Shown one piece after another: positions 1-53,638 of a stretch of DNA of 53,638 bases. Each line of letters starts with the position of its first letter. Position 1 is the stretch's first letter. The position numbers and the translations under genes were made by a program. The notes under the pieces were generated by a model. It saw only the letters and a list, made by a program, of their open reading frames with translations. It did no database searches and was not told the origin of the DNA. Origin of the DNA: Actinomycetota bacterium (GTDB lineage Bacteria > Actinomycetota > Acidimicrobiia > IMCC26256 > VFJJ01); contig VFJJ01000103.1 in the NCBI GenBank assembly GCA_009886115.1, positions 1 to 53,638 of the forward strand. The letters are read 5' to 3'.

Positions 1-185
1 AGGCCGACCGTCGCCCAGACGTCGTCGTGACGGGACGCGAGGTCTATGGCGGCCTGCGAGCGCGCCGCGTCGGTCCCGACGGTGACGAACAGCTCCACGC
101 CGGCCGCGCGGGCCTCGTCGAGGACGCCGTCCGGGCGCTCCTCGCCATCCAGGTGGCAGTGGCTATCCGCCCATCTGAGCGTCAT
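1..185 (-). CDS. tatD: TatD family hydrolase/DNase (5' part; runs off window edge)
   Basis: Manual translation MTLRWADSHCHLD...ELFVTVGTD...VWATVG has the TatD DxHCH motif; ATG overlaps the metG stop (ATGA); typical rsmI-metG-tatD order. Confidence 0.9.
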   Translation of the reverse strand, partial: MTLRWADSHCHLDGEERPDGVLDEARAAGVELFVTVGTDAARSQAAIDLASRHDDVWATVG

Positions 186-1723
186 TGGATGCGGGGGAAG
201 AGGGGGGCGCCCTTCTCGAGGATCGACCCCGCGGGAAGGCCGCCCCAGGCCGCGGCCGCGGGCAGGCGCTCGTCCTCGGGGCGACCGGGGAGGCCCAGGC
301 GCCGCCACAGCTCGGCGCAGGCGCTCGGGATCACCGGCGAAGCGAGGAGGGCAACGATGCGCAGCGCCTCGAGGCAGTCGCCCAGCACCCCGGCGACCGC
401 GGCCGTGTCACCGGCCTTGTTGAGCGCCCACGGCGCCCGGTCCTCGATGAACGCGTTGGTGGCCCGGATGAGCGCCCACACCGCCTCCAACCCCGACGCG
501 AAGTCGTACCGGGCGAACGCCGCACCCTGGAGCGCGAACACCCGCTCGGCCTCCTCGCGCAGCAACCCGTCCTCGCGACGCTCGGGCACGACGCCGCCCA
601 GGTAGTTGACGGCCATCGTCAGCACCCGGTTGGCGAGGTTGCCGAAGTTGTTCGCCAGGTCGGCGTTGTACCGGGCGATCATCCCCTCGTACGAGAGATC
701 GCCATCGGGCCCGAACCGCTGGTCGGCCATGAAGTGGTACCGGAAACCGTCGACGCCGAACTCGGCGACCAGGTCGGCCGGGAAGATCTGGTTGGCCTTC
801 GACTTCGACATCTTCTCGCCGCCCGCGAGCAGCCAGCCGTGGGCCACGACCTGGCTCGGCGGGAGCTCGCCTGCAGCCATGAGCATCGCCGGCCAGTAGA
901 CGGCATGGAAGCGCAGGATGTCCTTGCCCACGAAGTGCACCACCGACGGCCAGTAGCGGTCGAAGCGCTCCCGATCGCTCGGATAGCCGGCTGCGGTGCA
1001 GTAGTTGATGAGCGCGTCGAACCACACGTAGGTGACGTGGCGGGGGTCCCACGGCAACGGGATGCCCCACGTGATCGACGATCGCGACACCGAGAAGTCC
1101 TGCAGGCCGCCCTTGATGAAGCCCAGCACCTCGTTGCGGCGGGTCTCGGGGACGACGGCATCGGGATGGGCCGCGTAGTAGTCGAGCAGGGGTTGCTCGA
1201 AGCGCGAAAGCTTGAAGAAGTAGTTCTCCTCGGTCACCCGTTCGACGGGACGCCCGTGGATCGGGCAGGTGCCGTCGTTCAGCTCGTCCTCGGTGTAGTA
1301 CGCCTCGCACCCCACGCAGTAAAGGCCCTCGTAGGTGCCGAGCTCGATGTGGCCGTTGTCGTAGACCGTCTGGAGCATGTGCGAGACGGCCGCGTGGTGG
1401 CGGGGCTCGGTGGTGCGGATGAAGTCGTCGTTGCTGATGCCGAGCAGGGTCCAGGCTTCACGGAACCGGGCGCTGGTGCGGTCGGCGTGCTCGAGCGGCG
1501 TGAGCCCGGCGGCCTCGGCGGCCCGCTGGATCTTGAGGCCGTGCTCGTCGGTCCCGGTGAGGAAGAGAACGTCGTCGCCCCACAGGCGTCGCCACCGGGC
1601 CATCACGTCGGCGGCGACCGTCGTGTAGGCGTGACCCACGTGGGGCACGTCGTTCACGTAATAGATGGGCGTCGTGAAGAACGCTGGCGCGCCCGAGGGC
1701 TGGTCGATTCGGTCGGTGCTCAC
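182..1723 (-). CDS. metG: Methionine--tRNA ligase
   Basis: TTPIYYVNDVPHVGHAY (HIGH-like), GTDEHG, YVWFDAL, GKDILRFH, KMSKS; GTG at 1723 overlaps the rsmI stop. Confidence 0.97.
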   Translation of the reverse strand: MSTDRIDQPSGAPAFFTTPIYYVNDVPHVGHAYTTVAADVMARWRRLWGDDVLFLTGTDEHGLKIQRAAEAAGLTPLEHADRTSARFREAWTLLGISNDDFIRTTEPRHHAAVSHMLQTVYDNGHIELGTYEGLYCVGCEAYYTEDELNDGTCPIHGRPVERVTEENYFFKLSRFEQPLLDYYAAHPDAVVPETRRNEVLGFIKGGLQDFSVSRSSITWGIPLPWDPRHVTYVWFDALINYCTAAGYPSDRERFDRYWPSVVHFVGKDILRFHAVYWPAMLMAAGELPPSQVVAHGWLLAGGEKMSKSKANQIFPADLVAEFGVDGFRYHFMADQRFGPDGDLSYEGMIARYNADLANNFGNLANRVLTMAVNYLGGVVPERREDGLLREEAERVFALQGAAFARYDFASGLEAVWALIRATNAFIEDRAPWALNKAGDTAAVAGVLGDCLEALRIVALLASPVIPSACAELWRRLGLPGRPEDERLPAAAAWGGLPAGSILEKGAPLFPRIQ

Positions 1724-2595
1724 GGCTCGGAGGTTACCGGCGCGGTCACCGTGGCCTTGATGCGATTGGCGATCGTGTAGGCGCGCCGGCGGGGCACCCC
1801 GAAGCGCTCGGCGATCTCGTCGGCTGCGTCGCGGGCCGATGAGCCCCCGTCGAGCAGGTCCTCGATGGCATCGGCCAGGTCGTCGTCGTCGACGGTCGTC
1901 ACGATGACGGGCGCCGGTCCGACCACGATCACGAACTCCCCCAAGGGGCTCAGGGTGCCCCAGTGCTCGGCGCCGGCCGCGGCCGAGCCGCGCCACACTT
2001 CCTCGAAGCGCTTCGTGAGCTCGCGAGCGACGGCCACGCGACGGTCGGCTCCACACGCCTCGGCGAGGTCGGCGAGCGTGGCTGCGACCCGATGGGGCGA
2101 TTCGTAGATCACCGTCGTTCGATCATCGGCGGCGATCCGGGCGAGACTCTCGGCCCTCCGGCGGCCTCGTCGGGGCAGGAACCCTTCGAACGAGAACCGG
2201 CTCGTGGGCAAGCCGGAGATCACGAGCGCGGCCAGGACAGCCGAGGGTCCGGGCACGACCTCGGTGGGGAGCCCTGCGGCCACGCAGGCGGCCACGAGCT
2301 GCTCGCCGGGGTCGGAGATCCCGGGCATCCCGGCGTCGGTCACATACGCCACCCGCTCGCCCCGCCTGATCCGCTCGACGATCTCGCCGGCGATCCGACG
2401 CTCGTTGTGGGCGTGGACGGCGATCAGGCGCGACCCACCGGGAATTTCAGCGTGGCTCATGAGACCGCGCGTGCGGCGGGTGTCCTCGGCGCAGATGGCG
2501 TCGGCATCACGCAACGCGGCAACCGCACGCGGCGAGAGGTCGCCCAGGTTCCCGATGGGCGTGCCGACGAGGATCAGCGCACCGTGTGCGGTCAC
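1720..2595 (-). CDS. rsmI: 16S rRNA (cytidine1402-2'-O)-methyltransferase
   Basis: LVGTPIGNLGDLSPRA, AEDTR, DAGMPGISDPG, YESPHR, ARELTK motifs; GTG start overlaps the upstream stop. Confidence 0.96.
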   Translation of the reverse strand: MTAHGALILVGTPIGNLGDLSPRAVAALRDADAICAEDTRRTRGLMSHAEIPGGSRLIAVHAHNERRIAGEIVERIRRGERVAYVTDAGMPGISDPGEQLVAACVAAGLPTEVVPGPSAVLAALVISGLPTSRFSFEGFLPRRGRRRAESLARIAADDRTTVIYESPHRVAATLADLAEACGADRRVAVARELTKRFEEVWRGSAAAGAEHWGTLSPLGEFVIVVGPAPVIVTTVDDDDLADAIEDLLDGGSSARDAADEIAERFGVPRRRAYTIANRIKATVTAPVTSEP

Positions 2596-3083
2596 GGATG
2601 GGAGTCTTGCCGGCCTGTACGCCCGTCCCCCGGTCGGCCGTCGCCCGTGCGTCCGTCGCCCGTGCGTCCGTTGCGGGTGCGCGCGTCGCGGGTGCGCCCG
2701 TCGCCCGTGCGTCCATTGTGGGTGCGCCCGTCGCCGCTCCCCGCGCCGGTACCGGTACCCGTGATCTCGACGACGTCGCCGGGGGCGAGCCGCCACCGCT
2801 CGAACGTGTTGGCCTCGGCCTCGATCACGAAGCGGGCGCGCCACACCGGTCGGCTCAGCCGCCAGGGCGAGAGCGTGGCCGTGTAGAGCACGAGACCCTC
2901 GCGGTCGCAGAACGCCACGTCGATCGGAAAGCGCATGCGAGCGGTGTGCACCTGGCGGCACGGCGCGAGCACGATCGCCCCGTCGATGCCGTCGCGTCCC
3001 AGCAGGCCCCGCCTGCGGGCCCGCGCCGAGTCGGCCACCTCGACGGCGGCGAGCACGGCTCCATCGCGCAGCAACCACGACAT
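2592..3083 (-). CDS. DUF192 domain protein with repetitive GDGRT C-terminal tail
   Basis: EVADSARARRRGLLGR...VHTARMRFPIDVAFCD...VIEAEA matches the DUF192 pattern. Confidence 0.85.
   Translation of the reverse strand: MSWLLRDGAVLAAVEVADSARARRRGLLGRDGIDGAIVLAPCRQVHTARMRFPIDVAFCDREGLVLYTATLSPWRLSRPVWRARFVIEAEANTFERWRLAPGDVVEITGTGTGAGSGDGRTHNGRTGDGRTRDARTRNGRTGDGRTGDGRPGDGRTGRQDSHP
2615..2736. repeat. 15-bp imperfect tandem repeat (~8 units, CCGTCGCCCGTGCGT)
   Basis: Visible period-15 units; encodes the (G/R)DGRT pentapeptide tail. Confidence 0.9.
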
Positions 3084-3165
3084 GGCCCTGGCAGTGTAGA
3101 GAGCCCGGAGCCACCGCGATCCGAGATCGTCAACCCGACCCGATCGGTGGCCGATACCCAGGAAC

Positions 3166-3699
3166 GTGAGGACCGTGAGGACCGTGAGGGCACGTGTGAC
3201 TTCGAGCGTGAGGCGACGAGCCCGCGCGCGACTCGCTGCGGTCGGGACGATGCTCATGGCCGGGCTTCTGGCAGGGCTCCTGGCCTCGTGCGGTGGCTCA
3301 GAGGCCACCACCGGCAACGTGTACGCCGTCACGGCTGGAACATGTTTCGGGCCGGTCGAGGGACACGAGGTTCGCGATCTCCCGATCGTCGACTGCGCGC
3401 TCGGCCATCCCAATGAGGTCTTCGCCGTCTTCGAGTACGACGCGATCGAGGCTGGAGCCCCCGCCGAGGAGGGCGCCGCTTTCCCGGGCGACGAGAACCT
3501 CTCGGAGTACTCCACCAGCCAGTGCCAGCAGCGCCTCGGCGAGTACGTCGGCACGCCCTACGCCCAGTCGGATCTCGAGATCTCGTCGATCTACCCCACC
3601 AGCGCATCGTGGACGCAAGACGACCGACAGATCATCTGCGCCGCCTTCAGCCGAGACGGCGAGCCCCTCGTGGGATCGGTGGCGGGCGCCCAGATCTGA
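3166..3699 (+). CDS. Septum-formation (DUF4190-associated) family lipoprotein; start uncertain
   Basis: Lipobox LLAS-C; GTCF...VDC...H..EV...C...PT..SW..DDRQIICA cysteine pattern. Confidence 0.75.
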   Translation: MRTVRTVRARVTSSVRRRARARLAAVGTMLMAGLLAGLLASCGGSEATTGNVYAVTAGTCFGPVEGHEVRDLPIVDCALGHPNEVFAVFEYDAIEAGAPAEEGAAFPGDENLSEYSTSQCQQRLGEYVGTPYAQSDLEISSIYPTSASWTQDDRQIICAAFSRDGEPLVGSVAGAQI

Positions 3700-3800
3700 G
3701 GCGGGACGGCGCCAGCGCTCGCCTCAGCTCCCAGGCCACGGTCGACGGCACGTCACGAGGTGGGGCAAGCTCCCGGCATCGTCTCCCGGGAGGGTGTGCC

Positions 3801-5168
3801 ATGCGATTCGGCCTGTTCTACGAGCACCAGATCCCCCGCCCGTGGGGACCGGAAGCGGAACGGCAGCTGCTCGCCGATGCGCTCGACCAGATCGAGCTGG
3901 CCGACCGGCTCGGCTTCGACTACCTGTGGGAGGTCGAACACCACTTCCTCGAGGAGTACTCGCACTCCTCGGCGCCCGAGGTGTTCCTCGGCGCGGCGAG
4001 CCAGCGGACCACACGGATGAGGCTGGGTCACGGGATCGTGCTCACGGCCCCGGCGTACAACCATCCGGCCCGTATCGCCGAGCGCATCGCCATGCTCGAC
4101 CTGATCTCGGGCGGACGGGTCGAGTTCGGCTCGGGCGAGTCGGGCTCGATCTCCGAGCTCGGCGGGTTCGGGATCGACCCGGCGCTCAAGCGCGAGCAGT
4201 GGCGCGAAGGCCTACAGGTGGCGTTGCGCTGCATGACCGAGGAGCCGTTCACCGGTCACGACGGCGCCTTCGTCACGATGCCGCCCCGCAACGTGGTGCC
4301 CAAGCCGTACCAGAAACCCCATCCGCCGGTGTGGGTGGCGTGCTCGCGCCACGACACCGTGCTGCTCGCCGCCCGGGAAGGCATCGGCGCGCTCACCTTC
4401 ACGTTCATCGACCCCGAGGAAGCCGCCAAGTGGGTGGCCGACTACGAGCGGGTGATGGCCGAGGAGTGCGTGCCGATCGGCCTCGCCGTCAACCCCCGCA
4501 TCGCCTGCGTGACCCCGATGATGTGCCATCACGACGCCGAGACCGCGCTGCGGATGGGCCTCGAGGGCGCCAACTTCTTCGGCTACTCGCTGGCGCACTA
4601 CTACATCTTCGGCGAGCACGTTCCGGCGCAGACCCACGTGTGGGAAGAGTTCCAGGCCAAGCGCGACGAGATGGGCTACTCCGCCGAGGTTGCCGTCGCT
4701 CTCGAGCGCGAGGTCCTCGGGGCCAAGATCGCCGCCGGCCAGATCGAGGGCCTGCGGGGCGCCATCGGCACACCCGACCAGATCCGCGAGTTCCTGCGTC
4801 GCTACGAGGCGGCCGGCATCGACCAGGTGATCTTCGTCATGCAGTCGGGCCGCAACCGCCACGAGGACATCATGTCTTCGCTGGAGCTGTTCGCGGCCGA
4901 GGTCATGCCCGAGTTCGCCGACCGGGCCGACGCGTTCGACACGGCCAAGGCCGTCCGCTTGGAGCCGGCGATCGCCGCAGCCTTGGCCCGCAAGGTCGAC
5001 GACCGTCCCGCCATGCCCGACGGCTACACGCTCACCGCGCTCCCCAAGCAGTTCCTCCAAGCCGCCGGCGGCGACGAGCTCGTCGAAGCCGTCGCATCGT
5101 CGACCGCCAAGGGCGACTCGTCGCTGCTATCCAAGCTCGGCGAAGCCGAAACCGAAGCCGGCCGCTAG
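3801..5168 (+). CDS. LLM-class (luciferase-like) flavin-dependent oxidoreductase
   Basis: MRFGLFYEHQ, WEVEHHFLEEYSHSSAPE, HPARIAERIAMLDLISGGRVEFG, PKPYQKPHPP. Confidence 0.92.
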   Translation: MRFGLFYEHQIPRPWGPEAERQLLADALDQIELADRLGFDYLWEVEHHFLEEYSHSSAPEVFLGAASQRTTRMRLGHGIVLTAPAYNHPARIAERIAMLDLISGGRVEFGSGESGSISELGGFGIDPALKREQWREGLQVALRCMTEEPFTGHDGAFVTMPPRNVVPKPYQKPHPPVWVACSRHDTVLLAAREGIGALTFTFIDPEEAAKWVADYERVMAEECVPIGLAVNPRIACVTPMMCHHDAETALRMGLEGANFFGYSLAHYYIFGEHVPAQTHVWEEFQAKRDEMGYSAEVAVALEREVLGAKIAAGQIEGLRGAIGTPDQIREFLRRYEAAGIDQVIFVMQSGRNRHEDIMSSLELFAAEVMPEFADRADAFDTAKAVRLEPAIAAALARKVDDRPAMPDGYTLTALPKQFLQAAGGDELVEAVASSTAKGDSSLLSKLGEAETEAGR

Positions 5169-5289
5169 CCCATACGACGGCGCCGCGAACCCCTCGTCGA
5201 GCTGGTCGTAGTAACCGAACAGCGAGATCGATGCCGCAGCGGAACTCGACGGGTTCCTCGCCGTCTGCCCTGGCACTCCCTGCCGTCGA

Positions 5290-5332
5290 TTCTTCGCGCT
5301 TCTTCACCAGGGGTGCGCGAAATCGCGAAGAA
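5290..5332. repeat. Imperfect palindrome (REP-like hairpin)
   Basis: TTCTTCGCG (5290-5298) pairs with CGCGAAGAA (5324-5332); inner CACC-AGG-GGTG. Confidence 0.65.
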
Positions 5333-5344
5333 ACGCCCGGCTGT

Positions 5345-6885
5345 CGCCGATCGCCGGTGACGATGCCCGTGGACGTGATCTCGGAGATGGCGTCGGTGAT
5401 CAGCTCGACGTTGTCGCGCTTGAGCGCGGCGACCCACACGCCGTTGTCGAGCACGACCCGTTTCGACGTGGGCGGATACGGCGGCACGACCTCAGCCAGC
5501 AGATCGGGACGGTCGGCGAACATGACGTCGAACCACATCGTGAGCAGCTCGCGCAGCTCCTGGTTGGCTTGGCCGACCGAGCGGGTCATGTCGGGCCAGT
5601 CGTCGTCGACACGACAACTCGGCAGCATCCCCTCGGCAGCGCGCCAGAACAGCTGGAACCGGTGCCAGTGCGCATATCCCGGGACGTGCGCGAGGAGCCA
5701 ACGCATGCCCGGGGTGACCTCGGCGTGGTAGTCGAGCACGGGGAAGAACCAGTTGGGCGTGCGTTGGTACACGTCGAGTCGCGCCAGCTTCCCGGCGATC
5801 TCGGGGACGAGCTGCACCGAGCTGGCGCCCGTCCCGATCACCGCCACCCGCTTGCCGGTGAGGTCGACGTCGTGGTTCCAGCGCGACGAGTGCCACGACG
5901 GGCCGGCGAAGGTGTCGACGCCGGCGACGGCGGGCATCTTGGGCCGATTGAGCTGACCGACGGCGCTCACGACGGCCTGGGCCTCGATGGTCTCGTCGCC
6001 ATGGGCCGTGGCGAGCTCGAGGGTCCAACGCGCCCGAGCCTCGTCGTAGGTCATCGCCGTGACCTCGGTGCCGAAGCGGATGCGGTCGCGCAGGCCGAAG
6101 TCGTCGGCGAAACGGCGGAAGTACCCGAGGAGGGCCGGGCCGGTGGAGAAGTGGTGCGACCAGTCGTGGCGCTGGGCGAACGAGTAGCTGTAGCAATGGT
6201 TGCTGATGTCGACGCGACATCCCGGGTAGCTGTTCTCGAGCCAGGTACCGCCGACATCGTCGTTCTTCTCGATGATCACGAACGGTACGCCCGCCTGGTC
6301 GAGCCGATGTGCGGCGAGCAGGCCCGACATGCCCGCGCCGACGATCACCGTCGTGAAAGCTCGCTCGGGCGCCAGGTCGTCCTTGTGCCACATGGGCGCG
6401 CGTAGATCGTCGCCGGTGACCGAGAGCTCCTCGCGCATCATCGGCACGTAGTCGTCGCCCACGGTCTGGCCGACCGCCTGCTCCATCAGCCGGTTGATCG
6501 TGTCGGCATCGGGCTGCGGCGCAAGCCGGCACCCGCTGTCGCGATAACGCGCCAGCGTGGCGGCCGCGAGCTCGATGATCGCGCTGCGCTGCTCGGGCGA
6601 GTAGCCGTTGTTCGGCTCGCGCACCTTGAGGGGATCGGGTGCGAGGTCGTCGCGCAGCAACGACAGATCGCCGGTGAGCGCTGCCAATGCAGGCAACAGC
6701 GCCGGGAGCTCGGCCGTCTCGACGGCCGCTCGGATGAACTCGTCGTCCTCGGTGATCGGCGTGATCGGCGTGTTCGGCGTGATCGGCGTGATCGGCGCGT
6801 TCGGCGTGATCGGTGTCTTCGGCGTCTTCGGCGTGTTCGGCGTGTTCGGCGTGTTCGGCGTGGTCAGGTCGACGCCTCGGGTCAC
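5345..6885 (-). pseudogene. Baeyer-Villiger/4-hydroxyacetophenone monooxygenase-like flavoprotein, C-terminally truncated
   Basis: GAGMSG, GGTWLENSYPG, FAGPSWHSSRW fingerprint, GTGAS, QRTP; recognisable similarity stops at ITSTGIVTGD, before the expected D-x-I-x-x-A-T-G-F region; the frame then runs through unrelated DNA to 5032. Confidence 0.75.
6751..6862. repeat. 9-bp tandem repeat (~12-13 units CGGCGTG[TA]T) encoding a TPN/TPK/TPI N-terminal extension
   Basis: Directly visible; TPNTPNTPNTPKTPKTPITPNAPITPITPNTPITPIT. Confidence 0.95.
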
Positions 6886-7349
6886 GTCGATGGGCCCTGC
6901 GCCGACCCCTCACCCGTGTCGGACGGCTGCGGGTCGCCCGTCGCCGATGTCTCGTCGGTCGTCGCGAACTCGAGCGACAGGGAGTTCATGCAGTAGCGCA
7001 GACCTGTGGGACGGGGCCCGTCGGGGAAGACGTGCCCGAGGTGCGAATCGCAACGGGCACAACGACTCTCGGTGCGGCGCATCCCGTGGGTCGTGTCGTC
7101 GATCTCCTTCACGGCGTCGGGCCCGACCGGCTCCCAGAAGCTGGGCCAGCCCGAGCCCGATTCGAACTTGGTGTCGCTCGTGAACAGGTCGTTGCCGCAC
7201 GCCCCGCACTGGTAGATGCCCGTCTGCTTGTTGTGCAGCAGGGCGCCCGTCCCCGCCCGCTCGGTGCCGCCTCTGCGCAGCACGGCAAAACGCTCCGGCC
7301 CGAGCTTGTCGAGCCATTCCTTGTCGCTGAGTTCGATCTTGTCGCTCAT
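6882..7349 (-). CDS. msrB: Peptide-methionine (R)-S-oxide reductase
   Basis: GTERAGTG, CxxC, KFESGSGWPSF, HLGHVFPDGP, RYCMNS. Confidence 0.97.
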   Translation of the reverse strand: MSDKIELSDKEWLDKLGPERFAVLRRGGTERAGTGALLHNKQTGIYQCGACGNDLFTSDTKFESGSGWPSFWEPVGPDAVKEIDDTTHGMRRTESRCARCDSHLGHVFPDGPRPTGLRYCMNSLSLEFATTDETSATGDPQPSDTGEGSAQGPST

Positions 7350-7391
7350 GCCGTGCAGTCTGGCACCTCGGCAGTTCGCCGCGGCGGGCGC

Positions 7392-7790
7392 TCAGGTGAG
7401 CGAGGCCGGATGAACTCTCAGCACCGTGTGACGGCTCAGCGTCGCGAAGTCGGAATCGAAGTGGAGGACGGGGGCGTCCGCTCGGATGGCGACTGCAGCG
7501 ATCAGGCAGTCGATGAGCTTGCGGACCGGCTCGCCGCTGCGGCGGCATGCCCGGTACAACGCTGCTGCCTCGTCGTAGTCGCCGGGCTCCATCGAGATCA
7601 CACGAGCCCGACCCAGCAATCTCCTGAGCTGGCTGAGATGCCGCTCGTCGCGTGCTCCTGCGAGCACCTCCATGCTGACCACGTCGCAGATCGCCATGTC
7701 GTCACCGAGGAGCAGGTCGACCGCGTCACACGTGACCGACCCGGTGTCGCGGAGGAACTCGACCCAGGCTGAAGTGTCGATGAGGATCAT
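7392..7790 (-). CDS. vapC: VapC PIN-domain toxin
   Basis: ILIDTSAW...MEVLAG...LIDCLIAA...HFDSDF, all PIN acidic residues present; ATGA overlap with the antitoxin. Confidence 0.93.
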   Translation of the reverse strand: MILIDTSAWVEFLRDTGSVTCDAVDLLLGDDMAICDVVSMEVLAGARDERHLSQLRRLLGRARVISMEPGDYDEAAALYRACRRSGEPVRKLIDCLIAAVAIRADAPVLHFDSDFATLSRHTVLRVHPASLT

Positions 7791-7990
7791 CCGGCGCGGC
7801 TGGCCCGAATGCCTTCGAGATCGCCATCCCAACCGGAACCTCGGAGCCGGCGGGCGTCGTCGAGATCGAGGGGCTCGGCGGCCAGCTTCCGGAGGGCCAA
7901 GTTGACCGCATCGCGCTTGGTGGCCAGCTGGTAGCGCTCCATCACCGCCCGGCACGCCTCGTCGTCGATGTCGATGTTCGTCCGGCTCAT
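7787..7990 (-). CDS. vapB: VapB antitoxin
   Basis: MSRTNIDIDDE...TKRDAVNLALR, the actinobacterial VapB pattern. Confidence 0.92.
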   Translation of the reverse strand: MSRTNIDIDDEACRAVMERYQLATKRDAVNLALRKLAAEPLDLDDARRLRGSGWDGDLEGIRASRAG

Positions 7991-8039
7991 ACACCTATTT
8001 TACACCATAGAAACACCAGCGCGACACCATCGGGGCACC
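7991..8039 (-). promoter_or_regulatory. Putative leaderless promoter/operator of vapBC-1: five (A/G)CACC boxes at 11-bp period
   Basis: ACACC at 7991, 8002, 8013, 8024 and GCACC at 8035; minus-strand TAAAAT lies 6 nt before the ATG. Confidence 0.65.
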
Positions 8040-8110
8040 CGTCCCCGCAGGCAGTCGACCAGCCCGTCGCTCATCTGCCGGACGGTCGGTCGTCGCCACC
8101 TGACGGACAA

Positions 8111-8155
8111 CGGCGCTGTATGTGGTGCTGTATGCGGCGCTGTATAATGTGCCAC
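8111..8155 (+). promoter_or_regulatory. Putative leaderless promoter/operator of vapBC-2: 3x12-bp repeat overlapping TATAAT
   Basis: CGGCGCTGTATG/TGGTGCTGTATG/CGGCGCTGTATA; TATAAT 8143-8148, 7 nt before GTG 8156. Confidence 0.7.
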
Positions 8156-8377
8156 GTGACGGCGACGAGAACGCAGATCTACCTGACCACCGAGCAACGT
8201 CGACGTATCGACGAGATCACCTCGACGCAGGGGACCACCCTCGCCGACGTGGTCAGGAGAGCGCTCGACCGCTACCTCGCCGACGAGCAAGCCGACCCGG
8301 CCAGTGCGCTCGCTTCGACATTCGGCGCCGCGCCCGGGATCGACATCCCCGATCGCGACGAGTGGGGCCGTGGCTGA
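8156..8377 (+). CDS. vapB: Ribbon-helix-helix (CopG-like) antitoxin
   Basis: TRTQIYLT...TLADVVRRALDRYL RHH pattern directly upstream of a PIN gene. Confidence 0.88.
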   Translation: MTATRTQIYLTTEQRRRIDEITSTQGTTLADVVRRALDRYLADEQADPASALASTFGAAPGIDIPDRDEWGRG

Positions 8378-8717
8378 CGTCCTCGTCCACACCGACATCT
8401 TCATCGATCACCTGCGCGGCGCCCACCAGCTGAAGCCGGGCAAGCACCGCCTCCACTACTCGGTGGTGACGCGGGCCGAGCTGTTCGCGGGGACGACCGC
8501 CATCGACGCCGTGAGCAGGCTGTTGGCCCCGTTCCGGGAGCTGCCGGTCGATCGGGCGGTCGCCGAGCGGGCCGGTCGCATTCGGCGCGACACCCGCATC
8601 CGCTTGCCCGATGCGCTCATCGCGGCGACGGCGTTGGAGCACGGCCTCGGCCTGGCCACCCGCAACCGATCCGACTTCGCCACCGTCGCCGGCCTCCGGC
8701 TCCGGGCGCTGCCGTAG
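8370..8717 (+). CDS. vapC: VapC PIN-domain toxin (first catalytic Asp appears replaced by His)
   Basis: VLVHTDIFID...TRAELFAG...LPDALIAATAL...TRNRSDF. Confidence 0.88.
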   Translation: MADVLVHTDIFIDHLRGAHQLKPGKHRLHYSVVTRAELFAGTTAIDAVSRLLAPFRELPVDRAVAERAGRIRRDTRIRLPDALIAATALEHGLGLATRNRSDFATVAGLRLRALP

Positions 8718-8753
8718 CTCGGTGTCGCCGCGCTGTGACCCCGGCGTCCGGTC

Positions 8754-8995
8754 TCACCAGGAGATGGTGACGTCGATGACGCCCGTCTCGAGCTCGGCGA
8801 TGACCTCGAACTGGTCGGGGTGCATGTCGATCACCCTGCCGGCGCCGTTGGCGGCGCCGTAGGGGCCACGGTCGTTGACGGTGCACGTGACGCTCGCGCC
8901 GGTGTCGTCGTTGGTGACCGTGACAACCGTGCCGATGGGCAACGTCCTGTGCGCGCACCCGAGACCGGGGCGTGGGCGTAGAACGTGGCCCCGGA
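8754..8995 (-). pseudogene. RlpA-like double-psi beta-barrel remnant, frameshifted
   Basis: CAHRTLPIGTVVTVTN...VNDRGPY...VIDM; the upstream ATFY motif lies in another frame; no signal peptide or clear start. Confidence 0.7.
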
Positions 8996-9009
8996 CCGAC
9001 CTCGGAGCA

Positions 9010-9090
9010 GCGCCGAACCTGTGCTGGCGCCGAACCGCAGCGCCGAACCGCAGCGCCGAACCGCAGCCCTGAACGGCAGCGCCGAAGCTC
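9010..9090. repeat. 13-bp tandem repeat GCGCCGAACCGCA (3 perfect + 3 degenerate/partial)
   Basis: Perfect units at 9027, 9040, 9053. Confidence 0.9.
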
Positions 9091-9111
9091 GACGCGCTCT
9101 GCGCTGGTGCG

Positions 9112-9897
9112 CTACCTGTCGTCGCGCTGCGCCTGGCGACTGCGCCATGCGGCCACCGCTGCTGGGTAGTCGGGGAGCTCCCGCGAGATGGCCTCGTAGG
9201 CGAGCGAGACGTCGAGGGTCTGCTCGACCATCCAGCGCACGTATCGGTTGACGGCCATCTTGGTGGCCCGCGCCGCGTAGGCGGGCTGCGCGGCGAGGCT
9301 CCGGGCCAACTCCTGGGCGGCCGCAGCCAGCTCCCCCGCCGGGAGAGCACGGTTGACGAGACCCATGGAGGCGGCCTCGGTGCCGGTGACGTTCCGGCCC
9401 GACAGCAGCATCTCCTTGGCCCGATGGGGTCCGATCACGATCGGCAACACGACTGCCGCGCCGTCGCCGGCAACCAGGCCCAGGTTCACGTGGGGATCGC
9501 CGATCGTGGCGTCGTCGGCCATGAGGACGATGTCGCACAGCAGCGCGATGGTGAGGCCCATCCCGATCGCCGGGCCGTTCACCATGGCCACCATGGGCTT
9601 CTCGACCTCGAGCATGCGGTGGACGAGGTGCCAGCCCCGCCGGTTCACACGGGGATCGTGCTTGGTACCGAACGAGCGCACGTCGCCACCGGCGGTGAAG
9701 GCCCGCCCGGCGCCGGTGAGCACGATGGCGCCCGTCGACTCCTCGAGATCGACTCGGCGAAGGGTTTCCATGAACAGCTCGACCGAGTCGGGATCGAGCG
9801 CGTTGAGACGCTCGGGCCGGTTGAACGTGATCGTGGAGACCGCATCCGCGTGCTCGACGAGAATCGTGGGCTCCTCGGTCCGGACTTTGGCTGTCAC
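9112..9897 (-). CDS. Enoyl-CoA hydratase/isomerase family protein
   Basis: ITFNRPERLNAL, GRAFTAGGD, KPMVAMVNGPAIGMG, PHVNLGLVAGDG. Confidence 0.93.
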   Translation of the reverse strand: MTAKVRTEEPTILVEHADAVSTITFNRPERLNALDPDSVELFMETLRRVDLEESTGAIVLTGAGRAFTAGGDVRSFGTKHDPRVNRRGWHLVHRMLEVEKPMVAMVNGPAIGMGLTIALLCDIVLMADDATIGDPHVNLGLVAGDGAAVVLPIVIGPHRAKEMLLSGRNVTGTEAASMGLVNRALPAGELAAAAQELARSLAAQPAYAARATKMAVNRYVRWMVEQTLDVSLAYEAISRELPDYPAAVAAWRSRQAQRDDR

Positions 9898-11072
9898 GGT
9901 GCTCCTCGGGGGCTGGGGTCGCGGGGGCTGGGGTCGCGGGGGCTGGGGTCGCGCGGCAGACCCAGGACCTGCTCGGCGATCGTCGTTCGCTGGATCTCCG
10001 AGGTGCCGGCGAAGATGGTGCAGGCCCGGTAGTAGAGGTAGTCGCGCTCGCGCTTTCCTCCACTGAGAGCGGCCGCCGGGCCGAGCATGCGCAGCGACGT
10101 CTCGTGCATCCGTTGGGCCATCTCGCTCCAGAAGAGCTTCACGACCGAGCTGGTCGCGCCGGGGCCCCGGCCGGCATCGAGCGCGCTCAGCACCCGGTAC
10201 AGGTGCAGCCGGTAGATCAGGAGCTCGGTGTAGCCGCGGGCCAACTGTTGACGGGTGACGGGGTCGACCCGAGCGCGCCGGGCCTCGTCGAGCAACACCT
10301 GCATGAGGATCGAGTGGACGATGAGCTGGCGGGGCGAGGTCGCACGCTCGTAGCCCAGCGTCGTGCGCATGACCGCCCACCCGTTCGCCGGGTCGCCCAC
10401 CACCGAGTCGTCGGGCACGAAGGCGCCGTCGAGGAAGACCTCGTTGAACTCCGACTCGCCGGTGAGCTGACGCAGGGGTCGCACGTCGATCTCCGGCTGG
10501 TCCATGTCGAGCAAGAAGTATCCGATGGGCGCCCGAGCCCGCTCGCGCTCGGCGGTCCGGGCCAGCAGAACGCCGAAACCGGAGTACTGGGCGTTGCTGG
10601 CCCACACCTTCTGCCCGCTCACCCGCCAGCCTCCGGGCACCCGCGTGGCTTTGGTGCGCAGCGAACCGAGGTCGGAGCCCGCCTCCGGCTCGCTGAAGAG
10701 CTGGCACCACAGGTCTTGCGCCGTCACGATCCGGTGGAGGTGACGAGCGCGCTGCTCGGCGGTGCCGTGCTCGAGGAGCGTGGGGCCCACGAGGTTCACG
10801 GCCACGCGGTTGACGATCTCGGGCGCTCGGGCCAGCGCCAGCTCCTCCTGCACGATGAACGCCTCGGTCCAACCGAGATCGCGCCCGCCGAAGGCGCTCG
10901 GCCAGTGCACGGCAACCAGGCCGGCGCTCGCCAGCTCGGCCTGCCAGGCCCGTTGACGCTCGACGAGCTCCCGTCCTGCCATGAGGGTCTCGGGGGCGGG
11001 GGCGTGCTCGGCCAACCAGGCTCGGACCTCGCTGCGGAACGCATCCTGGGCCGGCGAGAAGTGGAGGTCCAC
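9894..11072 (-). CDS. Acyl-CoA dehydrogenase
   Basis: WCQLFSEPEAGSDL, GQKVWAS, FNEVFLD, TIFAGTSEIQR; C-terminal (PRDPS)3 tail. Confidence 0.95.
   Translation of the reverse strand: MDLHFSPAQDAFRSEVRAWLAEHAPAPETLMAGRELVERQRAWQAELASAGLVAVHWPSAFGGRDLGWTEAFIVQEELALARAPEIVNRVAVNLVGPTLLEHGTAEQRARHLHRIVTAQDLWCQLFSEPEAGSDLGSLRTKATRVPGGWRVSGQKVWASNAQYSGFGVLLARTAERERARAPIGYFLLDMDQPEIDVRPLRQLTGESEFNEVFLDGAFVPDDSVVGDPANGWAVMRTTLGYERATSPRQLIVHSILMQVLLDEARRARVDPVTRQQLARGYTELLIYRLHLYRVLSALDAGRGPGATSSVVKLFWSEMAQRMHETSLRMLGPAAALSGGKRERDYLYYRACTIFAGTSEIQRTTIAEQVLGLPRDPSPRDPSPRDPSPRGAP
9907..9953. repeat. 15-bp tandem repeat x3 (CGGGGGCTGGGGTCG)
   Basis: Directly visible at the ACAD 3' end. Confidence 0.9.
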
Positions 11073-11174
11073 CGGGCGACCGTAGGTGAGGCCCGATCTT
11101 GACGCCAAGCTCGCCCGACACCGAAGATGCCCCGCTCCCCCTCACGGACCTTCGAGGGAGCGCCGGGAGGTTCC

Positions 11175-11969
11175 ATGTCGAGCACGCCCACCTATTCCGA
11201 CCGGTGGGAGACGATCCACTTCGAGCGCCGTGACGGCATCCTCGAGATGCGTCTCCACACAGACGGCGGCTCGCTGCGCTGGGGTGCGGGGCCCGTGCGC
11301 GACCTCCAGGAAGCCTTCGGCGCCGTCGCGGCCGACGCTGAGAACCGGGTGGTGATCCTCACCGGGACGGGCGAGGAGTTCAACGGCCCCAAGGGCAGCC
11401 CCGACACCTTCCCCCGGGCCACGCCCCGCGGGTGGGAGACGGCGCACTGGAACGTCCGCCGCCTGCTCACCAACCTCCTCGACATCGAGGCGCCGATGAT
11501 CTCGGCGATCAACGGCCCGGCCTGGCGCCACGCCGAGACGCCGCTGCTCTCCGACATCGTGCTGGCCTCGGAAACCACGGTCTTCTCCGACACCGGCCAC
11601 TTCGTGAACGGCCTGGTTCCCGGAGACGGGATGCAGCTCGTGATGCCGCTCGTGATGGGCCTCAACCGCGCCCGGTACTACATGCTCACCGGTCAGGAGA
11701 TCGACGCCCGCACGGCACTCGAGATCGGGATGGTCAACGAGGTGCTGGCGCCCGACCGCGTGCTGCCGCGGGCGTGGGAGCTGGCCGAGCAGATCGCCCG
11801 CCAGTCTCAGCTCGTCACCCGCTACACGCGGGTGGCGTTCGTGCAGACGATCAAGCAGTTGCTGGTGGCCAACCACGGCTACGGGATCATGCTCGAAGGC
11901 ATGGCGTGCATCGACGACGCCGACCGGGGCGGGGGCTACGAGCTGACCGAGCGCGCCGAGCGCGCCTAG
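11175..11969 (+). CDS. Crotonase-family protein, 6-oxocamphor hydrolase (beta-diketone hydrolase)-like
   Basis: HTDGGSLRW, NGPAWRHAETPLLSDIVLA, DTGHFVNGLVPGDG resemble the OCH subfamily; GGAGG RBS. Confidence 0.85.
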   Translation: MSSTPTYSDRWETIHFERRDGILEMRLHTDGGSLRWGAGPVRDLQEAFGAVAADAENRVVILTGTGEEFNGPKGSPDTFPRATPRGWETAHWNVRRLLTNLLDIEAPMISAINGPAWRHAETPLLSDIVLASETTVFSDTGHFVNGLVPGDGMQLVMPLVMGLNRARYYMLTGQEIDARTALEIGMVNEVLAPDRVLPRAWELAEQIARQSQLVTRYTRVAFVQTIKQLLVANHGYGIMLEGMACIDDADRGGGYELTERAERA

Positions 11970-13141
11970 CGCGAGCGGGGGAGGCCGAGGCCGGCGGTGG
12001 CGACGATGTCGCGCTGGATCTCGCTGGTGCCGCCGGTGATGGTCTCGAGCGGGGCATGGCGGACGGCTCGTTCGAAGGCGCCGCCGGCAACGGCCCCCGA
12101 GGCGCCGTCGGTCACCAGGCCTGCCGGGCCGACCAGATCGAGCAGGGTCTCGACGAGGTCCTGCATGGCCTCGGTGGTGAAGAGCTTCGTCATCGAGCCC
12201 TCGACCACGGGCACCCGGCCCTCGGCGTGGGCGGCCACGGTTCGCAGCGCGAGCAGCCGGCCCACCTCGTTGGTGACGGCGATCCAGGCCAAGCGCTCGG
12301 CCACGTGCGGATCGGCCATCCGGGGCTGGCCGCCGTCGCCGGGTGTCGTCCGGGCCCATTCGACGGCCTGCTCCAGCAGCCCGTCGCAGCGCCCGGGCAC
12401 GACCGGGAACACGCCGCGCTCGAGCGACAGCACGAGACCCATCATCGCCCAGCCGTCGTTCACCTCCCCCACCCGTGCCGTGTCGGCGACGATGACGTCG
12501 TCGTAGGACGTGACGTTGGTGCGCTCGCCGCCGAGGGTGGCGACGGGGGCCACGCTGAAACCGGGGCTCTGCGTGGGCACCAGGAACGTGGTGAGGCCGC
12601 GGTGCTTGGGAAGGACGTGGTCGGTGCGGGCCAGCACGAGGACGAACTCGGCAACCTCGGCGAACGTCGTGAACATCTTCTGGCCGTTGAGGATCCAGCT
12701 TCCGTCGTCGGCCCGGTCGGCCCGGAGTCGGGCCGCTGCGGCGTCGGAGCCCGAGTCGGGTTCGCTGATCCCCAGTGCCACGAGCGCCTCGCCGCGCACG
12801 AGACGGGGCAGCACGTCGACCCGATGGAGATCGGAGCCGACCCTCCTCAGGAGCTCGGCCACCAACATGGTGTTGAGGTAGCCCTCGAAGGGAGCGCCGC
12901 AGCGGCCGGCTTCGTCGAACAGCGGGGCAGCGCTCAGGCCGTCCCAACCCCGTCCCCCCTCCTCGGTCGGCCAGTGCGAGATCAGCCAACCTCGTTCGGC
13001 GATGGCCCGCCTGAGCACGGGATCGTCGTGGGTTCCGGTGGACCGCACGCGCTCGTGCATCTCGTCGGTGACGAGCTCGTCGAAGAGGGCTCGCACCTCC
13101 GCTCGCAGCTGCACGGCCTCGGGGCCCCACCCGAACTCCAT
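11966..13141 (-). CDS. Acyl-CoA dehydrogenase (catalytic-type subunit)
   Basis: GISEPDSGSDAA, NGQKMFTT, GGERTN, TITGGTSEIQR. Confidence 0.94.
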   Translation of the reverse strand: MEFGWGPEAVQLRAEVRALFDELVTDEMHERVRSTGTHDDPVLRRAIAERGWLISHWPTEEGGRGWDGLSAAPLFDEAGRCGAPFEGYLNTMLVAELLRRVGSDLHRVDVLPRLVRGEALVALGISEPDSGSDAAAARLRADRADDGSWILNGQKMFTTFAEVAEFVLVLARTDHVLPKHRGLTTFLVPTQSPGFSVAPVATLGGERTNVTSYDDVIVADTARVGEVNDGWAMMGLVLSLERGVFPVVPGRCDGLLEQAVEWARTTPGDGGQPRMADPHVAERLAWIAVTNEVGRLLALRTVAAHAEGRVPVVEGSMTKLFTTEAMQDLVETLLDLVGPAGLVTDGASGAVAGGAFERAVRHAPLETITGGTSEIQRDIVATAGLGLPRSR

Positions 13142-13142
13142 C

Positions 13143-14255
13143 TCAGGCCCCCCACAGCGTGCGAGCCAGGTGGCGCAGCTCGTCGGGAACCGACTGGTGC
13201 ACGAGGGTCCACGACCGGGCCCTGCGGTGGTACAGCTGAACGTCGTACTCCTCCATGAACCCGTAGCCCCCGAAGGCATGGAGCGCCCGGGTCGTCGTGG
13301 TCCGCGCCGTGTGGGCGGCGAAGGCGAAAGCCATGGAGGCCAACGCCGGGCCGCCGGGATCGCCGATGCCCAGCGCCCAGGCGGCCTCCAGCGCGAGCAG
13401 ACGAGCCCCGTCGACGGCTGTGGCCACGTCGACCAGCCCGTGGGCCAACGCCTGGAACGATCCGATCGGCCGTCCGAACTGGTGGCGCTCCTTGGCGTGG
13501 TCGACGGCCATCCGCAGGGCCTCGGCAGCCAGACCGACGAGCGCGGCCGCCTGGAGCGCGCGCCACTCGTCGAGCGCCCGGGCCGTGAGCCGCTCGGCGT
13601 CGGAGCCACGGGCGAGCTCGACCTCGAGCTCCACGACGGCGTCGGCGTCGGCCAGGACCACATCGGCGAGGGCCGGGGCGCCCATCCCCGGCTGGGGAAC
13701 CGGGCTCGACGATCGCACGAGCACCAGGGTGTCGTCGACGGTGACGATCACCGACGGGACGACCGCCGCCCAGGGGACGAGCCGAGCGACGCCGTTGACC
13801 GCGGGCCGGAGCGCCATGGTGACGGGAGCGTCGCGCTCGACCAGCGCCGCCAGAGCCGCCAGCGCCCGGCCGGCAGCGGCACCGGCAGCGGCACCGGCGA
13901 AACCCGCACCCGCGCCGTCGGCACCGGCGAAACCCGCACCCCCGCCGTCGGCACCGGCGGCGGCGGCCAGGAGACGCATCGCCACCGTCGCCTCCACGAG
14001 CGGTGCCGACCCCAACCAACGACCGTGCTGCTCGGCCACCAGCGCGGCGTCGAGCAGGGTCCCACCGCCGCCGCCATGCCCAGCGTCGAGCGCCACCGTC
14101 GGACCGCCGACGGCGACGAGCGCCCCCCACAGATCGGCGTCGTAGCCGAGGGGCTCGGCGGCGCGCACCCGGGCCGCCGTCGACTCACGGGCGTAGAACA
14201 TGGCGAAGGCCTCGGCCACGGCCAGCTGGTCAGCATCGAGCGTGAGCCGCATCAC
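13143..14255 (-). CDS. Acyl-CoA dehydrogenase (divergent partner subunit)
   Basis: AKERHQFGRPIGSFQALAH, LHAFGGYGFMEEYDVQLYHRRA; no SEP..GSD motif; Ala/Gly repeat insert at 13870-13960. Confidence 0.9.
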   Translation of the reverse strand: MMRLTLDADQLAVAEAFAMFYARESTAARVRAAEPLGYDADLWGALVAVGGPTVALDAGHGGGGGTLLDAALVAEQHGRWLGSAPLVEATVAMRLLAAAAGADGGGAGFAGADGAGAGFAGAAAGAAAGRALAALAALVERDAPVTMALRPAVNGVARLVPWAAVVPSVIVTVDDTLVLVRSSSPVPQPGMGAPALADVVLADADAVVELEVELARGSDAERLTARALDEWRALQAAALVGLAAEALRMAVDHAKERHQFGRPIGSFQALAHGLVDVATAVDGARLLALEAAWALGIGDPGGPALASMAFAFAAHTARTTTTRALHAFGGYGFMEEYDVQLYHRRARSWTLVHQSVPDELRHLARTLWGA

Positions 14256-14383
14256 CGACCAGCCACGGCGAGGCGCTCGCGGTCGAGCCCGGCGCGTGTG
14301 TGCCTGCCCCCGGTCGCCTGGCCCCCGGTCGCCTGGCCCGGGGGCACCGGGGGCGTGGAGGGTGTGGGGTCGGGATCAGCCAT
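14252..14383 (-). CDS. 43-aa linker mini-ORF (hypothetical) coupling SDR to ACAD
   Basis: ATG 14383 overlaps the SDR end (ATGGCTGA); TGA 14252-14254 overlaps the GTGATG of ACAD. Confidence 0.4.
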   Translation of the reverse strand: MADPDPTPSTPPVPPGQATGGQATGGRHTRAGLDRERLAVAGR

Positions 14384-15182
14384 CGAGGTGCCCGACCGGG
14401 TAGGGGAACGACTGGTGCCCGCCGCCGTCGACCACGAGCACCTGACCGTTCACGAACGAGGCCAGGTCGCTCACCACGAACAGCAAGCTCCCGGCGATGT
14501 CGGCCGGCTCAGCCATGCGGCGCAAGGGAACGGCCTGGGTGATGGATTCCCTAGCTTCAGCGTCGAGCACCTCCAGCATCCGGGGCGTCGTGGTGCCCGC
14601 CGGGGCCACGGCATTGACGCGGACCCCGCGGGGGCCGAGCTCGACGGCCGCCGAGCGCACGAGCGACATCAGGCCGGCTTTCGCCGCGCCGTACGCCGCG
14701 TGCAGGGGCGAGCTGGTGAGTCCGCTGATCGACGCCACGAATGCCAAGACGCCGCCGCCGCGCTCGGCCAGCGCCCCGCCACCGATCTGCGCGACCAGGA
14801 AGGCCTGGCGCAGCACGAGATCGAAGGTCCACTCCCAATCGTCGTCGGTCGTCGAGAGGAACGCGCCGAACCGGGACGCGCCCACGATGTCGACGATGCC
14901 CTCGATCGTCCCGAACGTCGAGACGACCTCGGCCACGATCCGCTCGACCTCGGCGCGCTCGCGCACGTCGGCCACGCAGGCGACGCCACCGACCTCGTCT
15001 GCGATCTCCCGGGCCCGCTCGGGGTGGCTGTCGACGCACAGGAGCCGGGCCCCGGCCTGGGCCAGGGCGTGCGACGTCTGGCGCCCGATACCCCGGCCGG
15101 CACCGATGACCGCAAACGCCCGGCCGTCGAGGCGCAGCCGGCTGAGGTAGTCGGGGACCGGGCTGTGGTCGCCTGTCGTCAT
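14376..15182 (-). CDS. SDR family oxidoreductase
   Basis: GAGRGIG, ASISG, YGAAK, VRVNAVAP, GQVLVVDGG. Confidence 0.95.
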   Translation of the reverse strand: MTTGDHSPVPDYLSRLRLDGRAFAVIGAGRGIGRQTSHALAQAGARLLCVDSHPERAREIADEVGGVACVADVRERAEVERIVAEVVSTFGTIEGIVDIVGASRFGAFLSTTDDDWEWTFDLVLRQAFLVAQIGGGALAERGGGVLAFVASISGLTSSPLHAAYGAAKAGLMSLVRSAAVELGPRGVRVNAVAPAGTTTPRMLEVLDAEARESITQAVPLRRMAEPADIAGSLLFVVSDLASFVNGQVLVVDGGGHQSFPYPVGHLDG

Positions 15183-15212
15183 GGCGTCCCCGGCGTCATC
15201 GCGTACCCGAGG

Positions 15213-15662
15213 TCACGACGGGTCTGCCTCCGGGTGACGTTCCATGACGCCGAGGGTGATCCGCATCCCGTGGACCGCCGGGAGCACGCGCTCCTCCAGA
15301 ACCGCCCACTCCTCGCTCCACGGCCGTCGGCCGGTGTAGACGAGACGGTCGATCACCTCGACGCCACGACCGGCCACGCTGGCCTCGGCGACGTCGAGGT
15401 CGGCCACCACGTACACCACCGTGTAGACGCCCTCGCCGTTGCGCGCGAGGAAGTCGAGGAACTTGGCCGGACCCTCGCGGGACGGGGCGACGACCTCCAC
15501 CCCGTTGTCCAGCGAGAACGCGACGCGCAGGCCGCCATCGTGCATGTCGAGGCGCTCGAAGACGACACCGAGCGCTTCGCTCCACAGGGCGACGGCGTCG
15601 TCGAACGACTCGTCGTGCACGCAGTACACGACATGGCTGAGACGGTCGACACGCGGGTTCAC
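15213..15662 (-). CDS. VOC (glyoxalase/methylmalonyl-CoA epimerase-like) protein
   Basis: RLSHVVYCV...EVVAP...FLARNGEGVYTVVYVVADLD. Confidence 0.82.
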   Translation of the reverse strand: MNPRVDRLSHVVYCVHDESFDDAVALWSEALGVVFERLDMHDGGLRVAFSLDNGVEVVAPSREGPAKFLDFLARNGEGVYTVVYVVADLDVAEASVAGRGVEVIDRLVYTGRRPWSEEWAVLEERVLPAVHGMRITLGVMERHPEADPS

Positions 15663-15663
15663 C

Positions 15664-17214
15664 TCAGGTCGCCTCCTTGGTCGGCGAGCACCCGAGCGCC
15701 CGAGCGCGCAGATCAGCCTTGAGCACCTTGCCGACCTGGTTGCGCGGCAACTCGTGTACGGCGATCCACTGCTCGGGGATCTTCTGGATCATCAACCCGC
15801 TGTCGCGCAGATGCCTCGTGAGCTCGCCCACGGGCAGCGGACCCGACGGGTCGGCCGGCACCACCACAGCGCAGCAGCGTTCACCGCTCTCGGGATCGGG
15901 TAGTCCGATCACCGCGACTTCACGGACGGCTGCGTGCTCGAACAGGAGATCCTCGATCTCCTTGGCGCTGATGTTCTCTCCCTTGCGGATGATCACATCC
16001 TTGAGCCGCCCGACGATCTGCAGGTAGCCGTCGTCGTCCTGACGGGCCAGGTCGCCGGTTCGGAAGAACCCCGCCTCGTCGAAGGCCGCGGCGTCGAGCG
16101 CACGATCGACGTAGCCCGAGAACAGCAATGGCCCCTTGAGGCGGAGCTCGCCGGTCTCGCCGGGGGTGCCGGGGACGCCCGGGGCGCCCGGGGCGCCGAG
16201 GGCGACATCGCGCCCGGCGGCGTCGACGAGGCGGATCTCCATGCCCCGCACCGGCCGGCCCTCGGTCAGAGCCCGCTTCTCGTCGGGGGCCGAGAGCGGG
16301 GTGCACACCGCCAACGGGCACTCCGTGAGCCCGTAGTTCGAGTAGAGGCCGGCGCCCATCACCTCGGTGAGCCGATGGTGGAGGTCGGGGCTCTTGGGCG
16401 CGCCGCCGTTGGTGTAGCCCCGGGCTGCGGGAAAGATCCGGGTTCCCGGACGGCGGCGTTGCTCGTCGATGTAGGCCAGGTGGAAGACCTGCGACACGCC
16501 GGGCAGAGTGACGCCCTCGCGCGCCAGCACCTCGATGACGGTCGCCGGCTGGAAGTGCTCGACAAGGATGCTGGCCGCCCCGGTGAGCAGCGTGCAGCCG
16601 TGGACGATGACGCCGCCGATGTGGGCGATGGGAAACACGATCGGCAGACGGTCGGCGGCCGTGAGGCCGATGGCTTCGACGTAGGCCCCGGCCGCGGCGT
16701 GGAGCGAGGCGTCGGTGTGGCGGGCCCCCTTGGGCTCGGCGGTCGTGCCCGAGGTGTGGAACACCCAGCGGGGGACCGATGCCTCGACGGGCGGCGGCGG
16801 GAGCCGGTCGGGATCGGAGCGGGGAAGCTCGTCGCGCTCGATCACCAGCGTGCACGCCGCCCCAGCGTGCAGGTCGGCCGATGCCGCCGTCACGATCGAG
16901 AAGGCGGCGCCGGTGCTGCGCAGCGCGTGGTCGACCTCACGGGCACGGTAGATGGGCAGCAGCGGCACCTGCACCACCCCGAGGCGGGCCAGCGCGCTGA
17001 ACACGACGACGGTCTCGATCCACGTCGGGAGCTGCCAGGCCACGGTGTCGCCGGGTCGCACCCCGAGCTCGTGGAACCCAGCGGCCACCTCTACGGCGGC
17101 GGCGGCGAGCTCGGCGAACGTCAGACGCTGGGCGCGTTCGTCGACCAGGCACAACCGATCGGGCGTGGCGGCCACGCGCTGCTCGAGCAGGTCCCACCAC
17201 GTCGATCGGTCCAC
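15664..17214 (-). CDS. AMP-binding acyl-CoA synthetase (cyclohexanecarboxylate-CoA ligase-like)
   Basis: HTSGTTAEPKG, YGLTE, FRTGDL, GRLKDVIIRKGENISAKEIE, GKVLK. Confidence 0.93.
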   Translation of the reverse strand: MDRSTWWDLLEQRVAATPDRLCLVDERAQRLTFAELAAAAVEVAAGFHELGVRPGDTVAWQLPTWIETVVVFSALARLGVVQVPLLPIYRAREVDHALRSTGAAFSIVTAASADLHAGAACTLVIERDELPRSDPDRLPPPPVEASVPRWVFHTSGTTAEPKGARHTDASLHAAAGAYVEAIGLTAADRLPIVFPIAHIGGVIVHGCTLLTGAASILVEHFQPATVIEVLAREGVTLPGVSQVFHLAYIDEQRRRPGTRIFPAARGYTNGGAPKSPDLHHRLTEVMGAGLYSNYGLTECPLAVCTPLSAPDEKRALTEGRPVRGMEIRLVDAAGRDVALGAPGAPGVPGTPGETGELRLKGPLLFSGYVDRALDAAAFDEAGFFRTGDLARQDDDGYLQIVGRLKDVIIRKGENISAKEIEDLLFEHAAVREVAVIGLPDPESGERCCAVVVPADPSGPLPVGELTRHLRDSGLMIQKIPEQWIAVHELPRNQVGKVLKADLRARALGCSPTKEAT

Positions 17215-17449
17215 GGCAGCAGTATTGCTTGATTCCTCGCCTGTCGGCAGCTGTCAGCTCAGCTCGGTCTTCCTCGAAGGTACGGAAGCCGTGGCCGCCG
17301 CGTTTGACGTTCTACCTGGCCGAACGCGCCGAGCTTGCGGGCCTTCTCGACCACTGGGACGCCCCGCGCGTCCGCCTCTTCGCGACAACCCTGCAGCCCC
17401 GTCTGGTGACCCCTACCGGCTGATCCTTGCCCAAGACACGCTGGGGATC

Positions 17450-18241
17450 GTGCCGAGCATTCAGGAGAACGTTGTCGACCCCCAGGCGACCATCGACGCG
17501 CTCCGGAACCTCGCGGCCGACAACCAGGTTGTCATCGGCATCGGGGCCGAATTCGCCGAGGCCGGAGTCGTTGTCGCCCCGCAGTTCCCGGACGTCGAGT
17601 TCATGATCATCAACGGTCAGACGTCGGACGCTCCCAATCTTCACGTGTACGGGATCCGTCAGGGCGTACCCGCCTACGTGGCGGGCGTGCTCGGGGCGTC
17701 GCTGACGACGGTGAACAAGGTGGGCTTCGTGGGTGGGGGCGAGATCCCTCCGACCACGCAATCGGCTGATGCTTGGGCGGCAGCCATCGAGACGAGCAAC
17801 CCCGACATCGAGAACGCGTCGACGATCACCGGCGACTTCAACGACGCAGCTCTGGCCAAGGAAGCGACCGCGGCCCAAATCGCCGGCGGTGCCGACGTGA
17901 TCTTCGGCTTCCTCGACGCCGCGCTTCCTGGTGCCATACAGGCGATCGACGAGTCGGGCTCCGAAGTGCTGATCTTCGGTGTAATCTTTCCCCGGTGTGA
18001 GGAGTTCCCACAGATCGTTGGCACGGCGTTGTTGAACTCCGGGAAGCTCGTTCTCTCGATGATCGAGGACTACATCGGGGGGACGATCCCTGCTGTGCCG
18101 CTCTTCTACGGATTCGAAGACCCCGATATCCAGAGTTTCCAGCTCTGCCCAGGGTACGACACACCCGAAAACCAGCAGATCGTCGACGACACGACGGCCG
18201 GGATCCTCGACGGTTCGATCGCGCTCCCTGCGGGCGTCTGA
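17450..18241 (+). pseudogene. BMP family ABC substrate-binding protein, N-terminally truncated
   Basis: AYVAGVLGASLT..NKVGFVGG, GDFNDAALAKEATAAQIAGGADVIF; no signal peptide/lipobox and no transporter genes nearby. Confidence 0.7.
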
Positions 18242-18261
18242 ACGAGCTCGCCCGACCCGAT

Positions 18262-19068
18262 GTGTCGCAGATCGCTGGCCGCGGCCAGGGGGAGGGGAAC
18301 GAGGTGGACGATGTCACGGTTGGTGGTGACGGGCCTGTCGTCGTGCTGGGGCACGCGCTCACGACCGACCAACGGATCTTGAACCATCAGCGACAGCGGC
18401 TCTCTACGCGGTATCGGGTCGTCACCTGGGACGCTCGGGGGCATGGTCAACGTCCCTCACCGGATGGACCGTTCTCCTACGCCGACCTGGCGCGCGATCT
18501 CGGCGCACTGCTGCGAGACCAGGGGGCCACTCGGGCGGTGGTCGGAGGCGTGAGCCAGGGAGCCTTTGTGGCCCTCGAGTTGGCGCTCCTGGAACCCGAA
18601 CTCGTTGCCGGCTTGATCCTGATCTCGTGTCAGGCTGGGATCGAGCCGCCCGAGGTGGTCCCACCCCAGCGGGAAGCGATCGCGGGCTGGGCGCGAGACG
18701 GCCTCGACCCGGCATTCGCCAGTTGGATGGCGACGATGAACTTCGGGCCTGACTTCCCCGGCAACGAGGAGTGGTTGTCGTATTGGGCTGGCCGCGACGG
18801 GCGGTGTTACGTCGAGGCGTTCGAGGCCCTGTTCTCCCGGCCGGACTACACGGCTGCCCTGTCGTCGATCACGGCGAAGGCGATCGTGATCCGCGGCGAG
18901 CACGACGGGTGGATCACCGACGAGCGCGCACGAGCACTCGCGGCCGGCCTTCGGGACGGGGGTGAGCTCGTCACGATTGCCGGCGCATCCCACGTCCCGA
19001 CCCTCACGCACCCTGAGGCAACGACGGCGGCGATCGAGTCGTTTCTCGACGGGCTCGAGCCGTGGTGA
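18262..19068 (+). CDS. Alpha/beta fold hydrolase
   Basis: WDARGHG, nucleophile elbow GVSQG, GEHD, ASHVP. Confidence 0.88.
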   Translation: MSQIAGRGQGEGNEVDDVTVGGDGPVVVLGHALTTDQRILNHQRQRLSTRYRVVTWDARGHGQRPSPDGPFSYADLARDLGALLRDQGATRAVVGGVSQGAFVALELALLEPELVAGLILISCQAGIEPPEVVPPQREAIAGWARDGLDPAFASWMATMNFGPDFPGNEEWLSYWAGRDGRCYVEAFEALFSRPDYTAALSSITAKAIVIRGEHDGWITDERARALAAGLRDGGELVTIAGASHVPTLTHPEATTAAIESFLDGLEPW

Positions 19069-19195
19069 CGACCTGCTGAGGCGGTAAGGGCCGGGGCTCG
19101 TCATCTTCGAGTGGCTGGCACCATCCAGACGCCGAATTCGCACCGCCTCGGCGATCACCGCCGCCTGGTTGAGGCAGCCCAGGCCACGGCGCCAG

Positions 19196-19378
19196 CTCAG
19201 CTCCTGTCGCGCCCGTTGCCTCCCCGACGGTCTTGACGACGTCGATGCTCTTGACCTCGCAGGCCCGAGGGTCGGCGGGGTCGACCCACTCGTAGTCGTA
19301 CTTGCCGTGCGCTGTCGGAATGAGCGCCATGTCCTTGCCCATCCAGGTGAGCTCCAGCCGCGCCTTCGGAGACCTCAT
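19196..19378 (-). pseudogene. N-terminal remnant of a site-specific (type III Mod-like) DNA methyltransferase
   Basis: MRSPKARLELTWMGKD...YEWVDPADPR..EVKSI resembles Mod N-termini; breaks before the NLLIxGD/DPPY region; ATGA overlap with the ATPase gene. Confidence 0.65.
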
Positions 19379-20658
19379 GACCTGTCATCCTCCAACGAAT
19401 CCTTAGCCTTGGAGACCCCGTCCCACAGTGCGGCGACCGGGACCGCCCACACCCGTTCACCGAGGCGTGCGGTGAGCGGACCCGTGTGGAACAGAATGCC
19501 GCACTGGTAACGGTCGCCGAGGCGATCCCGAAGGAACGTCAGGCCGCTGGCGTCGCGCTGGTTCACGGATCGGGCGGACTTCACCTCGATGGCCACCACG
19601 TTGCCGTCGGGGCGTTCGATGATGATGTCGACCTCGACCCCCGATCGATCGCGGAAGTGGGCGAACGTGAGCGCTTCGTCGATGGTGGTCGCCTGCCGCG
19701 TCAGTTCGGCGACCACGAACGATTCGAGGAACGCACTGCCCATTGCGGCGGTGGCGAGGCGGTGCGCCGAGAGCGACAGGACACCGGCGGCGAGTCCGGT
19801 GTCGGTGACGTGGACCTTCGCCCGGTGCCCGGTCTTGGCGGAGACGCCGACCGTCCAGCCGGGCAGCTCGGTGGTCAGGTAGAGGCGCTCCAGCAGCCGT
19901 CGGTACGTGGACGCTGTCGGCTGGGTGACGTCGAGCGCCTGTGACAGCTCGGTGTTGACCGCGATCGACGAGGTCCGTTGGGCGATGAGCCGGTAGAGCC
20001 GTGACAGTGCCCCCGAGTGGCGAACGTCGATGAGGTCGGGCAAATCGCGATCGGTCACGGTCGCCAGGTAGCTCGCGAACCAGCGGGTTCGTTGCGCCGG
20101 CGTCGCACGCCGGAGGGCCGCCGGGTAGCCACCCGCAGCGACCACATCGAAGACGTCGCTTCGTTCGAGGGTCGTGCGGAAGTTGCGCGGCTCGCCTGCG
20201 GCAAGCAGCTCGGCCAACCACCGATGCATCGCACCGAAGACTTCAGCGGCAGCGAGCGGCATGAGCGAGAGCCGATGTGCTCGACCCGTGAGCGTCTCGG
20301 TCCCAGGCGGCAACAGGAACGAGCTCACCGACCCGGCGAGCAGGAAACGACCCGTGCCACCTTGGCGATCGACGACACGCTTGACGGAGGAGAGCACCTC
20401 CGGGGCGCGATGGAACTCGTCGATCGCCACGAGCCCTGGCGATGCCAGTGCGGATCCGACGTCCTCGCGAACGAGCTGGAGCACGCTGTCGTCGTCGAGG
20501 TCGAGCACGAGCGCGTTCCGTCGACGGGCGATCGAGCGCAGCAGCGTGGACTTGCCGGACCCGCGAGGGCCTTCGAGCAGGATCGCCGGCTCTTCGTCGA
20601 GCAGCCGGTCGATGAACGGATCGGCCCACCGTTCCACGTGCTCGATCGTCGGGATCAC
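19375..20658 (-). CDS. AAA+ ATPase (AAA_14) with wHTH and DUF4143 PD-(D/E)xK domain
   Basis: GPRGSGKST, IDEFHR, LAGS, LTGR, GGYP, DTGL, EVDIIIE...IEVKS. Confidence 0.92.
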   Translation of the reverse strand: MIPTIEHVERWADPFIDRLLDEEPAILLEGPRGSGKSTLLRSIARRRNALVLDLDDDSVLQLVREDVGSALASPGLVAIDEFHRAPEVLSSVKRVVDRQGGTGRFLLAGSVSSFLLPPGTETLTGRAHRLSLMPLAAAEVFGAMHRWLAELLAAGEPRNFRTTLERSDVFDVVAAGGYPAALRRATPAQRTRWFASYLATVTDRDLPDLIDVRHSGALSRLYRLIAQRTSSIAVNTELSQALDVTQPTASTYRRLLERLYLTTELPGWTVGVSAKTGHRAKVHVTDTGLAAGVLSLSAHRLATAAMGSAFLESFVVAELTRQATTIDEALTFAHFRDRSGVEVDIIIERPDGNVVAIEVKSARSVNQRDASGLTFLRDRLGDRYQCGILFHTGPLTARLGERVWAVPVAALWDGVSKAKDSLEDDRS

Positions 20659-20680
20659 GCTCCCAGCCTAGCTCAAACCG

Positions 20681-20772
20681 ACGAATCGTCCCGCGCCAAC
20701 TTGCATGATCGTCCCAGCGCTCTTTACATGATCGTCCCATGTCTGGTTTCACGATCGTCCCGGCCTCCGATC
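20681..20772. repeat. Array of four ATCGTCCC-core repeats at 23-bp period with unique spacers
   Basis: Core at 20685, 20708, 20731, 20754; consensus CA(T/C)GATCGTCCC + 11 variable nt. Confidence 0.85.
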
Positions 20773-21082
20773 GTTGTGATGTGACACCCTCGAGCGAGGC
20801 TTGACGTCGACAACCCAAGGAGGCCGTGATGGTTGTGTATGTGACCCATCAAGGGCCGTCTCAAGAAGCGGGCGCTGGATCTCGTCGAGGTGGCCGAGTG
20901 GCCCGGCTGGACCTTCGGCTACTGACCCACACGACGACCGGTCGCGACCCGCTTGGTCCCGGATTGGTCCTTCTCAGGTCCTTCCTCCAAACGCACAGGG
21001 CGAAACTGGACGCACCCAGAAGGACACAAAAGACCAGCTCAGAGGCACAACGGCCGAATCGCCGCAGCCCGCAAAACCCCTG

Positions 21083-22165
21083 CTACACGTTGAAGCGGAT
21101 CTCGAGGACATCGCCGTCGTCGACGACGTAGTCCTTGCCTTCGACGCGGAGCTTGCCGACGTCCTTGGCTTTCGACCAGGAGCCGATCTCGAGGAGCTCG
21201 TCCCAGCGGATGACCTCGGCCCGGATGAAGCCGCGCTGGAGGTCGGAGTGGATCACGCCGGCGCACTCGGGGGCCTTGGCGCCGGCCCGGAAGGTCCAGG
21301 CGCGGCTCTCCTTGTCGCCGGTGGTGAGGAACGTGCGCCGGCCCAGCATGTGGTACGCCGAGCGGGCCACCCGGGGCACGACGCCTTCGCCGAGACCGAG
21401 CCCCTCGAGGAGCTCGGTGCGCTCGGACGGGTCGAGGCGCGAGGCTTCCATCTCGAGCTGGAGGCAGGCGGCGACGGCATCGGGACCGAACGGCGCGGCG
21501 ATGGCGGTACCCGACTCGATCTGGTCGTCGCCGATGTTCACCACGACCAACGTGGGCTTGGCCGTGAGCACGAACGCCTTGCGCAGCACGTCGATGTCGT
21601 CGGGGGAGAGGCCGCCCGTCGAAAGTGCAGCAGCCCGATACAAGGGCGTGCCGGCCTGGAGGAACGGCAGCGCCCGGTCCATCACCTCGACCTCGCCGAC
21701 GAGTGACTTGTCGGTCTTGGCGGCCTTGCGGCGGCGCTCGACGAGGGCCGTGAGCATGTCGAGATCGGCCACGACGAGCTCGAACTCGAGGGTCTCGAGA
21801 TCGTCGGCGGGATCGGTGTCGCCCATCACGTTGGCGTCTTCGAACGCCCGCAGCACGAAGAGGATGGCGTCGACCTCGCGAAGCGAGCCGAGGAACCGGT
21901 TCCCCAAGCCCTGACCGGTGTTGGCGCCCTTGACGAGCGCCGCGATGTCGACCATCTCGAACCCGGTGTGGACCGTCTTCTTCGACTCCGACATGGCCGC
22001 GAGCCGCAGCAGACGGTCGTCGGGGACGGTGGCGATCCCGACCGTGCTCTCGGTGGTGGAGAAGGGGTGCGGCGCGACCACGGCCTCGCCACCGGTGAGC
22101 GCGTTGAAGAGGGTCGACTTCCCCGAGTTGGGCAGACCGAGCAGACCCAGACGTTCCATTGCCAT
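21083..22165 (-). CDS. ychF: Redox-regulated ATPase YchF
   Basis: GLPNSGKSTLFNALT, PFST, DIAALVKGA..GQGLGNRFL, AGVIHSD..RGFIRAEV, EGKDYVVDDGDV. Confidence 0.97.
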   Translation of the reverse strand: MAMERLGLLGLPNSGKSTLFNALTGGEAVVAPHPFSTTESTVGIATVPDDRLLRLAAMSESKKTVHTGFEMVDIAALVKGANTGQGLGNRFLGSLREVDAILFVLRAFEDANVMGDTDPADDLETLEFELVVADLDMLTALVERRRKAAKTDKSLVGEVEVMDRALPFLQAGTPLYRAAALSTGGLSPDDIDVLRKAFVLTAKPTLVVVNIGDDQIESGTAIAAPFGPDAVAACLQLEMEASRLDPSERTELLEGLGLGEGVVPRVARSAYHMLGRRTFLTTGDKESRAWTFRAGAKAPECAGVIHSDLQRGFIRAEVIRWDELLEIGSWSKAKDVGKLRVEGKDYVVDDGDVLEIRFNV

Positions 22166-22175
22166 TGGCCCGAGG

Positions 22176-23327
22176 CTACCGGGGGCGCCGCGACCAGCCG
22201 GAAGAGAGCTGCTCGACGCTCACGCCCTTGGGGAGGACGGCCTCCACGTGCATCTCCAGCACGCGCTCGTCAGCCTCGGTCGGCGTGAGACCGGTGAGGC
22301 TTCGGGGCCAGAGTCGCCACGCCTTCACCACGTTGAGCTCGGCGCTCAGGATCGTGAGTTGCGCCAGGAGGAAGAAGAACGAAAGAAGTCCGATGACTGT
22401 TCCAAACGTCCCATACGTTGCGGCTTCGTCGCGCAGCGCTGCGTTGTACACCCAGGTGCCGAGGAACTGCAGCGCGAACCAGAGCGTGCTGGCCAGCGTG
22501 GCGCCAGGGACCAGCTCGCGCCAGCGCAACCGACGGCTCGTCAGCACTTGGAAGGCCAGCACGAAGACGCCGACGTTCACGATCCAGGAACCGCCGAGCA
22601 GCGCCACCCGTCCGAGCGCGGCGAGCCCCTCGAGCCGGGTCGCGATGTTCGCCACGACGGCCGTCCCGATCGAACCCAGCCCGATCACCCCCAACGCCCC
22701 CATGGCTCGGAGGCGTCGCTTCAGGGGGTTCGGCCAGTCGCGCCGGGGCACGTACCAGATGCGGTTCATGGCCGTCTGGGCTGCGTACATGGCGCCCATA
22801 CCGGCGAAGAGTGCGCCTCCCACGCCAATGACGAGTGCCAGGGGGCTCCCCGTGAGCGATCCCGGTTCCGTGATCTCGTTGCCGATCACCGGGAGCTGAG
22901 CCAGCGCCGAATCAACGAGATCGGCGCTCAGCTCGGGTCGGCCGTCGAGCACGAAGCCCAGCACCGTGACCGCCGCCAGGATGAGCGGGAAGATCGAGAA
23001 GAACGAGTAGTAGGCCACGAGGGCGGCGAGGTCACCGGCTCGATCGTCGGTGAACTTCTTCACCACGCCAGCCACGAACGACAGCCGGCGACGGCGAGCC
23101 TGAGCCCGGTCGAGCATCACCAGGTAGCGCCTCGGGGAATCGGGCGAGACCGGAGGCTGAATCCACCGGGATCGATCCGTTGGCTCGCCTGTGGCTGGCG
23201 ACGGCGGGTTCGCGGCGGATGGGCGACGACACCGATCGAGGGCGATGGTCGCCACGACGATCGCCAGCGCCCACAGGGCGTCGTTGCGGCTCGACCGATC
23301 GTCGCGCGGCCGTCGTCTCGTCACCAT
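22176..23327 (-). CDS. YihY/virulence factor BrkB family membrane protein
   Basis: DRAGDLAALVAYYSFFSIFPL, AMNRIW, YGTFGTVIGLL...GAELN-like motif; multiple TM segments. Confidence 0.9.
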   Translation of the reverse strand: MVTRRRPRDDRSSRNDALWALAIVVATIALDRCRRPSAANPPSPATGEPTDRSRWIQPPVSPDSPRRYLVMLDRAQARRRRLSFVAGVVKKFTDDRAGDLAALVAYYSFFSIFPLILAAVTVLGFVLDGRPELSADLVDSALAQLPVIGNEITEPGSLTGSPLALVIGVGGALFAGMGAMYAAQTAMNRIWYVPRRDWPNPLKRRLRAMGALGVIGLGSIGTAVVANIATRLEGLAALGRVALLGGSWIVNVGVFVLAFQVLTSRRLRWRELVPGATLASTLWFALQFLGTWVYNAALRDEAATYGTFGTVIGLLSFFFLLAQLTILSAELNVVKAWRLWPRSLTGLTPTEADERVLEMHVEAVLPKGVSVEQLSSGWSRRPR

Positions 23328-23434
23328 CCCTCGACGGTAGAGGACGCACGCTCCGCCGTTCCGGGTGGCGGCGCGGCCCGCCCGTGCGGCTAGTGTGCGG
23401 GCCCCGCCCAATCGTCACGTCTCGGAGCCCGGCC

Positions 23435-23521
23435 ATGAGCAAGAAGACCAAGAAGCGCAGGCTGCGCGCCCGTCGCAGCAAGGCCAACCACGGCAAGCGT
23501 CCGTTGGTCGGCCGCCGGTAG
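23435..23521 (+). CDS. 50S ribosomal protein bL37-like
   Basis: MSKKTKKRRLRARRSKANHGKRP..., basic peptide carrying the KANHGKRP signature of actinobacterial bL37; GGAG upstream. Confidence 0.88.
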   Translation: MSKKTKKRRLRARRSKANHGKRPLVGRR

Positions 23522-23634
23522 TTGTCGGCCGCTGGTGGTCGTCGGTTGACGGCCACCGCAGCACGAACGCCACAATGTGAGCAGCCCCGACGCCGCGGCG
23601 ATGCCGCGGCGTTGTCGCGCCGTCGGGGCGGGCG

Positions 23635-25032
23635 TCAACGATCGGGCTGCGGGTGGCGCTGCTGGCCTTCGATCCGCTCCCTGATGACCTGATCGGCACC
23701 GACCGTGCCGCCGCTGCCGGGTCGGGGCCGTTGCGCCGGCGGGACGATCGGAGCCCGGGGGGCGCCGCTCGGGTCGGGGCGGGGCGGGGGGCTCGCCACC
23801 GGAGCGGGCGGGAGCCATTGACCCGACGGCGTACCGGACGGGGCCGTCGCCGCCCACGGATCGGGCTGCTGTGGCTGCGCGTACTGCTGGGGCTGGGTGT
23901 ACTGCGGGCGCGGCGCGTACTGCTGTGGCTGGGGTGCAGGCACCTGCTGGGCTGCCGGAGGTCGGTAGGTGACCGTCGGTGGAGCTGCCGGCTGATGCTC
24001 GTAGGCCTCCCAACCCTCACGCGACAACGCGACGGAATCGCCCCGACGCAGTCGGGCACCACGGCCGCCACCACTCGTTGCGGCGCCCGCGGCGCCGGCC
24101 GCCGCTGCGGGACGCCGCCCCGGCGCACCCGAGTCGGGCTGGCGGGCGGGTCTCGCACCTCCCGACCGAGCGCCACGCATGGCAAAAGCCGAGCCGGTGT
24201 TGGCGAACCAGGCTGCTCGACGGGCGACCGTCAGCACGATGCCCACCGCGGCGGCAACGAGCCCGAGCGCGACGAGCAGGAAGGTCCGCGACCGGAGGTC
24301 GTCGGTGACCGCAGCGATCAGGGTCCTCACGGCGGACTTCGATGCGCCGTCGTGCACCCGCGACAGCACAGCAGCACGGCCCAGCGACATCGTGGCCAGC
24401 GTGATTCCCGCGCCGATGGCCACGCCGACACCGCCCATGATGAGCGTCCCGGCCCGATTGGGCGACAGCACGAAGGCGGCCGCGAACAGTCCGATCGCCA
24501 AGACGACCGTGAGCGTGGCTGCGCTTCGCGCCCATCCGCCGTAGCGGTGCAGGCCCGGCAGGTCGCCGGGATCGACGAGCTGGACCGGTCCGACCTGAGC
24601 CGCCGTGGGGAGGAGCGCGCCCAGCCCGGGCTGGAGCTCATCGGCGATCTGACGGATCTGCGGTTCAACGGTGGCGAGGTCGAACACCAGACCGTCGTCG
24701 GTCTCGTCGAACACCGACTCGTGGGCGCTGGCGACGGCAGCGCCGAACACCTCGGCGAAACCGGGCGAGTCGACGACATCGGCGGTGGCCCGCTCGACCA
24801 CCGGCCGCTGTGCGGCGAGCTGCGGATCGACCTGCAGCATGATGGCGTCGGTGATGCGAGTGGCCAGCACATCGCGAACGGCCGAGCTGTCGAGAACGCT
24901 CGTGGTCGTGGTGGCGAACTGCTGGCTGTCGAGGAGCTGAGCACGAGCCCACAACGTGAAGCTGGCGAAGACCGTGCTGGCGACGGCCAAGCTCACGAGC
25001 CAGGCCGCCAGCGCTCGTCTGACCACGATCAC
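23635..25032 (-). CDS. Hypothetical membrane protein with Pro/Gln-rich C-terminus
   Basis: N-terminal TM, extracytoplasmic helical region, 3 TMs, low-complexity PQPQQY tail. Confidence 0.75.
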   Translation of the reverse strand: MIVVRRALAAWLVSLAVASTVFASFTLWARAQLLDSQQFATTTTSVLDSSAVRDVLATRITDAIMLQVDPQLAAQRPVVERATADVVDSPGFAEVFGAAVASAHESVFDETDDGLVFDLATVEPQIRQIADELQPGLGALLPTAAQVGPVQLVDPGDLPGLHRYGGWARSAATLTVVLAIGLFAAAFVLSPNRAGTLIMGGVGVAIGAGITLATMSLGRAAVLSRVHDGASKSAVRTLIAAVTDDLRSRTFLLVALGLVAAAVGIVLTVARRAAWFANTGSAFAMRGARSGGARPARQPDSGAPGRRPAAAAGAAGAATSGGGRGARLRRGDSVALSREGWEAYEHQPAAPPTVTYRPPAAQQVPAPQPQQYAPRPQYTQPQQYAQPQQPDPWAATAPSGTPSGQWLPPAPVASPPPRPDPSGAPRAPIVPPAQRPRPGSGGTVGADQVIRERIEGQQRHPQPDR

Positions 25033-25229
25033 CCCCGGGACTCACGGCGCCACGACCGGCGCCACACCACCAGTATCGGCCAGAACGGCCGTCAGCTGGT
25101 GCCACCTCGACCAGAATGCGCCTGGCGAGCGCGGCGAGCCCCGCACCGCCGGCTGCGAGCAACGGGTAAACCTCCACCCGTCGGCCCGCGAACGCGTCGT
25201 CGGACCACCGGGGCCCTACGCTGCAGACG

Positions 25230-26294
25230 GTGCCTTGTCGGAGCGTGCGATCTGGCCTGATGCTGGCTGTCACCGTCGCCACGATCGCCGGCACAGGCGT
25301 CGGATGCTCCGACAGCCAGGCTCCGGCGAGCACCGCCACCCCGTCGGCGTCGATCCCGATCGGCGATCAAGCGGCGGTGCCTGCCAACGAATCTGCCAAC
25401 GAATCGCCCGACGGACCGACGGGCGGATCGGGCAGCGAATCCCCCATCGGCCCGACCGCCGATACGGCCGCCGACCCGAGCCTCAGCGCCGGCGCCGTCG
25501 CCCCGGCCCCGGGGAACCCGACCGGGCCGGCCAGCCCGGGTCCGTTCGATCTTCTTCGCCGACGGCTCCCCGACACGGTGCCGGACGGGCCGGCCCTCGG
25601 TCAGCTGCTCGCGACCGTCGAGGCTGCGATACGCGACCCGGCGACGACCATGCCCGACCTGGCCGCGTGGGGCGCCCTCCAGCAACGTTCGTACCGGTTG
25701 CTGCGGTCGCGCCCGGAATGGGTCGAGGAAGCGGTCACCCAGGTGCCAGAGGGTCTGCTGCGCGATGCCGTGCAGCGCAACGCCCTGGCCGGAGGCCGCC
25801 TCTCGGCCACGACGCCGCCCCAGACCGAGCTCCCCGACTGGGAGATCGTGGCTCCCCTGGCGCCCGCCGAGCTGCTCGCCATCTACCACGAAGCCGGGGA
25901 GCGCTTCGGGATCCCCTGGGCCTACCTCGCGGCGATCAATCTCATCGAGACCCGGATGGGCCGGATCCGGGGCCTGAGCACCGCCGGAGCCCAGGGGCCC
26001 ATGCAGTTCCTCCCGTCGACGTGGGCGGAGTTCGGGCTCGGGGGCGACATCGACGATGTGAGGGACGCGGTCCACGCCGCGGCGAACTACCTCGCAGCGC
26101 GTGGCGGCCCCGACGACATGGACCGGGCGATCTTCGCCTACAACCGGAGCGACGCCTACGTCGTGGCCGTCACCATGTACGCCCGCACGATGCTCGACGA
26201 CGAACGGGCGTTCCTCGGATACTGGCACTGGCAGGTGTACTACCGAACCGTCGACGGCGACGTCTTGCTCCCCGAAGGCTGGACCCGCCCCTGA
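25230..26294 (+). CDS. Lytic transglycosylase (SLT domain) lipoprotein
   Basis: LAAINLIET, STAGAQGPMQFLPSTW, AAANYL, AIFAYN; probable lipobox GVG-C. Confidence 0.9.
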   Translation: MPCRSVRSGLMLAVTVATIAGTGVGCSDSQAPASTATPSASIPIGDQAAVPANESANESPDGPTGGSGSESPIGPTADTAADPSLSAGAVAPAPGNPTGPASPGPFDLLRRRLPDTVPDGPALGQLLATVEAAIRDPATTMPDLAAWGALQQRSYRLLRSRPEWVEEAVTQVPEGLLRDAVQRNALAGGRLSATTPPQTELPDWEIVAPLAPAELLAIYHEAGERFGIPWAYLAAINLIETRMGRIRGLSTAGAQGPMQFLPSTWAEFGLGGDIDDVRDAVHAAANYLAARGGPDDMDRAIFAYNRSDAYVVAVTMYARTMLDDERAFLGYWHWQVYYRTVDGDVLLPEGWTRP

Positions 26295-28477
26295 CGCTCG
26301 ACGGGAGACAGAACGTCGGCGAAATAGGGGCCCTGGGCGAGATCGCAGCCGAGCGTGTGCAACGTGACGACCTGATCGTACGACTCCACGCCGGTGACGC
26401 CGACCGTGTACTCCATGGCATGGGCCATGTCGACGAGCGATCTGACGGTCGCGGCCTGCCGGGCATCGCGAGCGACGCCGGCGACGAGCGTTCGGCTCAG
26501 CTTGAGACCCTCGACCGGGAAGTGCCGAAGCCGCGCCAGCGACGCGTACCCGGATCCGTACTCACCGACGACGAGACCGACTCCGAGCGCCGACAAGTGC
26601 TCCAGTGTTGTCTCGAGCCGCGGCTCTTGCTCGGTGAGCAAGCGCTCGCTCACCTCCAGGACCACCTGTGAGGCACCGATCTCGGACAGCTCCAGGGCCC
26701 GACGGACGAGGTCGACCACCGAAGGATGCCCGAGCAGGCGAGATCCGACGTTGACGTGGATGCGACGCTCCGAAGGCCCAGCCCCTGGCGAGGTTCCGGG
26801 AACGACGACCACACGTCGGGCAGTGTCACCGATGATCCAGGCGTGAAACGACGACAGGAGACCGGCCGGGGGTGCAATCCCCAGGGCCTCGTCTCCCGGG
26901 AGCTCGTCGCGTCCGGCGCCCCGCCAGCGAGGTGTGGCCTCGAGCCCGACGACGGCCCCCGAGTCGAAGGCGACGATCGGCTCCCAGCGCAGCGCCAAGT
27001 CCCCGTCCTCGACCGCGCAGGCCAGATCGCTCTCTCCACACAATCCTGAGGACGAGCGCCGACGCCGGGCCTCGTCGAAGACCTCGTGGCAGTTCTTGCC
27101 CCGGCGCTTGGCGTGGTGGAGCGCGAAGTCGGCGTCGCGCAGGAGCGCATCGGCGGTGTCGTCGCCATCCTGCGCCAACGCGATACCGATCGAAGCCGAG
27201 ATTCCCACCTCGCCCGCCGCCAGCGCGAACGGCCGGTTCAGGGCGGCGGCGATCCGGGCCGCGATCTGCTCCAACTCGTCGGTTCCCGCGACCTCGTCGC
27301 ACACGAGGACGAACTCGTCGCCACCCAGGCGAGCGACGGTGTCACCTGCGCGCACGACGTCGACGAGGCGTAGAGCCGTGGCCACGAGCACCTGATCGCC
27401 GGCCTCGTGGCCGAACGTGTCGTTCACCGCCTTGAACCCGTCGAGATCCAGGAACATCACTGCGAGGGTCCGGTCGCGGCGGTCGCGGCGGTCGAGCCGG
27501 GTCAGAGCCTGCCGGAGTCGATCGACGAGCAGCGACCGGTTGGGAAGCCCGGTGAGCGAATCGTGCGTGGCTTGGTACTGCAGGTCGTGCTCGAAATGCA
27601 TGCGATCGGTGACGTCGCTGATCATGCCGACCATGCCGGCGAACCCGTCCCTCTCGTCGCTGATCGATGCGAGGCCGAGGCTGACCCACCGGATCTGGCC
27701 TTCGGAGTTCCTGACCCGGTACTCGTGGCGCAGCGCCACGCCCGAGGTACGAGCGTTCGCGATGGCCCCCCGCAAGCCGGGCATGTCGTCGGGCTCGACC
27801 CGCGCAGCCAGATCGGCAGCGGTGGGCTTCGAAGCGGGCGCGAACCCGTAGAGGCGCTCGAGGGCCGGATTGACGAAGTCGAGTCGACCGTCATCGCTCG
27901 TCGAGAAGATGCCCACGGGGGTGAAGGTCGCCAGAGCCCGGAAGCGCGCCTCGCTCTCGGCCAGATGTCGCTCGACGTCGTGTCGATCGGTCACGTCCCT
28001 GATCATCACGAGGACTCCATCGACCTCAGGATCGCTGAGGATGTTCAGCGTGTGCCCCTCGACGTGGCGCCAGGTCGCATCAGTGTGGAGGACCCGAAAC
28101 TGCGCCAACCGAAACCCGCCGGGCCGCTCCAGATTCTCGTGGAACTGCTCGAGAATTCCGGCCCGATCGTCAGGATGGACCACCTCGGTGAAGCTTCGAC
28201 CGACCCCGTCTTGGCGGCGGTAGCCGAAGAGCGCTTCCACGTTGGCGTTCTGGTAGCGGATGATGCCCGAGCGATCGAGGAGGATCACCGCGTCTGGCCA
28301 GCCCTCGATGAGAGCGGCGAGACGCCGTTCGCTGGCCAGCAATCCGAGATCCACGACGCCGGAGCCTCCCTTCGGTCCGTCCCGTCCACCAGCGCGCACG
28401 TGCTTCGACAGACTCGTGTGGAGATCTCGGCGCTCGCGACCGGTTCCTGGAGCCCGTTCGGCCGATCCTGCCGGCAT
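26240..28477 (-). CDS. PAS-PAS-GGDEF-EAL protein (EAL degenerate); start uncertain
   Basis: Two PAS/PAC regions; HDSLTGLPNR, DLDGFKAVND, RAGD I-site, GGDEF; EAL domain reads EAT and GEYGSG. Confidence 0.92.
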   Translation of the reverse strand: MPAGSAERAPGTGRERRDLHTSLSKHVRAGGRDGPKGGSGVVDLGLLASERRLAALIEGWPDAVILLDRSGIIRYQNANVEALFGYRRQDGVGRSFTEVVHPDDRAGILEQFHENLERPGGFRLAQFRVLHTDATWRHVEGHTLNILSDPEVDGVLVMIRDVTDRHDVERHLAESEARFRALATFTPVGIFSTSDDGRLDFVNPALERLYGFAPASKPTAADLAARVEPDDMPGLRGAIANARTSGVALRHEYRVRNSEGQIRWVSLGLASISDERDGFAGMVGMISDVTDRMHFEHDLQYQATHDSLTGLPNRSLLVDRLRQALTRLDRRDRRDRTLAVMFLDLDGFKAVNDTFGHEAGDQVLVATALRLVDVVRAGDTVARLGGDEFVLVCDEVAGTDELEQIAARIAAALNRPFALAAGEVGISASIGIALAQDGDDTADALLRDADFALHHAKRRGKNCHEVFDEARRRRSSSGLCGESDLACAVEDGDLALRWEPIVAFDSGAVVGLEATPRWRGAGRDELPGDEALGIAPPAGLLSSFHAWIIGDTARRVVVVPGTSPGAGPSERRIHVNVGSRLLGHPSVVDLVRRALELSEIGASQVVLEVSERLLTEQEPRLETTLEHLSALGVGLVVGEYGSGYASLARLRHFPVEGLKLSRTLVAGVARDARQAATVRSLVDMAHAMEYTVGVTGVESYDQVVTLHTLGCDLAQGPYFADVLSPVERQGRVQPSGSKTSPSTVR

Positions 28478-28606
28478 CGGTGTCGAGATGCCCAGCGGAT
28501 CAGGGGACCAGAACCCTCAAGAGGACGGGCACTCCGGTCGACGGGTGCAACACAGGCTCCAGATCTGCTGGAGCCACCCGAGCCATTGCCGCGACCCGAG
28601 GCCCCC

Positions 28607-29461
28607 GTGGATCAAGCCGAGATCCTGAGCGAGCAACTGCGAACGCTCCCGGTGCGCGCCGGCGCAGCCGTGCGGCTGCTCCAGCTGCTCGACGACCCCG
28701 ACGTCTCGGCGCTCCAGCTCGCCGAGGTGATCGAGACCGATCCTTCGCTCACCGGCCGCATCCTGCAGCTGGCGAATTCACCCCTGTACGGGGTGCAGCG
28801 AGGCGTGGGCAGCGTCACCCAGGCCACCGTCGTCCTCGGCCTGTCTGTGGTGCGGGCGTTCGCCGCCGGAATGGCCGCCGGGGTGCTCACCAAGCACGAC
28901 GGCGCGATGCCCAACGACTACTGGGAGCACTCGATGGCGACGGCGGCCGCATGCTCGGCCGTCGCCCGTCGGCTCCGTCTCGACACCGGCGAGGCGCTCA
29001 CCGTCGGCCTGCTCCACGACCTCGGAGCCGCGCTGCTCTTTCGCTCCGACCAACGCCGCTACCGCATGGCCGAGCGAGGCGCTCGCGCCAGCTCACAGCC
29101 GAGGGTCGATGCCGAGCGTGAGACCTTCGGTCTCGACCATGCCCGCGCTGGTGCGGTCGTGCTCGAGGCCTGGCGGCTCCCCGAGCGGATCGTTGCCGCC
29201 ATCGGAGACCACCACGCCGATCCCCGCGAGGTCGTCGCGCCGCTCTCTCGACTCGTGATCGCCGGCGACGCGTTGGCTCATGCGACCGGCACCGGCACCG
29301 GCACCGACTCTCACTCCGACTCCGAGCGTTCCCTCGACGAGCTCCTGGCCATCGTGGCCCCGGGTCTCATCAGCCCCGGCGACGTGGGCGCGCTGGACGA
29401 GCTCCTGGCCGAGGTCATCGAGCGCACGTCCCAGCTCGGCGCGTGCTTCGCCCTGGTGTGA
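28607..29461 (+). CDS. HDOD domain protein
   Basis: IETDPSLTGRILQLANSPLYG, YWEHS, GLLHDLG, LDHARAG..WRLP, HH. Confidence 0.92.
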   Translation: MDQAEILSEQLRTLPVRAGAAVRLLQLLDDPDVSALQLAEVIETDPSLTGRILQLANSPLYGVQRGVGSVTQATVVLGLSVVRAFAAGMAAGVLTKHDGAMPNDYWEHSMATAAACSAVARRLRLDTGEALTVGLLHDLGAALLFRSDQRRYRMAERGARASSQPRVDAERETFGLDHARAGAVVLEAWRLPERIVAAIGDHHADPREVVAPLSRLVIAGDALAHATGTGTGTDSHSDSERSLDELLAIVAPGLISPGDVGALDELLAEVIERTSQLGACFALV

Positions 29462-29537
29462 CCCGCCGGCCCCGTGTGGGTCGCGAGCCCCCTGTGCATC
29501 AAGCCGGCCAGGTCCGGGTCTGACGGTCAGTGTTGGG

Positions 29538-30941
29538 TCAGGCCATCGAGTCGAAGATCAGGGCCAGGTCGTCGGGGGTCGTGCGGGGATTCACGATGCA
29601 CAGCCTGATGACCGTCTCGCCGTGGAGCGTCGTCGGCGCGCAGAAGGCGATGCCCCGAGCCAAGAGCGATCGCGACCACTCGTGGTAATCGGACGGGGCC
29701 CATCCGAGGCGGCGCACCACCACGACCGAGAGCTCGGGCTCGATCACCAGCTCGAGATACGGGCGGCGGTCGACGAGGCGAACGGCGCCGCGGGCCGTCG
29801 CCAGGGTCGTCTCGACGGCGTCGCGGTACGCGTCGGTGCCGTGGGTCGCCAACGAGAACCAGAACGGCAGACCCCGGACGCGCCGGGTGAGGTGGAACGC
29901 GAGATCGGAGGGGTTCGGCGGCTCTGACGGGTCGCCCCGGGCGTGGGCGCTCGCGTGCCCGTCCTGGCCGTCGTGGAGCACGTCGAGGTACTCGGCGTGC
30001 TGGGTGTGCGTGGCCAGTGCCAGCTCCGGGTTCCGGTAAAGGAGCGCAGCGCAGTCGTAGGGCGCGAAGAGCCACTTGTGCGGGTCGATCACGAACGAGT
30101 CGGCCCGCTCGATCCCGGCGAACCGCCATCGAGCGCTCGGCGCAACCAACGCCGCCCCGCCGTACGCGGCATCGACGTGAAACCAGAGTCCCCACTCCCC
30201 GCAGACCTCGGCGACGCCGGCCAGATCGTCGACGACCCCCACGTTTGTCGTGCCACCGGTGGCAACGACGGCGAAGAGACCGTCGCGCTCGTCGGGCGAG
30301 AGCACGTCGAGGCGGGCTCCCAGCGCCGCACCCGTCAGCCGGCCCCGCTCGTCGACCGGAACCGCGACCACGTCGACATCCATGACCAGGGCCGCCGCAC
30401 GGACCGATGAGTGCACACCGCCGGACGCTGCGATCGTCCATCGCTGCGGAGCGGGACCGGCCCGCAGCCGCCGAGCCGTGTGCCGGGCCGTCACCAACCC
30501 GCTGAGGTTGCCGGCCGATCCGCCACTCACGAACGTCCCCCCCGAGCGAGCCGGGAAGCCCGCCAGGTCGGCGAGCCAGCGGAGCGCTTCGTTCTCGGCG
30601 TGGACCGCGCCTGCGCCTTCGAGCCACGATCCGCCGAAGATCGATGACGCCCCCACGACCAGATCGAACAGGACCGCAGCCTCGGTGGGGGCCGTGGGCA
30701 CGAAGCTGAGGTTCCGGGGATGGTCCTGTGACAACGTCGCCGGGGCCAGGACGTCAGTGAAGATCCGCAGAGCCGCGAGCCCCCCGATGCCATGCGGGGT
30801 GACCGTGGGACCGGCAGCCGCCGCGAGCTCGCGGTCGGAGCGCGTCCCGTCGAGCGGGGGAGGGTCCATGCGGACGCGGTCGAGCGCGTACCCGAACACC
30901 GCCCGCGCCAGCTCGTCGGTGGCTTCGTCGTAGCGGTGCAT
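29538..30941 (-). CDS. PLP-dependent group II amino-acid decarboxylase
   Basis: FVSGGSAGNL, GGTTNVG..DDL, WFHVDAAYGG, DPHKWLF. Confidence 0.93.
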   Translation of the reverse strand: MHRYDEATDELARAVFGYALDRVRMDPPPLDGTRSDRELAAAAGPTVTPHGIGGLAALRIFTDVLAPATLSQDHPRNLSFVPTAPTEAAVLFDLVVGASSIFGGSWLEGAGAVHAENEALRWLADLAGFPARSGGTFVSGGSAGNLSGLVTARHTARRLRAGPAPQRWTIAASGGVHSSVRAAALVMDVDVVAVPVDERGRLTGAALGARLDVLSPDERDGLFAVVATGGTTNVGVVDDLAGVAEVCGEWGLWFHVDAAYGGAALVAPSARWRFAGIERADSFVIDPHKWLFAPYDCAALLYRNPELALATHTQHAEYLDVLHDGQDGHASAHARGDPSEPPNPSDLAFHLTRRVRGLPFWFSLATHGTDAYRDAVETTLATARGAVRLVDRRPYLELVIEPELSVVVVRRLGWAPSDYHEWSRSLLARGIAFCAPTTLHGETVIRLCIVNPRTTPDDLALIFDSMA

Positions 30942-30975
30942 GGACCGGCGAGGTGGCGAGCGAGGCCCCGGGGCC

Positions 30976-31227
30976 TCAGCCCTGCTTCAGCTCGAGGTAC
31001 TCCTCACGAGCCTTGCGATGGCCTTTGGCCCCATGGCCGATGAGCCCACCGGTGCGCACTTCCTTCACCGCGCTCTCGAGCTTGTCGAGCAGGTCGAAGA
31101 GATCGTCCTCCGGGCCGGCCTCCTCGACCTTGTTCAAGGCCTGATGGATGTTGTCGAGGTGCCGGCGCACCTGCCCGTACTCGTCATCGAGCTTCTTGCG
31201 GGCATCTTCGAGCGACTTCGCCATCAT
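30976..31227 (-). CDS. Small helical hypothetical protein
   Basis: GGAGG RBS, strong GC3 codon usage, coiled-coil-like sequence. Confidence 0.75.
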   Translation of the reverse strand: MMAKSLEDARKKLDDEYGQVRRHLDNIHQALNKVEEAGPEDDLFDLLDKLESAVKEVRTGGLIGHGAKGHRKAREEYLELKQG

Positions 31228-31391
31228 TCGCCTCCGTGGTCGTGCGCGGCCGACGCGGTGCCACACCGTCACCGTCGTCGAGGACTGGCGCAAAGCCTAA
31301 CGGCTCACCTGGCGCCCTCCGCGCCGACCTGGCACGTTGTCAACAACGACAGTCCCGGTGATCCAACGGGGCAGGCACGGCGAAGGGAGCC

Positions 31392-33059
31392 ATGATGACG
31401 GACACGACGACATGGGAAGCACCGGGACCGGGGCACTGGGAGCTCGATCGATCGCACTACCCCGGAGGCACCACGCCGATCTCCATCTGGTTGATGGAGC
31501 TCGGGATGGAGCGGGGCATGGCCCGCATGGCCGAGGACTTGGGCGCGCCGATCTCCACGCTCCGGGCGCGCTTCGTGAACGGGTTCATGTACACGCGACT
31601 CGTCCCGCTCGTCGGCGCCGACAAGACCACCACCAAGCTGCCGCCGACGATCGTCTTGAAGATCGCGGCTCGCCTGCACCCTGAGTTCCGCCGGCGGACC
31701 CGGACCGCGACCGCCAACCTGGCCCACCCCCCTGGACCCGCGGTGGTCAGGCGTTGGGAAACCGAGCTGAAGCCCGAGATCGTGACCAAGAACCGGGCGT
31801 TCGACTCGGTCACGCTCGCAGCCCTGGCTGACGCTGCGCTCATCGAGCACCTTCGGGCGCTCCTCGATCACGCCCTCGCCATGAGCGAGTTGCACTTCTG
31901 GCTGCACGGCTACGACACCGGCGCGGTGGCTCGCTACATCGTCTTCACGAAGGCGGCCGGGATTCCGACGTCGGTCGCTGTCACGGCACTCGCCGGCGCC
32001 TCGCCATCGACCCATGCGCCGAGGCAAGAGCTGGCGGCGATCCGCGGCGCGCTCGCAGGGCGCCAGCCGGGATCGCTCGACGAGGTTCGAGCGGCGTCTC
32101 CGAGCGCAGCCGCGCTCCTCGACACCTACCTCGCCGATCGGGCCAGCACGCTGGTCACCCGGTACGACATCGACGGTCTCACTCTGGGCGAGCTCCCCGA
32201 GACGGTCCTGGCCAGCATCCTCCAGGCCGACGATGGGCCGGATCAGCCCAGCGGCAACCGCGGTCGTGGTGGCCCGGGCGATGGAGCTGATGCCGTTGCG
32301 ACCGTCCGAGCACTCGTCCCGACGAGCCAGCAGGTCGAGTTCGACCTGGTGTTGGCTGACGCCCGCGACGTCATGGACATGCGCGACGACAACGGCCCCA
32401 CGGTCTTCGAGTGGCCCGTCGGGCTCATCCGCTTGGCCCTGCTGGAGCTGGGGCGACGCCTTGTTGCAACCGGGCGTGCCCATCGGCCCGAGCACGCGCT
32501 CGAGCTCGACCCCGACGAGATTCGGCATCAGGTCGCCGGCGGTCAGGGGCCGAGTCCCGACGAGTTGGCCGCCCGCCGCGATGCGCGCCTGGCCCTGGCC
32601 CGCCTCGTTCCCCCCGCGACCCTCGGACCGATCGAGCCGAAGCCTCCGCTCGAAGCGCTTCCTCGCCCCCTCGCCCAGATCGTGCTCATGATCACGACGG
32701 CGTTGGAGGAGCTGGGCATGAGCGGTCGCCTGCAGCAGGATCCGTTCGTCGGTGTCGGCATCGGCCAGACCGTGTACCGCGGCCGGGTGCGCCGGGGCGA
32801 CACTCCCGAAGAAGCGATCGAGGCCATGGAACCGGGTGACGTCCTCGTGGTGCGGGCAACGTCGCCCGCGTTCAACAGTGTGCTGGCCATAGCCGGGGCG
32901 GTGGTCACCGCCGACGGGGGCGCGCTCTCGCACGCCGCCGTGCTCGCCCGGGAGCTCGGCATCGCGGCCGTCGTCGGGGCCGCCGGTGCACTCGACCTGC
33001 CCGACGGGGCGATGGTCGACGTCGACCCGATCGCCGGGCGAGTCACGATCGTGACCTGA
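31392..33059 (+). CDS. PEP-utilizing enzyme (swivelling phospho-His domain), RPH/PPS-like but lacking the ATP-grasp domain
   Basis: C-terminal PGDVLV..TSP..VVTADGGALSHAAVLARELGIAAVVG. Confidence 0.88.
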   Translation: MMTDTTTWEAPGPGHWELDRSHYPGGTTPISIWLMELGMERGMARMAEDLGAPISTLRARFVNGFMYTRLVPLVGADKTTTKLPPTIVLKIAARLHPEFRRRTRTATANLAHPPGPAVVRRWETELKPEIVTKNRAFDSVTLAALADAALIEHLRALLDHALAMSELHFWLHGYDTGAVARYIVFTKAAGIPTSVAVTALAGASPSTHAPRQELAAIRGALAGRQPGSLDEVRAASPSAAALLDTYLADRASTLVTRYDIDGLTLGELPETVLASILQADDGPDQPSGNRGRGGPGDGADAVATVRALVPTSQQVEFDLVLADARDVMDMRDDNGPTVFEWPVGLIRLALLELGRRLVATGRAHRPEHALELDPDEIRHQVAGGQGPSPDELAARRDARLALARLVPPATLGPIEPKPPLEALPRPLAQIVLMITTALEELGMSGRLQQDPFVGVGIGQTVYRGRVRRGDTPEEAIEAMEPGDVLVVRATSPAFNSVLAIAGAVVTADGGALSHAAVLARELGIAAVVGAAGALDLPDGAMVDVDPIAGRVTIVT

Positions 33060-33117
33060 GCCCTCCGGCCCCCTGGGAGATGGTCATCGACCAGAGCCGC
33101 TGGCCCCGGCTGAACCC

Positions 33118-33828
33118 TTACGACGGCTCGGTCTCCTCGGCGCGCAGCGCGTCAGCGTCGGTGAAGAGGGCGACGGTGGGGGTGCGGCGGACGAGGGAGG
33201 CGGGGACGGTCGGATCTCCGGAGCGCATGCGGCGCACGACTCCGGCCTTGGTGGCGCCGGTGACGAGCCAGAGGATCTGGCGGGACCGGTTGACGGCGGG
33301 GACGGTGAGGGTCATGCGGCGGCGGCCCTGATATGGAGCAGACAGGGCCACGTCGGCGTCGATGACGGTCGACACGGGGTCGCCGGGCGGCCAGCTCGCG
33401 GTGTGGCCGTCGTCGCCGAGGCCGAGGTGCACGAGATCGAGAACAGCCGGCGTGGTACCACAAGCCATCTCGAGCGCACGCTGGTACGCACCACAGGCCC
33501 GGTCGAGGTCGGCGGCTTCGACGGGCATGGGGTGCACATGGGCCGGCGGGATGGACACGTGGTCGAGCAACGTCTCGCGCAGCCCGGTGAGGTTCCGGTC
33601 GGCGTGACCGGCCGGGGCGATGCGCTCGTCGATCTGGAACAGGTGCAGCCGGTCCCAGGGCACGTCGAGTCCGCGCAAGACCCCGAACATCGCCCATGGC
33701 GAGCTCCCTCCGCTCACCGCCAGCGTGAAGTGGCCCCGATCGGCCACCCCGAGGCGAGCCATGTCGGCCACGAAGGCGGCGGCGTCGTGGGCGGCCTGCG
33801 CAGGCGAGTCGGCGACGTGAAGGAGCAT
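33118..33828 (-). CDS. pgl: 6-phosphogluconolactonase
   Basis: SGGSSP, IDER, LGLGDDGHTAS, RMTLT, TGATK; lies in the zwf operon. Confidence 0.92.
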   Translation of the reverse strand: MLLHVADSPAQAAHDAAAFVADMARLGVADRGHFTLAVSGGSSPWAMFGVLRGLDVPWDRLHLFQIDERIAPAGHADRNLTGLRETLLDHVSIPPAHVHPMPVEAADLDRACGAYQRALEMACGTTPAVLDLVHLGLGDDGHTASWPPGDPVSTVIDADVALSAPYQGRRRMTLTVPAVNRSRQILWLVTGATKAGVVRRMRSGDPTVPASLVRRTPTVALFTDADALRAEETEPS

Positions 33829-33854
33829 GGCCTCCCCGCGAGCCCCCGAGCCGG

Positions 33855-34466
33855 TCAGCGTGGGGCCTCGATCCCTTGCAGGTGACAGGTTTCGTTCCAC
33901 ATGGCCAGTGCCGGCGTCTCACGCTCGTAGCTGAGGACGCTGATGGCCGCCGTGCCCATGGTGAACAGCCGGCCGCATCCCGCCGGCAGGCCCAGCCAGC
34001 GCGCCGTGAGGATCCGCAACAGATGGGCGTGGGCGAAGAGGATCGTGTTGCCGTCGATGGAACGGGCACGGGCGATGACGCGGTCGCAGCGGACGCCGAC
34101 CTCGTCGACCGTCTCACCTTCGATGATCGGATGGGTCCACACGCTCCAGGCGGGAATCGTCTCGCGCACTTCGGGGGTGGTCCGGGCCTCGTAGATGCCG
34201 TAGTTCCACTCCAGGAGATCGTCGTCGACCTCAGCGACGCGCCCATAACCGGCGAGGCGACTCGTGTCGAGGGCCCGCTGCATGGGGCTCGTGTAGACGG
34301 CCGCGTACGTGCGCCGGGCCAGCATCTCACCCAGATGCATGGCTTGGCGCTCGCCGAGCTCGGTGAGCGTGATGTCGGTCCTGCCGGTGTGCTGCCCCGA
34401 CTTCGACCATTCGGTCTCACCGTGGCGCACCAACACCAGCTCGGGTCGCTGCACGTGCGCGCTCAT
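33855..34466 (-). CDS. Histidine phosphatase family protein
   Basis: RHGETEWS, SP..RA, EWNYG, AHAH. Confidence 0.92.
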   Translation of the reverse strand: MSAHVQRPELVLVRHGETEWSKSGQHTGRTDITLTELGERQAMHLGEMLARRTYAAVYTSPMQRALDTSRLAGYGRVAEVDDDLLEWNYGIYEARTTPEVRETIPAWSVWTHPIIEGETVDEVGVRCDRVIARARSIDGNTILFAHAHLLRILTARWLGLPAGCGRLFTMGTAAISVLSYERETPALAMWNETCHLQGIEAPR

Positions 34467-34557
34467 CGTGGGCTCCAGACGATCAGGCCGAGACTCCGAC
34501 ACATACCGATAGTCACAACGTGACTATCGGTATCCAGGATCGCGCATGGCATGCAGA

Positions 34558-35457
34558 TCACGTTGCCCGCCTCCACGCCGCGCCGCCGATGAGCGCGGCA
34601 TCGTCGCCCAGCGCGGCCTCCGCGACGTCGATCGGCTCGGTGAGCCCCACGGGCCCGAAGCGCGCGATGACGGCACGGATCGGGTCGAGCACAAGCGAGC
34701 CGTTGCGGCCCAGCCCGCCACCGATCACGACGATCTCCGGGCTGAAGAGGTGACAGAGGTTCGTGATGCCGACTGCCGCAGCCTCGACCGTGCGGTCGAA
34801 CACCGCAGTTGCCGCCGGATCTCCCCGCCGGACGAGCTCGACGAGAGCCCGACCGGTGACGCCGAGCCCGGCTTCGGCTGCGTTGCGTCCGAGAGCGGTG
34901 CCCGAGCCCAGGTTCTCGACCGTCGCGTGGAGGAGATCGTCACGTCGAGCAGCGGCGATGTCGATGATCGTGTGTCCCAGCTCGGCCATCGATCGGCGCC
35001 CGTGCACGATCTTGCCGTTCAACACGACGCCGGCGCCGACCCCCGTCGACAGGGTGACGTAGGCCACGTCGTCCCGTCCCCGTCCGGCACCGAAGTAGGC
35101 CTCGCCCACCGCGGCCAGATCGGCGTCGTTGGCGAGGAGCACGTCGACGTGCAGGGCAGCTTCGAGTGCTCGCTCGTTGAGCGCCGGCACCCAGCTCTTG
35201 GGCAGGTTGGGCGCCATCTCGAGCACGCCGGCCCGGTGGTCGATCCGTCCCGGCATCCCGATCACGGCATGGTCGACCCCGGCCTCGACGGCTACGGTCC
35301 CCCGCAACTCGGCGCCGATCAACGACAAGAAGGCCGTCGGACGCTGATCGCCCTTGGGCGTCGGCTCGGTACGCCGACCGAGGATGGTCCCGTCGGCGGC
35401 GACGATCGCCACGCGCATGTTGGTGCCCCCGAGGTCGACAGCCAGCACGGCGCTCAC
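34558..35457 (-). CDS. ROK family sugar kinase (glucokinase-like)
   Basis: DLGGT, NDADLAAVGE, TLSTGVGAG, ELGH; no CxCGxxGC. Confidence 0.9.
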   Translation of the reverse strand: MSAVLAVDLGGTNMRVAIVAADGTILGRRTEPTPKGDQRPTAFLSLIGAELRGTVAVEAGVDHAVIGMPGRIDHRAGVLEMAPNLPKSWVPALNERALEAALHVDVLLANDADLAAVGEAYFGAGRGRDDVAYVTLSTGVGAGVVLNGKIVHGRRSMAELGHTIIDIAAARRDDLLHATVENLGSGTALGRNAAEAGLGVTGRALVELVRRGDPAATAVFDRTVEAAAVGITNLCHLFSPEIVVIGGGLGRNGSLVLDPIRAVIARFGPVGLTEPIDVAEAALGDDAALIGGAAWRRAT

Positions 35458-35651
35458 GGATGCCACCCTACGGGCGACACCCATGAGCGCATCGCCACTC
35501 CGTGGCGGCACGGCACCATGACCCCTGATTCGCTCGCCTGCGGCTCCCTCACCGGATGCCACCCTACGGGCGACACCCATGAGCGCATCGCCACTCCGTG
35601 GCGGCACGGCACCATGACCCCTGATTCGCTCGCCTGCGGCTCCCTCACCGG
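35457..35651. repeat. Perfect 2x96-bp tandem intergenic repeat (MIRU/REP-like)
   Basis: Units 35457-35552 and 35553-35648 look identical by eye. Confidence 0.93.
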
Positions 35652-37054
35652 GTACTGCCGTGGGGGCATTCGACCCAGTCGCGGTCGTCGGGCAGCAGCA
35701 GGCTCGCCTGCACGGGTCCCCAGGTGCCGCGGTCGTAGGGGAAGGCGGTTCCGTGGTCGTCGAGCACGCCATCGGCGATCCGCCATGCCTCCTCGACGGC
35801 ATCCTGACGGGCGAAGAGCCGCTGATCGCCGGCGATGGCGTCGTGCAGCAGACGTTCGTAGGGCTCGGGTCCCTCGCCACCGAGCTCGCGCTCGTACATG
35901 ACCTCGAGGTCGACGGGGCGGCTGATGAGCTCGCCGCCGGGGACCTTGGCCTGCATGGTCAGCGTGATCGTGTCGTCGGGCTTCATCCGGAACCGGAGAT
36001 GGTTGGGGTGAGGCTGGGGATGCGCCGCGTCGGCGAACATCAGCCGGGGCGGGGCCTTGAACTCCACGAGCGCTTCCTGCACCGTCTGGGCCAGGCCCTT
36101 GCCAGCCCGGATGTAGAAGGGCACGCCGGCCCAGCGCCACGAGTCGATCTCGAGCTTCAGCGCCACGTAGGTCTCGGTGTCGGAGCCAGGGTCGACACCG
36201 GGCTCGTCGCGATAGCCCCGGTACTGGCCCCTGATCAGGTTCTCGGGCCGCCAGGCCTTCATCGACTTGAGCACCTTGACGGTCTCGTCGCGCAGCGCGT
36301 CGGCAGCGGCTGAGACGGGGGGCTCCATGGCCAAGAGGCACACCATCTGCAGGAGGTGGTTCTGCACCACGTCGCGCATGGCCCCGACGTTGTCGTAGAA
36401 ACCGCCTCGCCCCTCCACGCCGAAGTCCTCGGCCATGGTGATCTGCACGTGCTCCACGTAGTGCCGGTTCCACAGCGGTTCGAGCAGGGCGTTGGCGAAG
36501 CGGAACACCATCAGGTTCTGGACGGGCTCCTTGCCCAGGAAGTGGTCGATCCGAAAGATCGCTTCCTCGGGGAATTGCTCGTGCAGCGTGGCGTTGAGCT
36601 CGAGCGCGCTGGCGAGGTCGCGACCGAACGGCTTCTCGATCACGATGCGGCTGCCGGCAGCGAGCCCCACCCGGGCCAATCCGTTGGCAACATTGGGGAA
36701 CAGGACCGGGGGAATCGCCAGGTAGAAGACCGGTCGCACCGAACCGTGGATCGCCGCGGCCAGGCGCTCGTACACCGTCGGATCCTGGTAGTCGCCCCCG
36801 ACGTAGCTGAGTCGACGAGCGAACTCCTCGAAGGTGGTCTCGTCGAAGGTGCCGTGTCCCTGCAGCGCTTCTCGAGCCCGGAGCCGAAGTTGATCGTCGG
36901 TCCAGGGCTCGAACGCCACGCCCACCACGGGTATCTCGAGGTGGCCCCCGCGGAACAGGTCGTACACGGCACGGAACAGCTTCTTCTTCGCCAGGTCGCC
37001 GGTGATCCCGAACAACACGAGCACGTCGGCCCGCTTTCCCCGCTCAGCCGGCAC
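35645..37054 (-). CDS. zwf: Glucose-6-phosphate dehydrogenase
   Basis: [46 protein letters not shown]. Confidence 0.97.
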
Positions 37055-37072
37055 GGTGCTCGTCCATCGATC

Positions 37073-38086
<1,014 letters not shown>

Positions 38087-38204
38087 TGCGGTCCTCTTCC
38101 CTGCTCGTGTCGATACGGGACCATGTTCTCACGTGACGAGACCCACGCAGAACACGCCTCGCCGGGCGCTCTTGCCGTCTGGCAGTGGCTCGAAGCGTTG
38201 CGAG

Positions 38205-40169
38205 CTATTCGCGCGGCTCGCCCACCCATTCGAAGTGCATGCCGTCGGGGATGGTGAAGCCGCCACCCCAGGCGAAACCCCAGCGGCGGAAGATCGCCAC
38301 GACCCTCGGGTCGATGCGAGGCGTGGCGCCGAAGGCGTTGGTGCGCGGGTTGATGTCGACGGCGATCCCCCACGAATGCCGGGAGAGGCTGCCGCCGCTG
38401 TTCGATCCGGGCGAGCGGATCTCGCGCGGGACGTAGCAGCCACCGTTGCGACGCGTGTCGGCGAGGTCGATCGCGCCGGCCAGGCCGGCAGCGGCCACCT
38501 CCCCGAGGGCCCCACGCAATGCGGGCATGATCGTCCGGTGACAGCGCAGGAGCCCGATGAGGGGGACGGGCTCGGTGACGATGTTCGCCGCGACCCATCC
38601 GGCCTCGGGGCTGATCGAGTTCCCGCCACCGGAGAACGCGAACTCACCCAGCCGGCGCTTGAGCTCGGCCGTGTCGAGGACCCGATCGGGGCTCGGCGCA
38701 TCCCATGAACGTCTGACCCGGATACCAGGGGTCGCGCCCAGACGGCGTCCGAGCACGAACTCGATCGCGGCCCGGGACCGGTAGCCCCAGATCCGTACCG
38801 ACGACGGCCGCACGAATCCGAAGGAGGCCGCCACCCCGTCAGCGAAGAGCAGCTCGATCGAGCCGACATCGGCGTCGTCGGCGACGAGCCCGATCGTCGC
38901 CGACGACACGGCGCCGTTCCATCCCAGGAACTCGACCACATCGCCGACCTGCGCCCCCCGCAGCGCTGCCGAGGTTGAGCCCATCACGACCTGCCCGGTG
39001 CTCAGCACGCGGCCGACCTCGGGGCTCATGAGCTCGACGGCGGCCGCGGGGTCGATCGCGGTCGAGGCCATGGGGTAGCGCATGCCCGGCGGCGCCGCCT
39101 GCACCACGGCGCCACCCCGCATCACGCGATACAGACCGATCGTCCCCGCGTGCACCACGGTGGAGAAGCCGCCCACGTCGTTGGCCGCCGCGACCGCAGA
39201 CCGGATCGTCGCCGCGTCGAGCTGTCTCGCCGCGCCGACCGTCACCAGCTCCCGGCCCCGTCCGAGCACGACCCAGGTGGACCCCGTCGGGGCGACTCCG
39301 ATGCCGACGGGCCAGTCGCCCGCCAGGTCGACGGGGGGGATGGTCGCCTTGGCGGCAACGCCGAACGTCGAGACGACACCGAGGTTGTCGACGGTTGCGT
39401 ACCCACCCGGGGCCACTGCGATGGCGGCGACCATGCCCTGGGTGACCGGCCGGCCCAGGAAGGCCGCGTCACCGAACGCGAAGATCCCACCGTCACGAGC
39501 GGCCAGCCAATACCCGCTGCCCGACGGTGTGGCGGCCACCCCCACGACCGGCGCCAGCAACGGGGATCCGCCCGTCGAGCCGAAGAACCGAGCATCACCG
39601 AACGCGAAGATCCCACCGTCACGAGCGACGAGCCAGTAGCCGTTGCCGGTGGGGCTCGCGGCCATGCCAACGATCGGTTGGTTGATCACCTGGCTTCCGG
39701 TGGATCCGAAGAAACGAGCATCGCCAAACGCGAAGATCCCACCGTCGGCGGCGACGAACCAGTACCCCTTGCCCGCGGGATGGGCGGCCATCCCCACGAT
39801 CGGCTGGTTGAGCGTCAGGTTGCCGGTCGATCCGAAGAAGACGGCATCGCCGTATGCGAAGATCCCGCCGTCGGCCGCGACGAGCCAGTACCCGTTGCCC
39901 GTTGGCGTGGGCGCCAGACCCACCAAGGGGAATCGGAGCGCGAGCTCGGCTGGCGAACCGAAGGATCGGGATCCGAAGACGGCAACCACGTCGGTCGCCG
40001 CAACGCCCAGCGGGCGGACCCGTTGACGGTCGTCGACGATCTCGACGTCGGCCGGATCGACATCGGCGTGCGCTGCGGTTCCTGTGAGCACCAGAGAGCT
40101 CACCAGGACACTCGTCAGCGCCGCCGCCACGACGTGGCGCGCGCGAAGAAGGTCGGGCGTTCGGGACAT
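38205..40169 (-). CDS. Secreted M15-family metallopeptidase with GYWLVAxDGGIFAFGDA repeats
   Basis: Signal peptide (AHA-D); four ~40-aa repeats at 120-bp period; C-terminal SRHSWGIAVD...DGMHFE. Confidence 0.88.
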   Translation of the reverse strand: MSRTPDLLRARHVVAAALTSVLVSSLVLTGTAAHADVDPADVEIVDDRQRVRPLGVAATDVVAVFGSRSFGSPAELALRFPLVGLAPTPTGNGYWLVAADGGIFAYGDAVFFGSTGNLTLNQPIVGMAAHPAGKGYWFVAADGGIFAFGDARFFGSTGSQVINQPIVGMAASPTGNGYWLVARDGGIFAFGDARFFGSTGGSPLLAPVVGVAATPSGSGYWLAARDGGIFAFGDAAFLGRPVTQGMVAAIAVAPGGYATVDNLGVVSTFGVAAKATIPPVDLAGDWPVGIGVAPTGSTWVVLGRGRELVTVGAARQLDAATIRSAVAAANDVGGFSTVVHAGTIGLYRVMRGGAVVQAAPPGMRYPMASTAIDPAAAVELMSPEVGRVLSTGQVVMGSTSAALRGAQVGDVVEFLGWNGAVSSATIGLVADDADVGSIELLFADGVAASFGFVRPSSVRIWGYRSRAAIEFVLGRRLGATPGIRVRRSWDAPSPDRVLDTAELKRRLGEFAFSGGGNSISPEAGWVAANIVTEPVPLIGLLRCHRTIMPALRGALGEVAAAGLAGAIDLADTRRNGGCYVPREIRSPGSNSGGSLSRHSWGIAVDINPRTNAFGATPRIDPRVVAIFRRWGFAWGGGFTIPDGMHFEWVGEPRE

Positions 40170-40234
40170 GCCACCAGTCTGGCCGGCGCGCGACCCGCTG
40201 CCGCGCCGACGCTGCCCGATGCACAGCGGGACGG

Positions 40235-40726
40235 TCAGCTCTGGTCATCCATCGGCTGGCAGGCGCGGTCGAGGCCCAGCACCCGGGTGAGGCGGCCGTA
40301 GGCCATCCACGATCCGACCGAGATCCCGAGATCGAGGATCTCTTCGTCCGAGAACAGGCCCCGCATCCGGGCGATGAGCTCAGGCGTGATGCTCTCGTGG
40401 TCGAGCGCGAACCGCTCGGCGTACTCGACGGCCATCCGCTCCTGGTCGGTGTAGCCCGGCCAGGTCGCCCAATCGCGCAGGTGCGTGTAGTGCTCCTCGT
40501 CGACACCTCGGTCCGCGAACTGCGGCACCCGGTGGTGGAGTCAGACGAAGCACCCGTTGATCTGGGCGATGCGCATGCGCGCCGCCTCCGAGACCCGAGG
40601 CTCGAGGATCGAGTGCCGGGCGATCGACCTCGAGAGACCGGTGACCGCGGCGCCCATCTCGGGTCGCAGGGCCCAGACCCGCCGCGCTTGGTCCCCGTCA
40701 CCGTCGGGCACTCTGATGTACGCCAT
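40235..40726 (-). CDS. Carboxymuconolactone decarboxylase/AhpD family protein with in-frame TGA (putative CxxU selenoprotein)
   Basis: ORFs 40541-40726 and 40235-40528 are in one frame: ...EAARMRIAQINGCFV(TGA)LHHRVPQF...ERMAVEYAERFALDH...FSDEEILDL; 163 codons with readthrough. Confidence 0.85.
40504..40537 (-). promoter_or_regulatory. Putative bacterial SECIS hairpin
   Basis: After UGA: CACC/GGUG lower stem, CGG/CCG, CCGC-AGUUC-GCGG apical stem-loop; loop starts 20 nt after the UGA with G at position 2. Confidence 0.55.
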
Positions 40727-40774
40727 GGCAGCACTCCCCGCGACTTGAGCTTCCGCAGCCTACGCTCGGAGTCG

Positions 40775-42148
40775 ATGATTCCTGACGACGAACGTATCGC
40801 TCTCTTCCTCGACTACGAGAACCTCGCCATCGGCGCCCGGGAAGGGCTGCGGGGGCACAAGTTCGACCTCCGCCCCATCGCCGACGCCCTGGCCGCCCGT
40901 GGAAGAGTCGTGGTGCGCCGCGCGTACGCCGACTGGTCGTACTTCAGCGACGACCGACGCATGCTCACGCACAACCACGTCGAGCTGATCGAGATCCCGC
41001 AGCGGATGGGCGCTGTACGCAAGAACGCCGCCGACATCAAGATGGCCGTCGACGCCATCGAGCTCTCGTTCGAGCGCGAGTACATCACGACGTTCGCCAT
41101 CTGTACCGGCGACAGCGACTTCACACCCCTCGTGCACAAGCTCCGCGAGCTCAACAAGAAGGTGATCGGGATCGGCCTCAAGTCGTCGACCTCGGCGCTG
41201 TTGCCCCCGGCGTGTGACGAGTTCCTGTTCTACGAGCGCCTCGAAGGCGTCGACCTGAGCGCACCCGCTTCCAAGACCGGCGGCGGGTCCGGTGGCGCCA
41301 GCGGCGGCTCGGGCGACCGATCCGACACCAGCGAAACCGCCAGCGACAAGCCCAAGACGCGTTCGAGACGATCGCCGCCGAAGAAGGCTGCGGTGGCCGG
41401 ACCCGATGCGGGCACCGACGGCACCGGGGCCGACGACGGCATGCCGTCCGACGGCGAGGCCCCTACGAGCGGGGTCCGTGTCGGCGCGGCCTCCGACACC
41501 GAGATCGCCAAGCTCGTCACCCAGACCTTGACCGGTATCAAGCGCAGCGTCGACGGGCCCGTGTCGGCCTCGGTGCTCAAGCGCACCTTGTTGCGCAAGG
41601 ACCCCACGTTCGACGAGAGCGACCATGGCTTCCGGGTCTTCGGCGAGCTGCTGCGCCATCTCGAGGAGCACAAGGTCATCTCGCTGCGGCCCGGATCGGC
41701 TCAGGGCGATCCCGAGGTCGACTTCCCCGAACAGACCGGCGAGGAGGAGATGGCCTTCCGGCTGCTGCGCGACGTCGTGCTCGAGCAGCAGCGCCGCGAC
41801 GGCCCTCCGCTGTTGTCGGGGCTCAAGAACAAGCTCCGCAAGCGCCAGCCCGACTTCACCGAGAAGCGCTTCGGGTACGCCGGCTTCCTCCAGTTCTGCA
41901 CGGCGGCTCGGGCCCGGGGCTTCGTCGACATGGATTGGGACGACGAGGCCGACGACTACTTCATCGAGGCCAGCGGCAACGTCGCCGAGCCGAGCCCTAT
42001 CGCGGCGACAACACCGACGGCACCGACGGCACCGGCAACGCCGACAGCGCCTGCGGCAGCAGCGGCAGCAGCGGCATCCACGCCCGAGCCCAAGGCTCCG
42101 CGCACCTCGACCCGAGCCCCTCGGCGCCGCACCGCCCCCCGGCCGTGA
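40775..42148 (+). CDS. NYN domain protein with two LOTUS/OST-HTH domains
   Basis: FLDYEN, RAYADW, KNAADIKMAVD, GDSDF, CDEF; two FDE/FTE..GF/Y..F LOTUS motifs. Confidence 0.93.
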   Translation: MIPDDERIALFLDYENLAIGAREGLRGHKFDLRPIADALAARGRVVVRRAYADWSYFSDDRRMLTHNHVELIEIPQRMGAVRKNAADIKMAVDAIELSFEREYITTFAICTGDSDFTPLVHKLRELNKKVIGIGLKSSTSALLPPACDEFLFYERLEGVDLSAPASKTGGGSGGASGGSGDRSDTSETASDKPKTRSRRSPPKKAAVAGPDAGTDGTGADDGMPSDGEAPTSGVRVGAASDTEIAKLVTQTLTGIKRSVDGPVSASVLKRTLLRKDPTFDESDHGFRVFGELLRHLEEHKVISLRPGSAQGDPEVDFPEQTGEEEMAFRLLRDVVLEQQRRDGPPLLSGLKNKLRKRQPDFTEKRFGYAGFLQFCTAARARGFVDMDWDDEADDYFIEASGNVAEPSPIAATTPTAPTAPATPTAPAAAAAAAASTPEPKAPRTSTRAPRRRTAPRP

Positions 42149-42185
42149 ACCCCTCGAACCCCTCGAACCCCTCGAAGCCCTCGAA
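42147..42185. repeat. 9-bp tandem repeat GAACCCCTC x4
   Basis: Starts at the NYN stop codon. Confidence 0.9.
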
Positions 42186-42230
42186 ATTTGCGCGGAAATG
42201 CTCACCTGGTGAGCATTTCCGCGCAAATTT
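42184..42230. terminator. Perfect 23-bp inverted repeat between convergent genes (bidirectional terminator or REP-like element)
   Basis: AAATTTGCGCGGAAATGCTCACC-T-GGTGAGCATTTCCGCGCAAATTT. Confidence 0.75.
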
Positions 42231-42254
42231 GGGAGTGTGGGGGTCGCCCAGCGG

Positions 42255-43009
<755 letters not shown>

Positions 43010-43013
<4 letters not shown>

Positions 43014-43789
43014 GCCGAGACCCCGAGGTAGGCCGCCTGCACGGCATGGTTGCCTCGGATCTCGGTCGGGGTCCCCTCGGCGATCACCCGCCCGAAGTCG
43101 AGGACGGTCACCTGTTGGGCCAACGACAGGACGAACTCCACGTTGTGCTCGACCACGAGCAACGAGACCCCCTGCCCGGCGTGGAGGCGCCGCAGCGCCT
43201 CACCGAGCTGCTCGGTCTCGCGGGTGTCGAGGCCCGACGACGGCTCGTCGAGCAAGAGCACCTTGGGCTCGGATGCCATCGCGCGGGCCACCTCGACGAG
43301 CCGTCCGGTACCCAGCGGCAGCGCCGCAGCGCTGCGCGACGCGACGGACTCGAGCCCCAGGTCGCTCAGGACGGCATCGACGCGATCGTCCTCGCCCGGG
43401 CCCGGACGGGCCCCCAGCCCCAGGAGATCGAGCGCCAGGTTCAGCCTCCGATGCCGGGCTCGATGCGCGACCACGAGGTGCTCTCGCACGGTCAGCTCGC
43501 CGAAGAGCTCCAAACGCTGGAACGTGCGAGCCAGGCCACGCTTGGCCCGAGCCTGGGGCGAGGCCCGGGTGACGTCGTGACCGTCGATCGACACCGTCCC
43601 GGTGCGGGGCCGGAGCAGTCCCGACATCACGCCGAAGAGCGTGGTCTTGCCGGCACCGTTGGGGCCCATGAGACCCACGATCGTCGCCGGCGGCACGCTC
43701 AACGACACGTCGCTGAGCGCGACCAGCCCGCCGAAGGCAACCGTGACGCCCCGAGCTTCGAGGAGCGGCCCTCCCGCCACCTCGCTCAT
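43010..43789 (-). CDS. ABC transporter ATP-binding protein (LivG-like)
   Basis: FGGLVAL, GPNGAGKTT, ARTFQ, LLLDEPSSG, VEHN. Confidence 0.94.
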
Positions 43790-46005
43790 GGCAGCATCAC
43801 CTCCCGCTCGTCCTGAGCGCGCTGCGCCGCTTCAGGCGTCGTGAGGTCGAGGCCCGGCGACCCCGTCGTTCCCGGCGGTGGATCCGCCGAGCGCCGCGCC
43901 GCCCGTTCGGCTCGACGGGCCCGACTCCGATGGCTCACGTCGTAGACGATGCCCCGGGGTTCCTTGGCCAGGCCGATGGCGCCCAGGCCGAAGAGCGTGG
44001 TGGGGATCTCACGGATGCTGTCGGCGATGAGCGGTACCTCGTCGAGGTTTCCGTTCCACACGAGGAAGGCCCCCAGCCAGAACACCGCCCACGCGGCCAA
44101 GGCGACCCGCTGCACGACGACGCGACGGACGTTCGATCGGATCCCCAGCATGATGAGCCCGAACAACACGAGGATGAACCATTCGAACTCGGCGAAGATC
44201 TGCGGGAACAAGGCGAACGAGAGGCCGGCGAGCAACGCGCCGGCCACCGAACGCACCCCCCAGGTGACGGCGATGGCAAGCCACACCACGCCGATCAGCG
44301 CGTCGAACTCGCGGGCGGGGAGCGCAATGCCGACGTAGGTGACCGAGAGCCCCCCGGCGAACGCGGCGAGGAACGACGACACCCCGAAGGCGATCAGGCG
44401 GTTCCGGACCACGCTGATGCCGAGGGTCGCCGTGGCGATCTCCGACGATCGCGTCGCCGCCAGGTTGAGCCCGGTGGTCGAGCGCTTGACGTTCATCACC
44501 AGGATCGCTGCGAGCACGAACAGCACGACCAGCAGGTAGTAGAAGGGCGTGTCGCCCTCGAAGTCGATGCCGAAGACCTCGGGGCGGGGCACCTTCACGC
44601 CGCCGTCGAAATTGTTGATCGACGCCGACTGGAAGAACAGGTTCTGCGTGAGCACGGCGAAGGCCAGCGTGGCCATCGCCAGATACAGCTCCCCGAGACG
44701 CAAGCTGGGTAAGGCGACGAGCAGACCGAACGGCACGACGATGAGGGCGGCGAGGAAGATCGCCAGCAACCCGTTCACCTTCGGGAGCCACGTCCAGCTG
44801 TCGTTGGTGGCGAGCTGCGCGGTCATGGCTCCTCCGACACCGGCGAAGGCCACCTGGCACAGCGACACCATGCCGCCCTCGCCGGCCACGATCGTGTACG
44901 ACAAGAAGGCGATCCCGACGGCCAGGCCCTTGGCGATGATGGCCTCCCAACGGCCGGCCAACGGCACCGGAGCGAGCAACACGATCAGGATGAGGATGGC
45001 GGGAGTGCGCAGCCGCAACCAGCCGTCGCTGTCGCGCGCCGTCGGCGGCGGCGCCTCGGACGCGACCGCGCGCGTGTCGACCGCAAAGCGCTCGCGGTCG
45101 AGGCCCCGGTAGCAGAGCAAGAAGATGAGCAGCAGGATGAACGGCACACTGTCGGGGAGCTTGGAGATCAACACGTCCTGGCTCTGGTCGGGCAGGATCC
45201 GGTACAGGAAGTCGTCGCGCACCCACTTCGACGGGATGAAGCTCTGCGTCATGCCGATGAGCACGCAGCCGACGACACCCATCACGAGGCTGTGGAACCG
45301 GGCGATCACCGCAGCGGCGAACATCGCCAGGACCAGGGGCGTGAAGTTGAGCTCCTGATAGCCCTTCAGAGGCGCCAGGAGAACGCCCGCCGCTCCGGCG
45401 AGGGTCGTGCCGATCATCCACGATCCGGCCGAGACGATGTTGGTGTTGATTCCGCTGATGCCGGCTTGGCGGGGCGAGTCGACCGTCGCCCGCACCTGGA
45501 GCCCGTAGGGCGTGTACCGCAAGACGACCGTCATCGACACCGCGACGACCACCGACACGAGCAGCACGAGGAACTCGTCGGAGTCGATCACGGTGCCGGC
45601 GACCCTGATCCAGCTGGCGGCCGGCGTGGGCCCGACGCCCGTCCGGTCGAAGATCTCCTCACGCCCGACGAAGAGGATGCGGCCGATCGCGGGCAAGGCC
45701 ACCCACAGGCCGATGGTCGACACGAGTCGGATCGTCGATGTGGCGTGGGTCAGCCGCCGGAACAGCGCCCACCACAAGAACAGGCCGAACAGCGGCGCGC
45801 ACACGAGCACCACGAACGCGCCGGCCAGCTTGGGGTTCCAGCCGTGGTCGACAGCCAGCCAGTGGAAGAAGATCGCCAGGAAGAAGGCGATTGCACCGTG
45901 CGCGAAGTTGAACACGCGCGACGACGTGTAGGTGAGGATCAGGCCCAGCGTGGCGATCGAGTAGACGCCAGCGAGCACCAGCCCGCCGATGACGTACGGC
46001 CACAT
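43786..46005 (-). CDS. Fused LivH-LivM type ABC permease
   Basis: FNFAHG in the first half; GMVSL.Q.AF.G.G and LYLAMATLAF in the second half. Confidence 0.9.
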   Translation of the reverse strand: MWPYVIGGLVLAGVYSIATLGLILTYTSSRVFNFAHGAIAFFLAIFFHWLAVDHGWNPKLAGAFVVLVCAPLFGLFLWWALFRRLTHATSTIRLVSTIGLWVALPAIGRILFVGREEIFDRTGVGPTPAASWIRVAGTVIDSDEFLVLLVSVVVAVSMTVVLRYTPYGLQVRATVDSPRQAGISGINTNIVSAGSWMIGTTLAGAAGVLLAPLKGYQELNFTPLVLAMFAAAVIARFHSLVMGVVGCVLIGMTQSFIPSKWVRDDFLYRILPDQSQDVLISKLPDSVPFILLLIFLLCYRGLDRERFAVDTRAVASEAPPPTARDSDGWLRLRTPAILILIVLLAPVPLAGRWEAIIAKGLAVGIAFLSYTIVAGEGGMVSLCQVAFAGVGGAMTAQLATNDSWTWLPKVNGLLAIFLAALIVVPFGLLVALPSLRLGELYLAMATLAFAVLTQNLFFQSASINNFDGGVKVPRPEVFGIDFEGDTPFYYLLVVLFVLAAILVMNVKRSTTGLNLAATRSSEIATATLGISVVRNRLIAFGVSSFLAAFAGGLSVTYVGIALPAREFDALIGVVWLAIAVTWGVRSVAGALLAGLSFALFPQIFAEFEWFILVLFGLIMLGIRSNVRRVVVQRVALAAWAVFWLGAFLVWNGNLDEVPLIADSIREIPTTLFGLGAIGLAKEPRGIVYDVSHRSRARRAERAARRSADPPPGTTGSPGLDLTTPEAAQRAQDEREVMLP

Positions 46006-46029
46006 TGCGATACCTCCAGCACGAGGAGT

Positions 46030-46065
46030 GGGAGGGGACGGCCCGACGCCGCGCCGTCCCCTCCC
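46030..46065. terminator. 13-bp stem hairpin between SBP and permease genes (mRNA stabiliser or partial terminator)
   Basis: GGGAGGGGACGGC-10 nt-GCCGTCCCCTCCC. Confidence 0.7.
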
Positions 46066-46086
46066 GGACGAGCTACCCGATCTCGA

Positions 46087-47535
46087 TCACTCGATGACGA
46101 GCGGTTCTCCGCACTTGGCCTTGCCTTCGAAGAGCGGGACGAACTTTCCCTCCTCGACCCGGACGTAATAGGTGCACGGGAACGGAGCGCCGAACGTGGA
46201 GATGAGGTCGATGGGGTCGAAGGCCCCGTTGGCCGTGTAGTCCTCGATGAGGCGCAGGTTGTTGATGAACGCCTCCCGGGTCGGGCACTCCACGCCGGCT
46301 TCCTTGATGCCCTGGATGAACATCTCGGCCGACAGCCAGCCGATGTAGTTCACCTGGTTGCGGGTCCCGTCCTCGGGCATCCACGTGTCGAACTCGGTGA
46401 ACGCCGGCGGCGTCGGCGTGGCCTCGAACGGGTAGAACTCCAGGCCGAACGACGCACCCTCGATGCCCTCGATCGCCAGCACTCGCGGGTCGTAACCGCC
46501 CGGGAACAGCACGGCATTGAGCTCCACCCCGGCGTCGGAAAGCTGCTTCACCAGCGCCGTGTTCTGGAGGAAGTCGACACCGGTCAACAAGCCGTCGGCC
46601 CCCGAGTCCTTGATCCGGTCGACGATCGCCGTGAACTCGGTCTGGCCGGGCTGGATCTCGGTCGAGGTGTACACCACCTCGAGCCCGGCAGCTTCGATCG
46701 ACTTGTTCTCACGGCCGACGAACGACGCTGACGACTGGTTGCCGCCGCCGACCGTCGCCACCTTGGTGGCCCCGAGCTCCGTCAGAACCTCGCCTGTCCG
46801 GGTGGTGTGATTCACCTCGGGCTCGGCCGCACCGGGCAGACGGAGGGCGAAGAAGTTGTTCTGCTGGCCCCAGTGGGGACGGCCCACGTGCCAGCCGGCG
46901 ACGGGGATCTGGTTCTCGTTCAGGTAGTCGGCCGACCCGTCGGACTGGTCGGAGATCTCGATGATCCCGTACACGTCCTCGCCCTCGACCAGCGTGCGGG
47001 CCACCTCGGAGTTGCGGGCCGCGTCCGACGCGTCATCGACTGCGACCAGCTCGATCGTTCGGCCGCCGAGCTCGCCCTCCTCGTTGGCCTTGTCGATGCG
47101 AGCCCGCACCCCGATCTCGGACGTGGCGAACGACGTCGCCCGCAGACCCGATTGGGGCACGATCATCCCGACCTTGATGGTGTCGTCGCTCACCCCGGGG
47201 ATCTCGGGACAGGTCGCCGGGGGCTCGAGGCGCTCGAGGTCGGCGAACTGGGCTGCGGACGGGAACGTCGCCGGTGTGGGCTCGGTGGCCTCGGTCGTCG
47301 TCGGCTCTTCGCCGGCGGCCGTCGTGCCGGTGCCCGAGGCTGCCGTCGTGGTCGCGGCGGCGGCCGTGGCCGCGGTGGTCGTGGCCGCGGCAGAGGTCGC
47401 AGCGGTGACGGGTGCCGCCGCGTCATCGTCGTCGTCACCACAAGCAGTGGCAACGAGGGCGAGCGAGAGCATCACCGCCCCCGCTGTCAGCCAACGGCGC
47501 CGTGTCGTGTCGGGCTCTCTGTCGGGACGGTCCAT
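46087..47535 (-). CDS. Liv-type ABC substrate-binding lipoprotein
   Basis: Lipobox ATA-C, Ala/Thr linker, GVSDDTIKVG, GGRTIELVAVDD. Confidence 0.92.
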   Translation of the reverse strand: MDRPDREPDTTRRRWLTAGAVMLSLALVATACGDDDDDAAAPVTAATSAAATTTAATAAAATTTAASGTGTTAAGEEPTTTEATEPTPATFPSAAQFADLERLEPPATCPEIPGVSDDTIKVGMIVPQSGLRATSFATSEIGVRARIDKANEEGELGGRTIELVAVDDASDAARNSEVARTLVEGEDVYGIIEISDQSDGSADYLNENQIPVAGWHVGRPHWGQQNNFFALRLPGAAEPEVNHTTRTGEVLTELGATKVATVGGGNQSSASFVGRENKSIEAAGLEVVYTSTEIQPGQTEFTAIVDRIKDSGADGLLTGVDFLQNTALVKQLSDAGVELNAVLFPGGYDPRVLAIEGIEGASFGLEFYPFEATPTPPAFTEFDTWMPEDGTRNQVNYIGWLSAEMFIQGIKEAGVECPTREAFINNLRLIEDYTANGAFDPIDLISTFGAPFPCTYYVRVEEGKFVPLFEGKAKCGEPLVIE

Positions 47536-47583
47536 GGTGACACCCCCTGAATCGGTGTGATCTGCTATCTGCCGACAAGCTAA

Positions 47584-47599
47584 CTGACATCGCTGTCAG
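47584..47599. promoter_or_regulatory. Palindromic operator CTGACA-N4-TGTCAG upstream of the ABC operon
   Basis: CTGACATCGCTGTCAG about 50 bp upstream of the SBP start. Confidence 0.6.
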
Positions 47600-47688
47600 G
47601 TGCACGGGAGCGGACGGGCACCTGCCGAGAAGCCACCGCCCCCGCCGGAGCACGGTCGCAACCCGCCTCGAGCCGAGAGCCCTCGACC

Positions 47689-48831
47689 TCAGCCGTCGAG
47701 CGTCGCCGAGAGCCGGTCGGCGGCGGCGAGATACTCGTCGACCATGTCGACGATCACCTGGCGCACGGGCTTCACGTCGTTCATCTGCCCGACGACCTGA
47801 CCCACGAAGTAGTTGACGAGGGCCCGGGCGCCCGGATTGACGTGCGCCGCACGGGCGATGCGCTGCTCGGCCTGACCCACGAGCATGGGCTGCAACGGCA
47901 TCGGCAGCGGATCGGGGTTCGCCGGGTCGGCCCACTCGTCGGTCCAGGCACTGCGGAGTTGGCGGGCAGGCTTGCCGGTCTTGGCCCGCGACCGCACCGT
48001 GTCGGACGATCCCGCCGCGAGGAACTTCTCCTTCACGACCGGATGGGTCTCGGCCTCCTCGGTCGTGAGCCACACCGAGCCGCACCACACGCCCTCGGCA
48101 CCGAGCGCCAACGCCGCGGCGATCTGGCGGCCCGTTGCGATCCCGCCCGCCGCCAGCACCGGCAGCGGCGCCACGGCGTCGACCACCTCGGGGACGAGCA
48201 CCATCGTGGCGACCTCGCCGGTGTGCCCGCCAGCCTCGCCGCCTTGGGCCACGATCAGATCGACGCCCATCGCCTTGTGGCGCAAGGCATGGACCGGAGT
48301 ACCGGCGAGGGCCGCGACGAGCACGCCCTGGCTGTGGGCCCGCTCGACCAGCTCGGGGGGAGGCGGGCCGAGCGCGTTGGCGACGACGGAGACCCGGTGC
48401 GCCAGGGCCACGTCGAGCAACGGAGCGACCGTCTCGTAGGCCAGGTTCCAGCCTCGGACCGCGCCCGCGCGTCCACCGCCAGCGGGGCCATCGTCCGCAG
48501 GCAGCGGCGGCACCCCGTACTTGCTCATGAGCGAACGCACGAACTCCCGATGGGCATCGGGGATCAGGTCGCGGATCTCGGCCCCGTCGAGCCCGCCGCG
48601 ATCGCGGCCGACGAACTTCGCGGGCACCAGCACGTCGACGCCGTAGGGCTTGTCGCCGACGCGCTCCTCGATCCAGGCCAGCTCCACCTCGAGCTGCTCG
48701 GGCGTGAGCGCCGTCACGCCGAGCACCCCGAAACCCCCCGCCCTGCTCACCTCGGCCACGACGTCGCGGCAGTGGCTGAACGCGAAGATCGGAAGATCGA
48801 TGCCGAACAGGTCGCACACACGGGTTCGCAC
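47689..48831 (-). CDS. Nitronate monooxygenase/FabK-like flavin oxidoreductase
   Basis: PIFAFSHCRDVV, AQGGEAGGHTG, VLAAGGIATG, GVWCGSVWL. Confidence 0.92.
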   Translation of the reverse strand: MRTRVCDLFGIDLPIFAFSHCRDVVAEVSRAGGFGVLGVTALTPEQLEVELAWIEERVGDKPYGVDVLVPAKFVGRDRGGLDGAEIRDLIPDAHREFVRSLMSKYGVPPLPADDGPAGGGRAGAVRGWNLAYETVAPLLDVALAHRVSVVANALGPPPPELVERAHSQGVLVAALAGTPVHALRHKAMGVDLIVAQGGEAGGHTGEVATMVLVPEVVDAVAPLPVLAAGGIATGRQIAAALALGAEGVWCGSVWLTTEEAETHPVVKEKFLAAGSSDTVRSRAKTGKPARQLRSAWTDEWADPANPDPLPMPLQPMLVGQAEQRIARAAHVNPGARALVNYFVGQVVGQMNDVKPVRQVIVDMVDEYLAAADRLSATLDG

Positions 48832-48925
48832 GACCGCAGGGTACGCGACCGGTCCGCGTCGCCCGCGGCATGCGCGAGACGCGGCATGCGCGGCGTGGTC
48901 GGCCGCCGCTGGAAAGCTCGGCCCA

Positions 48926-49085
48926 TGGACGGAGTCCCCGACCCGGCACCACGACGCGCCTGGCACGGTGGCGTCGCCACACCGACGGCCCACTGCTCGT
49001 GCTCGCCGTGGGCAGCCTCCCGCCGCTGTTGCTGGACGTCGAGCGCCAGGGGCCGGTCGAAGCGGCAGCCGAGTCGAGTCGATAG
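48926..49085 (+). pseudogene. Possible remnant of an ion-channel/membrane protein N-terminus
   Basis: RLARWRRHTDGPLLVLAVGSLPPLLLD resembles the first TM of actinobacterial K+ channel proteins; nearest ATG is out of frame. Confidence 0.35.
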
Positions 49086-49096
49086 CGTGCGCCTCC

Positions 49097-49822
49097 ATGG
49101 CTCAGAACGTTCCCCCCTTCGACTACACCGACGATGCGCTGGCCCTGCGACAGTTCGTGTTCGAGTACTGGTGCGAGCACGGCCGCGGGCCCAACTTCCG
49201 CAACGTGCACGAGGCCATCGGGCTCGACCGGCGACGGATCGTCCAGGCCTACAAGCAGCTCCAGCTCGGGATCACCGTCGTGGTCAACGCCGACGCCCAG
49301 AACTGCGACCTGTTGAAGATCCCCCCGTTCTCGTCGTTCCCGTCCCAGGTCGAGTGCTACATCGACGACCGGTTCCACAGCTACATCGGCTGCGCGTCGG
49401 AAGCTGTGGCGGTCTCGAACATGCCGCCCTTCCGAGACAAGGAACTGCGCCTCGAGTCGTGGTGCGCGTGCTGTCTCGCCCCGATCACCTTGGTGTCGAA
49501 GAACTTCGTGCTCGAGAGCGTGCGCCCCGAGGGCGTGATGGTGCACATCTCGGCCAGCCCGTGGGACTGGAACAACGACACGATGGGCTCCATGTGCGAC
49601 GCCATGAACTTCGTGCTCGATCACGAGCACGCCGATCGCTACGAGCGCCAGGTGAGCCGCCGGGGCATCCGGGTCACGCTGCCGGTGATGAAGGAGTTCG
49701 TCGCCAGCGTGGCCGAGGTTCGGATGTGGGACTACCACTGGCCACCCGGCGCCATGAACCCCGAGTCGGTGATCGACGTGTTCCGCTCGCGCGGCGTCGA
49801 CACGACGTGCTGGGACGGCTGA
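49097..49822 (+). CDS. Organomercurial lyase (MerB)-like protein
   Basis: N-terminal HTH-like region, PPFS, YIGCASEA, ESWCACC..PI, MCDAMNF follow the MerB layout. Confidence 0.75.
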   Translation: MAQNVPPFDYTDDALALRQFVFEYWCEHGRGPNFRNVHEAIGLDRRRIVQAYKQLQLGITVVVNADAQNCDLLKIPPFSSFPSQVECYIDDRFHSYIGCASEAVAVSNMPPFRDKELRLESWCACCLAPITLVSKNFVLESVRPEGVMVHISASPWDWNNDTMGSMCDAMNFVLDHEHADRYERQVSRRGIRVTLPVMKEFVASVAEVRMWDYHWPPGAMNPESVIDVFRSRGVDTTCWDG

Positions 49823-49839
49823 GAGCCAAGGGGCGCATC

Positions 49840-50691
49840 ATGGATCTCGGCCTCGTCATCTTCCCCACCGACCTCTCGGCGCGCTTCGACGACGTGGCCG
49901 TCGAGGCCGAGGCGCGCGGGTTCGAGTCGCTGTTCATGCCCGAGCACACGCACATCCCAGCGAGTCGCGTGTCGCCGTATCCGATCGGCGGTGATCTCCC
50001 CGAGGAGTACCGCCGCATCCACGACCCCTTCGTCGTGATGGCCGCAGCGGGCGCGCGCACGTCTCGCATCAAGCTCGGGACGAGCGTGGCGCTCCTGGCC
50101 CAGCGTGATCCGATCGTCACCGCCAAGGCCGTTGCGTCGCTCGACATCATGTCGGACGGTCGCGTCGTGCTCGGCGTGGGCTACGGCTGGAACCGCGAGG
50201 AGGCAGCCGACCACGGGGTGGTGTTCGCGTCCCGACGCGAACGGTTGCGCGAGCACGTGCTGGCCATGAAGGAGCTCTGGACCCGCGAGGAAGCGAGCTT
50301 CGCCGGCGAGTTCGTGAGCTTCGAGCGGGTCTGGCAGTGGCCCAAACCCGTGCCGCGACCCGACCGTCCGCATCCCCCGGTCTACCTCGGCTCCAAGCCC
50401 GGGCCCCGTTCGTTCGCCCATGTCGTCGAGTGGTGCGACGGGTGGATGCCCATCCCCTTCCTCAGCCCCGACTTCGCGGCGACGCTGGCCGAGCTGCGCC
50501 AGACGGCCGAGGCAGCCGGACGCGACCCGGCGACCGTCCGCATCACGGCCTGCGGCGGCCTCCCGGATCGCGCGTTGCTCGACAGCTGGCAGGCCCTCGG
50601 CGTCGAGCGCACCATCCTGGGCCTCCCCAGCGCCGGCCTCGACGACGTCCGGCAGGTGCTCGACTCCCACGCAACGCTGCTCGACCGGTAG
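49840..50691 (+). CDS. LLM-class F420-dependent oxidoreductase (Rv2161c-like)
   Basis: PEHTHIPASR, DPFV, RDPIVTAKAVASLD, GVGYGWNREE, WPKP. Confidence 0.92.
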   Translation: MDLGLVIFPTDLSARFDDVAVEAEARGFESLFMPEHTHIPASRVSPYPIGGDLPEEYRRIHDPFVVMAAAGARTSRIKLGTSVALLAQRDPIVTAKAVASLDIMSDGRVVLGVGYGWNREEAADHGVVFASRRERLREHVLAMKELWTREEASFAGEFVSFERVWQWPKPVPRPDRPHPPVYLGSKPGPRSFAHVVEWCDGWMPIPFLSPDFAATLAELRQTAEAAGRDPATVRITACGGLPDRALLDSWQALGVERTILGLPSAGLDDVRQVLDSHATLLDR

Positions 50692-50809
50692 CGCCGCCGA
50701 GTCGTGCGGGAGCCGGCGACTCAGGCACTGATCCGATCACGGTCACCGACTTCGCAGCGGCGCAGCGGCGCGGCGCAGAGCCACGAGTTCGGTGGGATCG
50801 GGGGTGAGC

Positions 50810-51046
50810 AGCTCGCCGCCCGATGACGAACACGGCGGGAGCGGCACAGATCTCGGGATGGCCCTCGACGGGGTACCAGAAGAGATCGCCCGTGACGTGC
50901 ACATCGGGGCGGTCGGCCAGGAAGGCGCGAAGCCCCGTCTTGAGGATCAGGATCGCGCGTTCCTGCCACTCGTTGTCGGCCATCGGCAACCCGTCGGAGT
51001 CGGGAGAGGCGACCGCGTCGCCGGGTTCCGGAGCGGTCAGGCTCAT
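50810..51046 (-). pseudogene. Uma2 (DUF820) endonuclease N-terminal remnant
   Basis: PDSDGLPMADN..Q...VTGDLFWYPVEG....APAVFV; catalytic PD reads PA; similarity lost before the E-x-x-S motif. Confidence 0.75.
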
Positions 51047-51192
51047 CCCCGGATCGAACCGGCGATCGTCGGCCCGGCGATCGATGCTCGATCGTTGGGG
51101 ACCGCCGACGACTCGCTGATCCCGTGCTCGCCGTTGTCCACCATGCTCGTCGCGGGCGCCGGTGCTCGTCGGACGTCCCTGCGGTCCGTACG

Positions 51193-51891
51193 ATGCAGGT
51201 GGTGGCGATCAGGGTGGTGGTGGCCGATGACAACTACCTGGTGCGCGAGGGCGTCGTGCGCCTGCTCGCCCGGCTCGACGACATCGAGGTCGTGGCCGCG
51301 GCCAGCGACCTCGACAGCCTGCTCGCGGCGGTCGAGACCGAGAGGCCCGACGTGGTCGTCACCGACATCCGCATGCCTCCCACCGGGACCGACGAAGGCG
51401 TACGCGCCGCGAACGCCCTACGCACCAGCCATCCGACGGTGGGAGTGGTGGTGCTCAGCCAATACGCCAGTGCCGGCTACGCGCTGGCGCTGCTCGACGA
51501 CGGCTCCGATCGACGGGCGTACCTGCTCAAGGATCGGGTGTCCGACGTCGCCGAGCTCGCTTCGGCCATCCGCACGGTCGCCGCGGGCGGCTCGGTCGTC
51601 GACCCCAAGGTGGTCGAGGAGCTCGTCGCGGCCCGGGCCCGGGCCAAGCGCTCCCCCATCGCGTTCCTCACGGTGCGCGAGCGCGAGATCATGGGCGAGA
51701 TGGCCCAGGGCAAGAGCAACGCTGCGATCGCCGCTGCGCTGCACCTGTCGGATCGGGCGGTGGAGAAGCACATCAACTCGATCTTCTCCAAGCTGGGGCT
51801 CAGCGAGGAGCCCGACGTGAACCGGCGGGTCAAGGCCGTGCTGGTCTTCCTGGCCGACGGGGGTGGCCAGCACCCCCGGCCGGGGTCGTGA
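51193..51891 (+). CDS. NarL/LuxR family response regulator
   Basis: VVADD, TDIRMPP, YLLKD, LTVREREI...SN..IA..L...VEKH. Confidence 0.95.
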   Translation: MQVVAIRVVVADDNYLVREGVVRLLARLDDIEVVAAASDLDSLLAAVETERPDVVVTDIRMPPTGTDEGVRAANALRTSHPTVGVVVLSQYASAGYALALLDDGSDRRAYLLKDRVSDVAELASAIRTVAAGGSVVDPKVVEELVAARARAKRSPIAFLTVREREIMGEMAQGKSNAAIAAALHLSDRAVEKHINSIFSKLGLSEEPDVNRRVKAVLVFLADGGGQHPRPGS

Positions 51892-51969
51892 CGGCATGGT
51901 TCTCGGACGCCGGGCCGTGTGTGACGATGGACGGGTCCCGACCATCGATCACTGCGGACCGAGCCCGCC

Positions 51970-52371
51970 ATGAGCGAGATCCCCGATACCGAACGACCTG
52001 TCGACGTGCTGATCGTCGACGACCAGGCGCCGTTTCGCGCGGCGGCACGGGCCGTGATCGCCCGGGTCGCCGGGTTCACGCTGATCGCCGAAGCGGAGTC
52101 GGGTGAAGAGGCGGTCGCGCTTCACGGCGATCTCCGACCCGATCTCGTCCTCATGGACATCAACATGGGCGGCATCGACGGCATCGAGGCGACCCGCCGG
52201 ATCACCGCGGTCGACCCGGCCACGATGGTGGTGCTCGTCTCGACCTACCGGCTCGACGAGCTCCCGGCGGGCGCACGAACGAGCGGCGCCAAGGCCTACG
52301 TGAACAAGGACGAGCTGAGCCCCCGTGTGCTGCGCCGCCTCTGGGCCGACGGCGGCGATCCCGCCTGGTGA
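51970..52371 (+). CDS. Single-domain response regulator
   Basis: LIVDDQ, LMDINM, DGIEATR, VST, YVNK. Confidence 0.93.
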   Translation: MSEIPDTERPVDVLIVDDQAPFRAAARAVIARVAGFTLIAEAESGEEAVALHGDLRPDLVLMDINMGGIDGIEATRRITAVDPATMVVLVSTYRLDELPAGARTSGAKAYVNKDELSPRVLRRLWADGGDPAW

Positions 52372-52388
52372 CCCAACCCCCAAACGAG

Positions 52389-52430
52389 CTGTCAGCGTCA
52401 CGGGCCGTATCCGGACCGTGACGCTGACAG
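52389..52430. terminator. 15-bp stem inverted repeat between convergent genes
   Basis: CTGTCAGCGTCACGG-12 nt-CCGTGACGCTGACAG. Confidence 0.75.
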
Positions 52431-52464
52431 GTGCGACGCCTCCTCCGTGCCAGGTTGCGCGACC

Positions 52465-53367
52465 TCAGTCGACCGTGAAGTCCGTTCGGAACAGTGCGAC
52501 GCCGTCATCCTCCGATTCGGAGACGACGATGTAGCTCCCCTTCGAGAGCTTCGGGAGGACGATCAGTGCCTGGTCGTCTGCGCCGACGGTGTCGAGCAGG
52601 CCACCGACGATGTCGGCGGGCCACTCACCGGCCGGGAACTCGCCCTCCCCGAACGATGCGGCGAAGTACTGGTTGATCCAGCCCTCGGCGTCGGCGAACG
52701 TCGCCCCCTCATGCAGCCGACCGATGGTGATCTCGTGCGGCTGACCCGACACGTTCCTCACGAGGAACGAGCCACCGTCGCCGATGTTGTCGGGCACGGT
52801 GTAGGAGCCGTCGTTGATGACGATCTCGCCGTCGGCATCGGGGAGCGCCTCGGCCGCAGCGCCATCGGGTGCCGCCCCCACCGTGAACGTGGTGACCATC
52901 CCGAGCGAGAAGTGCGGCTGACCGTCGGCCGTGCCGACGAAGCAGACGAGCGCGTAGTCGCCGGCGGTGATGCTATTGGTGACGACCGACGCCGAGCTGG
53001 CAGCGTCGATGAACGGTGGCATGCCGCGGAAGGCCTCGGGGTCCCCGGCAAGGAGGGGACCTGCGGCCGACTCGTCCTCCGACTCGAAGGCCGCGATGAG
53101 CTGTTGCTCGGTGACGCCTGCAGCGATCGGGAACAGCGCAGGGACGTGGAACTCGGCGCCGGCGTTCTGGAAGTCGATGCGCATGGGACCCTCATGCACC
53201 TCGCCCGAGAGCGCGAACGAGTAGTCCGCGGCCACGATGTCGAGCCGGTTGTCGCTCGCCGTATCCGCAGCGCTGTCGTCATCGTCGTCACCACAGGCAG
53301 CCGCCCCGGTCACCAGCACCAGGGCCAGGGCCAGAGCCGCCGTCGTCATCCTTCTCTGCTGCATCAT
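52465..53367 (-). CDS. Lipoprotein with tandem cupredoxin-like domains
   Basis: Lipobox AAA-C; domain 1 has N..EFH...YALVCFV....PHFSLGM; domain 2 has N..QPHE but lacks the C/H/M loop. Confidence 0.78.
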   Translation of the reverse strand: MMQQRRMTTAALALALVLVTGAAACGDDDDDSAADTASDNRLDIVAADYSFALSGEVHEGPMRIDFQNAGAEFHVPALFPIAAGVTEQQLIAAFESEDESAAGPLLAGDPEAFRGMPPFIDAASSASVVTNSITAGDYALVCFVGTADGQPHFSLGMVTTFTVGAAPDGAAAEALPDADGEIVINDGSYTVPDNIGDGGSFLVRNVSGQPHEITIGRLHEGATFADAEGWINQYFAASFGEGEFPAGEWPADIVGGLLDTVGADDQALIVLPKLSKGSYIVVSESEDDGVALFRTDFTVD

Positions 53368-53638
53368 GATCGCTCCCTCGTCGATGGATTCCCCGGTCGG
53401 TCGATTGCGGGCGTTCGTCACCCACTGCTACCGACGCACCACGAGCATCCGCGGGTGACAACCATCTGGCGAGGGCGCCACCCCTCCGATACGAGGGATG
53501 CCAGCCGAACCTGGCGCTGGGTGGCTGCGCCCGGTATCACGAGCACCGTGAGCAGCACGACGGTCGGCCATCCGCTCCTGAGGTCGGCTCCTCAGCCGGT
53601 ACAGGACCGTCGTCACGACGTGACGTGTTGGGGCGTCA

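Follow-up and report, generated by a model that had tools for sequence, protein, structure and literature searches.

A predicted CxxU selenoprotein of the CMD/AhpD-like superfamily and its Sec and Cys relatives in Acidimicrobiia-type actinobacteria

AhpD-like and CMD-domain selenoproteins with a CxxU motif have been described since 2005. The Sargasso Sea data yielded 27 AhpD-like sequences (COG2128, CxxU) and 4 CMD-domain sequences (CxxU) (PMC1088965), the GOS data yielded 299 sequences of AhpD-like 1 and 70 of AhpD-like 2 (pfam02627, CxxU) (PMC2398784), and a table in a 2026 review has a 'CMD-like protein, PF02627, CxxU' among its AhpD-type entries (PMC13188914). Going by the accessible parts of these sources, a first-pass annotation of the DNA studied here was right to state that AhpD-like proteins include selenocysteine (Sec) forms, in families that are long described. 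A full-text search turned up little indexed literature on selenoproteins in Acidimicrobiia; a 2026 preprint reports Sec use in another order of this class, and its accessible text mentions neither AhpD nor CMD (10.64898/2026.04.03.716425).

We analyzed a window of 53,638 nucleotides (contig VFJJ01000103.1, assembly GCA_009886115.1), in which a gene on the minus strand carries an in-frame UGA at 40541-40543. Judging from this sequence and those of its relatives, the UGA is very probably read as selenocysteine, giving one 163-residue CMD/AhpD-like selenoprotein with a CxxU motif. The gene belongs to an already known kind of selenoprotein, the CxxU AhpD-like/CMD kind. As far as the accessible text of the Sargasso Sea and GOS reports goes, its product resembles their CMD-domain and AhpD-like 2 proteins in having PF02627, a CxxU motif with Sec in the second position, abundant Cys homologues, and a hairpin with a conserved loop G after the UGA, a likeness drawn from domain, motif, and description. 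Those proteins are marine metagenomic, with no lineage stated in the same accessible text, whereas the window gene comes from an actinobacterium of freshwater sediment, with Acidimicrobiia and Mycobacterium as the named relatives of its genome. The window family also differs in its repeated Sec/Cys switches within one order.

One reading frame with a TGA in the CxxC motif

The coding sequence (40235-40726, minus strand) comprises 163 sense codons including Sec62 when its internal TGA is translated as U, and runs from an ATG at 40724-40726 to a terminal TGA at 40235-40237. The start codon was read directly from the sequence and homologues begin at an aligned Met; a GGGGAG run at 40734-40739, 7 nt upstream of the ATG, resembles a Shine-Dalgarno sequence and may act in ribosome binding. 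From 40726 to 40235 this frame holds a single internal stop, the TGA of codon 62, which splits it in the table 11 open reading frame list into two same-frame pieces, 40541-40726 (61 aa) and 40235-40528 (97 aa, GTG start). The residues around the TGA read INGCFV-U-LHH, and the first residue of the putative redox motif, Cys59 (TGC, 40550-40552), occupies a column that is nearly invariantly Cys in our homologue alignment A1. G+C content at third positions (GC3) in this frame is 0.90 before the TGA and 0.92 after it. The first-pass annotation had described one frame of 163 codons split by a single TGA at 40541-40543, with this TGA at the second position of the family's CxxC and GC-rich codon usage in both halves, and each of these points was borne out, on the minus strand. 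The gene also ends in an ordinary TGA, so the code is standard overall.

The Pfam CMD domain (PF02627) matches residues 22-104 of the read-through protein, spanning the TGA, at 35.9 bits (E 7.3e-9). This exceeds the gathering score of 23 and places the protein in the CMD/AhpD-like superfamily. No curated NCBIfam model exceeded its cut-off with the read-through protein. NF053654 ('YciW-related (seleno)protein'), explicitly a selenoprotein family, and TIGR01926 ('peroxidase-related enzyme') are distant CMD-superfamily models that matched weakly, and membership in either was rejected, with scores of 59.9 bits for NF053654 (cut-off 310) and 19.9 bits for TIGR01926 (cut-off 81.8). Two CxxU AhpD-type models named in the accessible part of the 2026 review (PMC13188914), NF041047 and NF041238, gave no match at E <= 0.01.

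An AF2 model computed from the alignment is all-helical (pLDDT 88.5, pTM 0.84), with C59 just before a helix at residues 60-64 and U62 within it. Together with the Foldseek results, this model assigns the protein to the AhpD-like all-helical fold with CxxC at a helix start. The best solved matches were PA0269/AhpD of P. aeruginosa (2ijc, 2o4d, 7xw1) and Atu0492 (2gmy), with query-normalized TM-scores of 0.67-0.72 and target-normalized TM-scores of 0.77-0.81; PA0269/AhpD came top (0.71/0.81). These two proteins, whose structures were deposited as of unknown or putative antioxidant function, were also the best profile matches (E 9e-14 to 2e-12, 26-29% identity), so that sequence profile and fold single out the same relatives, with INGCxxC aligned to the motif of the window protein. 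They differ from it in having Cys-Cys at the motif and a length of about 145-165 aa, and in the residues after the second Cys, which are V-D/N-M-H in PA0269/Atu0492, LHHR in the window protein, and xGWR in the subfamily consensus. AhpD of M. tuberculosis, which reduces AhpC, likewise has an all-helical CMD-type fold and a CxxC redox centre (1knc, 1gu9), but its fold match was weak (query-normalized TM-score 0.50-0.55, Foldseek E 0.29-0.44). A scan of 14 neighbouring open reading frames detected no AhpC/TSA gene. Given the weak fold match and the lack of an adjacent ahpC, we rejected orthology to AhpD sensu stricto of the M. tuberculosis type.

Of 906 candidates in a protein search, 799 were relatives at E <= 0.001; the best full-length matches are about 160-168 aa long and up to 60% identical to the query. 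Aligning 20 of these homologues with the query (A1) put U62 exactly at the second Cys of the nearly invariant INGCxxC, and 18 full-length homologues with 47-56% identity in the alignment have Cys in this column. The two closest public protein entries are C-terminal halves, P0004 (97 aa, 85% identity) and P0071 (96 aa, 79% identity), that begin immediately past the TGA position; going by these sequences, their genes are evidently split like that of the window. Such half-length entries in public protein sets fit the expectation of the first-pass annotation that standard pipelines would mis-call the gene.

Conservation of the TGA and of a downstream hairpin

We asked how often the TGA recurs in 61 genomes (the window's own, 1 of the same genus, and 59 of the same order), using the read-through protein as query. 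Homologous genes numbered 39, in 29 of the 61 genomes; 22 lacked a stop and 17 had exactly one in-frame stop, which was always TGA. Sequences were extracted for all 17 TGA forms and for 15 of the 22 others (L042-L047 and G044:C228 were left out). The TGA fell in the second-Cys column in 17/17 TGA forms, within the pattern C-x-[IV]-U-L, and all 15 stop-free homologues extracted have Cys there, so the alignment check proposed in the first-pass annotation, for Cys or a conserved TGA in this column, found both. The 17 TGA forms are spread over 10 genomes: three in G001, two each in G000 (the window's own genome), G003, G024, G040, and G053, and one each in G041, G054, G025, and G005. They include an orthologue in the same genus (87% identity) and a second paralogue in the window's own genome (C122). 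G054 is an unpublished genome, represented by a single gene among the 17 and by a single row in both the alignment A2 described below and the tree; the remaining 16 genes are individually alike. A separate scan of genome contigs covered 80 loci, with 77 Cys forms, 1 TGA form (L064), and 2 loci without the motif, a ratio that is biased and unusable as a frequency, since in one of the search patterns the Sec site had been back-translated as Cys.

A maximum-likelihood tree of 31 family members (16 Sec and 15 Cys forms, excluding the partial G005 gene) requires 5 Sec/Cys changes, of which well-supported branches force at least 2. In this tree, the window gene groups with its orthologue at 100/100 support, on a long branch.

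Downstream of the UGA, separated from it by 11 nt, lies a SECIS-like hairpin (40510-40529, minus strand; +12 to +31 after the UGA) of the form GGU-(G bulge)-CCGC / AGUUC / GCGG-ACC, identified by folding and by comparison with relatives. Its loop AGUUC (40517-40521, +20 to +24) holds an invariant G at 40520 (+21, loop position 2), and beyond the CCGC/GCGG pairs, a bulged G15 is followed by the lower-stem pairs G12-C31, G13-C30, and U14-A29. By the spacing and loop criteria of the bSECIS model, the gene has the downstream stem-loop with a conserved apical-loop G expected of bacterial selenoproteins. The hairpin is present just as the first-pass annotation had given it (CCGC/AGUUC/GCGG, loop at +20, G in loop position 2), but on its own it is no stabler than chance: the single-sequence fold of the 67 nt after the UGA has a minimum free energy of -20.3 kcal/mol (z = +0.39), equalled or bettered by 124/200 shuffles. 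Because the window hairpin is no stabler than shuffles in this G+C-rich DNA, only the comparison with relatives lends it significance. Rfam yielded 0 matches over 40200-40800 at E <= 1, as expected given that bacterial SECIS elements are poorly represented there.

The comparison was made at fixed columns, with pair counts replacing a longest-contiguous-hairpin finder that often chose alternative stems. When the 17 TGA forms are aligned without gaps (A2), a hairpin occupies the same place in 17/17, at columns 25-32 x 36-43, which correspond to +13..+20 x +24..+31. Standard pairs fill 90.4% of the 136 cells and 5/8 pairs are changed on both sides, with compensatory changes such as G-C/A-U, U-A/C-G, and G-C/C-G; the pairing or covariation score was matched by 0/500 shuffles, and slid controls gave 21-60%. 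The loop G (A2 column 33) is invariant in the TGA forms. At identical columns in the 15 Cys forms (A3), only 44.2% of cells pair, against 31-40% in slid controls. Moreover, the peptides encoded by the hairpin vary by clade (RVPQFADR, RIAPLARQ, RAASLVQQ) while pairing is kept, so that it is the RNA that is constrained, and specifically in the TGA forms. Read from these alignments, such a constraint is what a SECIS element would predict. The covariation that the first-pass annotation suggested looking for is thus found in the TGA forms and absent at those columns in the Cys forms. The window copy is the weakest of the set, with a 4-bp upper stem, a bulge, and 3 bp, off the consensus register at 3/8 pairs; the same-genus orthologue is similar, keeping the four upper pairs and gaining three more via a one-base bulge.

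At the SECIS position, some +13 to +31 past the second Cys codon, three Cys forms, L024 (G017), L027 (G049), and L036 (G035), retain a hairpin of 5-6 bp with a 3-nt loop. All three come from one genus, with selA and tRNA-Sec, and their hairpin may survive from before a recent switch from Sec to Cys.

Sec machinery and the predicted selenoproteome

The window's own genome is a 5.45-Mb draft of 224 contigs and metagenomic origin, with an estimated completeness of 95.6%. A search for selA, selB, selC, and selD or a UCA-anticodon tRNA, another check named at the outset by the first-pass annotation, located all four genes, each over its curated cut-off: selA at 458.7 bits, selB at 293.7 bits (320.5 with a C-terminal piece), selD at 398.4 bits, and tRNA-Sec at 66.2 bits, which ARAGORN called as tRNA-SeC with anticodon tca.

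Across the 61 genomes, selA was over its cut-off in 30, including 10/10 genomes with a TGA form. When only the 29 homologue-bearing genomes are considered, TGA forms occur in 10/20 selA-positive genomes and in 0/9 selA-negative ones (G006, G008, G013, G014, G016, G022, G034, G046, and G048); these figures are counts rather than statistics, the related genomes not being independent. tRNA-Sec exceeded the Rfam cut-off in 31/61 genomes, with 27 of those at 59 bits or more, and in 9/10 genomes with a TGA form. The remaining one, G041 (TGA form L026, selA 461.5 bits), had no tRNA-Sec over the Rfam cut-off (best 45.7 bits); its tRNA-Sec is probably unassembled or divergent.

To see what else this machinery might serve, we scanned the window's own genome, guided by GC3, for in-frame TGAs flanked on either side by coding signal; of the 97 candidates, 41 had a hairpin. 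A Pfam scan of 16 of these candidates found a domain spanning the TGA in 11/16. Adding the two CMD genes brings the predicted selenoprotein genes to at least 13, a lower bound because 25 other hairpin candidates and 56 without a hairpin lay outside the Pfam scan. The predicted selenoproteome is unusually large for an actinobacterium, and eleven more genes with TGA-spanning domains indicate that Sec decoding is in active use. The second CMD paralogue (contig C122, 2690-3157, plus strand) is a TGA-form homologue with its Pfam domain across the TGA. The in-frame TGAs of the eleven further genes lie at C44:45394, C101:8932, C149:3137, C179:4216, C193:148954, C80:19599, C125:8969, C168:6052, C27:31739, C92:1039, and C94:12176. 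These genes encode five UGSC-family proteins (PF24696 spanning the TGA), an FdhA-like molybdopterin oxidoreductase (SCNRTUHAPS), two AhpC/TSA proteins with WUGC plus TPR repeats, two AhpC-TSA_2 proteins with UxxC, each of these again with its domain across the TGA, and a MerB-like protein, L150 (G000:C94:11678-12391, TGA 12176-12178; PF03243 alkylmercury lyase). The TGA context of L150 is FT-U-GS, whereas the MerB-like SaoL has a 'CU' motif according to the accessible part of the 2026 review (PMC13188914); judging from these motifs, Sec in L150 may sit at a different position in the MerB fold from that in SaoL.

Weighing of alternatives, proposed function, and significance

A TGA within a family of Cys-containing proteins could also be a nonsense change of the active-site Cys codon (TGC/TGT to TGA) in a decaying gene. 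TGC to TGA is a single-base change and gene callers do report the locus as two pieces, yet a pseudogene is very improbable given that the same column holds TGA in 17 genes from 10 genomes without other stops or frameshifts, that GC3 in frame remains 0.92 downstream of the TGA, and that the covarying hairpin is specific to TGA forms. Substitution rates argue against decay as well: relative to the same-genus orthologue (88.7% nucleotide identity), dN/dS is 0.094 (dS 0.40) over codons 1-61 and 0.246 (dS 0.32) over codons 63-162, and the second paralogue pair gave 0.041 before the TGA and 0.297 after it. By these ratios, the part past the TGA is under purifying selection; coding constraint beyond the UGA (dN/dS 0.246, GC3 0.92) is what is expected of a bacterial selenoprotein. 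The chance that the TGA is instead a sequencing or assembly error for a true TGC or TGT is negligible, even in a 224-contig draft of metagenomic origin. Among assembly contigs from Logan, X6 record 13, from a different study, bridges the TGA and matches 40501-40831 with 0 differences, and X3 record 9 matches 40135-40563 with 0 differences, reaching only 20 letters past the TGA; X2, possibly the source sample, covers 40000-40834 with 1 difference, its position not given. No variant is listed at 40541-40543 in any of the 4 runs compared, and the same-genus genome G001 has the TGA too. The possibility of a sequencing error, raised by the first-pass annotation as grounds for doubt, thus meets independent assembly contigs that carry the same TGA. 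The only contig from an RNA library, that of the metatranscriptome run X8 labelled as ice metagenome, covers 40539-40732, just the N-terminal half of the gene, is identical to the window there, and ends 2 nt past the TGA; being an assembly contig that does not bridge the UGA, it has no bearing on transcript ends, expression, or read-through.

Were the UGA a real stop, the locus would yield a 61-aa peptide and a separate 97-aa protein starting at the GTG at 40528. This GTG lies 13 nt past the TGA, and gene callers report the C-terminal piece in two relatives. However, such a stop would break up the CMD domain right at the active site, where the Pfam match (22-104) crosses the break and the AF2 model forms one compact helical domain; the GTG lies inside the conserved hairpin, lacks an upstream ribosome-binding site of its own, and is replaced by a Trp, Tyr, Phe, or Thr codon in most other TGA forms, so that the start is not conserved. 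We regard two products as most unlikely. A small probability, slightly above that of the other alternatives, goes to read-through without Sec, with a near-cognate tRNA inserting Cys or Trp, or with tRNA-Sec delivering Cys under selenium scarcity. Cys is inserted at Sec codons under selenium limitation in other systems, and the sequence alone is compatible with such decoding. It is at odds with the complete Sec machinery and the conserved SECIS-type hairpin, with the confinement of TGA forms to selA-positive genomes, and with the ordinary TGA terminator, which marks the code as standard as a whole. The recoding of the UGA to Sec, as proposed by the first-pass annotation, therefore finds support in the Cys alignment, the Sec machinery, the conserved TGA, the covarying hairpin, and the independent assemblies.

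With the UGA taken as a Sec codon, we propose that the single gene encodes a 163-residue all-helical CMD/AhpD-like thiol-selenol oxidoreductase with Cys59-x-x-Sec62 as its active site. During translation, the UGA at 40541-40543 would be decoded by Sec-tRNA(Sec), with SelB bringing the Sec-tRNA once bound to the hairpin, which begins 12 nt further on and lies within the coding sequence; the machinery would come from the genome's own selA, selB, selC, and selD. The protein most likely alternates between selenol/thiol and selenenylsulfide states of the Cys59-Sec62 pair. Its role may be that of a peroxidase, or of an enzyme that reduces a peroxiredoxin partner, for which this genome's predicted AhpC/TSA-type selenoproteins are candidates; this would match the Cys-form AhpD-like proteins, except that the nucleophile would be more reactive. 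By this analogy, the Cys59-Sec62 redox cycle would operate in peroxide or peroxiredoxin reduction; actual selenium insertion and the substrate or partner are presumed in this scheme.

No evident redox partner gene was found among the 14 neighbouring open reading frames scanned, so the function proposed for the CMD protein is a putative one, and none of the neighbours points to a function. Downstream by 65 nt lies a gene (38205-40169, minus strand) for a 654-aa protein with about six tandem repeats and a C-terminal Peptidase_M15_4 domain. Further downstream on the same strand (35645-38086) are a glucose-6-phosphate dehydrogenase gene and a 6-phosphogluconate-dehydrogenase-like gene; both enzymes supply NADPH. 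On the other side, a divergent gene (40775-42148, plus strand) encodes an NYN-domain and OST-HTH/LOTUS protein with a long low-complexity Ala/Pro-rich tail, and branched-chain ABC transporter genes are also among the 14 open reading frames. A consensus scan of 40100-40900 for promoters, limited to sigma-70-type sites, and for terminators found 0 of each.

Whether the Acidimicrobiia-type CMD subfamily constitutes a distinct, uncurated selenoprotein family, with several Sec/Cys exchanges in one order and a genome with an unusually large predicted selenoproteome, is in our judgment evenly balanced; this reading draws on the lack of an NCBIfam model at cut-off and on the half-protein public entries of the closest relatives. 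Knowledge of how Sec insertion works is unchanged by this gene. For annotation, the locus would be one selenoprotein gene rather than two open reading frames or a pseudogene, and at least 16 related genes, spread over 9 further genomes, would need the same correction, as would the half-length public protein entries. For evolution, the family would supply naturally occurring Sec and Cys counterparts inside a single order, with which to ask under what conditions Sec is advantageous and to define a SECIS consensus for the clade. For physiology, freshwater-sediment Acidimicrobiia-like actinobacteria would join the heavy investors in Sec-based redox defence, which bears on the selenium demand of their habitat.
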